DNA of 64,000 nucleotides from Candidatus Woesearchaeota archaeon (GTDB lineage: Archaea; Nanobdellota; Nanobdellia; Woesearchaeales; UBA10216). The stretch is taken from positions 16,001-80,000 of the forward strand of contig JACPTE010000024.1 of the NCBI GenBank assembly GCA_016192945.1. Direction: 5' to 3'. Positions 1 to 64,000 of the stretch are shown piece by piece. Position 1 is the first letter of the stretch, and every line of letters starts with the position of its first letter. The position numbers and the translations under genes are program-made. The notes beneath the pieces are model-generated. The model did not search any database, was not told the origin of the DNA, and was given only the letters and a program-made list of their open reading frames with translations.

Positions 1-164
1 TTCAGGAAGCCTATTATAGTCCTTAAAAGTGTGCTTTTTCCATGCCCGCTCGGCCCAACTATTCCAAAAACCTCCCCCCTGAATATCTCAAGGTTGATGC
101 TGTTGAGGATTTTTTTCTGCCCTATGCTGACAGATACGTTGTTCAGCTTTATTATGGGCTCCAA
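1..164 (-). CDS. ABC transporter ATP-binding protein, 5' part (runs off window start)
   Basis: Manual minus-strand translation from TTG at 164: [54 protein letters not shown], with Walker [18 protein letters not shown] just upstream. Not in the ORF track. Confidence 0.88.
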
Positions 165-307
165 AGTTTCACCTGTTATTTATTCTGTCCTGTGCAATAT
201 ATAAAACTTCGCAAGCGAAAAATTTAAATATAAGAGATACTACTTTAAAGTGTAAACATAGAAAAGCTATTTACGAGTGAAAAATAGCCATATTTATCAC
301 CTCTTTT

Positions 308-342
308 CCCAGGAAGGCTCCCGAAAGGGGGCCTTCCCAGGG
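308..342 (+). other. Strong GNRA-capped hairpin (terminator-like or ncRNA element)
   Basis: GGAAGGCTCCC-GAAA-GGGGGCCTTCC (312-337, one G-U pair), extended by CCC/GGG; intergenic. Confidence 0.6.
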
Positions 343-393
343 TTTAGTGTGCATAATAAGAAGGAAATGAAGAACAGATAGTTCTGCAGGATT

Positions 394-2262
394 TCAACGC
401 CTTCTGAGGGATGCTTTTTTGACTATCCGCCTTTTTCTGGCTTTGAGTATGGCAAGTGTTATAACAGCCCCTGAAATCAGTCCGATGGAAAAAATCGCAT
501 AGTTTTTTGCTTCAGTTGGCAGCTGCAATGGAAGTCTCTGCCAGAGCTCAATTATTGTCTGGTTGGTGCCTGTTGCAGGGTTGGATTTTGGCTCCTTGAA
601 GTATATGTCCATGTCGCTTAGTTCTAGCGCATATTCAGCATACAAAAGCGATGAGTAAGGGTCTGTCTGGTTCAGTGAAGTGGAGTATTCATAATAGCTG
701 TATCCTACTATTGGGAATATCCCCTTGTTCGTATTTCTTGATATTGTTCTTTTTGCTGCCTCCAGTTTCCTCGCAACCAGCTTGCTGATGTCGCCGTCAT
801 CAAGCCCTAGTGAGCTTAAAAGCACATCTGACTCTGCCTTGGCCTTTGAGGCTTTTGAAAGGCAAAGCCCGTAATCCTTGTTTTTGAGGTCATCATACGC
901 CCTGTCTATGTCTTTCCTTGATGGCAGTATGCTTTCCGGGATATAAATCTGCGAATACTCGTACCTCTCTTCAGCCTCCGATATCTTGCTCCTGCACGAG
1001 GCTTCCAGCACTTCCTTGTCAGCAGCCAGCTTTTGTGAGCCCTTTCCGAGGAACTGCGCCCACGCCCTGGCGCTCATCACTCTTTCCTGGGCGTATGCAA
1101 GGTAGAACAGTGCATCATGAATCCTGTTCTGGTCATTATAGCTGGCTGAGGTGTTCAGGTTGTAGTATGCCTCAATCAGCCGCTCTTTTACTGCCGCATA
1201 TGCCTGAAAATCTGTTATTGTGGCTGATTCTGGAATGCCCTTTTCCATGGTTTCTGCGTCTGTTTTTGTCTGCTGAATCTGGCTGGGCAATTCGCTTTTT
1301 GTGTAGTTCTGGGCTTCAAGGAGTAAATACCTGTTTCGCACGTTTGCCCCGAAGCAATAGCTCGCTGCCGAGTAGTAATGCCCTGATTTAAGTTCATCCT
1401 GCCCCCTTTTGCTCAGGTTTCTGGCAATGCTGTATGAGTCAGCATAATTTGACTGCGCTTTTGATGGTTGCGCACTTGATGCCTGGGCTGTCAGGAGTGT
1501 ATTGTTCTCAATCAGCAGTTCTGAAGAGATGCTTTCATTGCATATTGTAAATGCGAGGTTTTTCATTGTCTCTATGTAAGACTGCTCAATCCCGAAGTCA
1601 GGGTTGGATTCGGCTGTTTTTTTCCCTGTAAACTGGTATAATGCCTCCTTTATGTCGCTCACTTCTATTACTTCAATGCCCAAGTTCTTCCCATAATCAG
1701 ACAGGTCTGTGCTCTGGTTGGTTGAGTTGCCTGATTTGTAATACCTCTCCCCTTCTGGTATGAGGACTTTTTTCAGGCCAGCCTCTTTTGCAGCAGTTAT
1801 CTTCTCCTTGAGCCCTCCGACAGGGCCTATAAGGCCGCCTGAGTTTATTGTTCCTGTCATAACAACATCATCCCTTGTAGGAATGCCCTCAATTACTGAC
1901 ACTGTAAGGACTGATGCCGCTGCACCAGCGCTTGGCCCTCCTACAAGAGCAGTGTCTGCCTTGATTGTGTAAAAGAAGTTATACTTGTCGCAGTCAAACT
2001 GGAATTCAGTGCATGCTATCTCTTTGGCAAACCGGGTGGATATCTGGGTGTCCATCTTGGTGAGCGGGAATGACTCTATGAATACCTTTCCCTCTCCAGG
2101 CTGGATTTCAAGGTATAAGTCTGCTGAAAGCCCTGAGTAGCCATCCTGCTGTTCAGAGACTGCCAGGAGCTTCATATGGCCTTTCCTGTAAGCCTCTGCA
2201 CCAGCGCTTGAGCTTATTATTATGGCAAATGCAAGGAATATTGGCAGTATTTTTGTTTTCAT
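394..2262 (-). CDS. Secreted, membrane-anchored Lon-type (S16) serine protease without AAA domain
   Basis: Signal peptide; GPSAG catalytic Ser; MTGTIN...GPVGGLKEK catalytic Lys; helical middle region; C-terminal TM and basic tail. Confidence 0.85.
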   Translation of the reverse strand: MKTKILPIFLAFAIIISSSAGAEAYRKGHMKLLAVSEQQDGYSGLSADLYLEIQPGEGKVFIESFPLTKMDTQISTRFAKEIACTEFQFDCDKYNFFYTIKADTALVGGPSAGAAASVLTVSVIEGIPTRDDVVMTGTINSGGLIGPVGGLKEKITAAKEAGLKKVLIPEGERYYKSGNSTNQSTDLSDYGKNLGIEVIEVSDIKEALYQFTGKKTAESNPDFGIEQSYIETMKNLAFTICNESISSELLIENNTLLTAQASSAQPSKAQSNYADSYSIARNLSKRGQDELKSGHYYSAASYCFGANVRNRYLLLEAQNYTKSELPSQIQQTKTDAETMEKGIPESATITDFQAYAAVKERLIEAYYNLNTSASYNDQNRIHDALFYLAYAQERVMSARAWAQFLGKGSQKLAADKEVLEASCRSKISEAEERYEYSQIYIPESILPSRKDIDRAYDDLKNKDYGLCLSKASKAKAESDVLLSSLGLDDGDISKLVARKLEAAKRTISRNTNKGIFPIVGYSYYEYSTSLNQTDPYSSLLYAEYALELSDMDIYFKEPKSNPATGTNQTIIELWQRLPLQLPTEAKNYAIFSIGLISGAVITLAILKARKRRIVKKASLRRR

Positions 2263-2309
2263 TGGATTAAAGAACAGCTATTTGTTTATAATTTTTAGTA
2301 TTGAGAACT

Positions 2310-2338
2310 TTGAAAAACTCCCTTTGGTCGTTTTTCAA
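2310..2338 (-). repeat. Intergenic palindrome with tandem GA mismatches (REP-like hairpin)
   Basis: Minus strand TTGAAAAAC-GA-CC-AAA-GG-GA-GTTTTTCAA; core resembles the element at 57536-57557. Confidence 0.45.
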
Positions 2339-2370
2339 CTGCGGTTTCTCCCAAGGGCATCCGCAGCTTT

Positions 2371-2739
2371 TTAGCGCTTCCTTCTTCTGGCAGCTGGTTT
2401 AGTGGCCTTTTTCCTGCTGGATGGCTTTGCTGCTCTTTTCGCTGGCTTTTTTGATGGCTTTTTCCCTGATGGCACCTTCCTGGATATCAGCCCCATAACA
2501 GAAGTGGACTGTGCCGGAGCCCCTGAAAGTGCAGCCCTTGATAGGATAGGCCTTTCTGGCTTTTCAACAGAAGGAGGGGTTATTGATATCATGGATGCTA
2601 TGAACATCAGTGCAAATGCGAAGTCAAATGCAAAGCCCCATTTAAGGTCTATTTTGCCGGATGCAGTGTAAACAGTGACAACAAGGAATCCTATCATGCT
2701 TGTGAGCATGAACATTCTTGGCAGCGGCACTCTTTCCAT
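2371..2739 (-). CDS. Small two-TM membrane protein with Lys/Arg/Ala/Pro-rich C-terminal tail
   Basis: Two hydrophobic segments, then KKPSKKPAKRAAKPSSRKKATKPAARRRKR; tightly spaced with upstream genes. Confidence 0.7.
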   Translation of the reverse strand: MERVPLPRMFMLTSMIGFLVVTVYTASGKIDLKWGFAFDFAFALMFIASMISITPPSVEKPERPILSRAALSGAPAQSTSVMGLISRKVPSGKKPSKKPAKRAAKPSSRKKATKPAARRRKR

Positions 2740-2749
2740 TTGTGTGTCC

Positions 2750-3145
2750 TTATGCTATTGATTTGAGCTTCTGCTCTATATCATTCAATTCTGCTTCCAG
2801 CCTGTCAACGCTGGGCATTCTTTTTTTGGGAATCTTTTTTTCCTCAGAGCCGGGCTCAGCGATTTCATGCTCTTCTGCAGGCAGTTCCTCTTTCATTCGC
2901 ACATCCCATTTTGGGAGCGTCTTGACATCTATTTTAGGGAGCTCTGATTTTATCTCTGGGATCATGCTTAAGATGTCATCGTATATTATCCTGAGTTTCG
3001 CTATCTGGGCTTGCTTTTCTGCCCTTATCGCCTTTAGCTTCTCGTATTTCTGCAGGAACTGGATGAGGTCTTTTGATGACTCCAGCACCCCTTTTCTTAT
3101 TACATTGGGGTTTTCTATTCCCATATAAAGGATGTCGCTTGGCAT
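2750..3145 (-). CDS. Hypothetical coiled-coil protein
   Basis: 131 aa, heptad-rich; GGAGA SD; operonic spacing. Confidence 0.7.
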   Translation of the reverse strand: MPSDILYMGIENPNVIRKGVLESSKDLIQFLQKYEKLKAIRAEKQAQIAKLRIIYDDILSMIPEIKSELPKIDVKTLPKWDVRMKEELPAEEHEIAEPGSEEKKIPKKRMPSVDRLEAELNDIEQKLKSIA

Positions 3146-3153
3146 TGGTTCTC

Positions 3154-3372
3154 CTATCTGGGCTTTGAGAGGGCTGACTGGATGTTGGAAATCTTGTTTT
3201 CAATCCTGGCCAGCTCAGATTGCCAAGCGCCCAGCTCATGCTCCTCCTCAGTTTTAAGCTCGTTGATTCGCTTGAAGACTATCTTGGCATCTTCAAGCCG
3301 TTTCTTGACTCGGTCTATTGCTGTTTGGACCTTCTTGTATCTTTCAACCTTGACAAACACTGGTGTGCTCAT
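3154..3372 (-). CDS. Hypothetical small coiled-coil protein (PVFVKxxxY motif)
   Basis: 72 aa; beta-strand motif followed by a helical hairpin; GAGG SD. Confidence 0.75.
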   Translation of the reverse strand: MSTPVFVKVERYKKVQTAIDRVKKRLEDAKIVFKRINELKTEEEHELGAWQSELARIENKISNIQSALSKPR

Positions 3373-3374
3373 TT

Positions 3375-4058
3375 TTAAACCTCAAACAAAGTTTTATCCA
3401 TGAACATCATGCCTCGCTGCATATCCTCAAGGCATATGCTCAACTTTTCGTATTCACTCTCGCTTGAATTTCTGATTCTCTCAAAATCAGGGCCAGCCTG
3501 ATTATAGCCTGCTATCTCATCCAGGTCTTCCACAATCTGCCTGAACTTGTAGTCTTTTATGAATATGTGTGGCTCCTCATACTTTTTTTCCTCTGCATGC
3601 GCCGCAGGCTCTTTGGATTCTTCAGCCAATTTGGGAGTGAACTCTGTGATTCGGGTCATTTCCTTCATGTCTGTTTCTTTAATCGGGGTTATAGGAGCCG
3701 CTGCCCATTGTGGAACAGGTGCGGTTTTTGGAATGTCGGGCTGGAATGGCTGCTGCTGCAAAGGAGCAGGTATTGCTTGTTGTTCGTATGAATTGTAGTT
3801 GAATGGCTTGATTTCAGGCAGGCTGTCCAGTTCAGGGAATGGCGCTGGTTTTGGCATGTTAGCAGAAGTTGAGCTGTCTAATGGCGCTAATGGCTGGAGC
3901 GTGGTTGGAGATGTGCTGGCTCCGGAGAATACTGGCAGGTCTGAGGAGAATGATTCTATTTTAGGGGGAGGGGGAAGTTCAAACTCCTGCATTTGGGGCA
4001 TTAGCTCCTTTTGGCCCTTGTTTTCCCCGCCTTTTTTCATAAACCCGAATAAGCCCAC
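3375..4058 (-). CDS. Hypothetical Pro-rich protein with C-terminal PHIFIK/coiled-coil module
   Basis: 227 aa; MGLFG start, disordered Pro-rich middle; C-terminus resembles 3154..3372. Confidence 0.7.
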   Translation of the reverse strand: MGLFGFMKKGGENKGQKELMPQMQEFELPPPPKIESFSSDLPVFSGASTSPTTLQPLAPLDSSTSANMPKPAPFPELDSLPEIKPFNYNSYEQQAIPAPLQQQPFQPDIPKTAPVPQWAAAPITPIKETDMKEMTRITEFTPKLAEESKEPAAHAEEKKYEEPHIFIKDYKFRQIVEDLDEIAGYNQAGPDFERIRNSSESEYEKLSICLEDMQRGMMFMDKTLFEV

Positions 4059-4183
4059 TTGCCCACCTCTATATAACAGATTAACCCTTGTTGAAGACCA
4101 GTATCTTTGCTGAATACTGCATAAGGGGATTATAAATCTTTCGTATTACTGGCTGGGGGTATTATAAACTTTTCCATTCAAAA

Positions 4184-5713
4184 TCACTCATATTCTATGG
4201 TGGCTGGGGGCTTCTGTGTTATGTCATATAATACCCTGTTGACTCCCTTGACGTTCTTTACTATGTCTGATGATGCCCTTTCCAGTAGCGTGTATGGCAG
4301 TTTTGCCCAGTCCGCTGTCATTGCATCGCTGCTTGTGACTGCCCTTAGGGCTATTATGTAGCTGTATGTCCTCTCATCTCCCATGACTCCCACTGCCTTT
4401 ACAGGAAGTAGTGCTGCAAGTGCCTGCCATGTTTTTTTGTAGAATCCGTGCTTCTTTAGCTGCTCTATGAATATGAAGTCAGCCTCTCTCAGGATTTTGA
4501 GCTTTTCATTTGTGACCTCTCCTATCACCCTTATTGCAAGACCTGGCCCTGGGAATGGGTGGCGCTCAAGCAGCTCTTCACTTATGCCCATAGACCTCCC
4601 TAAAGCCCTGACTTCGTCCTTGTAGAGGTCTCGTAGCGGCTCTACTGTTTTGAGCTTCATTTTTTCAGGCAGCCCGCCTACATTGTGGTGGGTCTTTATC
4701 AACGATGCTGTTTTTGATGGCTGTGCGCTTTCTATCCTGTCTGGATAGATTGTCCCCTGTCCCAGGAATTCTATGTCTCCGTGCCTCTTCTTGAGTTCGG
4801 CAGCCTTCCTTTCAAACACGTCTATGAATGTGTGCCCTATTACTTTCCTTTTCTGCTCTGGCTCTACAACTCCCTTCAGCCTTTTGAGGAACAATTCTGA
4901 GGCATCTATGAAATGGAAGTTCTCAAATTCCAGCTCATGGAATGTCTTCCTGACCTGCTCTGCCTCATTTTTCCTGAGCAGCCCGTTGTCAACAAACACG
5001 AGATGTATATTCCTGGTTGCCTTTCTTATGATGGTTGCTGCGACAAGGCTGTCAACTCCCCCGCTTACTGCCATTATTACGCCCATGCTGCCAATCCTGC
5101 TTTTTGCCTCTTCAGCCAGCCTGGTGCCAATGCCCTTTGCAGAATAGTTCCTTTTTGCCTTGCATATCCTGAGGAAATTGTCAAGAATCCTGATTCCATT
5201 CAGTGTATGCTGGACTTCTGGATGGAACTGGACCCCGAATATCTTTGCCGGTTCATTTGCATAAGCTGCTACTTTGCAGTCTGGCGTTGATGCCAGCAGC
5301 TCAAATCCTGGCTTCAGCTCAGTGACAGAATCCCCGTGGCTCATCCATACCTGCTCTTTCCTCTTCATGCCTTTCAGCAGTTGGGATGGCTTTTTTATGC
5401 TCATCATCTCCCTGCCGTATTCCTTGCTGCTTGAAACAACCCTGCTTCCAGTAAGGTGGGCAACCAGCTGGTGGCCGTAGCAAATCCCAAGAACAGGTAT
5501 TCCGAGCTTCAGTACACCTGGGCTTATTGTGGGAGCGTCCTTCTCATAAACGCTTCTTGGCCCGCCTGACAGGATAATGCCTTCAGGCATCATTGACTTT
5601 ATGCTTTCAACAGGCTCTGTCCAGTGGACAAGCTCTGAGTAAACGCCAAGCTGCCTTATCCTCCGGGCTATCAGATGCGATACCTGGGATCCAAAGTCAA
5701 TGATGAGAATCAT
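4184..5713 (-). CDS. guaA: GMP synthase (fused GATase + ATP pyrophosphatase)
   Basis: IIDFGSQ, LGICYGHQ, QFHPEV, SGGVDS, IKTHHNVGGLP, KPPATIEYE. Likely start ATG 5713 overlaps the HEPN stop (ATGA). Confidence 0.97.
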   Translation of the reverse strand: MILIIDFGSQVSHLIARRIRQLGVYSELVHWTEPVESIKSMMPEGIILSGGPRSVYEKDAPTISPGVLKLGIPVLGICYGHQLVAHLTGSRVVSSSKEYGREMMSIKKPSQLLKGMKRKEQVWMSHGDSVTELKPGFELLASTPDCKVAAYANEPAKIFGVQFHPEVQHTLNGIRILDNFLRICKAKRNYSAKGIGTRLAEEAKSRIGSMGVIMAVSGGVDSLVAATIIRKATRNIHLVFVDNGLLRKNEAEQVRKTFHELEFENFHFIDASELFLKRLKGVVEPEQKRKVIGHTFIDVFERKAAELKKRHGDIEFLGQGTIYPDRIESAQPSKTASLIKTHHNVGGLPEKMKLKTVEPLRDLYKDEVRALGRSMGISEELLERHPFPGPGLAIRVIGEVTNEKLKILREADFIFIEQLKKHGFYKKTWQALAALLPVKAVGVMGDERTYSYIIALRAVTSSDAMTADWAKLPYTLLERASSDIVKNVKGVNRVLYDITQKPPATIEYE

Positions 5714-6108
5714 TCTTGAAGCACGCTTTTCATCCATTTATAAAATCTTTCTGCATTTAATATGGCTTCATCAGCTTCCGATTTGCTGATAAGAATTGGC
5801 TCATATTCAGCCCTGCTCTTCAGGCTTAAAAGGTTCAAAAGCTGCCTGTTCTTCTTGCTCACATCGTCTAGTTTTATCTCATTCAGGAGCCTTGCAACAT
5901 CATCATGCCTGATTCCTCTATGTCTTATACCCTTGAATTTTACGGTAAGAGCATCAGCAGAATTAATACCGCAATGCACAGCAGCTATTACGCAGACATT
6001 CCAATGGCTTTTCTGATATGCGTCGTTCATGGATTCAAAGCATTCATCTGCCTTCTTGATGTAATTCTTGTAAAGGCTGCTAGCAACATTTACCGTGTCA
6101 GTTCCCAT
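5710..6108 (-). CDS. HEPN-domain protein (putative toxin of MNT-HEPN pair)
   Basis: 132 aa helical; YIKKADE...AVHCGINSADAL...HDD...KSRAEY pattern; directly downstream of MNT gene. Confidence 0.8.
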   Translation of the reverse strand: MGTDTVNVASSLYKNYIKKADECFESMNDAYQKSHWNVCVIAAVHCGINSADALTVKFKGIRHRGIRHDDVARLLNEIKLDDVSKKNRQLLNLLSLKSRAEYEPILISKSEADEAILNAERFYKWMKSVLQE

Positions 6109-6692
6109 ATATCCTCGCCCATTACCATTATATATTTTTCCAGCACTTCATTAACAAGAGTGCTTTTCCTCCTGTCCTGAAATTCCTTCCTGCTCAACAC
6201 AATGGGAATAATCACATTCCCGTATTTTTGCATTACTTCAGATGCCTTGGCTTCAATAAATCTCATCGCCTCTTCCTTATCAGATGAAATAACCACTAAA
6301 TCTATATCGCTTTCAGGAACCTCGCTTCTCTTTGCAATGCTGCCAAAAATAGCCATTGAAGTTATTTTACCCGTTGCGCTGGCAGCAAGAAATTGCCTGA
6401 ACTTTTCAAATGCCTGCAATTCCTCCTCAAATATTGTTTTGAATTCATCATAAATCGCGCTTTTCCTGTTCAGCACAATATTATTTGACTGTCCGTGATG
6501 TTCCATTAATATGGCATTTGATTTTCTCAATTCTATAACCGCTTTTCTTACGCCTGCATGCGTTACGTCCTTTATAGAGCTTGCAAGTTCCCTAATAGTA
6601 TAAACTTTTGTAGGGTACTTGTGCAGTTCCCTGAGTACCTTAATCCTAACCTTGGTTCCAAGCATATCCTCCAGATAGTTCCTAAATCTCAT
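6090..6692 (-). CDS. HTH + minimal nucleotidyltransferase (MNT) antitoxin
   Basis: N-terminal wHTH (TIRELAS...THAGVRKAV); FGSIAK...SDIDLVVI Pol-beta motif. Confidence 0.85.
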   Translation of the reverse strand: MRFRNYLEDMLGTKVRIKVLRELHKYPTKVYTIRELASSIKDVTHAGVRKAVIELRKSNAILMEHHGQSNNIVLNRKSAIYDEFKTIFEEELQAFEKFRQFLAASATGKITSMAIFGSIAKRSEVPESDIDLVVISSDKEEAMRFIEAKASEVMQKYGNVIIPIVLSRKEFQDRRKSTLVNEVLEKYIMVMGEDIWELTR

Positions 6693-6711
6693 TGTAAACT
6701 TTTGTTTACAA
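6692..6711. promoter_or_regulatory. Perfect inverted repeat, probable autoregulatory operator of MNT-HEPN
   Basis: TTGTAAAC-TTTT-GTTTACAA touching the MNT start codon, downstream of a TATA-like CTTATATA (about 6728-6735). Confidence 0.65.
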
Positions 6712-6845
6712 ATGGAAACTAAAGTTGTATATAAGCTTTTCTATCAAATCCCCTGCGAACCCATTTCAAATATTGCTTGAGAAATGAATATAATGGCTTC
6801 TTCCTATATAAAACGCATTCAACAAATTTGCCTTTGCTTTCCGAA

Positions 6846-7973
6846 TCATGTCAAAACCTCCATCAGCTTTTTGTTTTCAATAGCAGCCTTTATCTCCATT
6901 GCAATCCTTTTCCCTACGCTTATGTCCTCGCCGTAGAGGTAGTGGCCGTAGGGCGTGTATCTTGTTCCAGGGCTTCCTGGTATGCGGAGGCTGCAGTCAA
7001 AGATTATGAATTCCTCTTTTGGGGGGCCTGGGGTTATTGCGCCCTGCAGTGCGAAGGGCCCTATTATGCCTGGCTTGTAATATTGCTGTGTTGCCTTTAC
7101 AAATCCCTCGCCAAGCTCATATGCCTTTTCAAGCAGCGATTCCTTTAATGTTACTGCCATATGCCCGTTTTCTATGTATTTTGGCCTTGCATCATCCCCT
7201 AAATCAAGCTGCTGCCTTGCAGTCAGCCTTAGGAAGCCATCAATGTTTGTCTGCCTCCTTGTGTCTGTCCCGAGAAGCTCAAGCTCTTTTGTCAGGGGGG
7301 AATGGAAAAAGTTCAGGTTTACCTGGGGCCCCAGCACGAATTCCTCAATAACCGCCTTTTTCAGGGATTCCGGGGTTATCCTTCCAGCCTTTACAAGCTC
7401 TCTTGACTTTTTAAGGTAATCTTCATGGCTTTTTACAAAGAAGAACTCCCTCTCGTAAGGCCGTTCTGCCTCTGATGCCTTCACTATTGAAAGCCTGTCT
7501 ATTTCCTCTGGCTTGCTGAACCGCCTGGGTGTTTTTATTCCTGCCTTCTCAAGAAGGAAGTACTGGTTGTTGGGCTGGTCTCTTTCCTCTGCCCTTATCA
7601 GCGACCTTGTTCCGAATATGGGAACCATGAACTTGTTTTCTATGTCAGGATAGTTGCAGTAAACCCAGAAGTATCTGCTGTGGATGAATATTGTGTTCAG
7701 CTTCCTTAGCTTTTCCTGGACTTCCTCCCTTGCGATGTCAGCAAAGCTGTCAACCAGTATAACCTCATCAACAATTCCCCTGCCGCCCCTTGACTTGTAA
7801 TGGCTGGAATAGGTTTTTTCCCTTCCTTTCTGGCATACGACAACTGTCCTTAATCCGAGGTCTTTTGCCCCCCTGCATACATCAAGCGCTGAATGGCCCC
7901 CTAGTGTCCCTATTGTGACTTTATCAAGGTCGTATTTTTCAACAATCCGCTTTATTTCTGCCTGGGCTATCAT
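6846..7973 (-). CDS. purP: PurP-family FAICAR synthetase (ATP-grasp), paralog 1
   Basis: TLGGHSALDVCRGAKDLG, DTRRQTNIDG, RESL-like KESLLEK, IGPFALQ, RIPGSPG. Confidence 0.88.
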   Translation of the reverse strand: MIAQAEIKRIVEKYDLDKVTIGTLGGHSALDVCRGAKDLGLRTVVVCQKGREKTYSSHYKSRGGRGIVDEVILVDSFADIAREEVQEKLRKLNTIFIHSRYFWVYCNYPDIENKFMVPIFGTRSLIRAEERDQPNNQYFLLEKAGIKTPRRFSKPEEIDRLSIVKASEAERPYEREFFFVKSHEDYLKKSRELVKAGRITPESLKKAVIEEFVLGPQVNLNFFHSPLTKELELLGTDTRRQTNIDGFLRLTARQQLDLGDDARPKYIENGHMAVTLKESLLEKAYELGEGFVKATQQYYKPGIIGPFALQGAITPGPPKEEFIIFDCSLRIPGSPGTRYTPYGHYLYGEDISVGKRIAMEIKAAIENKKLMEVLT

Positions 7974-8428
7974 TTCAGGCTCACTATTAATATGCCTACT
8001 ATCATTACAGCCGCTCCCAGCAGTGTTCTTATGAGTTCCCTTGTTGACTGAAGCTCTTTCAGCACGAGTATCCCAAGCAGCACTGCGATTATGAAGTTGA
8101 GGTTGTAGATTAGTGACATCTTGGAAATTTCAAAGTTCCTTGCAACCCCCAGTGTAATCATCAGGTACCCCGCTGCCCAGATTATCCCTGCAATTACAAG
8201 CAGCAGCCCGCTGCCGAATGGAACGCTGAAGTCTGGCTTGTTCATGAGCCATGCTATGAGGAATACGGCGATTATTCCAGCCCCGAAGAGGAGCTCTGCA
8301 AGGAATGGGCTGGGATTTCCCCTGAAGCCCAGCTTGTACACTATCACGCTGGCTCCGAATGCAACAGCCGCTATGAGGCTGTAAATTATCCACAATTCCA
8401 TTTTAAACACCCTGTTTTTTTTATTCAT
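7970..8428 (-). CDS. EamA/DMT-family small transporter
   Basis: About 5 TM helices, WIIYSLIAA...K, LGILVLKE; true start probably ATG 8401. Confidence 0.8.
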   Translation of the reverse strand: MNKKNRVFKMELWIIYSLIAAVAFGASVIVYKLGFRGNPSPFLAELLFGAGIIAVFLIAWLMNKPDFSVPFGSGLLLVIAGIIWAAGYLMITLGVARNFEISKMSLIYNLNFIIAVLLGILVLKELQSTRELIRTLLGAAVMIVGILIVSLK

Positions 8429-8449
8429 TTTTTGATATAACAGCCCTTA

Positions 8450-9451
8450 TCATCCAAGAACCCTCTCAACCTGGTTTGATGCTATGGCGTTCTTTATCTC
8501 CCGCGATATCCTCCTGCCTGTGCTCATTGGCTCGCTGTACTTCAGGTCTGTGTATGGGCTGCCGTTTATGTAGGGGTTTGTGCCTGCAACTATCCTTGCT
8601 GAAACCTCAAAAACGTAGAATTTCAGGTCTGGGGTGATTACAGTTTCAAGGCTGAACGGCCCGAATATGCCCCTTTTCTCTATTGCCTTTGATGCGGCAA
8701 CTACTGCCTCTCCCATCCTGAAAATCTCTGGCAGCAGCGACTCGCGAACAACCATGGGCACGTTTCCTGTTATATTGTATGAGGTGTCAAGCCCCATGTC
8801 AAGCTGGTCTTTTGCAGCTATCCTTCCTATTGAGTCCACGTTGCTTTCATATCTCTTGTCAAAGCTCATCACTTCAACCTCGTCATTAAGGGGGGAATAA
8901 AAATAGTGTATGTATATCGGAGCTCCAACTATGTATTCCTGTATTATGTACGCCTTGCCGTGGTGCTCCTTTATCTTTCGCTCAAACTCGCTGCCGCTTT
9001 TCGCAAGGAAAAATCCCTTTCCCCCTTTTGCGCCATAGAACTTTATTATTGACGGCACGTCTATGTCTTCCGGATTCCTGAAAATCCTTGGCAGCGTAAG
9101 GCCTGCCTTCTTGAGCCATTCCCTCTGCATTTCCCTGTCAGTTTCCCACTTGAGTATTTTCTTGTTGCCGAAGTAGCTTACCTTGAGCCGCTCTATCTGC
9201 TCTGTGCTCATTGCTCCTGTGAAGCTTCCGTGTGGTATTACTATGGCGTTTTCGGATATGAGCTCATTTTCAACTGAGGGGAATTCCTTGAATGAATTGA
9301 GGGTTATTATCCTGTCAGCCACTTTAAACCTTTTGTACGGCTCTTCCCTGTTTTTTTCGCATACGGCTATTGTCCTGAATCCCTCGTCCCTAGCGCCCTT
9401 GAGTATCTGGAGTGCTGAGTGGCTGCCGAGGGTGGCTATCCTTGTGGCCAT
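8450..9451 (-). CDS. purP: PurP-family FAICAR synthetase, paralog 2
   Basis: IATLGSHSALQILKGARDEGF, GAKGGKG, DKRYESNVD, RESLL, FEVSARIVAGTN; start set at ATG 9451 after GGAGG. Confidence 0.92.
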   Translation of the reverse strand: MATRIATLGSHSALQILKGARDEGFRTIAVCEKNREEPYKRFKVADRIITLNSFKEFPSVENELISENAIVIPHGSFTGAMSTEQIERLKVSYFGNKKILKWETDREMQREWLKKAGLTLPRIFRNPEDIDVPSIIKFYGAKGGKGFFLAKSGSEFERKIKEHHGKAYIIQEYIVGAPIYIHYFYSPLNDEVEVMSFDKRYESNVDSIGRIAAKDQLDMGLDTSYNITGNVPMVVRESLLPEIFRMGEAVVAASKAIEKRGIFGPFSLETVITPDLKFYVFEVSARIVAGTNPYINGSPYTDLKYSEPMSTGRRISREIKNAIASNQVERVLG

Positions 9452-10827
9452 AGCCTTTCCTCCCAGTGCCTGCATATGCTTTCTGTTTTTGATGCTGCTA
9501 TCCCTGTGTAGGAAGACGGCTCTTTTAGGATGCTGATTTGCTGCTCAGTCATCTTTTTTATGTAAGGCTCTGCTTCCCTGTCGCTGAAAAGCAGCTCTGC
9601 AATGCTTTTTCCTGATGTGTGTGCTTTCAGGGTGAGCTTCCGGACATATTCGTGGGCGTCAGGATGCCCGCTGGCTGCGAGGAGTATGTATGCCGGCTCT
9701 GCAGATATCATGCCCTTGTTTTTTTCAAGATTCTTTGTGAGGCTGCCTGCATCAACTGTTATTTTTGACATTATCCTGTTGAGCCTGTTTGCTGATAGCG
9801 TGAGCCCGGCTATTATTTCAGTGGCGAACCTTGAGCTGGCAGAGTTTGTGAGGTCCCTCTGGTGCTCTGAAATCTGGTCCATGTAAAGGGTTGTCATTCT
9901 CGGCATGAAGGCTTTCCACATTGACTTTACGTTCTCAAAGTTTATCGGGTTCCTCTTGTGGGGCATTGTGCTGGAGCCAACCTGGGCCTGCTCAAACGCC
10001 TCTGCTACTTCAGAGATTTCTGACCTCTGGAGGTGCCTCATGTCATCAGCAAGGTTTGCCAGGACTCCGAATGCAGAAACAGCAGCATGGATGTAATCTG
10101 TCACGAATTCAGGCTCAACTATCTGGGTTGAGTGTGTTGCCGGCTTTAGCCCGAGCTTTGAGAGGTAGTCTATCTCAAGCTTTTCAGGCTCCCTGAAGAA
10201 AAGCGATGATGCATTGTAGTTCCCTACTGCGCCGGACAGCTTCCCCCTAAGATTAGACGCCGCCTCTTTTATGGCGATTATCCTCCCTCCAAGCCTGCTC
10301 ACGTATTCAGCTATTGCAAACCCGAATGTTATGGGCTCTGCGTGCTGGCCGTGTGTCCTTCCTATCTGGAGCGTGTTTTTTTCCCTTCTTGCAAGCTCTA
10401 TGAGGGTTTTTTCAAGGTTTAGCAGCTGCGGGATTATGAGATTGCTTGCAGCGTCCTTAAGCCTCGCTGCCTCAGCAGTCCCTATTATGTCTGATGATGT
10501 GGCTGTGAAGTGCACATATGGCTTTGCCTTGTCAGAAACCCTTGACCTGATGCAATTGACAAGGGCCCGGATATCGTGCTTGATTCTTTCCTCTTCCTTG
10601 TATACATCCTCTGCTGTGACTTTCCTGCACGCCTCAGATACTTCCTGCACCACTTCCTTGCTGCACACCCTGTTTTCAGCGAGTGCCTCAACAAGCTTTT
10701 CCTCTGCAATGAGGAGGTATCTGATTGATGCTTTTTCTGAGAGGTATTTGTTTATTTCGCTGTAAAGCTCCCTGTTTCCTGCATAATACCTGTAGTCCAG
10801 CGGGCTTATTGAGTCAAACCTGTCCAT
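9436..10827 (-). CDS. purB: Adenylosuccinate lyase
   Basis: SPLDYRY, GRTHGQHA, GSSTMPHKRNP signature. Confidence 0.96.
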   Translation of the reverse strand: MDRFDSISPLDYRYYAGNRELYSEINKYLSEKASIRYLLIAEEKLVEALAENRVCSKEVVQEVSEACRKVTAEDVYKEEERIKHDIRALVNCIRSRVSDKAKPYVHFTATSSDIIGTAEAARLKDAASNLIIPQLLNLEKTLIELARREKNTLQIGRTHGQHAEPITFGFAIAEYVSRLGGRIIAIKEAASNLRGKLSGAVGNYNASSLFFREPEKLEIDYLSKLGLKPATHSTQIVEPEFVTDYIHAAVSAFGVLANLADDMRHLQRSEISEVAEAFEQAQVGSSTMPHKRNPINFENVKSMWKAFMPRMTTLYMDQISEHQRDLTNSASSRFATEIIAGLTLSANRLNRIMSKITVDAGSLTKNLEKNKGMISAEPAYILLAASGHPDAHEYVRKLTLKAHTSGKSIAELLFSDREAEPYIKKMTEQQISILKEPSSYTGIAASKTESICRHWEERLWPQG

Positions 10828-11798
10828 CAGATATACCCCCTTCTTGCGAGGTTTTTCCTGATTCTTTCTGTTGCGTCTCCTGGAACTGCATTGAGCTTGC
10901 TCCCTGTTACCTGCTCATAAGCTGTTATGTACCTGTTTGCTGCCTCAATCCTCACTTCATCAGGTATCTCAGGCATTGTTCCCTGCCCCAGGTATCCTTG
11001 GTCTGCCAGCCACTTCCTTACGTATTCCTTGTCTATCCTTCTCTGCTCAAGGCCTTTTTCAAAAAGCCCGTGGTAGCTGTCCTTGTACCAGAATCTTGAG
11101 CTGTCAGGCGTGTGCATCTCGTCAATGAGCATTATCTCACCGCCTTCATCCCTTCCGAACTCGTATTTTGTGTCCACAAGGATTATGTTGTTTTGGGCGG
11201 CGATTCTTGTTCCCAGCTCAAAGAGCTTGAGGCTTGTCTCTGAAACCGCGTCAAACTCATCCCTGTCCATGAGCCCCCTTTTTATTACCTCATTTCCTGA
11301 TACAGACTCGTCATGCCCTCCCTTCTCTGCCTTTGTTGAGGGCGTTACAATTGGCATTTCAAGCTTTTGGTCTTTCTTGAGCCCGTCAGGAAGCCTGTGC
11401 CCGCAGAACTCCCTCGCGCCCCTGCTGTAGCTGTACCAGATTGATGTTGTGGTGACTCCTGTAAGGTATCCGCGAACAACAAACTCCACAGGTATTGGAG
11501 TGCAGTTCCTGGCAACTGTTACATTCGGGTCTGGGATTTCTATGACATGGTTCGGCGCGATGCTCTTTGTCTTGCTGAACCAGAATTCCGACATCTGGTT
11601 CAGCACCTGGCCTTTGAAAGGCAGGGTGCACAGCACAACATCAAATGCAGAGAGCCTGTCTGTTGTGACTATTATTCTTTTATCGCCAACTATGTAGTTG
11701 TCCCTTACCTTTCCCCTGTAAACCTCGCAATCATCTAAGGCAAAATCAGTCTTTTCCAGGACAAGCCTAAGCTGCTTCCTGATTGTATCGGTGTCCAT
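10827..11798 (-). CDS. purC: SAICAR synthetase
   Basis: YRGKVRD, TDRLSAFD, VDTKYEFG, DEMHTPDSSRFW. Confidence 0.96.
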   Translation of the reverse strand: MDTDTIRKQLRLVLEKTDFALDDCEVYRGKVRDNYIVGDKRIIVTTDRLSAFDVVLCTLPFKGQVLNQMSEFWFSKTKSIAPNHVIEIPDPNVTVARNCTPIPVEFVVRGYLTGVTTTSIWYSYSRGAREFCGHRLPDGLKKDQKLEMPIVTPSTKAEKGGHDESVSGNEVIKRGLMDRDEFDAVSETSLKLFELGTRIAAQNNIILVDTKYEFGRDEGGEIMLIDEMHTPDSSRFWYKDSYHGLFEKGLEQRRIDKEYVRKWLADQGYLGQGTMPEIPDEVRIEAANRYITAYEQVTGSKLNAVPGDATERIRKNLARRGYI

Positions 11799-11803
11799 GC
11801 TTC

Positions 11804-12445
11804 TCAGAGCTCCTTAAGCATACTTAATTTTATTTCCATGATGCTGTTTACAACAATGTCTGCAATTGCCAGCTCATCTGGCTTGTGGGTGGTGGCAACG
11901 GCTATGCATTTCATGCCAGCGTTCCTTGCAGCCTGGATGCCGTGCTTTGAGTCTTCAACTATGACGCACTCATCTGGCTTGGCATTGAGCTTCTCAGCAG
12001 CTTTTATGAAGACTTCGGGGTCAGGCTTGCCTTTTTTAGTGTCTGCCGCTGTTACAACTGCATCAAAAAAGTTCCCTAGCGAAAGCTTGCCAAGTATGAG
12101 GTCAGCATTCCCTTGTGTGGCGGCAGTTGCAAGCGCTACTTTATATCCGAGAGATTTTATTTTGTGAAGAAGTTCCACAGAGCCATTGATTGGCTTAAGG
12201 TCGCGTCTTACAGACTCCCTGAAATAACTATCTTTTTCCAGCGCCAATTCCTTGAGCTTTTCTTCGTCATCAATCCCGAGAAAATGCCTGAGGGTGACCC
12301 TTGGCTGTATTCCGAACCACTTCTTGTAAACATCCGCTGTGATGGTTTTCCCATGCCTTTCAAGAACTTTCTTATAGGCTGCAAAATGCAGGGGTTCAGA
12401 ATCTATGATGACGCCATCCATGTCAAAGATTACTGCCTTGATCAT
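11804..12445 (-). CDS. HAD-family phosphatase (beta-PGM/CbbY-like)
   Basis: FDMDGVIIDSE, KGKPDPEVF, VEDS..GIQAA. Confidence 0.9.
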   Translation of the reverse strand: MIKAVIFDMDGVIIDSEPLHFAAYKKVLERHGKTITADVYKKWFGIQPRVTLRHFLGIDDEEKLKELALEKDSYFRESVRRDLKPINGSVELLHKIKSLGYKVALATAATQGNADLILGKLSLGNFFDAVVTAADTKKGKPDPEVFIKAAEKLNAKPDECVIVEDSKHGIQAARNAGMKCIAVATTHKPDELAIADIVVNSIMEIKLSMLKEL

Positions 12446-13206
12446 TTTTTGCTTTCCTCTTTGTCTGCATTGATGACAGCTGCAGCAATTTCCTTTCTGT
12501 AATCAGCAAGCGCCTTATTATTTCCAACGATTTCTGCGGCTGCAACAGCAGCATTGTCTGCCCTGTTAAGGCTGACCCAGATTCCATTTTTTATGCTTGC
12601 AAGCTTCAAGGCATCTTTAGCACTTGTGTTTTCCTTCACAGGGCAGTTTATTGTCAGGCCATTTGGCTTTCCAACCTTTCCTGCGCCGGCAATGCTGACA
12701 AACCTTATGTTAATGCAGTCGTCCTGCAGGATATAGGAAAGCTCGTACTGGACATTGAGCCTCTTTAGCATGTCTGCTGACCTTTCTGCGTAAGGGCTTT
12801 TTACCAGGACAGAAACTTTTTTCCAGCCTTTCGCAATCAATGCGGCAGCATCAGCAGCCTCTTCCGCAGCATCAATGCCGACAGACAGAACAGGAATGCC
12901 TGGGGGCATCTGAAGGGTTGAAAGAAGCGCATCCAGGCCGTTGAAGTTGTCGCTGCATGGCACGCCGATGACAGGCGTCATAGTCCTTGCAGCAATTGCG
13001 CCGGCAAGGTGCGCAGCCATTCCAGCGCCCGCAATTATAGCAGATGGTTTGGAGCCATTAAGGATTTCGTCAAGCTTGCCAGGGCTCTTGTGAGCCGAGC
13101 ATATCCTCAATTCAAAAGGGGCGTTAAGTTCCTTAAGCCTTGAAACAACCCTGTCGTAAACTGCCTTGTTGCTCTTGCTTGCAAAAATGACAAGTACGGT
13201 TCCCAT
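12442..13206 (-). CDS. purE: AIR carboxylase/N5-CAIR mutase with C-terminal extension
   Basis: SAHK, AGAGMAAHL, PVIGVP, GLDALLSTLQMPPGIPV; 254 aa. Confidence 0.88.
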   Translation of the reverse strand: MGTVLVIFASKSNKAVYDRVVSRLKELNAPFELRICSAHKSPGKLDEILNGSKPSAIIAGAGMAAHLAGAIAARTMTPVIGVPCSDNFNGLDALLSTLQMPPGIPVLSVGIDAAEEAADAAALIAKGWKKVSVLVKSPYAERSADMLKRLNVQYELSYILQDDCINIRFVSIAGAGKVGKPNGLTINCPVKENTSAKDALKLASIKNGIWVSLNRADNAAVAAAEIVGNNKALADYRKEIAAAVINADKEESKK

Positions 13207-13246
13207 GTGTATAGGTAAAGCCGTTTATTTTTAAATTGAACTGTTT

Positions 13247-14014
13247 TCACGCCAGCATAGCCTTTGCGTGATTTACGATGTTCCTGTATAATGCAAGGCC
13301 CTGCCCCTCCTCAGGAAGCTGCTCGCGGCTCCATCTCGGATGCTGGTTTCGGATAACGTATTTTTCAGGGTGTGGCATCATCCCAAAGACATTGCCCTTG
13401 ATATTCGTTACTGCAGCTATGTTCCGCATTGCCCCGTTTGGGTTTTCAGGATAGCCCCTTGTATCATTCAGCAGCCTGTCGCAGTACCTGAACGATACCT
13501 GGCCGTTCCTTTCAAGCCTGGCGAGGTCTGCCTCTGAGGCAACAAACTTTCCCTCGCCGTGGTTTACAGGGACATGCATGCTTTTGATGCCCCGCGTGAA
13601 TATGTTGTCAGCAGCAGGCTTGATGTAAATCCACCTGTCCTCAAAGTGGCCTGAGTCGTTGCCTGTTAGTGTGGCTTCGCAGTTTCCAGGAAGAAATCCT
13701 GTCTTCACCAGCACCTGGAACCCGTTGCATATTCCTATAAGCAGTTTTCCATCCTTGACAAATTTTTGGAAGTCAGATTTCAGCGAATGGCTGATTTGGG
13801 CTGCCATTATCTTTCCAGCGCCTAAATCGTCGCCATAGCTGAACCCGCCTGGAATGACAGCTATATGGAAGCTGTCCAGGCTTGTCCTGCCTTCTATGAG
13901 GTCATTGATATGGGCCTGCCTGGTCTCAGCCCCTGCCAGTTTTAATGCGTGCTCAGTCTCGTTGTTGCAGTTCAGCCCTGAGCCCCTCAGCACCAGTGCA
14001 TTTGGAACAGCCAT
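13247..14014 (-). CDS. purQ: FGAM synthase glutaminase subunit
   Basis: PGGFSYGD, GICNGFQ, NHGEG, GMMPHPE. Confidence 0.96.
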   Translation of the reverse strand: MAVPNALVLRGSGLNCNNETEHALKLAGAETRQAHINDLIEGRTSLDSFHIAVIPGGFSYGDDLGAGKIMAAQISHSLKSDFQKFVKDGKLLIGICNGFQVLVKTGFLPGNCEATLTGNDSGHFEDRWIYIKPAADNIFTRGIKSMHVPVNHGEGKFVASEADLARLERNGQVSFRYCDRLLNDTRGYPENPNGAMRNIAAVTNIKGNVFGMMPHPEKYVIRNQHPRWSREQLPEEGQGLALYRNIVNHAKAMLA

Positions 14015-14015
14015 T

Positions 14016-16853
14016 TTACCACCTGAATGTTTGCTGCCATGAGTCTTTCAGCTCGGAAATCCTGGCAGATATTGCTATTTCCCCATCAAGCCCTTTTACA
14101 GAGAAGAGCCTGTCATCTGAAAGCTCGCCAACCCTTGCTGTGGGGGCTGGTTTCATTGCAGACTCAAATTCCTTTTCCCTTCCCTTCTCAACCTCTGCAA
14201 TGAATCTCGTGTTGGATTCTGAGAACAGGAGCTTGTAGTTTTTCTTGTCGCCCTCGTATGGGACTGCAGCAAGGCTGAGTTTCATTCCGAGGTCGCCTGA
14301 AAATGCCATCTCTGCTGCTGCCACAGCGATTCCGCCCTCTGAGCAGTCGTGGCAGCTTCTTACCAGCCCCTTGCTGATTGCTGAGCTCATTTTCTCAAAC
14401 ACAATGGGGGCTGAGTCCCTTACTCTCGGAACATTGGCTCCGGTCTCGTTTTTAAGGCCGTAAAAATAGCTTCCCCCAAGCTCGTCATAGGTAGCTCCAA
14501 CAATGTAGATGCTGTTGCCTGCCTTCTTGGCATCCATTGATACTGTCTTCCTTATGTCGTCAGTTACGCTTACTGCTGAGATGAGAAGCGTGTCAGGGAT
14601 GGTTATTGTCTTTCTCTCTATGTTGAATGCGTTGTTCAGGCTGTCCTTGCCTGATATGTACGGGAGTTCAAGCATTACTGCGAATTCCCTGCATGCCTTT
14701 GCAGCCCTTGTGAGCCTGCCCATGCTCTCCTCGCTGGAGACCCCGCCCCAGCAGAAGTTGTCCAGGATTGCCGTGTGGGCTGGGTTGCCTCCGGCTGCGA
14801 CTGCATTTCTTAATGCCTCGTCTATTGCTGAGGCTGCCATCCAGTATGGGTCTATCAGGCTGTATCTCGGGTTTATTCCGTTTGAGACTACGATGCCCCT
14901 CCACGAGTCAAACAGGGGCTTGATGACTGCTGCGTCGCTTGGCCCGTCGTTGAATGCCCCGACAAGGGGCTTCAGTATTGTGGCTGCCTGGACTTCGTGG
15001 TCATACTGCCTTATTACCCATTCCTTGCTGGCTATTGATGGGTGTGAAAGGATGCTTTTTAGTGCGGGAGTATAGTCTTTTTCCTCCCTGAAATCAGGCT
15101 CTTTCAGCATTGGCGTTTTCCATACTGCCTTCCTGCTGCGCTTAGGCAGGCCCTGGTGCAGGAATTCCATGTCCAGGTCAATAACCCTCTTGGTTCCGTA
15201 GTAAACCTCCAGCCTCTTGTTTCCTGTAAACTCTCCGATGATAGTTGCCTCAGTTCCCTCTTTTCTGCATATCCTGATGAACTCGTCAACATTCCCTGTT
15301 GGGACAGAGAAAACCATTCTCTCCTGGGATTCTGAAACCCAAATCTCCCAGGGGACCATTGCCTGGTGCTTGAGTGGAACCCTGTCCAGGAAAACACGAA
15401 CTCCTGTGTCTTTTGCCATTTCGCCTATGGCAGAGCTGAATCCCCCTCCGCCGCAGTCAGACACGAATGTGTAAAGCCCCTTGTCTCTTGCTTCAAGCAT
15501 GGCGTCCATGAATTTTTTTTCCTCTATGGCGTTTCCAATCTGGACTGCGCTGCTTGGCGAGTCCTCGTCAAGCTCGGCTGAGCTGAATGTGGCTCCGTGA
15601 ATCCCATCCCGCCCAGTCCTCCCTCCAATAACAACTAAAAGCTCTCCCTCGGAAATCCTTTTTTTCTCCATTCCGTCAGGGATTATGCCTGCTGTGCCGC
15701 AGTAGACCAGGGGTGCTCCAAGGTAGTTGTCATGGAATATAATAGCGCCGTTGACTGTTGGTATGCCCATCCTGTTGCCGTAATCACGGACAGCGTTGAC
15801 AACGCCCTTCATTATTCTCTTCGGATGCAGGATTTTCTCAGGGATTTTGCCCTTGTAGTTGGGTGGTGCGAAGCAGAAAACATCTGTATTGAAAATTGGC
15901 TTTGCTCCCAGGCCTGCTGCCAGGATGTCTCTTATGACTCCTCCTATTCCGGTTCCTGCGCCTCCGTAGGGGTCCAGGGCTGATGGGTGGTTGTGGGTTT
16001 CCACCTTGAACGCTACATTCACGTTATCAGTGAACCTTATGATGCCTGCATTGTCGCTGAAGACAGACACGAGCCAGTCCTTATTTAATGATTCTGTTGC
16101 TGCTACTATTGTTTCCTTGAACAGGTTCCTGATGAGCTGCCTTTTTCCATCTTCAAGGTATTCCACTTCAGAGTTGAATGTCTTGTGCTTGCAGTGCTCG
16201 CTCCATGTCTGCGCAATGGTCTCAAGCTCGCCGTCAGTGGGGTTGCGCTTTATCTCCCTGAAATAGTCCCTTATTGTCTTCATTTCCTCAATGTTCAGGG
16301 ACAGCAGCCCCTCCCTGCTAATTCTCATAAGCTCAGTTTCGTCAGCATCTGCCAGGTCTATGGTTTCAACCCTTGGCTCAACTGAGTGCCCTGATAAAGG
16401 TGCTGTTTTTGTAGCTGAGGTTTCATATCCAACAGTGCAGTCCTGGATTATCTCGTTTGAAAGGAACTTTCCAATCCTTCCTGCATCCGGCTCGCCTATT
16501 CCCTCAACGATTACCTTCTGGGAGGTTTTGACTGAGCCTGCATCAATTCCTATGCCTGCTATCGCCTCCATTGCGCTGAGCTCAACAGGGTCCTGGACTC
16601 CCCTCCTGTATGCGATTTCAATTATCCAGCATCCCTTGAAGCCCTTGTTGCCGATGAAATGCTCCTGCACCAGCCTTTCAGTGAGCAGCTCTTCAGCTAT
16701 TGCCTTTGCCTGGTTTTCGTCAACGCCCTCAATGGTGTAAACATCAGCAACAGAAACCATTTTGCAGGATATTCCCAGGTCTTCTGAAAGGGCATTCTTC
16801 AGGGATTCCCCCCTTAAGTCTTTTCCTTTTGGGTAAATCTCAATCCTCGGCAT
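14016..16853 (-). CDS. purL: FGAM synthase with fused N-terminal PurS-like domains
   Basis: QTWSEHCKH, KVETHNHPS, SESQER, QYDHEV; about 150-aa N-terminal region with PurS-like D-P pattern (GVQDPV). Confidence 0.95.
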   Translation of the reverse strand: MPRIEIYPKGKDLRGESLKNALSEDLGISCKMVSVADVYTIEGVDENQAKAIAEELLTERLVQEHFIGNKGFKGCWIIEIAYRRGVQDPVELSAMEAIAGIGIDAGSVKTSQKVIVEGIGEPDAGRIGKFLSNEIIQDCTVGYETSATKTAPLSGHSVEPRVETIDLADADETELMRISREGLLSLNIEEMKTIRDYFREIKRNPTDGELETIAQTWSEHCKHKTFNSEVEYLEDGKRQLIRNLFKETIVAATESLNKDWLVSVFSDNAGIIRFTDNVNVAFKVETHNHPSALDPYGGAGTGIGGVIRDILAAGLGAKPIFNTDVFCFAPPNYKGKIPEKILHPKRIMKGVVNAVRDYGNRMGIPTVNGAIIFHDNYLGAPLVYCGTAGIIPDGMEKKRISEGELLVVIGGRTGRDGIHGATFSSAELDEDSPSSAVQIGNAIEEKKFMDAMLEARDKGLYTFVSDCGGGGFSSAIGEMAKDTGVRVFLDRVPLKHQAMVPWEIWVSESQERMVFSVPTGNVDEFIRICRKEGTEATIIGEFTGNKRLEVYYGTKRVIDLDMEFLHQGLPKRSRKAVWKTPMLKEPDFREEKDYTPALKSILSHPSIASKEWVIRQYDHEVQAATILKPLVGAFNDGPSDAAVIKPLFDSWRGIVVSNGINPRYSLIDPYWMAASAIDEALRNAVAAGGNPAHTAILDNFCWGGVSSEESMGRLTRAAKACREFAVMLELPYISGKDSLNNAFNIERKTITIPDTLLISAVSVTDDIRKTVSMDAKKAGNSIYIVGATYDELGGSYFYGLKNETGANVPRVRDSAPIVFEKMSSAISKGLVRSCHDCSEGGIAVAAAEMAFSGDLGMKLSLAAVPYEGDKKNYKLLFSESNTRFIAEVEKGREKEFESAMKPAPTARVGELSDDRLFSVKGLDGEIAISARISELKDSWQQTFRW

Positions 16854-17868
16854 ATTTTACTCCATTCCCACTTGCTGTCTCTCCTATTATCCATGCCTTC
16901 TCTTTCATCTGCCTTAATTTTGCCAGCATTCCTGCTGCATCGCGCTTGTCAACCGCCAGTATGATTCCTATGCCCATGTTGAATGTGCGCATCATGTCGC
17001 TGTCAGGTATGCCCCCCTTCTTCTGCAATAGCCTGAATATCGGCGGAACTTCCCAGTTCTTGGTTATTATCTTTGCCCCGACTCCCTCAGGCAGTATCCT
17101 TGGGAGGTTGTCTGTTATTCCTCCTCCTGTTATGTGTGCAATTCCCTTTATTATAAATTTTTTTTCAAGCCCAAGGAACATGCCCACATATTCCCTGTGC
17201 GGCTCAAGCAATGCCTCTCCTATTGTTGAGTTAAGCTCTTTAATGTAATCTCCTGGTTTGTAGCCTGCCATCTCAAACAGCACTTTTCTTGCCAGGGAGT
17301 AGCCGTTAGTGTGAAGTCCTGTTGATGCCACTCCTATCAGGGCGTCCCCCTCAGCTATCCTGGAGCCGTCAATTATTTCAGACTCCTCAACCAGCCCGCC
17401 TATGACCCCCGCAATGTCATTCTCGCCCTTTACATAAACGCCTGGCATCTGGGCTGTTTCGCCTCCTGCGAGGGTTATGCCGAGCTTTTTGCAGGCCTCT
17501 GCAACGCCCTTCACAATTTCAGGGGCAATATCCTGGTCTATCTTCCCGCTTGCTATGTAGTCCAGGAAAAAGAGCGGCTTTGCCCCGCTTGTGAGTATGT
17601 CATTTGCGCAGTGGTTGACAAGGTCTATCCCGACTGTGTCGTACTTGTTCATCATTCTTGCAACCATCAGCTTTGTTCCGACCCCGTCTGCGCTGAGCAT
17701 CAGCACCGGCTCCCTGTACTTGTTTAGGTTAAGCCTTATGCCCCCGCAGAAGAATCCTGGCTTGACAAATGAATCAGCAGTCAAAGTTCCCTTTACAAGC
17801 TCCTTTATCCTCGCCTTTGCCTTCTCGGCAACATCAATGTCAACGCCGGAATCCTTGTATGTTGTCAT
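16840..17868 (-). CDS. purM: AIR synthetase
   Basis: YKDSGVDI, DGVGTK, GGETAQMP, HTNGYSL, AHITGGG, FNMGIG. Confidence 0.97.
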   Translation of the reverse strand: MTTYKDSGVDIDVAEKAKARIKELVKGTLTADSFVKPGFFCGGIRLNLNKYREPVLMLSADGVGTKLMVARMMNKYDTVGIDLVNHCANDILTSGAKPLFFLDYIASGKIDQDIAPEIVKGVAEACKKLGITLAGGETAQMPGVYVKGENDIAGVIGGLVEESEIIDGSRIAEGDALIGVASTGLHTNGYSLARKVLFEMAGYKPGDYIKELNSTIGEALLEPHREYVGMFLGLEKKFIIKGIAHITGGGITDNLPRILPEGVGAKIITKNWEVPPIFRLLQKKGGIPDSDMMRTFNMGIGIILAVDKRDAAGMLAKLRQMKEKAWIIGETASGNGVKYAED

Positions 17869-18707
17869 TTTTCTCCCTCAATGTTTTTGTAGCACTGCAG
17901 GGTGTTCTCAAGCAGCATGGCAACTGTCATGGGCCCTACGCCGCCTGGGACTGGTGTTATCCAGCCTGCCTTTTCCCTTGCCTTTTCGTAGTCAACGTCT
18001 CCAATGAGCCTGCCGTTGACCTTTGTTGTGCCGACATCTATTACTGCCGATCCCTGCCTGACCATTTCTGCTGTAACAAGCCCTGGCTTTCCTGCGGCTG
18101 CAACTATTATGTCTGCCTTGAGCGTGTGCTCCCTCAAATTAGCTGTCTTGCTGTGGCAGATTGTTACTGTTGCGTTCCTGTTGAGCAGCATAAGCGCGGT
18201 TGGCTTCCCGACTATCTCGCTTCTTCCGATAATGACGGCGTTTTTTCCCTCTATTGGGATTTTATACAGCTCCAGAAGCCTTATGATGCCCTTTGGGGTG
18301 CATGGGACTGAACTTTCATTCCCTGCCAGCAACTGGCTCTTGCTATGGCTGGTGAACCCGTCAACATCCTTGCTGGCTTCTATCGCTGAAAGTATTCTGT
18401 GTTCGCTGATGTGCTTTGGCAGGGGGAGCTGGACGAGTATGGCGTGGATTGTTTTTTTGGAGTTTAAGCTTTTTATCAGCTCAGTCAGCCCGCTTTCTGT
18501 TGTTGCCTCAGGAAGGCTGTATCTCTCTGAGAGTATTCCTGTCTCCCTGCATGTCCGCTCTTTTATGTCCACGTACATTTTTGATGCAGGGTTGCTGCCG
18601 ACTATTATGGCTGCAAGCCCGGGCTTCTTTCCGAGCCTGCTTATCTCATCCCTGAGCTGGCTTCTTATCGCTTCAGCTGCTTTTTTGCCGTCAAGTATTG
18701 TTGCCAT
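17865..18707 (-). CDS. folD: Methylene-THF dehydrogenase/cyclohydrolase
   Basis: VQLPLP, KDVDG, PCTPKG, GRSEIVGKP, TPVPGGVGPMT. Confidence 0.97.
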   Translation of the reverse strand: MATILDGKKAAEAIRSQLRDEISRLGKKPGLAAIIVGSNPASKMYVDIKERTCRETGILSERYSLPEATTESGLTELIKSLNSKKTIHAILVQLPLPKHISEHRILSAIEASKDVDGFTSHSKSQLLAGNESSVPCTPKGIIRLLELYKIPIEGKNAVIIGRSEIVGKPTALMLLNRNATVTICHSKTANLREHTLKADIIVAAAGKPGLVTAEMVRQGSAVIDVGTTKVNGRLIGDVDYEKAREKAGWITPVPGGVGPMTVAMLLENTLQCYKNIEGEK

Positions 18708-18718
18708 TTTGATTGTTT

Positions 18719-20056
18719 TCAGTAAAGCTCAAACCCGGATGACAGTTTAGCCACTTCCTGCTTAATCATCCTTATTTTCTTATTTTCCTTTATCTGCTTC
18801 CTGAACTGCTCAGCAAAAGCAGCCCTTTCCTTCTCAGGCATCTCAAAGCCCTTAACTTCCTCAATGACCTCTGCGATAAAGCCTGCAATCAGCTTCATCT
18901 CAGGCTCCTTCATGCCCATTGTCGTGACTGTTGGGGTGCCAAGCCTGATTCCGCTGGGAAAGAAGGGTGATGATGGGTCTGAAGGAACTGTGTTCTTGTT
19001 GACGGTGATTCCTGCAGCATCCAGAGCGTCCTGGACCAGAACACCCTTGCCAATGCCAAAAGGTGTGAGGTCAACAAGCATAAGGTGGTTGTCAGTTCCG
19101 CCTGAGACAATCCTTATGCCTTTAGCCATCAGCGCCTCTGAAAGGGCTTTTGCGTTCTTTACTATCTGGCTTGCATAATCCCTGAACTCAGGCTGCAAGG
19201 CCTCGCCAAGAGCGACTGCAATAGCTGCTGTCTGGTGATTATGGGGCCCTCCCTGAAGGCCTGGAATGACTGCCTTGTCAATTTTTGAAGGCAGTTCAGG
19301 GTCTTTGTCAATGCCCTTTTGGGTTACCATTATCATGCCGCCCCTCGGCCCCCTGAGAGTCTTATGAGTGGTTGTAGTGACTATGTGGGCAAAGGGCACA
19401 GGGCTCTTATGAGCGCCGCCAACAACAAGCCCTGCAATGTGGGCAATGTCAGCAGCAAGATAAGCGCCAGCATCGTCAGCAATCCTTGACATTTCCGCAA
19501 ACGGAAGCTCGCGTGAATATGCAGTCGTGCTGCACCAAATCAGCTTTGGCTTATTCTCCCTGGCGAGCCTTTCAACCTCATCAATATCTATGTAGCCATC
19601 TGACTTGACATGGTAAGGGAAGCTCTTGTACAGTGTGCCTGAAAAGTTTGTCTTCCAGCCGTGGGTCAAATGCCCGCCGTCAGCGAGATTAAGCCCCATA
19701 ACTACGTCGCCAGGTTTCATCAATGCAAAATAGACAGCCTGATTCGCAGGCGAGCCTGAATGCGGCTGGACATTTGCATAAGGCACCCCAAAAGCCTTTT
19801 TCGCCCTTTCAATTGCAAGGTTCTCAATGACATCAATAAACTCATTGCCGCCATAATACCTTTTTCCAGGGTATCCTTCAGAATACTTGTCTGTGAGTAT
19901 TGAACCCAGGGCTTCCAGAACAGCCCTGCTGGTAATGTTCTCTGAGGGTATCAGCTCAAGCCCCTCCCTTCTCCTTTTCAGCTCATTCTGTATTGCTGCA
20001 TAGATTTCCGGGTCTGCTGTTTTCAAGCTGGCTTTTCTGTCCATTTGTATCACCAC
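18719..20056 (-). CDS. glyA: Serine hydroxymethyltransferase (bacterial type)
   Basis: LIPSEN, KYSEGYPGKRYYGG, TTTTHKTLRGPRGG; start may be ATG 20044. Confidence 0.97.
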   Translation of the reverse strand: MVIQMDRKASLKTADPEIYAAIQNELKRRREGLELIPSENITSRAVLEALGSILTDKYSEGYPGKRYYGGNEFIDVIENLAIERAKKAFGVPYANVQPHSGSPANQAVYFALMKPGDVVMGLNLADGGHLTHGWKTNFSGTLYKSFPYHVKSDGYIDIDEVERLARENKPKLIWCSTTAYSRELPFAEMSRIADDAGAYLAADIAHIAGLVVGGAHKSPVPFAHIVTTTTHKTLRGPRGGMIMVTQKGIDKDPELPSKIDKAVIPGLQGGPHNHQTAAIAVALGEALQPEFRDYASQIVKNAKALSEALMAKGIRIVSGGTDNHLMLVDLTPFGIGKGVLVQDALDAAGITVNKNTVPSDPSSPFFPSGIRLGTPTVTTMGMKEPEMKLIAGFIAEVIEEVKGFEMPEKERAAFAEQFRKQIKENKKIRMIKQEVAKLSSGFELY

Positions 20057-20071
20057 CGCAGGTATTCTCGT

Positions 20072-20686
20072 TTAGGCCATCATTGATAGCAACGCTGGCG
20101 CTATGGCGCTGAATAGGAGCGCGTTGAAGCCGAGGCTTGTTATTCCAAACCTCAGGCACTTGTCAGGATGCCCTCCCATGAATCCGAGTATGAATATCCC
20201 TGTGAATATGCTGTAAAATATGGTGAGCATTATTCCCAGCGTGAATATGTTTACTCTGGAAAAAGTTCCGGCTAAAATCCCTACCAGGGCGAATGAGGGG
20301 ATTGTTATTATGCTGAAATAAGAGAGCCTCATGGAAAAGGCATAGTCAATGGACATTGCTGCTGCCCCGATTATGGCGCCTGCCTTCGCGCCGTAGGCGA
20401 CCCCGCTTAGCACTGTTATGAGTGTGGTTAGCTCAATTCCGATGTGGTTTCTCTTCAGGGTTTTGAGAAGGAAGCATGAGGCGGCATGCGCCAGGAGGAG
20501 CAATGCCAGGATGAAGTATTTGCTTAATGCAAGGGCTGCCAGGGTAAATGTTATGGATAATGTTATTGCTAAAAGGTATTTGCTGAGGAACGCCCTGATA
20601 TGGGGAATTGACTGCCTGAATTGGAATAGTATTAGTTTCATTATCCGGTTAATCTGTAAATTAATGTATCCCGTCATCTTCTGCAT
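20072..20686 (-). CDS. Multi-pass membrane protein resembling an ECF transporter S-component
   Basis: About 6 TM; ITVLSGVAYGAKAGAIIG pattern; between folate genes; start uncertain (possibly 20641). Confidence 0.5.
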   Translation of the reverse strand: MQKMTGYINLQINRIMKLILFQFRQSIPHIRAFLSKYLLAITLSITFTLAALALSKYFILALLLLAHAASCFLLKTLKRNHIGIELTTLITVLSGVAYGAKAGAIIGAAAMSIDYAFSMRLSYFSIITIPSFALVGILAGTFSRVNIFTLGIMLTIFYSIFTGIFILGFMGGHPDKCLRFGITSLGFNALLFSAIAPALLSMMA

Positions 20687-21258
20687 TCAATAACCCTTGT
20701 TTCTGTGACTACCTTGTCAAGCCTGACGTCATGCTCTTCCTGGGGCACATTGTCTGCCTTTTGGAAGTCGTATGCAAATCCCACTTTGATGCACCTTGTT
20801 TTTTTCAGGAACCGGTCATAATAGCCCAGCCCCCTGCCAATCCTGTCTCCCTCCTCGTCAAATGCAACTACTGGCACAACAATGATGTCAATCTCGCCTG
20901 GCTCTACAGGCTCTCCTATTGGCTCTGTTATTCCAAATGCTCCCTTTCTGGTGTTTGCAATGCTTTTCAGCTGGACAGGGACCAGCTCATTATTTCCCGG
21001 GTTAGTCACAGGCAAGACCACCCTTTTTCCAAGCTCCAATGCCTGCCGTATGGCTTCCTTTGTGCTAACTTCATTTCCAGTCGCCCAGTAGAGCATTATT
21101 GTGTCAGCCTCGCTGTATTCTGTCAGCCCTGAAAACCTTTCCTGTATGGCTGCGCTTTTTTTGGAAGTCTCTCCCTGTTCCATGCTGTTCCTTTTCCCTG
21201 TGAAAAAAGCCCTTTGCTGCTCTTTCCTGAGCTGTTTTTTTTCAGGGCCTGTAGCCAT
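20674..21258 (-). CDS. 5-formyltetrahydrofolate cyclo-ligase
   Basis: KKQLRK, NEVST, FGITEP, VVPVVAFD, RIGRGLGYYDRFL, HDVRLD. Confidence 0.94.
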   Translation of the reverse strand: MATGPEKKQLRKEQQRAFFTGKRNSMEQGETSKKSAAIQERFSGLTEYSEADTIMLYWATGNEVSTKEAIRQALELGKRVVLPVTNPGNNELVPVQLKSIANTRKGAFGITEPIGEPVEPGEIDIIVVPVVAFDEEGDRIGRGLGYYDRFLKKTRCIKVGFAYDFQKADNVPQEEHDVRLDKVVTETRVIECRR

Positions 21259-22003
21259 TTTTCATCAGCACCCCGTCAAGATAAACCTCTGAATTTCCCA
21301 TTATCTTCAGCCTTCCCTCTGCAATGAGCCTTATGGTGTCCGGGTAAATCATCCAGTCGCCATTTTCCTTGAGCTGGTTCAGGTATTTTTCTGCATCCTC
21401 TTCCATCCTGCCCCTGTTGAACCCTGATAAGTCCACTGGCCTGGAAACCGATATTATGGGCCCTCCGTCAAGCTCTCCGTTGACTATGTGGACTGTAGCC
21501 CTTATTTCCCTTTCCCTGTTCAATACTGCTTTTTTCACGCATTCTGCTCCTGCGCATCCTGCATATACTCTTTTTCCTCCCCTTGTTTTTGTCAGGTCTG
21601 CCGGGTGAACATTGAGTGTTATGAAGTTTTCGTATATTGGCGCTGTGACAACGCTCATGTAGCCGCACAGGGCTACCAGGCCCACTTCGTATTGCCTCAG
21701 CTCCCTGGCTGTTTCTGTGTCATATTCTTCGCGTATTTTCATGTCTCTCCTGCTTGCCATTCCCCTCGCAAGATAATAGTCCTTTATGTCCCTGATGATT
21801 ACGGGTATTCTGTATTCCTCCCCTATCTTTCTGGCGTTGCACTTTTTTTCGTCTTTTGTGTCAGTGAATATTGCCGCAACCTTAAATGTTGTTTCGCCAA
21901 GATTTTTCTGAAGCTCTATGATTCTTCTCAGGTTTGTTCCTGAGCCTGACATAAACCCAGCCACTCTCAATGCTCCTGTCCTTGTGTGTTGCTCGTGCTC
22001 CAT
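21242..22003 (-). CDS. purN: Folate-dependent GAR transformylase
   Basis: MSGSGTNL, LCGYM, LNVHPADL, TVHIVNGELDGGPII. Confidence 0.9.
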   Translation of the reverse strand: MEHEQHTRTGALRVAGFMSGSGTNLRRIIELQKNLGETTFKVAAIFTDTKDEKKCNARKIGEEYRIPVIIRDIKDYYLARGMASRRDMKIREEYDTETARELRQYEVGLVALCGYMSVVTAPIYENFITLNVHPADLTKTRGGKRVYAGCAGAECVKKAVLNREREIRATVHIVNGELDGGPIISVSRPVDLSGFNRGRMEEDAEKYLNQLKENGDWMIYPDTIRLIAEGRLKIMGNSEVYLDGVLMKNGYRP

Positions 22004-22009
22004 GTCTGT

Positions 22010-23308
22010 TCATTTGAGGCTTGCCATGTGCTGCACTCTTTTCTGAAGGAGCTGCCTTGTTCCTATATCCCTTCTGTGGTATGTTTCGCCCCTGACCATG
22101 CATGCCGCCTGCTCTGCAATCCTCTCTGCATTCTCAATTGTGTCAGCAATCCCGACAAATGCAGCAGCCCGCGACCTGGTGGTGTATATGATTCCATCCT
22201 GTTCCCTGACAGCTGCATAAAACCTGAGTGCTCTTGTTTTTTCAGGGATGTCTATCCTGCCTGTGACAGGATTCTCTGGATATCCCTTTGGAACAACATA
22301 CTTGCATACTGTTGCCTTTCTCTCAAATTCTGCCTTTGCCTTGCGGAGCTCCCCTTCAGCAGCTGCCCTGCATATTTCTGCAAAGCTTGTCTTGAGGAGT
22401 GGAAGCACGTTCATGGCTTCAGGGTCACCGAACCTGGCGTTGTATTCAATCAGCTTAACGCCCTTTTTTGTAAGCATGAACCCGCCATACATCACGCCAC
22501 GATAGGTGCCTATCTCCTGCTTTAGGGCTTTTGCGGTCTTCTCTGTGATTTCGTGTGCCTGCTCAACGTGCTCCCTTTTCAGGAATGGCAGCAGGTGGTT
22601 TGAGTCGCTGTAGCTTCCCATGCCTCCTGTGTTTTGTCCTTCGTCATTTTCGTATGCCCTTTTATGGTCCTGTACAGGGGGGCAGTCAACAACAGTTTCG
22701 GCATCAGTTATTGACTGCAGGCTGAATTCCTCTCCATCCAGCTTTTCTTCAACAATGACATTTGAATGCGTTCTCAGAATGTCATTGCAATATGCAACTG
22801 CATCTTCTGAGCTTTGCAAATGCTCTCCTGAAACTTTCACACCCTTTCCTCCTGTCAGCCCATCAGGCTTCACAACAAACTTGCCAAGCTCATTCATAAA
22901 GTCTTTAATCTCGGATTCGCTGCTTTTGTTGCCGAATATTCTGTATTTTGGGTTTCCAGGTATCCTGTATTTTTCCAGCAGCTGCCTTGTGAATGACTTG
23001 CTTGTTTCAAGCTGGGCTAATGCCTTTGAGGGCCCGAAGCATGCAATGCCAATCTTCAGCAGCTCATCAGCCACGCCAGCTTCCAATGGCGCCTCAGGGC
23101 CTATTACCGCCAGGTCAGGTCTTGTCTTTTCTGCAAATTTTTTTATGGACTGGGCATCTGTTACTGAGCCAACAGTGAATTCCATGCACTGCCTGTAAAT
23201 GCCTGGGTTCCTGTTTGAGAGAAACCCATAGAGTTCTGAGCCTGAGCTGGCAAGGGCGTCTGCTATTGCGTGTTCCCTGGCTCCAGAGCCTATGATTAGA
23301 GCTTTCAT
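22010..23308 (-). CDS. purD: GAR synthetase
   Basis: IGSGAREHA, GPEAPL, QDHKR, NTGGMG, EYNARFGDPE. Confidence 0.97.
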   Translation of the reverse strand: MKALIIGSGAREHAIADALASSGSELYGFLSNRNPGIYRQCMEFTVGSVTDAQSIKKFAEKTRPDLAVIGPEAPLEAGVADELLKIGIACFGPSKALAQLETSKSFTRQLLEKYRIPGNPKYRIFGNKSSESEIKDFMNELGKFVVKPDGLTGGKGVKVSGEHLQSSEDAVAYCNDILRTHSNVIVEEKLDGEEFSLQSITDAETVVDCPPVQDHKRAYENDEGQNTGGMGSYSDSNHLLPFLKREHVEQAHEITEKTAKALKQEIGTYRGVMYGGFMLTKKGVKLIEYNARFGDPEAMNVLPLLKTSFAEICRAAAEGELRKAKAEFERKATVCKYVVPKGYPENPVTGRIDIPEKTRALRFYAAVREQDGIIYTTRSRAAAFVGIADTIENAERIAEQAACMVRGETYHRRDIGTRQLLQKRVQHMASLK

Positions 23309-24735
23309 CTTGTTGCTATTTTCTGGTAATCCCTCTGCCTCTGTTCCTGCATCTCTTTTGCATGCCCTGTTTCTGTGGGGTATTCGCCTGTGATGCAGGC
23401 TGTGCAGGTGCTTTCAAGCCCGACTGCCTCCTTGAGGTCTTCAGTGTCCATGTAGATTAGCTTGTCTGCCCCTATTTCCCTCTCAATTTCTGCGATTGTC
23501 TTGCTGCCGGCTATCAGCTCTTTTTCATTAGTGAAGTCTATCCCGTAAAGGCAGGGGTTCCTTATCGGGGGGAATGTGCTTAGCAGGTATACTTTTTTTG
23601 CGCCAAAATCGCGCAGCAGCTGCACTATCCTCTTTGAAGTTGTTCCTCTTACGATTGAATCGTCAACTACCATTACGTTCTTTCCCCTTATCACAGACTC
23701 AATTGGCTTCAGCTTCAGCTTGAGTGCATTCTCCCTTATTTTCTGGGTGGGCATTATGAAGGTTCTTCCTATATACCTGTTTTTTACAAGCCCCTCTTCA
23801 TAAGGGATGCCAAGCGATTTTGCGATAGAGTCTGCCGCCGGCCTGCTTGTGTCAGGGACTGGTATTACCACGTCTATCTCAAGCTCTGGCCAGTGCTTTC
23901 TTACCTTGCTTGCCAGTGCCTGGCCAAGCCTCCTTCTCACTTCGTATATTGATTTGCCCTCAAGCTTTGATTCAACTGCTGAGAAGTAGACAAACTCAAA
24001 AACGCATGGCTTGTGCTGCTTTGCCATTGTTGTTTCTGACTGAACTCCGAGGTTTTTGTCAATGAAGACTGCCTCCCCGTTTTTCAGGTCTCTTATCTGG
24101 TTGTATCCCTCTATTGACAGGGCTATGCTTTCTGATGCGAATGCGTAGCTTGTCTCGCTTTTGTTGCCCCTCTTCCCGAATAGGAGCGGCCTTATCCCGT
24201 TGGGGTCCTTGAAGGCGAATATGCCCTTGCCCTCTATCACGCCCACTGCTGAATACCCTCCTGTCAGCTTTTCCTGAACTGCCCTTACTGCCTGGAAGAA
24301 TCCCTTTTCAGTGTATGCATCTGAAAAAACATAGAGAAGCAGCTCTCCATCTGAGTTTGAGATGAAGGTTCTTCCCTCTTTTTCCATCTGCGCCTTGAGG
24401 AAGGGGTAGTTTATTATGTTGCCGTTGAATGCTATGCCTATTCCATTGTTGTCTGTAAAGAAAGGCTGGCACTCCTTTATGTCGCCATATCCTGCTGTGG
24501 GATACCTGTTGTGGGCTATCCCCATGCATCCGTCAAGGGCTTTTATGCTGTCTTCTGTGAATATGTCAACGGCAAGCCCCTTTTCCCTCAGGATATTCAG
24601 CTTTCCTGAGCTGTTGGATGTTGCAATGCCTGCTGCGTCCTGCCCCCTGTGCTGCTGGTGGGTAAGGGCAATGTATAGCTCTGCGGCTGCTTGACTGCTT
24701 CCTATGACAGCGAAAACACCGCACAAATCACTCAC
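23305..24735 (-). CDS. purF: Amidophosphoribosyltransferase
   Basis: CGVF nucleophile, QHRGQD, VDDSIVRGTT PRPP loop, Fe-S-type cysteines (CVFE, CLYG, CTAC). Confidence 0.97.
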   Translation of the reverse strand: MSDLCGVFAVIGSSQAAAELYIALTHQQHRGQDAAGIATSNSSGKLNILREKGLAVDIFTEDSIKALDGCMGIAHNRYPTAGYGDIKECQPFFTDNNGIGIAFNGNIINYPFLKAQMEKEGRTFISNSDGELLLYVFSDAYTEKGFFQAVRAVQEKLTGGYSAVGVIEGKGIFAFKDPNGIRPLLFGKRGNKSETSYAFASESIALSIEGYNQIRDLKNGEAVFIDKNLGVQSETTMAKQHKPCVFEFVYFSAVESKLEGKSIYEVRRRLGQALASKVRKHWPELEIDVVIPVPDTSRPAADSIAKSLGIPYEEGLVKNRYIGRTFIMPTQKIRENALKLKLKPIESVIRGKNVMVVDDSIVRGTTSKRIVQLLRDFGAKKVYLLSTFPPIRNPCLYGIDFTNEKELIAGSKTIAEIEREIGADKLIYMDTEDLKEAVGLESTCTACITGEYPTETGHAKEMQEQRQRDYQKIATR

Positions 24736-24892
24736 CTATCAGCCATTTTTCTTGCTATTCAATGCTGGAATCGTCTCAGGCTGTAAATCGGCTAATATGC
24801 CCCATTTATATAGTTTTGGTAGCCCTTCTTTTCCTGCTGATTTTGTTGCAAAAAATTTTTAATCGGAGGGCTCTTATGGCATTAGAACGAAC

Positions 24893-25420
24893 TCAGAAAG
24901 TCCAGGTCAACTGTGATTTATGGCCGTTCGTGGATGGGGCTGGATTGTGTGTGGTTCCTGATTTTTCTGCGTATTTTATCTCGCTAACAAGCCTGAGCGC
25001 CTCTATCAGTTGAGCCTGAAAGTCCAGATTATCCTGGTAAGTGAGGGTTGGCTGGAGTTCTGCGTATAGTTTTTCAGCCATTAACGAGAAATATTCTGCT
25101 GTTTGCAGGGCTTTGTTAACATGTCTCTCAAGGCAGTCCCTTTCTGAATTGTATAAGTTAGTTCTTTCCGAATCAACCAAAAAGCTCATTGCCAATTTAA
25201 GGTCAGTGGCACGAAGAAGCTCGGAGTTTATCCCGACAGTATATGCCTTGAATCTTAAAATCTCTGCATCATGCTGGTTTACGTCCCCCTCTGCAAGTAA
25301 TTTCTCTAGTGCTGATTCCGCATAGCAGGGCAGGTTTATTGCTAGGGCATACCTTGTTCGCGCCTGTCCCATCTCAACAGCTCTCCTTAAGATTTCCAGA
25401 TTGGGTGTTCGTTGAGCCAT
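24893..25420 (-). CDS. Hypothetical helical protein
   Basis: 175-aa ORF starting 2 nt after the purH-C stop; no recognised motif. Confidence 0.6.
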   Translation of the reverse strand: MAQRTPNLEILRRAVEMGQARTRYALAINLPCYAESALEKLLAEGDVNQHDAEILRFKAYTVGINSELLRATDLKLAMSFLVDSERTNLYNSERDCLERHVNKALQTAEYFSLMAEKLYAELQPTLTYQDNLDFQAQLIEALRLVSEIKYAEKSGTTHNPAPSTNGHKSQLTWTF

Positions 25421-25422
25421 TT

Positions 25423-26694
25423 TCAGTGCTTAAAAGCCCTTTGCCCGGTGAATGCCATTGTTATGTTATGCCTGTTGCAGGCTTCTATGCTTTCATGGTC
25501 CCTTATTGAGCCTCCTGGCTGCACAATCCCGATAACGCCATAGCTCGCAGCCACCTCCACAGTGTCAGGAAAAGGAAAAAACCCGTCAGAAGCCATTACA
25601 GAGCCTATAAGGTTGCCTTTCTTTTCCTCAACAATCAGGTCAATTTCCCTCTTTTTTTTTGCATCCTGAAGCAGCCAATAGGGAGTGCCGTATTTCTCAA
25701 TTGAAAGCCTTGCAGCGTATTTTTCATATGCCTTGAATGCAGCTATCTTTGCAACGCCAACCCTGTCCTGCTCACCTGTTCCTATCGCAACAGTAGACTC
25801 GTTCTTTACGAAGATTACTGAGTTTGAGGTAACTCCCTGCTGGACTTTCCAGCTGAAAAGAATGTCCTTATACTCCTGTTCTGTAGGCTTTCGCTGGATA
25901 GAGTATGTCTTTCCATTATTTTCTGCAGATGCTGCTGCAAGGTCTTCCCTGCTTCTGATTTTGTTGACTGGGGACTGCTGCAGGATTATTCCCCCGTCAA
26001 TGAGGGGCTTTATGTCAACAAACCTTGTTTGGGCGTATTTATTGAGGGTTTTTATGTTGGGAATCCTTATTATTCTCAGGCTCTTTTTTTTTGAGAGTAT
26101 CTGGAGTGCCTCTTCTTCAAAGTCTGGAGCGCATACGACTTCAAGGTAGTTCTTGTCTATCTCGCTGGCTGTTGCAGTGTCCAGTGTTCTGTTGAACACA
26201 GCCACTCCACCGAATGCTGCGATTGTGTCTGTGAGATTCGCCTCCATGTAGGCTTCAGCAATCGTGCCTCTTGAAGCCACCCCGCTGGGGTTGTTGTGCT
26301 TTATGATGATGGCTGTTGGCTTCTCATCAAAGTATTTCAGGATGTTAAGCGCAGCGTCAACATCAGTAAGGTTGTTCATGCTAGGATGCTTTCCTGCCTG
26401 GATTAGGTCAGCGTCTGTTATCCCGCTTACGAGAGGATTTCCAGGCTTTATGTATTCGCAGTTTCCAAGAGCCAGGCTGCCGCTGGCCAGCTCGTACATT
26501 GCAGCCTCCTGGCCGGGGTTTTCCCCGTATCTCAGTCCCTTTTTGGAGTGCTCTTTTGAATCCTCCTGAATGACCTGCCATAGCTTTTTCCTGTATGTCA
26601 GGCTCTGGTCTCCATAGGATATCCTGATGCTGTCTGGAAAATGGTCGCCTATTATTTCCGTGTAGTCTTTCCTGTAGTCTTTTTTTGGCGCCAT
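25423..26694 (-). CDS. purH: AICAR transformylase (stand-alone PurH C-terminal domain)
   Basis: LRYGENPGQ, KHNNPSG, AFGG, SNSV, GTGEQDRV, ASDGFFPF, QPGGSIRD, RAFKH. Confidence 0.92.
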   Translation of the reverse strand: MAPKKDYRKDYTEIIGDHFPDSIRISYGDQSLTYRKKLWQVIQEDSKEHSKKGLRYGENPGQEAAMYELASGSLALGNCEYIKPGNPLVSGITDADLIQAGKHPSMNNLTDVDAALNILKYFDEKPTAIIIKHNNPSGVASRGTIAEAYMEANLTDTIAAFGGVAVFNRTLDTATASEIDKNYLEVVCAPDFEEEALQILSKKKSLRIIRIPNIKTLNKYAQTRFVDIKPLIDGGIILQQSPVNKIRSREDLAAASAENNGKTYSIQRKPTEQEYKDILFSWKVQQGVTSNSVIFVKNESTVAIGTGEQDRVGVAKIAAFKAYEKYAARLSIEKYGTPYWLLQDAKKKREIDLIVEEKKGNLIGSVMASDGFFPFPDTVEVAASYGVIGIVQPGGSIRDHESIEACNRHNITMAFTGQRAFKH

Positions 26695-26695
26695 G

Positions 26696-27328
26696 TCAAT
26701 CCAGGTATTCTTTCCTTACCTTGCCTATCGTTGTTGCCTGAAAATACTTGTCTATGCTGTCCATGTAATTGCTGATGTGGCTGAATCCTTTTTTTGCGAG
26801 CAAGTGCCTTGCTGCAAGGCTGGTGCAGCCGTTGTTGCCTCGCATTAAGCTGAGTATGCCCTCGTAGTCTGTTGGCTCTGTGATTACTGCAACCCGCAGG
26901 AAATTCTTGCATCCTGCCTCTATAAGGCTTACTCCCCCTATGTCTATTTTGTTTCTTGCGTCCTCTATTTTTCCGCTTTTGGAGGAGGCTTGCTGGAATG
27001 GGTAAAGGTTCACTGCAACCATGTCTATTTTTCTTATTCTGTGCTGCTCCATGTAATCCCTGTCATCCATGCCCCCCAGTATTCCGCAGTGGATGAGCGG
27101 GTGCAGGGTTTTGACAAGCCCTGATGGCATTTCAGGAAAGCCTGTGTAATCAGATGCCTGAACCACGTTTTTTGGGGCTGCCTTTTCAATTTCCCTGAAT
27201 GTTCCGCCGCTGCTTATTATTTTTATGCCAGGATTTATTTTTACCAGTTCTGATGCGAGGTATTTTATTCCGCTCTTTTCATAGGTGCTTATTATGGCTG
27301 TATTTACTTTAATCAGGTCATCAGTCAT
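26696..27328 (-). CDS. IMP cyclohydrolase (stand-alone PurH N-terminal MGS-like domain)
   Basis: SSGGT, YTGFPEMPSGLVKTLHP, VNLYPF, IDIGG. Confidence 0.9.
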   Translation of the reverse strand: MTDDLIKVNTAIISTYEKSGIKYLASELVKINPGIKIISSGGTFREIEKAAPKNVVQASDYTGFPEMPSGLVKTLHPLIHCGILGGMDDRDYMEQHRIRKIDMVAVNLYPFQQASSKSGKIEDARNKIDIGGVSLIEAGCKNFLRVAVITEPTDYEGILSLMRGNNGCTSLAARHLLAKKGFSHISNYMDSIDKYFQATTIGKVRKEYLD

Positions 27329-28647
27329 TTTTGAAGGTGCTCTCTTGTCCTTTGAAGGGCGTTTTTTCTTACTGTAATCTCCCTTTTCGGGCTTAGGCTT
27401 ACCATGCTTATGGGCACTTGGGTGAATTGCACTAATTCCCTGAAGTATTCCTTCATGGGATCAGGCAGGCTGTCATAGCCTTGCCCGGCCATTTCAATGG
27501 CCTGCTGCTCGGTGAACCTTTCAAAATAGTATTCCTTGTCGCTGTATACTGGAGACCATCCGTCCAGCTTGAATGGGAACCTGGCTGTAATTGCGCCTTC
27601 TTTCTCGTATGCGATTGCTGCCTTGAACTTTTTTCCTGCAAGAACATCTATCTTGGTTACTGCGAAAGCGTCAAACCCGTTTATCATTGCAGAGTATTTG
27701 AGCGCAACAAGGTCTGGCATCCCTACTCTTCTTGGCCTTCCTGTTGTTGCCCCGAATTCCTGCCCCTCTTTCTGGATTTGCCTTCCAAGCTCATCTTTCA
27801 ATTCTGTTGGAAACAGCCCCTCTCCAACCCTTGTCGGGTATGCCTTGGCAACTCCCAGTATTGTGAACTCCCTTGGATTCACGCCCAGGTTTGAGAAAGC
27901 CCCTCCTGCAGTGGTATTTGAGCTTGTTACGTATGGCCTGGTTCCATGCACTATGTCCAGGAGGGCTCCCTGGGCCCCTTCAACAATTATTGACTTTCCA
28001 TGCCTGATTGATTCGTTCAGCTCATAGGCAACAGAGCCTGTGAATGGCCTTAGCTTCCCTGCATATTTATTGTATCGGCTTGCTATTGCTTCAGAATACT
28101 TGGCCAGCTCATCCTCATCCTTGATTATTCCCCTTTCCGCCAGCTCTGCTTTTTTGGCTCTCAGCACTGCATAGAGCCTTTTCGGGAAGTCTTTCTGAAG
28201 CAGGTCATGGATGGTTATGTCTTCTGTCCTGGATGCCTTGTCTTTTGCAGCAGGGCCTATTCCTCTTTTGGTTGTCCCGATTTTTAGCTCTCCACTGGCC
28301 TCCTGGCTGGAGTCAAGTGATATGTGGTATGGCATTATCAGGTGTGTGCGCTCGTCAATCAGGATTTTTCCGGCAATCTTGAAGCCTTTATTAACCACCT
28401 CCTGGCAATCCTTCAGGAAGGATTCCGGATTGAGAAACACATCAGGCCCTATTGCGACATTTTTTCCCTGGAGAACACCTGATGGCAGGGTATGAAGAAT
28501 AACCCTCTTGTCGCCGATTACGATTGTGTGGCCTGCGTTATCCCCCCCATTGAACCTTACAACCCAGTCAGCATCAGCGGCTATGAGGTCAACTATCTTG
28601 CCCTTTCCCTCATCGCCCCAGTAAGCCCCGATTACAACCGTGTTCAT
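27325..28647 (-). CDS. purA: Adenylosuccinate synthetase
   Basis: WGDEGKGKIVD, GGDNAGHT, GTTKRGIGP, EGAQG, GATTGRPRR. Confidence 0.97.
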   Translation of the reverse strand: MNTVVIGAYWGDEGKGKIVDLIAADADWVVRFNGGDNAGHTIVIGDKRVILHTLPSGVLQGKNVAIGPDVFLNPESFLKDCQEVVNKGFKIAGKILIDERTHLIMPYHISLDSSQEASGELKIGTTKRGIGPAAKDKASRTEDITIHDLLQKDFPKRLYAVLRAKKAELAERGIIKDEDELAKYSEAIASRYNKYAGKLRPFTGSVAYELNESIRHGKSIIVEGAQGALLDIVHGTRPYVTSSNTTAGGAFSNLGVNPREFTILGVAKAYPTRVGEGLFPTELKDELGRQIQKEGQEFGATTGRPRRVGMPDLVALKYSAMINGFDAFAVTKIDVLAGKKFKAAIAYEKEGAITARFPFKLDGWSPVYSDKEYYFERFTEQQAIEMAGQGYDSLPDPMKEYFRELVQFTQVPISMVSLSPKREITVRKNALQRTREHLQK

Positions 28648-29207
28648 AAGACCACATTATCTGCGCATGCTGCTTGGTTATTTCTTATGTAAGTGTGTGG
28701 AGGTTGGCCTTGGCCAGCGTAGAGGGGGCTTTCTCTTAATCTGATATCCTTTCTGAAGAGTGCATTATTAAGCGCGGAGTTTACAAGCCTTTCAAGGCTG
28801 CCTGGTGTTGTTCCTGAATCATCCTGAATCGGGTAGGCTGTCACAGTTACCGTATAATCCCTTGAAGGATTAAGTCCTATCATGGACGAAAGTTTAGCTC
28901 CCATTATTGACGCTAAAAAAGAAAGCAGTATTCTTGAATAGCCTATTTTTTCAGCCTCAACTTCTGGCATGTCCATTCCAAGGCCGAAGTATTCTGCCTG
29001 GTCTTGAATATACCGTGCCAGGCTATCTATGTGCGACTGGGTTACAGTGCTTGCCAGGAAAAGCTGAGCTTGGTAATGCATGCATGTGCAAATTTTTTGT
29101 GTTTTATATATTTTGTCCAAAACCGGCATTATTGAAAACCTCAGTAGCGTGCTCATACATTGAGCCAGATTCGGTTCGCTTATGCGAACTTCTTTTCTTT
29201 CCCCCAC
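28644..29207 (-). CDS. Hypothetical protein
   Basis: 187-aa ORF; stop overlaps the purA start (ATGA); no recognised motif. Confidence 0.55.
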   Translation of the reverse strand: MGERKEVRISEPNLAQCMSTLLRFSIMPVLDKIYKTQKICTCMHYQAQLFLASTVTQSHIDSLARYIQDQAEYFGLGMDMPEVEAEKIGYSRILLSFLASIMGAKLSSMIGLNPSRDYTVTVTAYPIQDDSGTTPGSLERLVNSALNNALFRKDIRLRESPLYAGQGQPPHTYIRNNQAACADNVVL

Positions 29208-29209
29208 GC

Positions 29210-29500
29210 TTACCGAGGGGGAGAAGAAAAGAACCTTTGTTTTACAAAGGCGAATCTGGCTCTGAATGTGAAGTATATTATCGCGAAAACTGCGTGGATA
29301 AGAACTGAAATGAAGAAGAGCTTCCAGTAGTGGCAGTGCGCGTTGTAGAATTTCTTGTACCAGTCATGCTGCCATAGCCTCTTCTGGAGCGAACTGCCCA
29401 TCAGGCACCTGCATGAGAAAAACACAAGGAACAGCCCTATGATGTTGGTTATCCCAAGCATGAATGTTATTCGTGCTCCGGTTGCAGGCTCTATTAGCAT
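29210..29500 (-). CDS. Small membrane protein with SCRC and HxxYW...H motifs
   Basis: Two TM helices; start overlaps the pyrF stop. Confidence 0.65.
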   Translation of the reverse strand: MLIEPATGARITFMLGITNIIGLFLVFFSCRCLMGSSLQKRLWQHDWYKKFYNAHCHYWKLFFISVLIHAVFAIIYFTFRARFAFVKQRFFSSPPR

Positions 29501-30345
29501 CAGATTTCACCTATCTCAGAGTTAATCTCCTTAATTGCCCTTATAGCAGCGCCTGCGAAGTCATCTGTCTGCTGTTTCTCGTATGCATAGTTTATTGAGC
29601 TGCTGCTGTTTATCCTGTGCATTGCCAGGCTGCCATTCCTTCTCAGCACATCTGCAACCTCGTTAGCCAGGCCGCCCTGGGTGCCGACTCCTGGAATGAG
29701 CAGCGGAACCTGCTTGCCTGAATTGGCGAAAAATGAGCTTATTTCAGCAAGCTCTCCTGGGCTGGTTGCTCCTGCAACTGCCCCCAAGCCTTCAATATGC
29801 GAATCCAGCAGCTTCCCGGCTACGTGCATATAAACCTTTTTCCCCTCAGCGCTGAGGTCCTGAAAGTCAGAGGCTCCCTTGTTTGAAGTCCTCACAAGCA
29901 AATAAACGCCCTTTCCCTTGCTGCAGTATCTGAGAAAAGGCTCTATGCTGTCAATGCCCATATATGGGGAAACAGTGACTGCATCTGCCTTCCAGAAGCC
30001 AAAAGCCTCCCTTGCATAAGCTTCGCTGCTGCTTCCAATGTCGCCCCTCTTTGCATCAAGAATCACAGGAATTTTGTGGGATTTCGCGATAACAATTACT
30101 TTCTTAAGCGCCCTTAATCCTGAAAACCCATTCTGTGCAAAGAAGGCATAATTGGGCTTGACAGCAACTGGAACCGAATTATTAGAAACAGCAGCTTCAA
30201 TGATTTCTGAAAAGAACTTTACTATCTTCTTTTCAGAGCTCTGCTCCTTTAAGGGAATCCTCTTGACCACAGGGTCTATTCCCATGCACACTATGCTTTT
30301 TGATTCTTGGGCTTTCTCAACCAGAAGCTCTGTGAACGATTTCAT
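29500..30345 (-). CDS. pyrF: Orotidine-5'-phosphate decarboxylase
   Basis: MGIDP, KPNYAFF, LDAKRGDIG, LIPGVGTQGG. Confidence 0.95.
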   Translation of the reverse strand: MKSFTELLVEKAQESKSIVCMGIDPVVKRIPLKEQSSEKKIVKFFSEIIEAAVSNNSVPVAVKPNYAFFAQNGFSGLRALKKVIVIAKSHKIPVILDAKRGDIGSSSEAYAREAFGFWKADAVTVSPYMGIDSIEPFLRYCSKGKGVYLLVRTSNKGASDFQDLSAEGKKVYMHVAGKLLDSHIEGLGAVAGATSPGELAEISSFFANSGKQVPLLIPGVGTQGGLANEVADVLRRNGSLAMHRINSSSSINYAYEKQQTDDFAGAAIRAIKEINSEIGEI

Positions 30346-30348
30346 TAT

Positions 30349-30930
30349 TCAGTCAATCTGCTCATCAATCTTTCTTCGCTTGTTTATCTCTGTCAGGAGC
30401 TTTTTTACAAGCGTGTGCGGGTTCTTGTCGTATATGACAGTTGCCCCTGTTTTCTTGTTCATTATCTTGATGAGCTGCCTTAAGTGGTCTGCTATGCCCC
30501 CCGAGCCCTGCATCACGCCTATAATCTGGCCCTCATCATAGGCGATTGTGAACTCATTGAGCGTTCCAACCCTTCCCGCGACTATTATAGTGGCATCGCA
30601 GTTGGTTACGTTCACCACATTCCTGCCCTTGAACCCGAACCCTGTGAATATTATCACATCATAGTTCTTTGTTGGAAACTTGTACCTCTTTGAGTGCTCT
30701 TCAAGGTTTCCTGCTGGCGATATTCCAATCACAAACCCGTCATTATCCTTTGCTCCTCTGGCTGCATCATCAGGGATTCCCTTGCATGCGCCGTTTATGA
30801 GTATGCAGTTGTGCCTGGCGATTTCCCTGCCTAGCTCGTATGCCAGCTTTTTTGCAGGCAAGGTTATTTTGCCCCCTGTGCCGCGCTCAATGGCAGAGCC
30901 CATTATTCCTATTTTGGGTTTCATCTTCAT
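30349..30930 (-). CDS. LOG/SLOG-family Rossmann protein (TIGR00725-like)
   Basis: IGIMGS, VIGISP, GRNVVN, GRVGTLNE, GSGGIAD; start set at ATG 30930 after AAGAGG. Confidence 0.82.
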   Translation of the reverse strand: MKMKPKIGIMGSAIERGTGGKITLPAKKLAYELGREIARHNCILINGACKGIPDDAARGAKDNDGFVIGISPAGNLEEHSKRYKFPTKNYDVIIFTGFGFKGRNVVNVTNCDATIIVAGRVGTLNEFTIAYDEGQIIGVMQGSGGIADHLRQLIKIMNKKTGATVIYDKNPHTLVKKLLTEINKRRKIDEQID

Positions 30931-30944
30931 GGCCTCTTTATTCT

Positions 30945-31589
30945 TTATTGTAAATTGTCTTTCTTTGCCCATTCTTCAGGGTTTCTGCTCCATTCAAGGG
31001 CAGTTCGCAGCTCTTCTTTTTTAATATATCCTTTTTCTGCTGCAATTTCCACCAGAATGCTGAAATTGCATAGGGAATTCAGCTTGCAGTTCTGGCTGTC
31101 AAAGCCTTTCCTGGCAGCCTCCATTCCATATGTGAATATGGCAATGCAGTTTTCAACAACAGCGCCCTCCTTTCTTGCGGCAGCAACAGCTGACAATGAG
31201 CTGCCGCCTGTGCTTATCAAATCCTCAATAACCAGGACTTTCTGGCCCTGGGAAACCTTGCCTTCAATCAGGTTTTCCCTGCCGTGGTCTTTTGCTTCCT
31301 TCCTGACATATATCATGGGCTTCTTCAGCTTTTCGGCAACAAGAGCAGCCCACGGGATGCTTGCAGTTGCAACACCTGCAATGACATCAGCCTCAACATT
31401 CTCCTTCCTGATTTTTTTCACAAAATACACTGCAATTGCAGAGCGCTCTGCAGGCATGGAGAGCAGCAGCCTGTTATCGCAATACACAGGGCTTAAGATT
31501 CCTGAAACAAACTTGAATGGATTTGAAGGCCTGAGGATAATGGCATTTGATTTCAGCAATATTTCAGCAACTTTCTTTTCATCAGACAT
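30945..31589 (-). CDS. pyrE: Orotate phosphoribosyltransferase
   Basis: SGILSPVYCDNR, YVRKEAKDHG, IEDLISTGGS; start set at ATG 31589. Confidence 0.96.
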   Translation of the reverse strand: MSDEKKVAEILLKSNAIILRPSNPFKFVSGILSPVYCDNRLLLSMPAERSAIAVYFVKKIRKENVEADVIAGVATASIPWAALVAEKLKKPMIYVRKEAKDHGRENLIEGKVSQGQKVLVIEDLISTGGSSLSAVAAARKEGAVVENCIAIFTYGMEAARKGFDSQNCKLNSLCNFSILVEIAAEKGYIKKEELRTALEWSRNPEEWAKKDNLQ

Positions 31590-32898
31590 CAAAATCAGCC
31601 TCTTTTCCAGGGCTATTACTGGCAATTTCGCCGTTATTGAAGACCAGCCTTCCGCAGACAATGGTGTGAGTTACTGCTCCCTTCAGTTTCCACCCGTTGA
31701 ATGGTGACCATCCGCATTTCGTGAAAAGTTCATCGTTTTTTATTGTTTTTGTTTTTTTCATGTCAACAATCGTGAAGTCCCCGTCAAAGCCCTGCTCAAT
31801 CCTTCCCTTGCCTCTTATTCCAAAAACAGAGGCAGGGCTTGATGAAGCCAGCTCAACAAGCTTTTGCAGTGAAAGCGCATTCCTGTTCACGGCATCCAGC
31901 ATAAGGGGCATCATTGTCTCAAGCCCTGGCATTCCGGAAGGGGCGTGCCAGTAATCCTGCTCTTTTTCTTCCCTCAGGTGGGGAGCGTGGTCTGTTGCCA
32001 CCATGTCAATAGTGCCGTCGTTAATGTATTTCCAAAGCTCTGAAATTTCCTTTTCACTCCTCAAAGGAGGATTGACCTTGGCATAATTCCCTAGTTTAGA
32101 GGCCTTTTCAGCAGAAAGGAAAAGATGATGGGGCGTGACTTCGCAGGACAGGGTCATTGAACTTTTGTTTGCCTTTACAGCAGAAGCCTCTCCTGCAGTG
32201 CTGATATGGCAGATGTGCAGCCTTGCACTTTTCTTTTTGGCAATTGAAATGGCGCGCTCAACCTCTGATTTTGCCAGCCTGCTGTCCCTTATTTTGAGGT
32301 GAAATGAAGGAATGTCCCTTATGCATTCATTCCTGTATGCTTTGATATTCCTTTTGATGGCATCCTCGTTCTCTGCATGGGCAGCAATCCTTCTTCCAGC
32401 GCCGAAAATCCCCTCAAGCTGGCTCTCGCCAGTGACAAGCAAATCGCCTGTTGAAGAGCCCATGTAAACCTTCAGGGCAGCAATGTTCCCTGCCTTTTTA
32501 ATCTCGCCAAGATTGCTGGTTGCTGCACCGAAATGGAAGCCGAAGTTGACGATGCATCTCTCAGAAGCTATCCTTCTTTTCTCGTCAAGCAGTTTTACAG
32601 AAGTAGTCGGGGGGCTTGAGTTGGGCATGTCAATGAATGTTGTAACGCCGCCTGCTGCTGCAGCCATGCTGGCAGAGCGGAAGTCCTCTTTCCCTGTGAG
32701 CCCGGGCTCCCTGCAATGGACATGGGCATCAATAACTCCGGGGAGGGCAATATTTCCGCGGGCGTCAACAATCTCATCAGAGGATTTTATTGATGATGGT
32801 GCGCTTATCTTTTCTATTTTCCCAAGCTCATTAACAAGTATTCCCTTATTTTCAAGCCTGTCACCAACAAGAATTTTGCAGTTTTTTAATAACAACAT
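31582..32898 (-). CDS. pyrC: Dihydroorotase
   Basis: IDAHVHCREPG, DMPN, CEVTPHHL, VNPPLR, ATDHAPH. Confidence 0.95.
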   Translation of the reverse strand: MLLLKNCKILVGDRLENKGILVNELGKIEKISAPSSIKSSDEIVDARGNIALPGVIDAHVHCREPGLTGKEDFRSASMAAAAGGVTTFIDMPNSSPPTTSVKLLDEKRRIASERCIVNFGFHFGAATSNLGEIKKAGNIAALKVYMGSSTGDLLVTGESQLEGIFGAGRRIAAHAENEDAIKRNIKAYRNECIRDIPSFHLKIRDSRLAKSEVERAISIAKKKSARLHICHISTAGEASAVKANKSSMTLSCEVTPHHLFLSAEKASKLGNYAKVNPPLRSEKEISELWKYINDGTIDMVATDHAPHLREEKEQDYWHAPSGMPGLETMMPLMLDAVNRNALSLQKLVELASSSPASVFGIRGKGRIEQGFDGDFTIVDMKKTKTIKNDELFTKCGWSPFNGWKLKGAVTHTIVCGRLVFNNGEIASNSPGKEADFDV

Positions 32899-32905
32899 GG
32901 CAATC

Positions 32906-33712
32906 CTAAAGCTTTTCCTTCCTGCTGCTCTTGACTCTGTGATAGCTGCCTAGCTCTGAAATTTTAGCTGCCTGTGCGCTGCTGATGACTGGCCCTTCAG
33001 CACAGGCCCTGATTCCGATTGGGTCAACGCAGCAATGGCCGCACAATCCAAACCCGCATTTCATGTAACGCTCGATGCTGACTTCACAATCAATTTTGTT
33101 TTCATTGCAGATATCCGAAACTGCCTTAAGCATCCTGTCAGGGCCGCAGGCATAAACCCTGTCCACTTTTTGGGCTTTGAACAAATTTTTCAGTGCGTCA
33201 GTCACAAATCCCTTGATGCCTGCACTTCCGTCATCTGTTGTAATTATTAAATTTCCGCTTCCCAGTAATTTTTTTATGCGGTCAGCATAAACAAGCCTTG
33301 CTTTGGAGCGGGCGCCAAGTATGAATTTGACATTGCAGCCTTTTGACACTGCCTCTTCTGCAAGCATGGTAAGCGACGCAGAACCATAGCCTCCGCCAGC
33401 CATGACCAGTTGTTTTGAATTTTTTCCAAGATTATACCCCCTTCCGTATGGCCCCCTGATGCCTACTTTGTCGCCTTCCTTCATTGAGGAAAGCCTGTTT
33501 GAAAAGGGGCCGACTGCAGCAACAGTCAATCCAATCTCGCCTTTTTTCTGGTCGGAATAGCTGACAGCAAATGGCTTTTCATCAATTCCCGGAATCCAGA
33601 GCATTACAAACTGGCCTGGCTTTGCAACCATAGAATGTCTGAGGAAAATGGTTTTTATCCCCTCAGCTTCATCCTTGATTCCCGAAATCCGGATTATTTT
33701 TGGCCTTTCCAT
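32906..33712 (-). CDS. pyrK: Dihydroorotate dehydrogenase electron-transfer subunit
   Basis: PGQFVMLW, RGPYGRG, GGGYG, ACGP, MKCGFGLCGHC. Confidence 0.94.
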   Translation of the reverse strand: MERPKIIRISGIKDEAEGIKTIFLRHSMVAKPGQFVMLWIPGIDEKPFAVSYSDQKKGEIGLTVAAVGPFSNRLSSMKEGDKVGIRGPYGRGYNLGKNSKQLVMAGGGYGSASLTMLAEEAVSKGCNVKFILGARSKARLVYADRIKKLLGSGNLIITTDDGSAGIKGFVTDALKNLFKAQKVDRVYACGPDRMLKAVSDICNENKIDCEVSIERYMKCGFGLCGHCCVDPIGIRACAEGPVISSAQAAKISELGSYHRVKSSRKEKL

Positions 33713-33727
33713 TTTAAGTATCGTAAA

Positions 33728-34651
33728 TTATTTATGGGCAGCTCCTACCATTTCTTTTATTGATGAGTAGCCATTCCTTTGCATTATTTCCTCCATTTCA
33801 GCTGTTACCTTCCTGAAGACATCAATGCCCCTGTAATAAATGCCGGTTCCTATCTCAACAGCGCAGGCACCTGCCATTATGAACTCAACAGCATCCTCGC
33901 CTGTTGTGACTCCGCCAATGCCGATTATAGGAACCTTAACAGCCTTGTGGATTTCATAAACGCAGTTGACAGCCACAGGCTTTAATGCAGGGCCGCTGAC
34001 CCCTCCCTGCCTGTTATGCAGGACAGGCCTTGCGACATCAACATTGATGACCATCCCCGGCATCGTATTTATTGCTGAAATTGCATCAGCACCCGCTTCA
34101 ACAACTGCCCTCGCAACTTTCTTTATGTCCGGGACATTGGGAGCCAGCTTTGCAATAATTGGAACTTTTGTTTTTGACTTTACAATACGTATGACCTCGG
34201 CAGCCGCTTTCTCATTCAAGGCAAAAGCCTCGCCGAAATCACTCGCAGTATTAGGGCAGGACAGGTTAATTTCCAGCATCTGAGGATTCAGCGTTGAAAG
34301 CCTTTCAGCAACATAGCCGAATTCCTCTTTCGTGCCTCCAAAAAGGCTGGGAAAAACAGGAACGCCTGCGTTTTTCATCGCAAACTCTATTTCACCAAGG
34401 CTGTTGTCAACGCCGGAATTGGGAAGCCCCACAGCGTTAAGGAAACCCTTGTCAAACTCCACAAGAACAGGGTTTGCGTGCCCTTCCCTTTCTTTGGGAC
34501 CCAATGATTTGGGAACAATGGCACCAGCACCTTTCTTTGCCGCATAAACACAGGCAGCGCCTGATACTCCCATCACTCCGGAAGCAAGAATAGTGGGGTT
34601 TGAAAGCCTTATGTTCAGTATTTTCGTGCTGAGGTCAATTTGCATTTTCAT
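33728..34651 (-). CDS. pyrD: Dihydroorotate dehydrogenase class 1B catalytic subunit
   Basis: NAVGLPNSG, EINLSCPN, KLAPN, GGVSGPALKP, IGIGG. Confidence 0.96.
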   Translation of the reverse strand: MKMQIDLSTKILNIRLSNPTILASGVMGVSGAACVYAAKKGAGAIVPKSLGPKEREGHANPVLVEFDKGFLNAVGLPNSGVDNSLGEIEFAMKNAGVPVFPSLFGGTKEEFGYVAERLSTLNPQMLEINLSCPNTASDFGEAFALNEKAAAEVIRIVKSKTKVPIIAKLAPNVPDIKKVARAVVEAGADAISAINTMPGMVINVDVARPVLHNRQGGVSGPALKPVAVNCVYEIHKAVKVPIIGIGGVTTGEDAVEFIMAGACAVEIGTGIYYRGIDVFRKVTAEMEEIMQRNGYSSIKEMVGAAHK

Positions 34652-34662
34652 CCTTATAACAG

Positions 34663-34947
34663 TTAAAGTACTTCTCTTGCAGTTTGTAGTGCTCTTTTGA
34701 CATCTTCCTTTTCCAGGTTTAGGTCAACATTGTGCTCACCAAGCAGGTCAATGAACTCACTCAAAACAACACCTGCAAGCTTTGCGCCAAGCCCTAAGCT
34801 TACCTTTTTCATCTTGTAGAGTTCGACTGCTTTTTCCTTTTTCCCCGATTCCACAAGATTCCTGACTACTTCTGAACGATTCTTCTTCAAAACCCTGCTG
34901 AAATTGTCAAGCAGTTCAGTATCCGGCCTTGCAGAGATGATTTTCAT
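34663..34947 (-). CDS. UPF0175-family (RHH/HTH) protein, antitoxin-like
   Basis: NRSEVVR, AVELYK..KVSLG.GAKLAGV..SEFIDLL. Confidence 0.75.
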   Translation of the reverse strand: MKIISARPDTELLDNFSRVLKKNRSEVVRNLVESGKKEKAVELYKMKKVSLGLGAKLAGVVLSEFIDLLGEHNVDLNLEKEDVKRALQTAREVL

Positions 34948-34979
34948 CTTATTGAACCATATAAATGTTTCTTAGTATA

Positions 34980-37900
34980 TCAATACTCATCCCGCGGCTT
35001 GATTTCCAGTTCAGACTCCTTCACTGAAGTTATTGCCTCTGCCAGCATTCTTGCCAGCTGGAGGTTTGTGATAAGCGGGATTGAAAAGTCAGCCGCCTTT
35101 CTCCTTATGACATATTCATCATCCAATTCTTCCTGTGTGAAAGCGCTTGGAATGTTAATCACCAGCTCAAGCTTGTTGCCATTGGTTCCGTTCAGGAACT
35201 CAATAATGTTAGGGCTCTTGTTCTCGTGAACCTTGTATAGAATGGTTGAGCTTATTCCATTTTCCCCCAGGAATAATCCTGTGTGCTCAGTTGAAAACAG
35301 CTTGAATCCTGCATTGTCAAGGATTTTAGCGAATGGCAGGAACTTATACCTTGATTTGTCACCGCCAATGCTTACAAGGATATTCTTCTTTGGAAGCTTT
35401 GAGCCTGCTGCAATTATCGCCTTCAGATATGCATCATAAACGTTCTTTCCAAGGCAGGCTACTTCGCCGGTAGAAGCCATCTCAACGCTTGCAATGGGGT
35501 CGGCGCCTTTAAGCCTTGCAAAGGAAAACTGGGGGGATTTGACTCCTGCAAAAGAAACTCCTGCAGATGCATCTCCGTGGTCTTCATGTGATTTTCCAGC
35601 AATCACGTTTGTAGAAATCTCGGCAAAATTCTTCCCGGAAATCTTGGAAACAAAAGGAAAGCTCCTTGAAGCGCGCAAGTTGCATTCTATGACCTTTATT
35701 TCATTGTCTCTTGCAAGGAACTGTATGTTAAAAGGCCCTGTGATTTTCAATTCTGAAGCGATTCTTCTTGCAATATCCTCAATCTGCCTTGAGGTTTCAG
35801 TGTATATTTTCTTGGCAGGGAAAACCATTGTAGCGTCTCCGGAATGTGTGCCTGCGTTCTCAATGTGCTCTGTGACTGCAAACAGGGTTATCTTCCCGTT
35901 GTCAGCGACTGCATCAAGCTCAATTTCCTTTGCATTGATTATGAACTTGCTTATCACAACAGGATACTCGCTGCTGACTTTGGAAGCCTTTGTAAGGTAA
36001 AGCTCAAGGTCATTGTCGTTGAAGGCGATGTTCATTGCAGCGCCGCTCAGCACGTAAGAGGGGCGGACAAGCACGGGGTATCCTGCATTTTTTGCAAACT
36101 CTGTCGCATCATTTATGTTTGTAAGCTCTTTCCATTTTGGCTGGTCAATGTTCAGCTTGTCAAGCATCTTTGAGAATTTCTGCCTGTCTTCAGCCCTGTC
36201 AATGCTTTCAGCGCTTGTGCCGAGAATTTTCACTCCGGCAGAAGAAAGCTTCATTGCAATGTTGTTTGGAATCTGGCCGCCCATTGAGATAATCACGCCT
36301 TCTGGCTGCTCCAGCCCATAAATGTCCATCACAGTTTCAGCGCTTATTTCGTCAAAATAAAGCTTGTCGCAGACATCATAATCAGTGCTGACAGTCTCCG
36401 GATTATAGTTAATCATAATGGTTTCATATCCGATATTTCTCAATGCCCTGACTGAATTCACACAGCACCAGTCAAACTCAACCGAGCTGCCTATCCTGTA
36501 AACACCAGAGCCGATGACAATCACTTTCTTTTTTTTGCTTATGAAATCAATGTCATGCTCAGTTGCGTTATAAGTGAAGTACAGGTAGTTTGTTACAGCA
36601 GGATATTCAGCAGCGAGAGTGTCTATCTGCTTTACAAACGGGACAATATTGTTTTCTTTTCTTATCTGCCTTATTTCTGAAAAAGGAACGCCTGTGATTA
36701 CTGAAATCTGTTTGTCGCTGAAACCCTGCTTTTTGGCTCTTTCCAGAATTTCTGGAGCAGGCCCGTATGAAATCAGCTGTTTTTCAGTCTCTATTACATT
36801 CGCGATTTTATGAAGGAACCATTTGCCAATTCCGGTTTTTTTATGGATTAGCTCTATTGAATAGCCTTCCATTAAGGCCTGGACAACAGCGAACAAACGC
36901 TCATCAGTTGGAGACTCAAGCTCCTTATCCACATCATATGAAAAATCATTCCCAACCAGCCCGTGCGCACGGATGTCAAGCATCCTTACAGCTTTCTGGA
37001 TTGCCTCCTCAAAAGTCCTTCCAATCGCCATGACTTCTCCAACGCTTTTCATAGAGCTGCCTATATTTCTTGAAACATGCCTGAACTTCTTCAGGTCCCA
37101 TCTGGGGATTTTTACGACAACATAGTCAAGTGCCGGCTCAAAGCATGCTACAGTCTTCTGAGTGATTGAATTTTTTATTTCAGCCAGCGAATATCCCAGC
37201 GCCAGTTTTGCAGCGACAAAAGCAAGAGGGTAGCCAGTTGCCTTTGAAGCAAGGGCAGAACTCCTTGAAAGCCGGGCATTCACTTCTATAATCCTGTAAT
37301 CGTCAGACTCCTTGCCCAACGCATACTGGATATTGCATTCCCCAACAATGCCCAGGTGCCTAATCAGCTTAATGGAAATCTCGCGCAGATTGTGGTATTC
37401 TTTGTTGTCCAATGTCTGTGAAGGCGCAACCACGATGCTATCGCCTGTATGGATGCCCATTGGGTCAAGATTTTCCATGTTGCAGACAGTGATGCAATTG
37501 TCATATGCATCCCGAACAACTTCATATTCAATTTCCTTCCAGTGCTCAAGATACTCTTCAACCAAAATCTGGGGGGAATTTGAAAAAGCCTGCGCTGCAG
37601 TCTCAATAATGTCGGAATCATTCCTGCAGAGGCCGCTGCCCAACCCGCCGAGGGCATAAGCTGCCCTTATCATCACAGGATAGCCAAGCTTGTTTGCTGC
37701 AGTGATTGCATCAGCTATTTTGTTGACTGCATGGCTTTTGGGCGTTTTCAGGCCTATTTCACTTAATTTTTTCACAAACAATTCACGGTCTTCAGTTGCC
37801 TTTATTGCTTCAACAGGCGTGCCGAGGACCTTCACTCCGTATTTCCCAAGAACGCCAGAATCATGCAAGGCAACGCCGCAGTTTAATGCAGTCTGGCCTC

Positions 37901-38168
37901 CGAAGCCCAATAAAATGCCTTCTGGCCTTTCCTTCTTGATTATTTTTTCTACAAATTCTGGAGTGATTGGAAGAAAATATACCTTATCTGCCATTTTCTC
38001 GTCGGATTGGACTGTGGCAATGTTCGCATTTACAAGCACTACTTCTATGCCCTCCTCGCGCAAACTTTTCTCGGCTTGTGCTCCACTATAGTCAAATTCT
38101 CCTCCTTGACCAATGGAAAGGGCTCCAGATCCCAATATCAATATTTTTTTTATTTCAGTTTTTTCCAT
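34980..38168 (-). CDS. carB: Carbamoyl-phosphate synthase large subunit
   Basis: GSGALSIGQGGEFDYSG, GIHTGDS, IEVNARLSRSSALASKATG, second half GSGVYRIGSSVEFDW, MGS domain. Confidence 0.98.
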   Translation of the reverse strand: MEKTEIKKILILGSGALSIGQGGEFDYSGAQAEKSLREEGIEVVLVNANIATVQSDEKMADKVYFLPITPEFVEKIIKKERPEGILLGFGGQTALNCGVALHDSGVLGKYGVKVLGTPVEAIKATEDRELFVKKLSEIGLKTPKSHAVNKIADAITAANKLGYPVMIRAAYALGGLGSGLCRNDSDIIETAAQAFSNSPQILVEEYLEHWKEIEYEVVRDAYDNCITVCNMENLDPMGIHTGDSIVVAPSQTLDNKEYHNLREISIKLIRHLGIVGECNIQYALGKESDDYRIIEVNARLSRSSALASKATGYPLAFVAAKLALGYSLAEIKNSITQKTVACFEPALDYVVVKIPRWDLKKFRHVSRNIGSSMKSVGEVMAIGRTFEEAIQKAVRMLDIRAHGLVGNDFSYDVDKELESPTDERLFAVVQALMEGYSIELIHKKTGIGKWFLHKIANVIETEKQLISYGPAPEILERAKKQGFSDKQISVITGVPFSEIRQIRKENNIVPFVKQIDTLAAEYPAVTNYLYFTYNATEHDIDFISKKKKVIVIGSGVYRIGSSVEFDWCCVNSVRALRNIGYETIMINYNPETVSTDYDVCDKLYFDEISAETVMDIYGLEQPEGVIISMGGQIPNNIAMKLSSAGVKILGTSAESIDRAEDRQKFSKMLDKLNIDQPKWKELTNINDATEFAKNAGYPVLVRPSYVLSGAAMNIAFNDNDLELYLTKASKVSSEYPVVISKFIINAKEIELDAVADNGKITLFAVTEHIENAGTHSGDATMVFPAKKIYTETSRQIEDIARRIASELKITGPFNIQFLARDNEIKVIECNLRASRSFPFVSKISGKNFAEISTNVIAGKSHEDHGDASAGVSFAGVKSPQFSFARLKGADPIASVEMASTGEVACLGKNVYDAYLKAIIAAGSKLPKKNILVSIGGDKSRYKFLPFAKILDNAGFKLFSTEHTGLFLGENGISSTILYKVHENKSPNIIEFLNGTNGNKLELVINIPSAFTQEELDDEYVIRRKAADFSIPLITNLQLARMLAEAITSVKESELEIKPRDEY

Positions 38169-39837
38169 TGTGCCTCAAATACTCGCGGAATACATCAACA
38201 GCAGAGGGAGAAAGCTTTCCTTCAGCAAGAAATTCTCTTACTTCACCGATGCCCATAAACCTTCCCTCAGCGACTTCAGAACTGTCAAGGGTGATTGGGC
38301 CGTTGTAAACGCACTTGAAGACAGACCTGTGTACATTGTTCTCTTTTCTGTTTGACCTCAGCTTGAACATAAGGGAAAGCTTTGCTCCAGTAATTCCCGC
38401 CTCCTCAAAGAGCTCCCTCTTTGCAGCCTCCTCGTAACTCTCGCCAGACCTTACTGAACCGCCGAATTTGACATCCCACAATCCGGGATAAAGCTTTAGG
38501 TGGGTGGCTCTCATGTGGACAAAAAGCTCTGCTTTTGAATTGAACACCATTGTGTTTGAAGTGCGGTGAAGGAGGCTGTTTTCCATTATTTCCTTCCACG
38601 GAACACTTCGTATCACTGCATCTGACTCGTCAACAATGTCAATAAATTCCTCATGCGAATCCCTGAATTTAAGGAGATTGGTAAGCAAGTCAGGGCGATT
38701 GCTGGATATGATGTCTGGCCCAAGCCCGATCATTGAATTGATATCCTCCTCTGTATCAGGATTCCAGACTCCAACTTTAAGCCCGTTTTTCCTGCAGTCG
38801 CTCATTATCTTCCTGTTTATGAATTTAAAATTGTGAAGAAGGATGCTTGCCCCGGCATCCTTTGCCAGCTCAATATTATTCTCTGTTTTAACGCATATGA
38901 GGCCTGTTTCAAGATTGCTTATGCTCCTGGCCTTTCTTAGCCTTTCATGGTTAAACGAAATTACGACAACAGTTTTCTCTGCCTTTCCTCGTTTCACAGC
39001 ATCAACAACCTGCTCCTCAAGAGAATCATCCTTCAGCTCAACATGAAGGATAACTTTGCCTTTTATCACAGATATCACTTCATCAAGAGTGGGTATCTTT
39101 TCGCCTTTTCCTGCATCCAGCTTCCTAAGCTCAGCCAACGTAAAGTCTGACACCTTTCCCCTGCCGTTGGTAGTTCTGTCCAGTGTAACGTCATGAATGA
39201 CCGCAGCCTTGCCATCCTTTGTAATCCTCACGTCTATCTCCACCATATCTACGCCAAGCTCAATGCCCTTCCTGATTGCCCTAATTGTGTTCTCAGGCTC
39301 CAAGATTCCGGCTCCCCTGTGGCCTGTCACTTTTATCTTCTTAAGTTCAAGATATCCTTTGAATGTGACTTCTGCCCCGGGACTTAATTTCCCCCTGTCA
39401 AGATATTCTTTCATCTCTCCTTCAGCCAAAAACCTGATTTCGTCTATTTCTTCATCCTGCTTTCTTATATGGCCATCGTAAACTATCCTGTAAACCTGAT
39501 AGTTGGCATTGGCTTTTTGTGAACGGAGCTTTGCATTGAAAATGCATTCAAGCTCTTTTGCTTCAATCCCCAGCTCTTCCTTTAGCTCCCTGATTGCTGT
39601 CTCTTCGTAAGACTCCCCTGTTTCCAGAGTGCCCGCTATTCCGATATCCCACATTCCAGGGTAAACATCCTTCTTCATTGACCTTTTCTGGGCAAGGAGC
39701 TTTCCTTCAGAATTGAGAACAATAACCCTTGCAACCCTGTTAAGAAGCGCTCCTTTCCTTACCTCTGCTCTTGTAGCCTGCCCGATGACCTCACCAGCTT
39801 CATTTATCAAATCGATAATTTCTCCCATTTTATTCAC
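38155..39837 (-). CDS. Nudix - glycerophosphodiester phosphodiesterase - Nudix triple-domain fusion
   Basis: Nudix boxes GTLETGESYEETAIRELKEELG and GSVRSGESYEEAAKRELFEEAG flank GDPD motifs GHRGA, PENT, VEIDV, IHD, HVELK. Confidence 0.9.
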   Translation of the reverse strand: MNKMGEIIDLINEAGEVIGQATRAEVRKGALLNRVARVIVLNSEGKLLAQKRSMKKDVYPGMWDIGIAGTLETGESYEETAIRELKEELGIEAKELECIFNAKLRSQKANANYQVYRIVYDGHIRKQDEEIDEIRFLAEGEMKEYLDRGKLSPGAEVTFKGYLELKKIKVTGHRGAGILEPENTIRAIRKGIELGVDMVEIDVRITKDGKAAVIHDVTLDRTTNGRGKVSDFTLAELRKLDAGKGEKIPTLDEVISVIKGKVILHVELKDDSLEEQVVDAVKRGKAEKTVVVISFNHERLRKARSISNLETGLICVKTENNIELAKDAGASILLHNFKFINRKIMSDCRKNGLKVGVWNPDTEEDINSMIGLGPDIISSNRPDLLTNLLKFRDSHEEFIDIVDESDAVIRSVPWKEIMENSLLHRTSNTMVFNSKAELFVHMRATHLKLYPGLWDVKFGGSVRSGESYEEAAKRELFEEAGITGAKLSLMFKLRSNRKENNVHRSVFKCVYNGPITLDSSEVAEGRFMGIGEVREFLAEGKLSPSAVDVFREYLRHNGKN

Positions 39838-40339
39838 TCTTCTCAGTATATTTGTTGAATATCATGGCTCCGTCCAAGGCAAAAACGCCATTTGAAATAA
39901 GTTCTGTTACTTCAGAAGTGCTTGCGTGCCTTACTTCATCCACTTCACCCGTATGTAGCTCTATTTTTCCATTATAGACCAGCTTGAATACCCTTGTGTT
40001 CGTATTGTATGAATCAGACCTGTATTTGACATCAAACAGGTGTCTCAGCTCATTTACTGTATAACCATCTATGCCAAGCTCCTCTTTCAAGCCCCGTAAC
40101 GCAGCAGCTTCATAAGGCTCACTTCTCAATACAGTTTCAGACATGCCCAAATCCCAGCAGCCAGGGAATATATCCTTTGAGTCAGGTCTTTTCTGGACAA
40201 TGAACCTGCCAAAATAATCCACAATTATCACATATACTGTCCTGTGTATCAATGCTTTTTCATCAACATCTTTTCTTGTTGCCTTGCCAACTATTGCGTC
40301 TTCATCATTCACTATATCAATCATTTCTTCAGGAGTCAT
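39830..40339 (-). CDS. Nudix hydrolase (YfcD/Idi-like) with degenerate Nudix box
   Basis: EMIDIVN, LIHR, QKR..KDIFPGCWD, ETVLRSEPYEAAALRGLKEELG. Confidence 0.85.
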   Translation of the reverse strand: MTPEEMIDIVNDEDAIVGKATRKDVDEKALIHRTVYVIIVDYFGRFIVQKRPDSKDIFPGCWDLGMSETVLRSEPYEAAALRGLKEELGIDGYTVNELRHLFDVKYRSDSYNTNTRVFKLVYNGKIELHTGEVDEVRHASTSEVTELISNGVFALDGAMIFNKYTEKSE

Positions 40340-41118
40340 TTTTTTCTAACTGCTGCTATCAGGTAGTGTCTTTTAACAATGAATTTAGGATGCATTTCAA
40401 AAGTCCTTTTCAGAGCAGCAGCCAATATGCTGTATCTTTTTTTGAATGGGATTTCCAATATCTTTTCACTTCTCCAGGGTATTTTATAATAGTCCATGAG
40501 GAATTTCAGATTATTTTTTCCCAGGGGAAGAATGCTCCAGCGCAAAACCCTGAATTTGCCCTTTCGCAGGGCTTCCTTAAATGCCTTATTCCTGGAATTA
40601 GGGTAATCCAGATAAGCCTTCTTACCAATATCCCTTTTTTCCAACTCAACCTTAATATTTCTTTCAAGTTCCTTTTTGAACTCATTGCTTGCCTTGTCTA
40701 TGCCAATTGTTATTCCAGTCCTGTACAAAGGTACGGCAAAAATCAAAAGGCCTTTTGGCTTCAGAATCTTGCTAATTGATGAGATGGCCTTATTTATTCT
40801 TGTAAACTGCAGCACAAGGCTTGCAAATACAACATCAACAGGCTCTTTTATCATAGAAATCTTCTCAGCAGGCAGCTTTCGGATAGTGATGTTTTGCTTG
40901 CGGAATTTCATTCTGCAATATGCAACCATATCGGTGCTTTTGTCAATAGCTATTATTTTTCCTTTCTTTCCAACCTGCTTGTGCAGCAGGTTCAGGTAAA
41001 TTCCGGTCCCGCAACCCATGTCAACTACTGTATCGCCTTTTTTTATGCGATTTTTTATTTCTGATACCATGGGCTTTAGCATGAAAGCATGCTTTTTGTA
41101 CAGCTGCGATATTCTCAT
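40336..41118 (-). CDS. Class I SAM-dependent methyltransferase
   Basis: VVDMGCGTG, IAIDKS..M, VDVVFASLVLQF, LKPKG. Confidence 0.88.
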   Translation of the reverse strand: MRISQLYKKHAFMLKPMVSEIKNRIKKGDTVVDMGCGTGIYLNLLHKQVGKKGKIIAIDKSTDMVAYCRMKFRKQNITIRKLPAEKISMIKEPVDVVFASLVLQFTRINKAISSISKILKPKGLLIFAVPLYRTGITIGIDKASNEFKKELERNIKVELEKRDIGKKAYLDYPNSRNKAFKEALRKGKFRVLRWSILPLGKNNLKFLMDYYKIPWRSEKILEIPFKKRYSILAAALKRTFEMHPKFIVKRHYLIAAVRKK

Positions 41119-42182
41119 TTCATCATCCCCAAAAACTCATCAAACAAAAATCCAGCGTCAACAGGGCCTGGAGTTGCCTCCGGGTGAAATTGGACGCTGA
41201 AGAAAGGCTTGTTCCTGTGCCTTAGCCCCTCGTTAGTGCCGTCATTGGCATTAATGAATGATTCCTCCCATCCTGATGGCATTTTCTTCATGTTGACTGC
41301 AAACCCGTGATTCTGGGAAGTTATATAGCATCTTTTTGTCTGGATATTGCTGCATGGCTGGTTCTGGCCCCTGTGGCCATATTTCAGCTTGTACGTATCT
41401 CCGCCTGCTGCCAAGGCCAGAATCTGGTTGCCCAGGCATATCCCGAATATTGGCATTTCCAGCTTCATCGCTGAGGCAACATTCCTTATCGTTTCCCTGC
41501 ACATCTTCGGGTCCCCAGGGCCGTTGCTTATTACCATGCCATCAAAAGTTTCCCTCGTGAAGTCATAATCCCATGGAACCCTTATTACTGTGCAGTTTCT
41601 TTCAGCGAGGTTCCTGATTATGCTGTTTTTCACTCCGCAATCAACCAGCAGTATCTTCCTGCTGCCTTTTTCGTTGTAGACAATTTTCTTTTTGACAGAA
41701 ACTTCAGCAACAAGATTGCGCTTGTTTGGGTCGTCAATAGGAGCGTCTTTGTTGCTTACGGTTAATTTTCCGAGCATTACCCCCTTTTCCCTTAGCTTCT
41801 TTGTCAAGGCTCTGGTGTCAACGCCATGAATGGCAGGTATATTGTGCTCCTTCAGCCACTCTGAAAGGCTTTTGGCAGCTTTCCAGTGGCTGTAATCAGG
41901 GGAGTAATCAGCAATTATAAGGCCGCTTGCCTGGATTTTATCTGACTCAAAATGCCTTGATAGCCCAAAAGAATCCCTCTCGTCAGCAGGAACCCCGTAA
42001 TTCCCAATAAGCGGGTAAGTTAGAACAAGAATCTGCCCCTTATAGCTGGGGTCGGTCAGGCTTTCAGGATAGCCAACCATTCCTGTGTTGAACACGACCT
42101 CGCCAGAAACAGATGTGCCTGCACCGAAAGAAACGCCATTAAAACGAGTTTTGTCTTCAAGCTCAATATAGCCAGTCATCAA
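41115..42182 (-). CDS. carA: Carbamoyl-phosphate synthase small subunit
   Basis: GEVVFNTGMVGY.ESLTDPSY, SNGPGDP, FGICLGNQ, TSQNHGF, QFHPE. Confidence 0.98.
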   Translation of the reverse strand: MMTGYIELEDKTRFNGVSFGAGTSVSGEVVFNTGMVGYPESLTDPSYKGQILVLTYPLIGNYGVPADERDSFGLSRHFESDKIQASGLIIADYSPDYSHWKAAKSLSEWLKEHNIPAIHGVDTRALTKKLREKGVMLGKLTVSNKDAPIDDPNKRNLVAEVSVKKKIVYNEKGSRKILLVDCGVKNSIIRNLAERNCTVIRVPWDYDFTRETFDGMVISNGPGDPKMCRETIRNVASAMKLEMPIFGICLGNQILALAAGGDTYKLKYGHRGQNQPCSNIQTKRCYITSQNHGFAVNMKKMPSGWEESFINANDGTNEGLRHRNKPFFSVQFHPEATPGPVDAGFLFDEFLGMMK

Positions 42183-42267
42183 AAAAAAGAGAAAATAAGT
42201 CCATGTTTATAAATTTATAGGTGAGTATGTTAATTTTTATAAATCAGTGCTCATTATCCTGCCTAAA

Positions 42268-42789
42268 ATGGGGATTGACCTGGAAGCAATAGCGAGTATG
42301 GGGTATGATGCTGAATCTCCATTAGAGCTTGATATGTCTCCTGGGGGAATCAGGGGAATAAGCCGCATTGCCTGGGGGTTATATAGTGGCAGCCGCATGA
42401 ACGACGGCTTGCTGGTCTTACACGGGCCATCAGTCCTTGAAAGAAGAAGCGAGTTTGGGATAGCAAAGCTATTATGGGCAGGCAATGGCCTCAATGAGAA
42501 TTATTTTGCAATATCAGGCTTGGGGCATGGAAGGATGGGAGTTGCTATCCTCCAGATAGGCAATCCCGAGTTTATTAATGGAAGGAGGATAATAGGGATA
42601 GGCGAGAATTACACCTTCAGGCTATTTCCTGATCGTGGTGTCTTTCTTGAGGCAGCTACCCTAAAACCCCTTGCAGCAAGCAGCACCAACCTTTTTTATT
42701 ATGCTGGCGCAAGCGTCCTTTTTTATCCATTGGAAAGTATGGAAGGCATTCCCCAGCAGCAGCTACAGCCCGCCGATAATCAGCCCTAG
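42268..42789 (+). CDS. Hypothetical protein, divergent from carA
   Basis: ORF downstream of TTTTTATAAA (about 42234-42243); start set at ATG 42268; 3' end overlaps the pyrB 3' end by 27 nt. Confidence 0.5.
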   Translation: MGIDLEAIASMGYDAESPLELDMSPGGIRGISRIAWGLYSGSRMNDGLLVLHGPSVLERRSEFGIAKLLWAGNGLNENYFAISGLGHGRMGVAILQIGNPEFINGRRIIGIGENYTFRLFPDRGVFLEAATLKPLAASSTNLFYYAGASVLFYPLESMEGIPQQQLQPADNQP

Positions 42790-43683
42790 AAGCGCCATTC
42801 TTACTGGTATGCCGTTGTGAGCCTGCTGGAAGTATATGCTTTGCCTTGCCTCGTCCAGCCCGGGGTTTATCTCATCCACTCTTGGAAGCGGGTGTAGTAT
42901 TTTCATTTCAGGCTTTGCATGCCTCAGGAATGATGTATCAAGCTTGTAGAATCCCTTTACCTTTGCATAGTCCTCTGAGTTGAGGAATCTTTCCTTTTGG
43001 ATTCTGGTTACATAAAGTATGTCCAGTTCCCTGCTTACCTTCGTCAGCTCTTCCTCCTCAACATAGCTTATTCCAGAGGATTCCATCTCCTTGATGTATT
43101 TCTCAGGCAATTTGAGGGATGGGGGTGATATGAAGTAGAACTTCGGGCTGAAATGGGAGAGTGCGTGCGTGAGGCTGTGGACTGTTCTTCCGAATTTCAG
43201 GTCTCCCAGGAATCCTATGTTGAGCCCCTGCAGGGTGCCTTTTGTCTGCATTATCGTGAACAGGTCAACAAATGTCTGGGTAGGGTGCTCGTTTGTGCCG
43301 TCACCTGCGTTTATTATGGGGTTTGATGCTGCTTCGGCAGCTTTACTGACAGAGCCTGCTTCAGGATGCCTCATCACAATAACATCACAGTATCCATCAA
43401 CAATCCTTATTGTGTCGTGTGTTGTCTCCCCCTTTGAAATGGATGTATTGTCAGGCTCTGAAAATCCTATCACAGAGCCTCCAAGCCTGTGCATTGCAGC
43501 CTCAAAGCTCAGTCTTGTCCTGGTTGATGGCTCAAAGAATAGTGATGCCATTATCCTGCCTTTCAGAAGCCCTGAGTATTTGCTTCTGTCAGCCTGTATT
43601 TTGGCTGCAACATCAATTATGTGCAATAGTTCCTGCTTGGAGAAGTCCCTTATTGATATTATATCCCTGTTTTGGAAGCCCAT
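42763..43683 (-). CDS. pyrB: Aspartate carbamoyltransferase catalytic subunit
   Basis: FFEPSTRTRLSFE, NAGDG..EHPTQ, RIQKER, HPLPRVDEI. Confidence 0.98.
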   Translation of the reverse strand: MGFQNRDIISIRDFSKQELLHIIDVAAKIQADRSKYSGLLKGRIMASLFFEPSTRTRLSFEAAMHRLGGSVIGFSEPDNTSISKGETTHDTIRIVDGYCDVIVMRHPEAGSVSKAAEAASNPIINAGDGTNEHPTQTFVDLFTIMQTKGTLQGLNIGFLGDLKFGRTVHSLTHALSHFSPKFYFISPPSLKLPEKYIKEMESSGISYVEEEELTKVSRELDILYVTRIQKERFLNSEDYAKVKGFYKLDTSFLRHAKPEMKILHPLPRVDEINPGLDEARQSIYFQQAHNGIPVRMALLGLIIGGL

Positions 43684-43789
43684 TAAAAAAACAAGAGTAT
43701 CAAGCTTAGTTTATAAAGTTTATTTATTTTTTGTGGTGTTTGAAAAATCTGCCTATAATTTTATAAACATGAGCACCCAGTTAACGCTG

Positions 43790-46768
43790 ATGGTCGGCAG
43801 CAGGCTTCACAATTTGTTTTTCATTGTTTGTGTCTCAATAATTGGCTTTCTGATGTTTTTTTTCATAAAGGTTTCATTCACAGGGTATGGTGTCTATGAG
43901 GAAAACCTGAAGACGTGGGATTTCAGCCAGCCAGCAGATTACTCATTTGATGCCTTATTGATAAATTTCAGCAGCGGGGTGAGGCTGCAGTCTGTCACGA
44001 TTATGACCCCTGCAACAGGCGTAACTACAAACAGGACTTCAGTCACAGCTGCCTACAAGATTGATGATGACAATGAAAGCGAGCTGGTAACTGGCAAGGT
44101 AACGGCTCTTGATGATTTATATGTCAACAATGGGAAAGATGACCTGCTTAATGTCTCTTTTGGCAGCCTGCTCAATAATGGAGACAATCTGTCGTTCTAT
44201 ATTGACCCCTCAAAGGCAGGCAAGATTCGGATTTGCCTGTCTGGAAGCTGCGCCTCCCCTGGATACGGCGAGGCCTCATTCAGCAAGTCAACTGGCTGGG
44301 TTTCAATAAGGCTTTCCAGCCTTCCTTCAGGCTCAAGCTCGTTCTTGATTGACACTGATTCAAGTGTCAAGTTTGATTATATCTATTCAAACTACACAGA
44401 CAGCTACAATTATTCTGTTCCAGGCAGTTCGTACACTGGCAGTGGAGAGATTGAGACAGCTGACTTTTCGCCATCAGGGGTTTCAATGTGGAATGTCTTC
44501 AATGCCTATGGAACCATGAACCAGCAAACATTGGCTTACAGCTACTCAACTGACTCAGGCGTGTCCTGGGTTTCAATAAGCAATGGCTCCAACATGTCAC
44601 TGCCTGCTTCGTCAGGGAAAATCAGGCTTAAGGCAGCACTCTCCAGCGATGGGACGTCAACGCCTGTGTTAAGCTCCATGAGCATATCATACTCCAGGCT
44701 GTTGTGCAGCGAGGATTGGAGGGCTGTTTATGGCACCTGCCTTGTGAATGACTCAAGATTGAAGACGTACAGTGATGCTAATAATTGCAGGACTTCCGAT
44801 GGCCTGCCTTCTGACAACAGTACTTATGTGCAGTGCGACTACTGCACGCCATCATGGGCTGAGCTGAACAGGAGCTGCCTTGTCAATGATACGCTTTTTT
44901 CATATTTCAGCGACACAAACAGCTGCTTTCCATTTACAGGGCTGGCTTCAGACAATAACCCCCCGGCAAACAAGAGTTATGCCTGCGATTATTGCACCCC
45001 GCATATAGCTTTCTTCAACACATCATGCCGGGCTGACGATACTCTGGTCATGTATGCGAACGACAGCAATGGATGTTATTCATTTACAGGGATTGCATCT
45101 GATAATGTGCCTGGCAATGTGACTTTAGGATGCGACTACTGCACGCCATCATGGGCATGCAGCAGCTATTCTTCATGCAGCATTGCTGGAAGGAGGGCAT
45201 GCACTGGTGCGGTGGATGTAAAGTCGTGCTATCAGCTTACAGGGCTTTTGGCAGATTCCTATCAGGGTAACTATTCTGAGTTTGACTCGCAGTGCTTTAA
45301 TGAAGCTGCATCTTTCATGGTTGCAGGGTTTGACATCGCCCCAAGAAGCGCTGAATCCGGGAAAAACATAACAGTGGTTGTCAAAATTTCGGACATGCCC
45401 AAGGTTAGCTCTGCATTTTTGGAAGCCTATGGCTCTGGGCGCATGAAAGCCCTTTCTGTCCAGGGAATGGCTGGCAACAGCACATTCAGGTTCATAATCC
45501 CGACCAGTTCCCTCAATAAGGGCATTTACACTATGAGAGTTAATGCATCAGACTATTACAACAACTCTGCATTGTTTGATATTGATGCCTTTGCAGTTTC
45601 AGGCTCATTAAGTTCTCTCATGAAGAGCGCTGTTGAAGGGAAGAATTTAATTTCAAACGACGCTGAAAGAAAGGTGAGCACGTCAATAAATTTCAGCAAA
45701 AGCGTGAATGGCACTGTTTTTGTAGCGACCTATAATGAAAGCACGAAGAACGAAACGCCTGCCTCCAAAAAGCAGCTCCATAAGTATGTTGAGATAATTC
45801 CTGACGAGTCAATAAGGCCCAGCATATTGGCGGTAACAATAAGGATAAACTACTCTGATGATGAGCTGTCTGTCTGGAATATTGATGCCAGCAGCCTGGC
45901 AATATACTATTACAATGAGTCCTCTTCAGTTTGGGAAAGGCAGGAATCATCTGTCAACTTGACAGGCCATTATGTAGAGGCAGTTGTAGCCCACGCAAGC
46001 CTCTTTGGGGTTTTTGGTGACCCTGCAAATGCGCCTATCGCAAGCGCTCCAAATGGTGATGGCAGCAGCGGCTCAGATGGAGGGGGCGCTGATGGATGCC
46101 AATCTATCCAAGAATGCCCTGGCTCTTCAGGTTCAGGGCCTGTGGCTAATGAAACCAACCAAAGCATAGGAAGCAGGAAGGGAGAAACTGAAAAGCTCAT
46201 TCCTGACTCTCAAAGAATCCTGGCCATTTCAGGCAACACCACTGCAAGAGCCAATGCCTCAGGATTGGCTGGAAAGGGAGCTGGCTGCGATTACAGCATG
46301 GTTATTGACCTCCCTTCAAATATTTCAATGGTAAGGGAAAATTACTTTATTGGAAGGTTCTCAAGCTCAGGCCAGTGCAGCATTGATGAGGTTGAGATGG
46401 TGCTCAAGGGGCCTGTAACTGATATTGTGTCAATAAATTACAGTACGGGCTCTTCAGGCTTCTTGAGGCTGAATTCAAAGCAGGCAAACGCCAATGCTCT
46501 CAGGGGGCTGCCTGTTGGCCTGATTGTCAACTCACGGGATATCCCGAAGAGGACTTATACAGGCAGCTTAATAGTCAGGGGAATTGTCAACAGGAGTGTT
46601 GTGTCTGAAGAATCCCTGCCCTTGTCTGTTGAGATCGGCGAATCCAGGGCTGGCAGCTCATTTGAAGTCCCGCCTGCTGCATGGATTGTTGCAGCAGGAT
46701 GCATAGTCAGCATCATAAGCCTGCTGCTCCTTCGGAGAATTGCCAAAAGGAAAAAGAAAGGAAGATAG
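43790..46768 (+). CDS. Large cell-surface glycoprotein with Cys-rich repeats and C-terminal TM anchor
   Basis: True start ATG 43790, 29 nt after TTATAA (the track ORF start 43169 is antisense to pyrB). N-terminal TM plus TGYGV, many N-x-S/T sequons, CDYCTP repeats, Gly/Ser linker, C-terminal TM and KRKKKGR. Confidence 0.85.
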   Translation: MVGSRLHNLFFIVCVSIIGFLMFFFIKVSFTGYGVYEENLKTWDFSQPADYSFDALLINFSSGVRLQSVTIMTPATGVTTNRTSVTAAYKIDDDNESELVTGKVTALDDLYVNNGKDDLLNVSFGSLLNNGDNLSFYIDPSKAGKIRICLSGSCASPGYGEASFSKSTGWVSIRLSSLPSGSSSFLIDTDSSVKFDYIYSNYTDSYNYSVPGSSYTGSGEIETADFSPSGVSMWNVFNAYGTMNQQTLAYSYSTDSGVSWVSISNGSNMSLPASSGKIRLKAALSSDGTSTPVLSSMSISYSRLLCSEDWRAVYGTCLVNDSRLKTYSDANNCRTSDGLPSDNSTYVQCDYCTPSWAELNRSCLVNDTLFSYFSDTNSCFPFTGLASDNNPPANKSYACDYCTPHIAFFNTSCRADDTLVMYANDSNGCYSFTGIASDNVPGNVTLGCDYCTPSWACSSYSSCSIAGRRACTGAVDVKSCYQLTGLLADSYQGNYSEFDSQCFNEAASFMVAGFDIAPRSAESGKNITVVVKISDMPKVSSAFLEAYGSGRMKALSVQGMAGNSTFRFIIPTSSLNKGIYTMRVNASDYYNNSALFDIDAFAVSGSLSSLMKSAVEGKNLISNDAERKVSTSINFSKSVNGTVFVATYNESTKNETPASKKQLHKYVEIIPDESIRPSILAVTIRINYSDDELSVWNIDASSLAIYYYNESSSVWERQESSVNLTGHYVEAVVAHASLFGVFGDPANAPIASAPNGDGSSGSDGGGADGCQSIQECPGSSGSGPVANETNQSIGSRKGETEKLIPDSQRILAISGNTTARANASGLAGKGAGCDYSMVIDLPSNISMVRENYFIGRFSSSGQCSIDEVEMVLKGPVTDIVSINYSTGSSGFLRLNSKQANANALRGLPVGLIVNSRDIPKRTYTGSLIVRGIVNRSVVSEESLPLSVEIGESRAGSSFEVPPAAWIVAAGCIVSIISLLLLRRIAKRKKKGR
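44834..45156 (+). repeat. Intragenic repeat encoding CDYCTPSWA
   Basis: Identical 26-mer TGCGACTACTGCACGCCATCATGGGC at 44834-44859 and 45131-45156; a diverged copy near 44984. Confidence 0.85.
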
Positions 46769-47968
46769 TCAATCCTGCTTTTTTTTATTGATGCCTGATG
46801 CTACTTCCTGGTACGCCTCCCTGAACGGCATTCCCTGCTTTACCAGCTTTGCAGCCTCCTCAGCGGTATAAAGCTCAGAAGTCATAGCTTCCCTGCATCT
46901 TTTCTCATTTACTTTCAAGCCATTGATTATCTGTGCCATTATATCTGCTGATGACCCTGCCATCTCTATGCCATTGAACAAAGGCTCTTTCGTGAGCTTA
47001 AAGTCTCCATTATAGCCTGAAGGGAGATTAAGGATAATGTTGTTTACAGCATCGCAATAGCTCTTCATCATGCCTGCCTTAGCCCGCGCAATTTCAAGCA
47101 CGTCAGGGTTTGCCTTATGGGGCATTATGGAGCTGCCCATTGAGAATTCCTTCGGAAGCTCAAAGTAGCCGAATTCAGATGACGTGAAAAGCCATAAGTC
47201 TGTTGACAGCTTGTTTATGTCAAGCATAAGATTGTTCAGGGAATTTAATACCATGAGCTCAAACTTACCGCGGCTGTTCTGGACGTAAAGCGTGTTGTTC
47301 TGGACCTTGTCAAAGCCGAGAAGCTTTTGGGTCAGGTTCCTGTCAATGTTTAGGACCGGCACGCCATATCCCGCAGCGCTGCCCAATGGATTCTGGTTTA
47401 TCAGCTTCTTTGATGAATTTATCAGAGCAAGGTCATCCCGGAATGATTCTGAAAAAGCCTCTGCCCATTTTCCAACAGCATAGGGCATCGCCTTGCGGAG
47501 GTGGGTGTATCCTGGAATTGGAATTTTGCTGTTCTTGCTGCTGAACTTGTTTAGCTCTTCAATCAATCTGCTGACAGCAGAAATAATTTCCTCAAGCTCG
47601 TGCCTTTCGTAAAGCCTCAAAGCAACAATTATCTGGTCGTTCCTTGAGCGGCCTGTGTGGATTTTCTTGCCTAGCTTCCCTAGCTTTTTTGTAAGATGGT
47701 TTTCAATAGCAGTATGGCAGTCCTCCTGCTCTACAGTGATTTTAAACTCGCCTTTGCTGTCCAGGAGCATTATCTCCTCAAGCCCCGCAATCAGCTGTGA
47801 CAATTCAGTTTTATTCAGTATGCCTGCCTTGTGCAGTGCTTTGGCATGGGCAATGCTTGCAATGCAGTCATATTTGACCAGCTTCTGGTCTATTATGTTC
47901 TCGTTGCCAACTGTGAACTTCTCTATTGCCTTGTCAATGTTGAAATCTTTCTTTTGCCAGAGCTTCAT
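46769..47968 (-). CDS. argH: Argininosuccinate lyase
   Basis: MKLW, EDCHTAIE, HTGRSRNDQ, PGYTHL, GSSIMPHKANPD. Confidence 0.96.
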   Translation of the reverse strand: MKLWQKKDFNIDKAIEKFTVGNENIIDQKLVKYDCIASIAHAKALHKAGILNKTELSQLIAGLEEIMLLDSKGEFKITVEQEDCHTAIENHLTKKLGKLGKKIHTGRSRNDQIIVALRLYERHELEEIISAVSRLIEELNKFSSKNSKIPIPGYTHLRKAMPYAVGKWAEAFSESFRDDLALINSSKKLINQNPLGSAAGYGVPVLNIDRNLTQKLLGFDKVQNNTLYVQNSRGKFELMVLNSLNNLMLDINKLSTDLWLFTSSEFGYFELPKEFSMGSSIMPHKANPDVLEIARAKAGMMKSYCDAVNNIILNLPSGYNGDFKLTKEPLFNGIEMAGSSADIMAQIINGLKVNEKRCREAMTSELYTAEEAAKLVKQGMPFREAYQEVASGINKKKQD

Positions 47969-47991
47969 CTTGCCTCATTTTTATGGTTGTA

Positions 47992-49263
47992 TTAATAATA
48001 CTTCTTAATTTTATCAGATTTAGTTTTTACCTGATTGGCGAGCTTCATCTGGAAGCTCCACAGCTCAATGAATCCTGCACTCGCATTCTGGTTGAAAGAG
48101 TAGTCTTTCATGAATGTAACAAGGTTCTTGTCATAAAGCGCATTTTCAGAGTAAATAGCAACAGCTTCTGCCTTGCCCTTGTAAAGCTTTACAGTGACTG
48201 AGCCATTAACCTTTTCATTCAGCTTATTGCAGAAAATGTTTAGTTCATCTATCAACGGCTCAAGCCAGAATCCCCCATAGCAAAGATATGCCCATTTAGT
48301 GTCCACAATGCTCTTGAACTCGTTCTCCTGCCTTGTGCAGACATATTTCTCAATTACCTTGTGCGCCTCCAATATGATGGCTGCTGCCGGCATTTCGTAA
48401 ATGTCACGGTTCTTAAGACCAACAACCCTGTCTTCAATATGATAGCTTATCCCAATGCCGTGCTTTGCTCCTATCTTTGCCAATAACAGGATAATATCAG
48501 AAAGCTTCATTATTTTCCCTTCAACAGCAACAGGAAGTCCTTTCTCAAAATCAATCTTTATTAATTCGGGCTTGTCTGGAGCATTCTCAGGGGTGTTGCA
48601 TACAGCGAGTATTTTTTCAGCAGGAGGGATAAGACTGGGATCCTCAATTTCACCTGATTCTGCACTTGAGCCCCACATATTGTCATCATAGCTGTAAGGC
48701 TTGTCCTTGGTTGCTTTTACGGGAATGTTATTTTTCTTGGCATATTCAATCTCCTCATCCCTTCCCATGCTCCATTCACGGACTGGAGCGATGACTTTTA
48801 TCTTTGGACTGATGGTTATGGCAGTTGCTTCAATCCTCACCTGGTCATTTCCTTTTCCTGTGCATCCGTGTGCAATCGCATCTGCGCCTTCCTTTTCAGC
48901 TATTTCAACAGCAATCTTTGCAAGCAATGGCCTGCCCATTGCAGTTGCAAGATGATAAGCGCCCTGATATGAGGCATTGGCTTTTATGCCCTTTGCAACA
49001 TAATTATTAGCAAACTCGTCCTTGGCATCGACTACAAAAGCCTTTTTTGCACCAAGCTTTAATGCCTTTTTCCGGATTTCCTCCAAATCGTCACTATGCT
49101 GCCCAAGATCAACTGTGAGCGCAATTACCTCTGCATTATATTCCTCCTGAATCCACTTAAGCATTACAGAAGTGTCCAATCCGCCTGAATAAAGCAAAAC
49201 TACTTTCTTGACCTGTCCTTTTTCAGCTTCATAGCTTGCAACTTTGGAATATTCTTTTTTCAT
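47992..49263 (-). CDS. argG: Argininosuccinate synthase
   Basis: LYSGGLDTS, AHGCTGKGNDQVR, YS.DDNMWG, EDRVVGLK.R. Confidence 0.97.
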   Translation of the reverse strand: MKKEYSKVASYEAEKGQVKKVVLLYSGGLDTSVMLKWIQEEYNAEVIALTVDLGQHSDDLEEIRKKALKLGAKKAFVVDAKDEFANNYVAKGIKANASYQGAYHLATAMGRPLLAKIAVEIAEKEGADAIAHGCTGKGNDQVRIEATAITISPKIKVIAPVREWSMGRDEEIEYAKKNNIPVKATKDKPYSYDDNMWGSSAESGEIEDPSLIPPAEKILAVCNTPENAPDKPELIKIDFEKGLPVAVEGKIMKLSDIILLLAKIGAKHGIGISYHIEDRVVGLKNRDIYEMPAAAIILEAHKVIEKYVCTRQENEFKSIVDTKWAYLCYGGFWLEPLIDELNIFCNKLNEKVNGSVTVKLYKGKAEAVAIYSENALYDKNLVTFMKDYSFNQNASAGFIELWSFQMKLANQVKTKSDKIKKYY

Positions 49264-49274
49264 TTTTCCTCCAC

Positions 49275-49826
49275 TTATTTGAGCGTCATTATCATGGGTA
49301 TCTCATCACACAGTCCGTATTCCATGAGCCTACAGTCAGCGCAATCCTGCTGGTATTTTGAAGCAGGGAAATTTTGTGCTGTAACAAAGCCCCATCTTTC
49401 AAAAATAGGAACATTTTCTCTTTTCGTCAAGGTAAGCATCTGGGAGTGCCCCCTTGCCAAGGCCTCTTCTGCAACTGCCCTGACAAGCAATCCGCCAATG
49501 CCTCTTTTCTGGTATTGCCCATCAACAGCAAGAGTCCTCATTTCCGCAATATCTGCATATTCAACCAATGAATTGCATCCTATTATCCTGGGATTAGCAG
49601 CTACATAAAAGCCGTTCTGTAAAGTAACCTCGATCACCCTTTGCTCAGTTATTGGAAGTAGCATTCCTTTTGCCTCCAAAAAGCCGTTTGAAGCTATTGA
49701 AAACTTGTACTTGTCTGCCCAAGCCTTGATTTGAGGAGCATCAGCTAAGATAGCCTGCCTTACAATGCATGCAGCTGAAAAATCCGTTCCTCCACCGACT
49801 AATGCAAGGTCTTCTATCGTTGCCAT
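49275..49826 (-). CDS. GNAT acetyltransferase, short ArgA-like (paralog 1)
   Basis: AEMRTLAVD..YQKRGIGG; C-terminal DCADC...CDEIPM. Start moved to ATG 49826 because the upstream in-frame part is the promoter element. Confidence 0.82.
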   Translation of the reverse strand: MATIEDLALVGGGTDFSAACIVRQAILADAPQIKAWADKYKFSIASNGFLEAKGMLLPITEQRVIEVTLQNGFYVAANPRIIGCNSLVEYADIAEMRTLAVDGQYQKRGIGGLLVRAVAEEALARGHSQMLTLTKRENVPIFERWGFVTAQNFPASKYQQDCADCRLMEYGLCDEIPMIMTLK

Positions 49827-49849
49827 GTTTTCGGGAATCATCAATTGAT

Positions 49850-49906
49850 TTATAAGCCTATTGACCAAAACAGGACAAATAAGACATAGTTGTCTTAAAT
49901 AGGACA
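49850..49906 (-). promoter_or_regulatory. Arginine-cluster promoter/operator element, copy 1 (GNAT-argG-argH)
   Basis: TTATAA 49850-49855; palindromes TGACCAAAACAGGACA 49862-49877 and TGTCTTAAATAGGACA 49891-49906. Confidence 0.85.
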
Positions 49907-49920
49907 TCTACTTATTTGTC

Positions 49921-50161
49921 TAGTTTTAGTGAAATAGTATGTAGATATCCACAACATTGTTAATCTGCCTTAAATTAATTCCCTGAAGCACGAATCTGTA
50001 AAGGTTTTCAACAGAAGACCTGTGCTCTTTCGGCTTCGCTCCAAAAGCAGAATAGGCTTTTCTCCACGAATTTATTTTCGGGTGTTCTGATATGAGGGGA
50101 TTATTATGGGTTTCCCTGGCTTTTTTCTGTTCTGTTAACAGCTCTTGATAAATTTCTTCAT
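49921..50161 (-). pseudogene. Truncated, frameshifted stand-alone B3/4 (PheRS-beta-like tRNA editing) gene remnant
   Basis: Manual translation: EEIYQELLTEQKKARETHNNPLISEHPKINSWRKAYSAFGAKPKEHRSSVENLYRFVLQGINLRQINNVVDIY, then (N)TISLK after restoring one base. No in-frame start. Confidence 0.8.
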
Positions 50162-51042
50162 TTTTCCTCCAGCAATTTCAGCATTATAGCCTTCTGCACA
50201 TGAAGCCTGTTCTCAGCCTGCTCAAAAACAATCGAGTTCTGGCTGTCTATCACTTCATCAGTTATCTCGAAGCCCCTATGGGCGGGGAGACAATGCATTA
50301 TCAAGGCATTCTCCGGAACAAGCCCCCTGTTCAGCTGATAAGGAGAAAAAACATTGTGCCTTTTCTCAGCTTCCTTTTCCTGGCCAAGAGAAACCCAGGT
50401 GTCTGTATAAACAATATCTGCCCCTTCAACAGCTTCCTTTGGATTGTTTGTGAAACTCAGAAGGCCTGTTTTTTTTGCAGATTCCATTATTCCCATATTT
50501 GGCTCATAGCCCTTTGGCGTTGCAACAGCAATCCTTATGCCTGTTTTTGTGCAGGCAGCGATAAGCGAATTGCAGACATTGTTGCCATCTCCGATAAATG
50601 CCAGCTTTGATTTGAGGCCTTTCTTTTCCTTGATAGTCATTACATCAGCCAATGCCTGGCATGGGTGCTCAAAGTCAGAAAGCCCGTTTATAACAGGAAC
50701 ACCTGCAACCTTGGCCATCTTTTCTACATCGCTATGTGAATAGACACGAACCATTATTATATCTGCATATCCTCCTATGCATTTTACCTCATCAAAAATA
50801 TTGCCAACTGCAAAGTTGCTGTCCTTCCAGTCAAGGAATGCGGCATGACCTCCAAGTTGTGTCATCCCAATTTCAAATGAAATCCTTGTCCTTGTTGAGG
50901 TTTTCTGGAAAATCATCACAAGGCTTTTGCCTTTCAAGGCTCCAGAATAATTCTCAGGACTCTTTTTGAGCTTTTCAGCTAATGAAATGATTTCATTTAC
51001 CTCTTTATTATCCAAATCCTTGATTGCAAGCAGATGATTCAT
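50158..51042 (-). CDS. argF: Ornithine carbamoyltransferase
   Basis: FQKTSTRTRISFE, NGLSDFEHPCQ, YTDTWVSLG, MHCLPAHRG, AENRLH. Confidence 0.97.
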   Translation of the reverse strand: MNHLLAIKDLDNKEVNEIISLAEKLKKSPENYSGALKGKSLVMIFQKTSTRTRISFEIGMTQLGGHAAFLDWKDSNFAVGNIFDEVKCIGGYADIIMVRVYSHSDVEKMAKVAGVPVINGLSDFEHPCQALADVMTIKEKKGLKSKLAFIGDGNNVCNSLIAACTKTGIRIAVATPKGYEPNMGIMESAKKTGLLSFTNNPKEAVEGADIVYTDTWVSLGQEKEAEKRHNVFSPYQLNRGLVPENALIMHCLPAHRGFEITDEVIDSQNSIVFEQAENRLHVQKAIMLKLLEEK

Positions 51043-51051
51043 TTTTCCTGT

Positions 51052-51531
51052 TCAATTGTTTTCAATACTGCAAGATATTAGTTCAGTTTTACAGTTTGGA
51101 TAGCGCGAGCATTTAATGTCATGTGCAAGCATCATTACGTTTTCGGGTATGCTTTCCCTGTCAACAACCTCAAGCTTCAACTTCTTGAAAAACCCTGGCT
51201 TTTCAGTGAATGCTATAAGTTTCTGTACTCCCATTTCCTTTGCTTCCTGCATTGCCATCTCTACCAGCCTTGTCCCTATGCCTTTACCCTGATGCTTCTC
51301 TTTCACCGCCAGACTCCTGAGTTCAGCATAGCCATCCAGAACTATATGCAGGGCTATGCATCCCACAATTTCTCTCCCTATCTTGGCTATGAAGTATTCC
51401 CTTATGCTGCTATACACTTCGCTGAAAGGCTTTGGGGAAACTCCCTTGCCTGTAAAGCTGTTTATAAGGAAATTTATCTCCCCTGCATTGGATAGCTTCG
51501 CTTTTCCAAAAGTCACTTCAGGATTTTCCAT
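51052..51531 (-). CDS. GNAT acetyltransferase, short ArgA-like (paralog 2)
   Basis: YSSIREYFIA, VGCIAL, YAELRSLAV..KHQGKGIGTRLV; start moved to ATG 51531. Confidence 0.85.
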   Translation of the reverse strand: MENPEVTFGKAKLSNAGEINFLINSFTGKGVSPKPFSEVYSSIREYFIAKIGREIVGCIALHIVLDGYAELRSLAVKEKHQGKGIGTRLVEMAMQEAKEMGVQKLIAFTEKPGFFKKLKLEVVDRESIPENVMMLAHDIKCSRYPNCKTELISCSIENN

Positions 51532-51554
51532 GGAAGGTAGTAAAGTTAGCTTTC

Positions 51555-51611
51555 TTATAAGGTTATTGACCAAAACCAGACTAATTAGACATAAATGTCC
51601 TAAATAAGACA
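51555..51611 (-). promoter_or_regulatory. Arginine-cluster promoter/operator element, copy 2 (GNAT-argF)
   Basis: Aligns without gaps to copy 1 (47/57 identical by hand count); distal palindrome TGTCCTAAATAAGACA 51596-51611. Confidence 0.85.
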
Positions 51612-51634
51612 AAACCTATTCTCCCTTCTTTGCT

Positions 51635-52810
51635 TTAGCTCCTGTAGCTTGCATTTATGCCAATGTACTTTTCTGTGAGGTCGCAGGTATATGCCGTGTG
51701 CTCTCCGTTTCCCTGTCCCATAACCGCTTTTATTTCTATGGATTTGTGTTTTAGATAATTCTCAGCATTGTTTTCATTGAATTTAAGGGGGTTGCCATTT
51801 TTGAAAACACATATTTTTCCCAGGAATATGGAAATTCCTTTTTCATTGGCACCTGATCCGCTTGCTCCTATGGCCGCAATTATACGCCCCCAATTGGCAT
51901 CATTGCCGTAAATGGCTGTCTTGACCAGATTTGAGTTTGCTATCCTCATTGAAATCTTCTTGGCTGCAATGCCACTTTTTGCCCCTGCAACCTTTACTGT
52001 TATCAGCTTTGTAGAGCCTTCCCCGTCTGCTACGATTTTTTTTGCAAGTGCCAGGCAAACATTTCCCAGTGCCAAAGAGAAGTTTTTTGCTTCTCTCATT
52101 GCCTTTAGCTCCTTATTTCCTGCCTCTCCACTGGACATTATGGCAGCACAGTCATTTGTGCTCATATCCCCATCAACGGTAATTGAGTTAAAAGTCGCAT
52201 CGCAGCAGCTTTTCCATAATTTCTCAAGCAATGCCTGGCTTATCGCCGCATCGGTAATGACGATTGCCAGCATTGTTGCCATATTGGGCGCAATCATGCC
52301 GCTTCCCTTTGCAATGCCTGCTATGGTGACTTTCTTTTTTGAAATCCAAATCTTTTTTAAGACAATCTTTTTCCTGGTGTCGGTGGTCATTATCGCTTCT
52401 GCAGCATTTCGAAGCCCTGCACTGCCTAGCTCAAAAACGGCTTTTTTAACTCCCCTTTTTATCAGCTGGACAGGAAGCCTTTTACCTATTATTCCTGTTG
52501 ACATGACCAAAATTTCATTCAGGCCTGTTTTAAGCTCTTTTGCAGCATGAGCTTGAATAGCCAGGGCATCTTTCAGTCCTTGTTTTCCTGTGCAGGCGTT
52601 TGCAACCCCGCTGTTTACTATGATTGCTTTTTTCTTTTTTTCCCTCATGGCTCTGATTGAAATTTTTACCGGGGCTGCTTTTATTTTGTTTGTAGTAAAT
52701 AGCACTGATGTTTTACATGGATTTTCTGAATAGATTATTGCAAAATCTTTTTTCCGGTTTTTCTTTATTCCGCAGCCGACTCCGGCAGCCAGGAATCCCT
52801 TGGGCATCAT
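51635..52810 (-). CDS. argJ: Ornithine acetyltransferase
   Basis: PKGF, NSGVANACTG, STGIIG, KGSGMIAPNMATML, DGDMSTND, DGEG.TK, DANWGRI. Confidence 0.96.
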   Translation of the reverse strand: MMPKGFLAAGVGCGIKKNRKKDFAIIYSENPCKTSVLFTTNKIKAAPVKISIRAMREKKKKAIIVNSGVANACTGKQGLKDALAIQAHAAKELKTGLNEILVMSTGIIGKRLPVQLIKRGVKKAVFELGSAGLRNAAEAIMTTDTRKKIVLKKIWISKKKVTIAGIAKGSGMIAPNMATMLAIVITDAAISQALLEKLWKSCCDATFNSITVDGDMSTNDCAAIMSSGEAGNKELKAMREAKNFSLALGNVCLALAKKIVADGEGSTKLITVKVAGAKSGIAAKKISMRIANSNLVKTAIYGNDANWGRIIAAIGASGSGANEKGISIFLGKICVFKNGNPLKFNENNAENYLKHKSIEIKAVMGQGNGEHTAYTCDLTEKYIGINASYRS

Positions 52811-53727
52811 AGTAGTCCCTCGCTTTCTTTTATTCCGAACATAATATTCATGTTCTGGACGGCCTGTCCACTTGCTCCTTTTAACAGGTTATCAAGTGCC
52901 GATATTATCACTATCCTGTTGTTGTGGTCTGCTTCAAAGCCCCCTATGATGCAATAATTGGTGTTTCGGGCATCATGGAGGGTGGGTAGCCTGTCAACAA
53001 CCTTGACGAATTGTTCCTTCTCATAATGCTTTATGAATTCCGTCTTAACATCCCCGGCATCAACAGCCTCGTTCATTATGAAGTGCGAAGTGCAGAGTAT
53101 TCCCCTGAATAATGGAAGCACATGGGGTGTGAATGAAACTTTTTTCCCTAACGCTTTTTCAATCTCTTTTATGTGCTCGTGATTTGTGAGCTGATAGGGC
53201 ATGACATTTTCCTTCAGGTTTTCAGGTGAATTTCTTTGGCTCGGCGTTTTTCCTGCTCCGCTATATCCTGACTTGCAGTCAAATATGATGTTTTTGAGGT
53301 TATTGTTGCCCAGCATCGGCAGAGCAGAAAGTATTGCGGCTGTCGCGTAACAGCCCGGATTTGCTACAAATCTGGTCCTGCTTATTTTCTCACGGTTGAG
53401 TTCAGGAAGTCCATAAACAGCTTCGCTGCCCAAGCGGTAATCTGGGCTTAAGTCAATTATACGCGCCGTTACTTTCGGAACAATTTTCTTTGCCATTCCC
53501 TCCCGTACTGCGAGGAACACTATGTCAGCGATTTTATTTATTTTATCCATGCCGTAGTTTGTGAATGAAATATCACAGTCATATTCGGGATATATATCAC
53601 TGACTTTTTTCCCGTATTTGCTTTCTGAGTTGGCAGCCACTATCTCTACTTTATTGTGTCTGCTCAGTATTTTTATAAGTTCAAATCCTGTATAGCCTGA
53701 CGCGCCTATTATTGCAGCTTTAATCAT
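52807..53727 (-). CDS. argC: N-acetyl-gamma-glutamyl-phosphate reductase
   Basis: GASGYTG, YGLPE, ANPGCY, SGYSGAG, DNLLKGASGQAVQN. Confidence 0.96.
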   Translation of the reverse strand: MIKAAIIGASGYTGFELIKILSRHNKVEIVAANSESKYGKKVSDIYPEYDCDISFTNYGMDKINKIADIVFLAVREGMAKKIVPKVTARIIDLSPDYRLGSEAVYGLPELNREKISRTRFVANPGCYATAAILSALPMLGNNNLKNIIFDCKSGYSGAGKTPSQRNSPENLKENVMPYQLTNHEHIKEIEKALGKKVSFTPHVLPLFRGILCTSHFIMNEAVDAGDVKTEFIKHYEKEQFVKVVDRLPTLHDARNTNYCIIGGFEADHNNRIVIISALDNLLKGASGQAVQNMNIMFGIKESEGLL

Positions 53728-54881
53728 TTTAGCACTCCATGCAGGATATCCATTCCTTCAAGAATTTCCGCCTCTGTTATTGTGAGTGATGGAAGCATTC
53801 TCAGCGTTTTCTCAGTGCATTTGTTTATCAAAAGTCCTTTCTTGATGCATTTTTCAGCAACATTTTCGGCATCAACAATGATGTCCATTCCAGCCATAAG
53901 ACCTTTTCCCCTAAACTGGGAGATCAAATCACTCTTGGATTTTAGTTCTGCAAGATTTTTTAGGATGATCGCTCCTTTGTTGTTTGCTTTTTCCACCAGC
54001 CCGTTTTTTTCCATATACGCTATTGTAGCCAAGGCTGCTGTGCATGCAAGCGGATTTCCTCCAAAAGTGCTTCCGTGGTCTCCTTTGCCGAATGAGTCAG
54101 CGATTTCTTCTGCAGCGATTGTCACGCCTATGGGCACGCCATTGGCCAGGCCTTTTGCAGAAGTGACTATGTCTGGCTTTATCTTGCTGTGCTGATAGCA
54201 AAAGTACTTGCCTGTCCTTCCATTTCCAGTCTGCACCTCATCAGCTATAAGGAGAATTCCTTTTTCGTCACAAATTTCTCTTACAGCCTTAAGGTATGAA
54301 TTATGCGGCACTATGACTCCAGCTTCACCCTGTATTGGCTCTACAATGAATGCCGCTGTATCTTCGGTAACTGCTTTACGCAGAGCTTCCGAATCATTAT
54401 ATGGTATGTGCATGAACCCGGGAACCAAAGGCTTAAACGGCTCAGTGTATTTGGCTTTTGAAGTGGCTGACAATGCACCAAATGTGCGCCCGTGAAATCC
54501 GCCATCGGCTGCTATTATGCCTGGCTTTCCTGTGTGCTTTCTTGCAAGCTTTATTGCTGTTTCATTCGCCTCTGCTCCTGAATTGGAGAAGAAACTCTTA
54601 TCAAGGCTTGAAAGCAGGGCTAGCTTCTGGGAGAGCTTTATTTGAGGTTCTGTGTAGTACAAGTTTGTTGTAGTAATTATTTTTCGGATTTGCTCAATAA
54701 TAGCGGAATTGACTTCTTCATTGCAATACCCAACGCTGCAGGTTCCTAGAGCTCCTGCAAGGTCAAGGTAGCTGTTTCCATCAATGTCTAATGCGCGGCA
54801 TCCTATACCTCGCTCTATTAGAAGGCTTATCCTATTATATGTCTGCATCAGACTTTTATTTGATTTTTGCAAATAAGTCAT
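53724..54881 (-). CDS. argD: Acetylornithine aminotransferase
   Basis: NSGAEANE, FHGRT, EPIQGEAG, DEVQTG.GRTG, AKGL, HGSTFGGNPL. Confidence 0.93.
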   Translation of the reverse strand: MTYLQKSNKSLMQTYNRISLLIERGIGCRALDIDGNSYLDLAGALGTCSVGYCNEEVNSAIIEQIRKIITTTNLYYTEPQIKLSQKLALLSSLDKSFFSNSGAEANETAIKLARKHTGKPGIIAADGGFHGRTFGALSATSKAKYTEPFKPLVPGFMHIPYNDSEALRKAVTEDTAAFIVEPIQGEAGVIVPHNSYLKAVREICDEKGILLIADEVQTGNGRTGKYFCYQHSKIKPDIVTSAKGLANGVPIGVTIAAEEIADSFGKGDHGSTFGGNPLACTAALATIAYMEKNGLVEKANNKGAIILKNLAELKSKSDLISQFRGKGLMAGMDIIVDAENVAEKCIKKGLLINKCTEKTLRMLPSLTITEAEILEGMDILHGVLK

Positions 54882-54903
54882 GTTTCACCGTAAAATTCTA
54901 ATA

Positions 54904-55734
54904 TCATAGCCTGCTGGCAGGTAAAAAGGCAGTTCTTCTGGTGGTGTGGTTCTTTATGACTATTGTCCCACATACTGATTGGTCAGTAAGGCTTTGCAGC
55001 ATTCCAGACGGGTCAACTATGAAAACGGACGGAGCCCTGTCCATCTTGCTTAGCATTTCAATAATCACTTTAACTTTCAGAAGCATGCCGCCATTCAGTG
55101 CATTTTTTTTGACTAGTTCAGGATAGCCCGATTCTGGGTACAGCTTTTCAATCAGGTTTCCTTCAGCATCCCTGACTCCTCCTTGCTCAGTCACCAGTAT
55201 GAATTTTTTTGGATTAAGCGCCTTCACAAGCTCCTTTGATGCCACGTCTGCATTGATATTGAATTGCTGTCCTGACTTATCAATGCCAATTGGGCAGATT
55301 ACCGGCAATTTTCCATCAATTAATGCGGTTTTTATTGCCTCCAGGTTTACTTTCTTGACATGCCCAACAAATCCGAGGTCCTTGCCATTTATTTTCCAAT
55401 GCTTTGTGCATTCGAAAATATCATATAACACTGTGACGTTCCCGCCTTTTTTCGCTACTTCTTCAGCCAATAAAATGCAGCTCTTTTTGAGCTGTTCAAT
55501 CACTATGCGCAGTTGTTTTTTCCCAGTTACCCTAAGACCCTGTACCTTCTTTGAACTCAGATTTTTCTTTTTCAGCTTTTCATCAATCTGAGGCCCGGCT
55601 CCGCATACTACTATTGAACATAGCCCAAGGCTCTGCGCATAGCTTAAGGCTTCGCCTAGCTCTTGAAGCTGGTTGATTATAACCTTCCCTCCAATCTTTA
55701 TCAATGCAAGTTCCGGATTATTCGAGTCGTTCAT
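54904..55734 (-). CDS. argB: Acetylglutamate kinase
   Basis: IKIGG, GAGPQI, GLRVT, LGFVG, NINAD, GGMLLK; start set at ATG 55734. Confidence 0.92.
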   Translation of the reverse strand: MNDSNNPELALIKIGGKVIINQLQELGEALSYAQSLGLCSIVVCGAGPQIDEKLKKKNLSSKKVQGLRVTGKKQLRIVIEQLKKSCILLAEEVAKKGGNVTVLYDIFECTKHWKINGKDLGFVGHVKKVNLEAIKTALIDGKLPVICPIGIDKSGQQFNINADVASKELVKALNPKKFILVTEQGGVRDAEGNLIEKLYPESGYPELVKKNALNGGMLLKVKVIIEMLSKMDRAPSVFIVDPSGMLQSLTDQSVCGTIVIKNHTTRRTAFLPASRL

Positions 55735-55775
55735 TGTCAAGCTGGTTGTTGATTGAAGTATTATTCTGACATCGC

Positions 55776-55832
55776 TTATAATCCTATTGACCAAAACAGG
55801 ACAAAATAAACAAAAATGTCCAAAACAAAACA
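55776..55832 (-). promoter_or_regulatory. Arginine-cluster promoter/operator element, copy 3 (argB-argD-argC-argJ)
   Basis: Gap-free match to copy 1 (45/57 by hand count); shares the invariant TATTGACCAAAAC; lies in the divergent argB/regulator spacer. Confidence 0.82.
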
Positions 55833-55906
55833 TTTTAATAGTTAATAGTTAATCGTTTGTAGTTTGCAGTATGAACTACTAACTACTTACCACTTACCTA
55901 TTTAGG

Positions 55907-56530
55907 ATGAACATCACAAAGGCTGTTGAAAAGCATGTTTCAGGAAGGCCAAGCATCAAGGACTGCCTCAAGAGGAAGCTGATAAACTACTCTGCGCTCT
56001 CAAGGCAGATTGGCTCGGAGCTTGGAATAAGCAATTTCGATGCAATCCTTATAGCCTGCAGGAGATATGCTGAAAAGCTCAAGTCAGAGGAGGTTCTGGA
56101 AAAAAGAATCATAGACATCCTGAAGAAAAGCAGGATAGGTGTCAAGAACAGGATTGTTGCTGTTGTGATTGAAAAAACGATATATTATAACAGCCTTCTG
56201 GAATTGGAGAAGGAGATAAGGAAAAAAGATGAAACTCTCCATATCATGGAAGGGGCAAATGCGATTACTCTTGTAACAAGCTCGGACTACACTGATAATA
56301 TAAGGAAGCTGTTCAAGGGTCAGATAATAAAGATAAGCAAGGACCTCGCTGAAATAAATGTGAAGAGCCCAAGGGAACTGGAGAATACGCCTGGAGTCCT
56401 CTCACAGATGTGCTCCCTTTTTGCTGAGCGGGGGATAAACATTGTTGAAAGCATGAGCTGCTGGACTGACACGCTGTTCGTAATAAATGAAAGCGACATC
56501 GCAAAAGTGATGGATGCATTGAAGTTCTGA
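55907..56530 (+). CDS. HTH + ACT-domain protein, predicted amino-acid-responsive regulator
   Basis: N-terminal LINYSALSRQI...AILIACRRY HTH-like region; C-terminal TPGVLSQMCSLFAERGINIVESMSCWTDTLFVI ACT motif. Confidence 0.8.
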   Translation: MNITKAVEKHVSGRPSIKDCLKRKLINYSALSRQIGSELGISNFDAILIACRRYAEKLKSEEVLEKRIIDILKKSRIGVKNRIVAVVIEKTIYYNSLLELEKEIRKKDETLHIMEGANAITLVTSSDYTDNIRKLFKGQIIKISKDLAEINVKSPRELENTPGVLSQMCSLFAERGINIVESMSCWTDTLFVINESDIAKVMDALKF

Positions 56531-56537
56531 TTGAGAG

Positions 56538-56999
56538 TCAGTATTTTATGACATAGTCTATTTCATCAAGGTTTATAACGATTCCTGTGCATCCTGAAAT
56601 GCAGCTTTTTTTCAGGCTTTCAGGAAGCTCATTATCCTTTGCCACTCTGAACTTGAATTTCCTGAAGAAATCAGGGCTTTTTGTAAAGCCAACTGCATGC
56701 CTTGCATCAAGGAGCTTTGCCTCGTACAGGGCAAGCTCAACGAGCCTTGTCCCTATTCCCTTTCCTCGGAATCCCTGGTTGACAGCAAGGCTGCGGAGCT
56801 CTGCATAATCAGAGTCAATTATGTCAACTGCTATAACGCCAACTATCCTGCCGCTGTCCTTCGCAACAAAGAAGCTCCTTATTTCATGCAGGATGTCATC
56901 AATGCTTCTGGAGAGTATGCGTGCATTGTCAATCAGCAGCTTGATTTCTGCAGCATCAGAAACGCGGGCCTTGCAATAGACTATGTTCGGGCTTGGCAT
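56538..56999 (-). CDS. GNAT acetyltransferase, short ArgA-like (paralog 3)
   Basis: IRSFFVA, YAELRSLAV..FRGKGIGTRLVE; closely similar to paralog 2. Confidence 0.85.
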   Translation of the reverse strand: MPSPNIVYCKARVSDAAEIKLLIDNARILSRSIDDILHEIRSFFVAKDSGRIVGVIAVDIIDSDYAELRSLAVNQGFRGKGIGTRLVELALYEAKLLDARHAVGFTKSPDFFRKFKFRVAKDNELPESLKKSCISGCTGIVINLDEIDYVIKY

Positions 57000-57175
57000 G
57001 GATTAAGGAGAGTTCAATTTATTAATAAAATTAGTGGAATTCTGTTGTTTGAATAAAAAATCCCCATCAAAGCACACAAGTTGGCTTGCCAATCGAGCAA
57101 TCACAAAATTTATATATTCCCATCACGATATTTATAGAGTTTTTACAACTTTAAAATAGTATAGGAGGGATATCC

Positions 57176-57457
57176 ATGCTTAAGACAAAAAGGATGACAG
57201 AGTCATACGATATGAAGGTATTCACTGATTCGGGGGAGTATTTTGGCGATGTGGAAGAGGCCATTATGACCCCGACAAAAGTGGTTGGATGGCGCGTGAA
57301 GGCAACCAAGAACTCTTTTTTGACCAAGATTCTTGGAGGGGGGGCAAAGGGAGTTATTATTCCCCACCAGCACGTAAAGTCTGTGGGGGACGTTATGATA
57401 ATAAGCAAGCTGGCAGTCCCTGCATACAGCAAGGAAAGCGACGAAGATGAAAAGTAA
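57176..57457 (+). CDS. Archaeal PRC-barrel protein (CdpB-like)
   Basis: MKVFTDSGEYFGDVEE...VIIPHQHVKSVGDVMII; GGAGG SD. Confidence 0.82.
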   Translation: MLKTKRMTESYDMKVFTDSGEYFGDVEEAIMTPTKVVGWRVKATKNSFLTKILGGGAKGVIIPHQHVKSVGDVMIISKLAVPAYSKESDEDEK

Positions 57458-57500
57458 AAAAAATGGCCATAAATGGCCTGGTTTATTGCGCAATTCAAAA

Positions 57501-57567
57501 GAAATCCTACACCCCCGGTCAAAGACCTGGTGATTGCTCGCTCCCTTCTGTCGCTCGGTCGGATTTC
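57501..57567. repeat. Branched palindromic intergenic element (REP-like)
   Basis: GAAATCC/GGATTTC closing stem enclosing a GGTC-AAA-GACC hairpin and GCTCGCTCCCTTCTGTCGCTCG. Confidence 0.4.
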
Positions 57568-57740
57568 TAAGAATAAAAATATTCCCGATGAATGTACAGA
57601 GAAGATTTACCACCAGTTAGAAACTGGTGGAATATTTTTATTTAATAGTTTAATCAGCTCAACTCTAACCTCTCTATATATCTGGCGGCAATTTCTTGTA
57701 CCAAAACACTTTTATTTCAGGAATCCTGCCCAAAATTCAT

Positions 57741-57827
57741 ACGGTAGTGGTCTAACGGCATGACAGGAGCTTCCCAAGGCTAAGCTGGAGTCAGCTTCTA
57801 GTCCGGGTTCAATTCCCGGCTACCGTA
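57741..57827 (+). tRNA. tRNA-Gly(CCC) with 16-nt canonical intron (57777-57792)
   Basis: Acceptor ACGGTAG/CTACCGT; anticodon stem GGAGC/GCTTC; CCC at 57773-57775; T arm CCGGG-TTCAATT-CCCGG; BHB with bulges CAA and TCA around a TTCC/GGAG helix; CCA not encoded. Confidence 0.93.
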
Positions 57828-57829
57828 TT

Positions 57830-60271
57830 TCACTCCTGCTTCAGGATGCCCCTGAGTATTGACATGATTTCTGGGTGCTTCTCAGGATTCAGCATATCTA
57901 CATGAAGCAAGACAGGCTGCAGGCTCGCAGAGCAGTTTCCCCTGGCATAGTAATTATTGGCGCCATCAATGTATGCACTTCTTGCTGTTATGATGCCGTC
58001 ACCATCCTCCCCCTCTGTGTTGCATCCAGTCCCAATTATGTTGTAAACAGGAATGCCTTGAGGCTGGTTTTGCGGGTCGTTGAGCTTCCTGAGGAAGAAT
58101 GAGCCTGAAGACATGTCCTCGCACTCTTTTTCTTCACCCAGGAAAGAGCAGATTTTTGTTGATGTCTTGTTTATCCCGCTGTTTGGTGTGCCTATCATTA
58201 TGAGCTTTGAAACTGATTCGTCACCAAAAATCTGCATGTAGCTCCTTGCTACAAGCCCGCCCATGGAATGCGCAACTATTATCACCTTGTCCTTCCCGGT
58301 TCTCTGCTTAACTATGTCCACCAGTTCCTTGAGCCTTACAGCGTAAACAGTGATTTCATGGCTGCTCCTCTGGACAAGCAGGTATCCTCCCCTCTGGTCG
58401 CTTATTATGTCATAATAATAAGCCACGCTGACGCTTACCGGCTTTCCTGACAGCCCCCAGTCACCAGGCTTGATAGTATCGCTGGAGTTGGGGTATAATA
58501 TGCCTGCATTCAAGTATCCTTCTGACTGCAAGGCCCTCTGAAGGGGGCCAAATGCCTCTGCAGTGAATTCTGGAACACTGCCCCTGCCGATTGAATGGCC
58601 GTGGACTAAAATTATCGGGTAGGTTTTAGGGTCATTCCTGCACTCAGGGCCTGTGCAGCAGGACCTGCATTCCCCCAGAACGCAGCATTCTGGAAAAGGC
58701 TCCCCAAGGCTCTGGTTGATTTTTATGATGTCTGAATGGATTTCAGGCATTATTGCTTGAGAAATATTCGCCCTGGCCAGGGTTAATGAAATGTTCGGGT
58801 ATCTTATGCAGTGAAGCCTGTAAAACTCTGTGGTGTCATTGCTTTCTGTGAGATTGAGGGAAAACCTGAGTGTGGTGTTTTCTGTCAAAGCGCCGCCTGA
58901 TGATAGGTTGCTTTCAAGTTCTCTGAGCTGGAAAAGGAAGGATGACTGGTTCATCATGCTGGAAATATTCAGCTTGTCAAGCATATAGGAGTATGCCCTG
59001 GGGCCGTTGAGTGACCGATTAGATTCGCCGAGAAGCTGTTCTGCATAGTAATATGAGGCGTTTTCAAGTTCACCGCTTACCCCATTGAGCATGGTGCAGT
59101 AGCCTGACCTTATTGAATTTATTTCAGATATTCTTCCCTGTCCCTTGAAGGAGTAATTCACTGTCTTGCAATACCCTTTCAGCAAGCAGGCCTTTTTCAG
59201 TTCATTTTCAGCAATTCTGGTTGCCTTTTCTGATATGTTGCCCAAATGTCCTGCTGCTTTTTTCTCAGATAAATCCAGCCCAAAATTGGCAGCCTCCAGC
59301 ATCGCCTTTATCTCAGACACGTTTTCATAATCAAGCAGTAAAAGCCTGGTTACAGTGTCATTGAAATCTTTGCTTTCAGAAATGATTTCCTGCTGCAGGG
59401 CCGTGTCATTTGCTTCAGCAGCAATTGATATGCTCGGGCCAAGCTCTCCCTTATCAGAATATGTCCTGTTCAGCTCCAGCACTATGCTGTTGTAGGATGA
59501 AATGTCTTCATTCAGTGAGCTGTTAATTTTCTCAATGAGCTTGTAAGAAACCTCTGTCCTGTTTTGGAACCTGTTGTTCAGAAGGGCGTATTCCTGCTCA
59601 TTCCAGAGCGTCCTGAATGTTTCCGACTCAAGAATCACTGATTGAATCTCATCATTAAGCTGCGCCCTCATGGCAGACAGGTCCTTCAGGCTCATCTTGC
59701 TTTCAAGCTGGTTAATCTGGCTGTCCAATAAATCGGCTTCTCCATAGAAAGAGCTCAGTTCGCCAATATGCGCTGTAAGGTTGCTGTGGAGGGTTTCCTT
59801 CAGTTTAAGCTCTGCCTCTGTGTAGTCATAGTTGAATGTTATTAGCGAGGCATATGATTTCCATTCATATCCTGAAAGGCATCCAATGGACTGGATATTC
59901 CTGCAGGTTGCATCAAAATTATACAGGAACTGGCCTCTGCCCCTCCTTGTGAGCTTCAGGCTATAGTTCCTTTCAAACGACTCCCATGGCCTTATGCTAA
60001 AGCTTCCGCTATCAATCCCAATCCCGCTGCTTTGGTCGCTGAAACTGTATTCGCAGCTGACAGTGCAAAAGATTCCTGTATTTGGCCTGATGCTGAACCT
60101 TACAACCGAAACATTCCCATAATTCCCATGAAGTGAAGTGTTGCTTGTAGAGAGGTATACTGTAAGGTCGTTTTTTACATAATTTACCAGGAATATTGCA
60201 GCGATAACTATAATGAAGGCAATGGCCAGCAGGGAGATTATTATTACCCTCTTTGCCTTTGAATGCAGCAT
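57830..60271 (-). CDS. Membrane-anchored extracellular protein with C-terminal alpha/beta hydrolase (lipase-like) domain
   Basis: N-terminal TM; long helical stalk with sequons; Cys cluster; PIILVHG, AHSMGG, IGTPNSG, DGII, LLH. Confidence 0.85.
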   Translation of the reverse strand: MLHSKAKRVIIISLLAIAFIIVIAAIFLVNYVKNDLTVYLSTSNTSLHGNYGNVSVVRFSIRPNTGIFCTVSCEYSFSDQSSGIGIDSGSFSIRPWESFERNYSLKLTRRGRGQFLYNFDATCRNIQSIGCLSGYEWKSYASLITFNYDYTEAELKLKETLHSNLTAHIGELSSFYGEADLLDSQINQLESKMSLKDLSAMRAQLNDEIQSVILESETFRTLWNEQEYALLNNRFQNRTEVSYKLIEKINSSLNEDISSYNSIVLELNRTYSDKGELGPSISIAAEANDTALQQEIISESKDFNDTVTRLLLLDYENVSEIKAMLEAANFGLDLSEKKAAGHLGNISEKATRIAENELKKACLLKGYCKTVNYSFKGQGRISEINSIRSGYCTMLNGVSGELENASYYYAEQLLGESNRSLNGPRAYSYMLDKLNISSMMNQSSFLFQLRELESNLSSGGALTENTTLRFSLNLTESNDTTEFYRLHCIRYPNISLTLARANISQAIMPEIHSDIIKINQSLGEPFPECCVLGECRSCCTGPECRNDPKTYPIILVHGHSIGRGSVPEFTAEAFGPLQRALQSEGYLNAGILYPNSSDTIKPGDWGLSGKPVSVSVAYYYDIISDQRGGYLLVQRSSHEITVYAVRLKELVDIVKQRTGKDKVIIVAHSMGGLVARSYMQIFGDESVSKLIMIGTPNSGINKTSTKICSFLGEEKECEDMSSGSFFLRKLNDPQNQPQGIPVYNIIGTGCNTEGEDGDGIITARSAYIDGANNYYARGNCSASLQPVLLHVDMLNPEKHPEIMSILRGILKQE

Positions 60272-60344
60272 ATTGGCCGATTAGTCCTGTTTTTATTAAA
60301 AACTTGCGTTCCTTTCATAAACTTTTTAAACATTCCTGAACTTC

Positions 60345-60358
60345 TTAACGATTGTTAA
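60345..60358. promoter_or_regulatory. Inverted repeat between TATA and start of the suf operon
   Basis: TTAAC-GATT-GTTAA, downstream of TTTTTAAA (60323-60330). Confidence 0.45.
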
Positions 60359-60362
60359 CAAA

Positions 60363-60725
60363 ATGGCAGTTTTACCCCAGGAAATACAGGTTTGGTATGT
60401 CCTTCCTGCGTTGAGGAGGGAGATGGCGCGGATGCTTATAGGGCATCATGGAATGCCGCAGAAAAAGGCAGCTGCCATTCTGGGGGTTTCTGAAGGGGCA
60501 GTTTCGCAGTACTTGAGCTCAAAAAGGGGGGCTAATGTCAAATTCAGCAGGCCGGTTATGCAGAACATCAAGGCTGCAGCAAACAGGATAGCTGAAGACA
60601 ACTCAACAGCAATACATGAGCTGATAAAGCTCTCTGAGATGGATTCTGTAAAGCGCATGATATGCGAACTGCACATTGAGCAGGACCCGGCAATCAAGCG
60701 GGAATGCAATATCTGCTTCAGGTGA
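60363..60725 (+). CDS. HTH transcriptional regulator with C-terminal Cys/His cluster
   Basis: [37 protein letters not shown]...CNIC. Confidence 0.88.
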
Positions 60726-60729
60726 AATT

Positions 60730-62139
60730 ATGACAGAGCAAGCATTAAACCTGCTGAACTCAGACTATGGGCAGAAATATGGATTCAGGGACCCTGAACA
60801 ATATGTAAGAAAGTTTGACAGGGGGCTGACCAGGCAGGCGGTTCAGGAAATATCATCTCTCAAGAATGAGCCTGAGTGGATGAGGAACTTCAGGCTTAAG
60901 TCTCTTGAAATATTCTTCAGGAAGAAAATGCCTGCGTGGGGGGCTGACCTGAGCCACATTAATTTTGATGATATCGTGTATTATCTCAGCCCCACTGAAA
61001 GGAAAAGCGCGTCTTGGGATGATGTTCCTGCGAATATCAAGAGCACTTTTGAGAAGCTGGGGATTCCAGAGGCTGAAAGGAGGTTCCTTGGAGGTGTTGG
61101 TGCGCAATATGATTCGGAGACAGTTTACCACAAGCTGAGAAAGGACCTTGAGGAAAAAGGAATAATATTCACGGACACTGACACAGCACTCAAGGAGCAC
61201 GAGGGCATATTCAGGAAATACTTTGGCACTATAGTTCCCCCTCAGGACAACAAGTTTTCTGCATTGAACAGCGCTGTATGGAGCGGTGGGAGCTTTATTT
61301 ACATTCCCAAAGGTGTCAAGGTTGATGTCCCATTGCAGGCATATTTCAGGATTAATGCGAAGAACATGGGGCAATTTGAGAGGACTCTTATTATAGCTGA
61401 TGAGGGCTCTTCTGTCAACTATGTTGAAGGTTGCACTGCACCCATCTACTCCAGCGACTCCCTCCATGCTGCGGTTGTTGAGCTTATAGCCCTGAAGAAC
61501 GCCAGGATAAGGTATACCACAATCCAGAACTGGTCAGGCAATGTCTACAATCTTGTGACCAAGCGGGCATATGCGCACGAACATGCAGTTGTTGAGTGGA
61601 TTGACGGGAATTTGGGCTCAAAGGCAACGATGAAGTATCCGAGCGTCTACCTGATGGGAAGGAATGCTAAGGCAGACATACTTTCAGTGGCATTTGCAGG
61701 AAAGGGGCAGCACCAGGACGCTGGAGGGAAGGCGTACCATTTCGCTCCGGATACCACCTCAACAATAATCTCAAAGTCAATAAGCAGGGATGGGGGAAGG
61801 ACATCATACAGGGGCCTGCTTCATGTAGAGAAGGGGGCTGAGAATGTGAAGTCAAGCGTAAGGTGCGATGCGCTGATTCTTGATGAGGAATCAAGGTCCG
61901 ATACATATCCGGTGATGGAAATAGATGAGGAAAACGTCACTATAACCCACGAGGCAACTGTGGGGAAAATTGGGGAGGACCAGATATTCTACCTTATGTC
62001 GCGGGGGCTTACAGAGCAGCAGGCAGTGACTATGATAGTGCTTGGATTTGTAGAGCAGTTTACCAAGGAGCTGCCGATGGAATATGCGATTGAGCTTAAC
62101 AGGCTCATACAGCTTGAGATGACTGGCTCTGTAGGGTAG
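60730..62139 (+). CDS. sufB: Fe-S cluster assembly scaffold SufB
   Basis: [37 protein letters not shown]; start ATG 60730 after GGTGA. Confidence 0.97.
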
Positions 62140-62154
62140 CCTTGGGGGGTTTTC

Positions 62155-63297
62155 ATGCATAAAGAGCTTTTCATCAAGAGTGAGGAATCAGAGCCTGATT
62201 GGCTGAAGAGGGAAAGGCAGGAGGCTTTTCAGATTTTCATCCAGCAGCAAATCGGGCAATCAGCATACGCTGACATTGGTATAGACTTCAACAGGGCGAT
62301 TTCCGAAGCAGGAAAAACAGGCATTATCTGCAGGGGCGGCGATAAAACAATGGTAAGGGACATAACTGCAGCAATCATGGAAAATCAGGAATTAATGGGA
62401 TTTCTCTCTCAAAAGCTGGTAAGTGATGATGGCTGGATGGCAGCCATGAACACTGCGTGTTTCAATTCAGGCTCATTCATAAGAGTCCCAAAAAACACCT
62501 CAATGAGGCTGTTTAGGAACTTAGTGTCTGGAAATTCTGGCTTCACAAGGACAATCATAGTGGTTGAGGAGGGGGCTGGATTGGAGCTGATTGATGAATT
62601 CACGTCAGGTGCGGATAATTATTTTCACAATGACATGACTGAGCTTCACATAAAAGACAACGCAAGGGTGAGCTACACTTCAATACAGAACCTTGGTGAT
62701 GGGGCTGCATTTATCAGCTGCAGGAAAGCGATTGTGGGAAGAAACTCAAAAATATCGTGGAGTATCATTGGCTCAGGCTCAAAATTTTCAAAAAGCAGGC
62801 GGGAAACAATCCTTGATGCAGAAGGGGCTGAGGTAACGGAAGCAGAGGTAATCCTTACGCGGGGCAGCCAGAGAATGGATTCTGATGCCAGCATACTGCA
62901 TAATGCCAGGAATACGCGGAGCTGGTCCTCAACCAGGGGTGTGCTTGATGGCAGTTCAAGGCAGACTGCTCACGGCATGGTCAGGATAGGGGAGCATGCC
63001 TCAGGCACCAATTCGTTCCTGGAAGAGCATTCAATCCTGCTCAGCAAAGATGCAAAGGCAGACTCTATGCCTGCACTGGAAATCCTCACAAATGATGTCA
63101 GGGCGAAGCACGCTGCTACATGCTCCCAGATTGATGATGAAAGGCTCTTTTACATCATGGCACGCGGATTGTCCAGGGAAGACTCAAAGAAGCTGATTGT
63201 TGAGGGGTTCATAAAGTCGGCCATATCAAGAATGCCAGAACAAGATGAGATTATAGGGATGACGTGCGAGAAATGGCTTCAGGAACTATGCAGCTAA
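62155..63297 (+). CDS. sufD: Fe-S cluster assembly protein SufD
   Basis: Beta-helix; P.LEI..NDV.AKHAAT, LFYIMARGL. Confidence 0.9.
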   Translation: MHKELFIKSEESEPDWLKRERQEAFQIFIQQQIGQSAYADIGIDFNRAISEAGKTGIICRGGDKTMVRDITAAIMENQELMGFLSQKLVSDDGWMAAMNTACFNSGSFIRVPKNTSMRLFRNLVSGNSGFTRTIIVVEEGAGLELIDEFTSGADNYFHNDMTELHIKDNARVSYTSIQNLGDGAAFISCRKAIVGRNSKISWSIIGSGSKFSKSRRETILDAEGAEVTEAEVILTRGSQRMDSDASILHNARNTRSWSSTRGVLDGSSRQTAHGMVRIGEHASGTNSFLEEHSILLSKDAKADSMPALEILTNDVRAKHAATCSQIDDERLFYIMARGLSREDSKKLIVEGFIKSAISRMPEQDEIIGMTCEKWLQELCS

Positions 63298-64000
63298 ATG
63301 CCAGCTCAATAAGGGAAGACTTCCCAATACTTGGAAGAAAAGTCAATGGGAAGCCGCTAATTTACCTAGACAATGCTGCAACATCCCAAAAGCCAAGGCA
63401 GGTGATTGATTCCATAAGGGATTATTACGGGAATTACAATGCGAATGTTCACCGGGGCATACACAGGCTGAGTGAGGAGGCATCTGAGGCATACGAATCC
63501 TCCCGCGAAAAAGCCGCCAGGTTCATCAATGCAGGATTTGAAGAGACAATATTCACTAAAAACGCCACTGAATCGCTAAACCTGGTAGCATATTCAATCG
63601 GGATGCAGCTTGGCAAAGGCGATGAGGTGGTTGTTTCGGAAATGGAGCACCATAGCAACTTTGTTCCTTGGCAGCAAATCTGCCTGAAGAAAGGGGCAAG
63701 GCTCAGGTTTGTGAAGATTGATAAAGAAGGCAGGCTTGACATGGATGACCTGGCTGGCTGCCTGAACAGGAAAACCAGGATTGTCTCCATTACGCATGTT
63801 TCAAATGTCCTGGGGACAATAAACCCTGTAAGGGAAATCGCGAAGCTGGCCCATGATTGTGGTGCGCTTTTCATAGTTGACGCAGCACAGAGCGCCCCTC
63901 ACATGCCTCTTGATGTCCGCTCAATAGGCTGTGACTTCCTTGCATTCTCATCGCACAAGATGCTCGGGCCAACAGGCATAGGTGTTCTTTACGGGAAAAA
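63288..64000 (+). CDS. sufS: Cysteine desulfurase SufS (runs off window end)
   Basis: Manual translation from ATG 63288: IREDFPIL, IYLDNAATSQKP, ANVHRG, MEHHSN, DAAQS, FSSHKMLGPTGIG. Confidence 0.95.
   Translation, partial: MQLNASSIREDFPILGRKVNGKPLIYLDNAATSQKPRQVIDSIRDYYGNYNANVHRGIHRLSEEASEAYESSREKAARFINAGFEETIFTKNATESLNLVAYSIGMQLGKGDEVVVSEMEHHSNFVPWQQICLKKGARLRFVKIDKEGRLDMDDLAGCLNRKTRIVSITHVSNVLGTINPVREIAKLAHDCGALFIVDAAQSAPHMPLDVRSIGCDFLAFSSHKMLGPTGIGVLYGK

Follow-up and report, generated by a model that had tools for sequence, protein, structure and literature searches.

A 57-bp palindrome cassette heads three arginine operons of a Woesearchaeota-type archaeon and adjoins the gene of a candidate arginine-sensing ACT regulator

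Background

Repression by the end product is the usual logic for biosynthesis genes, and ACT domains usually sense the end products of pathways. In bacteria a single regulator, ArgR/AhrC, serves all arg operons through tandem operators and is autoregulated; ArgR is a hexameric repressor whose 18-bp ARG boxes lie 3 bp apart. Lrp typically binds arrays in which the sites are spaced by about 30 bp, and TrpY, which belongs to COG2150, is an HTH-ACT protein of about 165 aa with a single ACT.

TrpY of Methanothermobacter thermautotrophicus is described as binding boxes between divergent promoters and inhibiting its own transcription (PMC6737238). The operators of activators lie just upstream of BRE/TATA in the accounts cited here (PMC5937170, PMC3597687, PMC6737238). 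LysM of Sulfolobus, an Lrp/AsnC protein, is described there as binding 15-16-bp semi-palindromic sites in this position, with an accessory second site, and as activating biosynthesis genes in the absence of the amino acid, lysine being its main effector (PMC3597687). Tar (TK0271) of Thermococcus kodakarensis activates three amino-acid operons via a palindrome upstream of BRE/TATA (PMC6737238), and TFB-RF1 (PF1088) of Pyrococcus furiosus binds a palindrome directly above a weak BRE and recruits TFB (PMC5937170). Finally, the arginine sensor CASTOR1 contains four ACTs, of which ACT2 and ACT4 flank the Arg pocket, and binds arginine via a Gly-containing loop and an Asp (PMC5020642).

Results and discussion

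The window, by which we mean the whole 64,000-nucleotide stretch of DNA that was analysed, belongs to a 1.07-Mb Woesearchaeota-type genome and contains three operons that read, by NCBIfam, argA-like GNAT-argG-argH, argA-like GNAT-argF and argB-argD-argC-argJ:

46769..47968, minus strand: argH, argininosuccinate lyase (NCBIfam, over cut-off)
47992..49263, minus strand: argG, argininosuccinate synthase (NCBIfam, over cut-off)
49275..49826, minus strand: ArgA-like GNAT acetyltransferase 1 (NCBIfam)
50158..51042, minus strand: argF, ornithine carbamoyltransferase (NCBIfam, over cut-off)
51052..51531, minus strand: ArgA-like GNAT acetyltransferase 2 (NCBIfam)
51635..52810, minus strand: argJ, ornithine acetyltransferase (NCBIfam, over cut-off)
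52807..53727, minus strand: argC, N-acetyl-gamma-glutamyl-phosphate reductase (NCBIfam, over cut-off)
53724..54881, minus strand: argD, acetylornithine transaminase (NCBIfam, over cut-off)
54904..55734, minus strand: argB, acetylglutamate kinase (NCBIfam, under cut-off, best-matching model being the kinase part of PRK04531)
56538..56999, minus strand: third ArgA-like GNAT, convergent with the regulator gene (upstream cassette score -18)

An earlier note on this DNA had claimed that one gap-free 57-bp element stands before each of these operons, and our analysis confirms it: there is one repeat family of three copies, two of which are 82% (47/57) and 79% (45/57) identical to copy 1, and TATTGACCAAAAC is common to all three. 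The layout given in that note, TTATAA, a 6-nt gap, palindrome 1, a half-site and palindrome 2, recurs in every copy, with palindromes of 16 bp, the second of which is set off from the first by 29 nt, start to start. The copies below were each recovered by repeat search, PWM and the relatives' motif:

49850..49906, minus strand: cassette copy 1, heads GNAT-argG-argH (TATA 49850-49855, palindrome 1 49862-49877, half-site 49882-49886, palindrome 2 49891-49906)
49911..49933, no strand assigned: mirror arm of copy 1, by which the array becomes symmetric about palindrome 2 (83% complementarity to 49861-49883)
51555..51611, minus strand: cassette copy 2, heads GNAT-argF (TATA 51555-51560, palindrome 1 51567-51582, half-site 51587-51591, palindrome 2 51596-51611)
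55776..55832, minus strand: cassette copy 3, heads argB-D-C-J (TATA 55776-55781, palindrome 1 55788-55803, half-site 55808-55812, palindrome 2 55817-55832)

The mirror arm likely adds a further half-site and a third, degenerate palindrome. The consensus proposed earlier, TG(T/A)CY-N6-RGACA, fits four of the six palindromes but neither palindrome 1 of copy 2, which ends AGACT, nor palindrome 2 of copy 3, which ends AAACA; across relatives, palindrome 2 is better given as TGTYY-N6-RRACA.

Genome-wide, the cassette is confined to the three arg operons. A PWM built from any two copies scored the held-out third at 57.6-62.4 bits and the best other site in the genome at 13.2-18.0 bits, a gap which argues that the cassette is not a product of chance. 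Likewise, a de novo motif trained on 81 upstream regions of other genomes only, leaving out the near-duplicate L007 as well as L001, ranked the same three copies first (50.5, 37.1 and 36.6 bits; next 12.8). The upstream stretches of carA, carB, pur and pyr genes tested in this genome, so named from the ORF list, scored -12 to -39, in agreement with the earlier claim that none of these genes carries the element, and carAB thus falls outside the cassette regulon. The third GNAT gene probably also lies outside it, since no cassette stands upstream. Single palindromes gave 14 other regex matches in the genome; those at C23:1104, C16:1014 and C34:15774 were rejected as operators because they lie inside genes, and that at C32:32188 is intergenic but lacks a cassette. 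A sigma-70 promoter and terminator scan, which is not informative for an archaeon, stayed at shuffle level.

None of the three copies contains a stop codon and each is in frame with the gene that follows it, the ORFs 49275..49907, 51052..51612 and 54904..55833 start at the repeat edge, and copy 1 folds well as RNA (z -4.9), as might be expected of an RNA element or of a coding extension common to the three genes. In the relatives, however, no more than 10 of 47 loci have an open frame through the cassette, and these are spread over all three frames, the spacing of the two palindromes shifts by one base (29 in 26 sites, 30 in 35), and copies 2 and 3 fold no better than shuffles (z -0.4 and -0.9). 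On these grounds we rejected both a coding N-terminal extension and an RNA element, whose probability we regard as negligible. The cassette would lie outside the predicted mRNA because it is upstream of the TATA box, and the GNAT 1 and GNAT 2 transcripts are likely leaderless, the ATG of each being separated by 29 nt from the TATA, counted from its first T.

Divergent from argB-D-C-J, with cassette copy 3 in the spacer between them, lies the gene of the candidate regulator:

55827..55840, plus strand: predicted regulator promoter, a BRE-like A-rich AAAACA (right arm of palindrome 2) followed by TATA-like TTTTAATA (sequence; same arrangement in relatives)
55907..56530, plus strand: candidate regulator, 207 aa, predicted homodimer (Pfam, predicted structure, fold comparison)

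The protein combines a basic, DUF7523-like four-helix head (about residues 1-66) with an aspartokinase-type tandem ACT (residues 70-207). Of the description as an HTH-ACT regulator the ACT part stands, as PF01842, PF13840 and PF22629 all score over cut-off and the predicted structure (pLDDT 96) agrees; the head, by contrast, has no clear structural or Pfam match that would make it an HTH. Its best fold matches are FF domains (Z 6.1), followed by homeodomains and sigma-4 (4.3-5.1), and Foldseek with the head alone found nothing at E<=0.001, which does not imply a new fold; nor do the 25 best-ranked Pfam families of the 146 members include a classical HTH family. A PDB search with the single sequence returned nothing better than E 0.05, and a profile search returned only ACT/aspartokinase-type chains at E<0.06.

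Residues 70-207 superimpose on aspartokinase ACT pairs with Z 14.3 (rmsd 2.2, 132 aligned), and Foldseek matches the protein to aspartokinase regulatory domains at E 5e-9. The parallel with CASTOR1 drawn in the earlier note therefore holds for the tandem-ACT fold, but the likeness is middling (Z 7.8, and 8.1 for CASTOR2) and aspartokinase is closer; moreover, the regulator has two ACTs and CASTOR1, as described, four, and neither CASTOR1 nor the aspartokinase pair carries a DNA-binding head. Members of the Arg clade keep Gly163 and Asp188, the latter a putative counterpart of Asp304 of CASTOR1. In ACT pairs of the aspartokinase type the amino acid is bound at a dimer interface through the PG...NI motif; here Gly163 is invariant and Asn178 nearly so, both in or beside the predicted dimer interface. 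The dimer scores 0.43 against 0.00 for the best control, a mark that 20 of 30 solved pairs attain, as against 1 of 23 single chains, and its runs share at least 93% of contacts with pLDDT of at least 81; likeness to solved ACT dimers may be the cause of this score.

In architecture and length (about 210 aa) the regulator resembles the DUF7523 (PF24367)/UCP014439 ACT-family proteins, to which no function is assigned, although it falls just under the PF24367 cut-off (25.2 bits against 27). Among 146 aligned relatives 127 match this model at E<=0.05 (best 7e-16), and Atlas neighbours carry it on 11-57% of members; look-alikes scoring 0.94-0.95 come from clusters of Thermoplasmatota, Nanobdellota and Bacteroidota. 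An Atlas search for the 'IEAGHIYTNE' target protein gave no usable match.

With ArgR/AhrC the proposed system would share a single regulator for all arg operons, tandem operators and autoregulation. Different from it, however, the ArgR model PF01316 is absent from the Pfam list of the regulator at E<=0.1 and has no match in this genome (92% complete; the control rings in 9 of 14 genomes). The earlier statement that the window lacks ArgR and Lrp thus extends to the whole genome for ArgR, but three to four Lrp/AsnC genes lie outside the window, one of them 3 kb past its end. The Lrp/AsnC models PF13404 and PF01037 matched elsewhere in genome scans and not the regulator (C5:71907-72527), which sets it apart from LysM, and no TrpY-type model is among the NCBIfam matches. 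Like TrpY, it would be a small archaeal regulator of an amino-acid pathway whose gene stands head-to-head with the operon it controls, with boxes between the two promoters and inhibition of its own transcription. TrpY, however, is reported as a repressor of trp and has another operator, and its single ACT contrasts with the four-helix head and two aspartokinase-type ACTs of the regulator.

Of the refuting conditions named in the earlier note, the two that concern sequence do not hold: the motif is confined to the arg operons, as shown above, and regulator, motif and arg genes occur together across the order. Among 251 genomes, which are related and thus not independent, 50 contain both regulator and argG, 4 argG only, 34 the regulator only and 163 neither, so that the regulator is found in 50 of 54 argG-positive genomes versus 34 of 197 others. 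Of 98 clade-A genes, 64 have a cassette scoring at least 15 in the 160 nt upstream and 79 have one anywhere in the fetched stretch, versus none of 23 in clade B; a core arg gene is present in 55 of 98 clade-A stretches versus 0 of 31 others (L029, truncated, was dropped, L138 was excluded from clade counts, and one further locus set, which gave taxon labels only, is outside all counts). In most orthologues the cassette heads the regulator's own gene or operon. Where the regulator gene lies outside the arg stretch, 8 of 13 stretches from regulator-positive genomes have a site before an arg gene (six scoring at least 15, two 8.5-9.3) and five do not (G260, G234, G081, G180 and G252, the last ending at a contig end). 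Three of the four regulator-negative genomes lack a cassette near argG; G136 has one of 18.4 bits before argG, yet only regulator paralogues were found in it (92% complete, 130 contigs).

The paralogues carry different elements. The Arg palindrome precedes 73/98 clade-A, 0/23 clade-B and 1/7 clade-C genes, and TGTTA-N6-TAACA, across which clade-B genes face lysine genes, precedes 0/98, 20/23 and 0/7, respectively (shuffle averages 0.75 and 0.015); the clades come from quick tree searches with SH-aLRT support only. A later set of 41 paralogues showed the Lys pattern at 9 of its 15 clade-B genes and at none of the other 26; the Arg pattern occurred at 1 of the 41. Sister proteins with different elements adjoin lysine and aromatic amino-acid genes. 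This change of operator with regulator clade points to the protein family itself as the binder, and we consider it very likely that the 207-aa regulator binds the cassette. One might instead suppose that another factor, such as an Lrp/AsnC protein, binds it, the role of the ACT protein being confined to that of a co-regulated sensor or an allosteric subunit: Lrp/AsnC genes exist in the genome, the site spacing is of the kind typical of Lrp, the head lacks a clear DNA-binding match, and the ACT pair resembles the aspartokinase regulatory subunit. An unlinked factor, however, leaves the clade-dependent operator switch unexplained. In most orthologues the cassette precedes the ACT protein's own gene or operon, and it is lacking near argG in three of four orthologue-less genomes; in addition, the basic residues R52/R53 are common to all clades and R33 of the head differs between the Arg and Lys clades. 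We therefore judge this alternative very improbable.

As to the effector of the regulator, the cassette heads operons with arginyl-tRNA synthetase in L036, L040 and L074 and one with an N-acetylglutamate synthase NAT domain in L069, argG being found in none of these; in the argG-positive L066 the divergent gene is arginine deiminase-like and the cassette score low. Several argG-less, regulator-positive genomes have the cassette before racemase operons, a D-Ala-D-Ala dipeptidase or an ABC binding protein, which have no known arginine link. An activator and autorepressor responding to ornithine, citrulline, N-acetylglutamate or several basic amino acids, rather than to arginine alone, would fit the retention of the regulator in the 34 genomes without an argG match, often facing amino-acid racemase operons, and LysM is likewise described as responding to many amino acids (PMC3597687). 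The arginyl-tRNA synthetase operons, on the other hand, point to arginine itself, and the paralogue clades pair with end-product pathways, in keeping with the usual role of ACT domains. We hold such other effectors to be distinctly unlikely and arginine, judged from these sequence contexts, to be the likely one.

Whether the regulator activates or represses may be read from promoter geometry. A TATA could be matched at 44 of 64 sites, and at 41 of these palindrome 1 lies 5-7 nt from it. By a crude BRE model built from the source genome only, the arg-side BREs of 29 relatives have their median at the 20th percentile of 192 promoters of that genome, whose own three arg-side BREs lie at percentiles 13, 51 and 23, whereas the regulator-side median (n=33) is at the 97th; palindrome 2 ends AAACA in 31 of the 33 cases where it abuts the regulator TATA. 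The arg promoters thus seem to have weak BREs just below the operator and the regulator promoter a strong BRE inside it, an asymmetry that favours activation of the arg promoters together with autorepression.

The operator's place directly above BRE/TATA at a fixed distance is that of the activator class. LysM agrees in site size, place, second site and proposed activation without the amino acid, but its main lysW site is reported 11 bp upstream of BRE/TATA (PMC3597687). Tar too serves three operons, and its half-site TGGACA resembles the GGACA arm of the cassette; its 20-bp site TGGACA-N8-TGTCCA, however, has the opposite arm order, and Tar is described as a MarR-like protein of the aromatic pathway that is not released by end products (PMC6737238). 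TFB-RF1 works by the mechanism proposed for the arg promoters here, but its site is TCTG-N5-CAGA, its targets are others, and the available account describes no amino-acid sensor for it (PMC5937170).

The same protein and operator could also work as an arginine-dependent repressor, after the logic of ArgR or TrpY, the liganded dimer at BRE/TATA blocking TFB. Such hindrance is conceivable, as a dimer ending 6 nt from the TATA could have a footprint overlapping the BRE; end-product repression is customary for biosynthesis genes, and TrpY is described as repressing divergent promoters from boxes between them (PMC6737238). Yet the 16-bp site does not cover BRE, TATA or start but sits above the 6-nt BRE, which is the activator position in the published examples (PMC5937170, PMC3597687), its distance from the TATA is tightly held, and it is the arg-side BREs that seem weak and the promoter with its BRE inside the operator that seems strong. 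We think such a repressor unlikely and activation of the arg genes by the regulator, on sequence and analogy, rather probable.

Taken together, we propose, at a rough probability of 0.57, that the regulator is an arginine-sensing transcription factor which acts on the cassette, activates the three arg operons under arginine scarcity and represses its own gene. The 57-bp element is an array of 16-bp palindromes that adjoins a TATA box and is conserved in relatives, and the divergently encoded 207-aa protein likely binds it; at the arg promoters this protein may recruit TFB to the seemingly weak BRE in a TFB-RF1-like manner, and at its own promoter, with the BRE inside the operator, it probably represses. 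The interpretation of the earlier note, an amino-acid-sensing factor with a new operator, is thereby supported.

Conclusions

Our literature search, with subscription journals largely outside its coverage, found no description of this regulator family, nor did it turn up a transcription factor described for the arginine pathway of these archaea or a function given to DUF7523. Viewed jointly, the data make it somewhat more probable than an even chance that DUF7523-ACT proteins are an unrecognised transcription factor family, combining an aspartokinase-type sensor with a head without clear solved relative, whose pathway-specific paralogues in Woesearchaeota-type archaea act on their own operators by pathway activation and autorepression, the arginine member being ArgR-independent and parallel to CASTOR1. 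The paralogues would divide into arginine, lysine/aspartate-family, and aromatic and probably leucine regulators, each with a TG-initiated operator of its own in an equivalent position next to a divergent TATA, and the aspartokinase ACT pair would have been reused independently for arginine sensing.

Protein, operator, target set and sign of regulation are named and can be tested with a 207-aa protein and short oligonucleotides, and the paralogue-operator pairs offer a ready specificity code for head swaps and ligand panels. If the proposal is true, regulated amino-acid biosynthesis has been retained in small-genome Woesearchaeota-type archaea, with the arginine member as their ArgR-independent arginine regulator; a role would be assigned to a widespread family of unknown function, and new amino-acid biosensors would follow.

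A conserved cassette heads the arg operons

A repeat finder run on the window detected a single gap-free family of 57-nt repeats with three copies (49850, 51555 and 55776; identity of the latter two to copy 1, 82% and 79%), each of which heads a minus-strand operon, namely GNAT-argG-argH, GNAT-argF and argB-argD-argC-argJ. NCBIfam models recognise the products of argG, argH, argF, argD, argC and argJ above their cut-offs; argB and the ArgA-like GNATs also match, but under the threshold. The arg cluster thus named also holds three such GNATs in addition to ArgJ, and argB looks like the kinase portion of a NAGS-K fusion.

Features of the window (strand in brackets)
4184-42182: large cluster of purine, one-carbon, pyrimidine and carbamoyl-phosphate genes before the arg genes (names from translations)
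49275-49826 (-): ArgA-like GNAT
51052-51531 (-): ArgA-like GNAT
55871-55882 (+): three-codon ORF, Met-Asn-Tyr-stop, 38 nt downstream of the TATA-like box of the regulator gene
55907-56530 (+): regulator gene, 207 codons, divergent from argB-argD-argC-argJ
56538-56999 (-): third ArgA-like GNAT, convergent with the regulator gene, likewise in L003-L005 (stretches around regulator relatives), without cassette
60363-63297: small HTH gene heading a sufB/sufD-like operon (names from translations, HTH alone Pfam-tested)

Every copy has the same layout: TTATAA, 6 nt of spacer, palindrome 1 (16 bp, imperfect), a half-site and, placed 29 nt after palindrome 1, palindrome 2. At copies 1 and 2 the mRNAs are likely leaderless, given that the ATG and the first T of the TATA box are 29 nt apart.

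The element is exclusive to these operons in the genome (G000; 1.07 Mb, 41 contigs). Matrices built from any two copies score the third at 57.6-62.4 bits versus 13.2-18.0 bits for the best other site, and a 45-nt motif learned de novo from the 150 nt upstream of 81 regulator orthologues of other genomes, with G000 left out, ranks the three copies first (50.5, 37.1 and 36.6 bits; next site 12.8); within the training set itself, 56 of the 81 regions reach at least 18 bits. The three 57-bp copies described in the earlier note are therefore borne out, as is their absence before pur, pyr and car genes for those tested, whose upstream regions, like that of the third GNAT, score only -12 to -39. A lone good palindrome, TGACCAATATAGGACA, lies intergenically near a transposase-like ORF (G000:C32:32188-32203) without the rest of the cassette.

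All three cassettes lack stop codons and share the frame of the gene downstream, as a shared coding extension would, but the frame is open, in any frame, in only 10 of 47 relative loci and the palindrome spacing shifts by one base. An RNA element was rejected too, as copy 1 alone folds as RNA and copies 2 and 3 do not. On these grounds the cassette is a DNA element.

The divergent gene encodes a tandem-ACT protein

Pfam places ACT domains over cut-off in the 207-aa regulator and DUF7523 just under it; DUF7523 matches 127 of 146 aligned relatives (E<=0.05). Its Atlas neighbours are 'UCP014439, ACT family' and short 'aspartate kinase family' clusters, and Atlas clusters from Thermoplasmatota and Bacteroidota are a likely source of members in cultured hosts. 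The predicted structure (pLDDT 96) has four helices followed by two ACT domains, and residues 70-207 are closer to the regulatory domains of aspartokinase (Z 14.3, rmsd 2.2, 132 aligned) than to CASTOR2 (Z 8.1) and CASTOR1 (Z 7.8). The ACT half of the earlier designation 'HTH-ACT' is thus confirmed, whereas an HTH head is plausible only, because folding of the head by itself gives no clear match among solved structures (best Z 6.1). The head is basic, with 12 K/R versus 7 D/E in 62 residues, and R52 and R53 are common to all clades of the family. A predicted homodimer is supported by a model score of 0.43 against 0.00 for the best control (contacts at least 93% alike between runs; pLDDT at least 81), a mark that 20 of 30 solved pairs but also 1 of 23 single chains reach; the score may reflect likeness to solved ACT dimers.

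G000 has this single family member, and close homologues with names are mostly from Candidatus Woesearchaeota or Nanoarchaeota/Nanoarchaeia, which suggests a like placement for G000. The three-codon ORF sits near the distance at which orthologues start (about 30 nt); the real ATG, 36 nt further on, also begins Met-Asn, and the mini-ORF may stem from a local duplication or act as a small upstream ORF.

Regulator, cassette and arg genes co-occur

Among 251 genomes of the order (completeness at least 85%; orthologue threshold E<=1e-30), the orthologue occurs in 84 and argG in 54: both in 50, argG only in 4, regulator only in 34 and neither in 163. The regulator thus occurs in 50 of 54 argG-positive genomes, or 47 of 51 with the unpublished G141, G203 and G205 left out; kin genomes are not independent, so that a Fisher p-value overstates the association, and the argG search can miss (G149 carries an argG-like match in its stretch L050). 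Of 98 orthologous (clade-A) genes, 55 have a core arg gene in the stretch fetched around them, versus 0 of 31 paralogues. Cassettes of at least 15 bits lie within 160 nt of 64 of the 98 and anywhere in the stretch of 79, and at many remaining loci the cassette is further up, heading the operon, for instance ahead of a phosphotransferase gene.

Twenty argG stretches were sampled for sites in trans and as controls. In thirteen the genome is regulator-positive but its regulator lies outside the stretch; six of these have a site of at least 15 bits ahead of an arg gene, two a weaker one in the right place (9.3 and 8.5), and five none there (G260, G234, G081, G180 and G252, the last cut by a contig end). 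Of the four regulator-negative genomes, three (G069, G125 and G215) lack a cassette site in the argG stretch; G136 has one at 18.4 bits although only paralogues were found there, and is either a counter-example or an assembly gap.

In nine loci (L031, L032, L034, L038, L044, L047, L054, L063 and L079; Pfam-tested in L031 and L054) the regulator directly follows an APH/fructosamine-kinase-like phosphotransferase gene, most with a full or partial cassette further upstream; the phosphotransferase may have an arginine-pathway role. The L008 stretch holds a 46-bit cassette, and its gene divergent from the orthologue (L008:2-400), without Pfam hit, starts like what we take to be the COG2403/ArcE arginine synthetase family.

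The operator changes with the protein clade

A quick tree of 129 members resolves clade A (98 rows, support 99) and the paralogous clades B (23, 99) and C (7, 98). The pattern TG[TA]YY-N6-RRACA (Arg) precedes 73/98, 0/23 and 1/7 genes of clades A, B and C, and TGTTA-N6-TAACA (Lys) 0/98, 20/23 and 0/7, both patterns having been picked after viewing the same data (shuffle averages, 0.75 and 0.015). In 41 paralogues fetched later, the Lys pattern stands before 9 of the 15 clade-B genes and none of the 26 others, the Arg pattern before 1 of all 41.

Clade B stands opposite aspartokinase in 17 of 23 cases, or dapB/dapA. In L026-L028, L030, L112, L122-L124, L126, L128, L130-L140, L258, L262 and L275 the Lys palindrome lies about 5 nt from the divergent TATA, opposite aspartokinase, dapB or dapA, which makes these paralogues candidates for a lysine/aspartate-family regulon. 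A clade-C subclade (L114, L283, L284, L285) faces DAHP synthase or anthranilate synthase by Pfam, and L125 presumably a LeuA-like gene, judged by a motif. These five loci carry TG[AGT]CA half-sites beside the divergent TATA and are candidate aromatic and leucine regulons. Such a half-site lies 4-6 nt from a divergent TATA in 11 of 21 new clade-C genes, a pattern picked after viewing them.

No other indirect evidence for DNA binding by the family is as strong as this clade-linked change. An unlinked binder such as Lrp would leave it unexplained. The earlier statement that the window holds no ArgR or Lrp stands, and for ArgR extends to zero matches in G000 (92% complete); three to four Lrp/AsnC genes do exist there, all outside the window.

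Promoter geometry and the sign of regulation

Across 64 cassettes the palindrome spacing is 29 in 26, 30 in 35 and 28 in 3. A regex finds the target TATA for 44 of them (20 unmatched), and in 41 of these 44 palindrome 1 ends 5-7 nt away from it. The distance between palindrome 2 and the TATA of the regulator gene itself is 0-2 nt in 40 cassettes and 10-12 nt in 15. By a crude BRE model of 192 G000 promoters, the median of the target-side BREs is at the 20th percentile (n=29; G000's own three, 13, 51 and 23) and that on the regulator side at the 97th (n=33). Since palindrome 2 ends in AAACA in 31 of the 33 cases abutting the regulator TATA, its right arm is the BRE.

According to PMC5937170, archaeal repressors bind within the promoter or downstream and activators upstream of BRE/TATA, and TFB-RF1 rescues weak BREs; LysM (PMC3597687) and Tar (PMC6737238) activate from upstream of BRE/TATA. 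The cassette resembles all three in operator position, and the regulator locus resembles TrpY in gene layout. From operator position, the BRE contrast and these precedents we infer that the regulator would activate the arg genes from an operator above a probably weak BRE and repress its own gene, whose BRE the operator would cover. A dimer 6 nt from the TATA could also block TFB.

The effector

Our best guess for the effector is arginine. In the alignment G163 is invariant and N178 nearly so, as expected of an ACT amino-acid site. Differences between the Arg and Lys clades include E115, T121, C185 and D188, all in the predicted dimer interface; in CASTOR1, Asp304, a possible counterpart of D188, binds the arginine guanidinium (PMC5020642). 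In genomes that lack an argG match, some cassette-headed operons contain arginyl-tRNA synthetase (L036, L040, L074) or an N-acetylglutamate synthase NAT domain (L069), but the cassette also stands before racemase operons and other genes without known arginine link. Often under the cassette in such genomes is a gene for a 250-aa protein with the motif I(E/V)(A/S)GHIYT (L072:3885-4682, L075:1342-2115, L085:3788-4564, L087:2120-2857, L046:1951-2718, L154), usually followed by an Asp/Glu-family racemase or PLP enzyme; it has no Pfam and no usable Atlas match.

By the tests made the regulator is not ArgR, Lrp or CASTOR, and we found no description of the family, operator or regulon in the literature searched, largely outside subscription journals. 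Taken together, the cassette is a real conserved regulatory element and the regulator its well-supported candidate partner, in a genome whose biosynthesis is unusually rich for 1.07 Mb. The regulator would be an archaeal transcription factor that responds to amino acids, within a family of paralogues that would each serve their own pathway.
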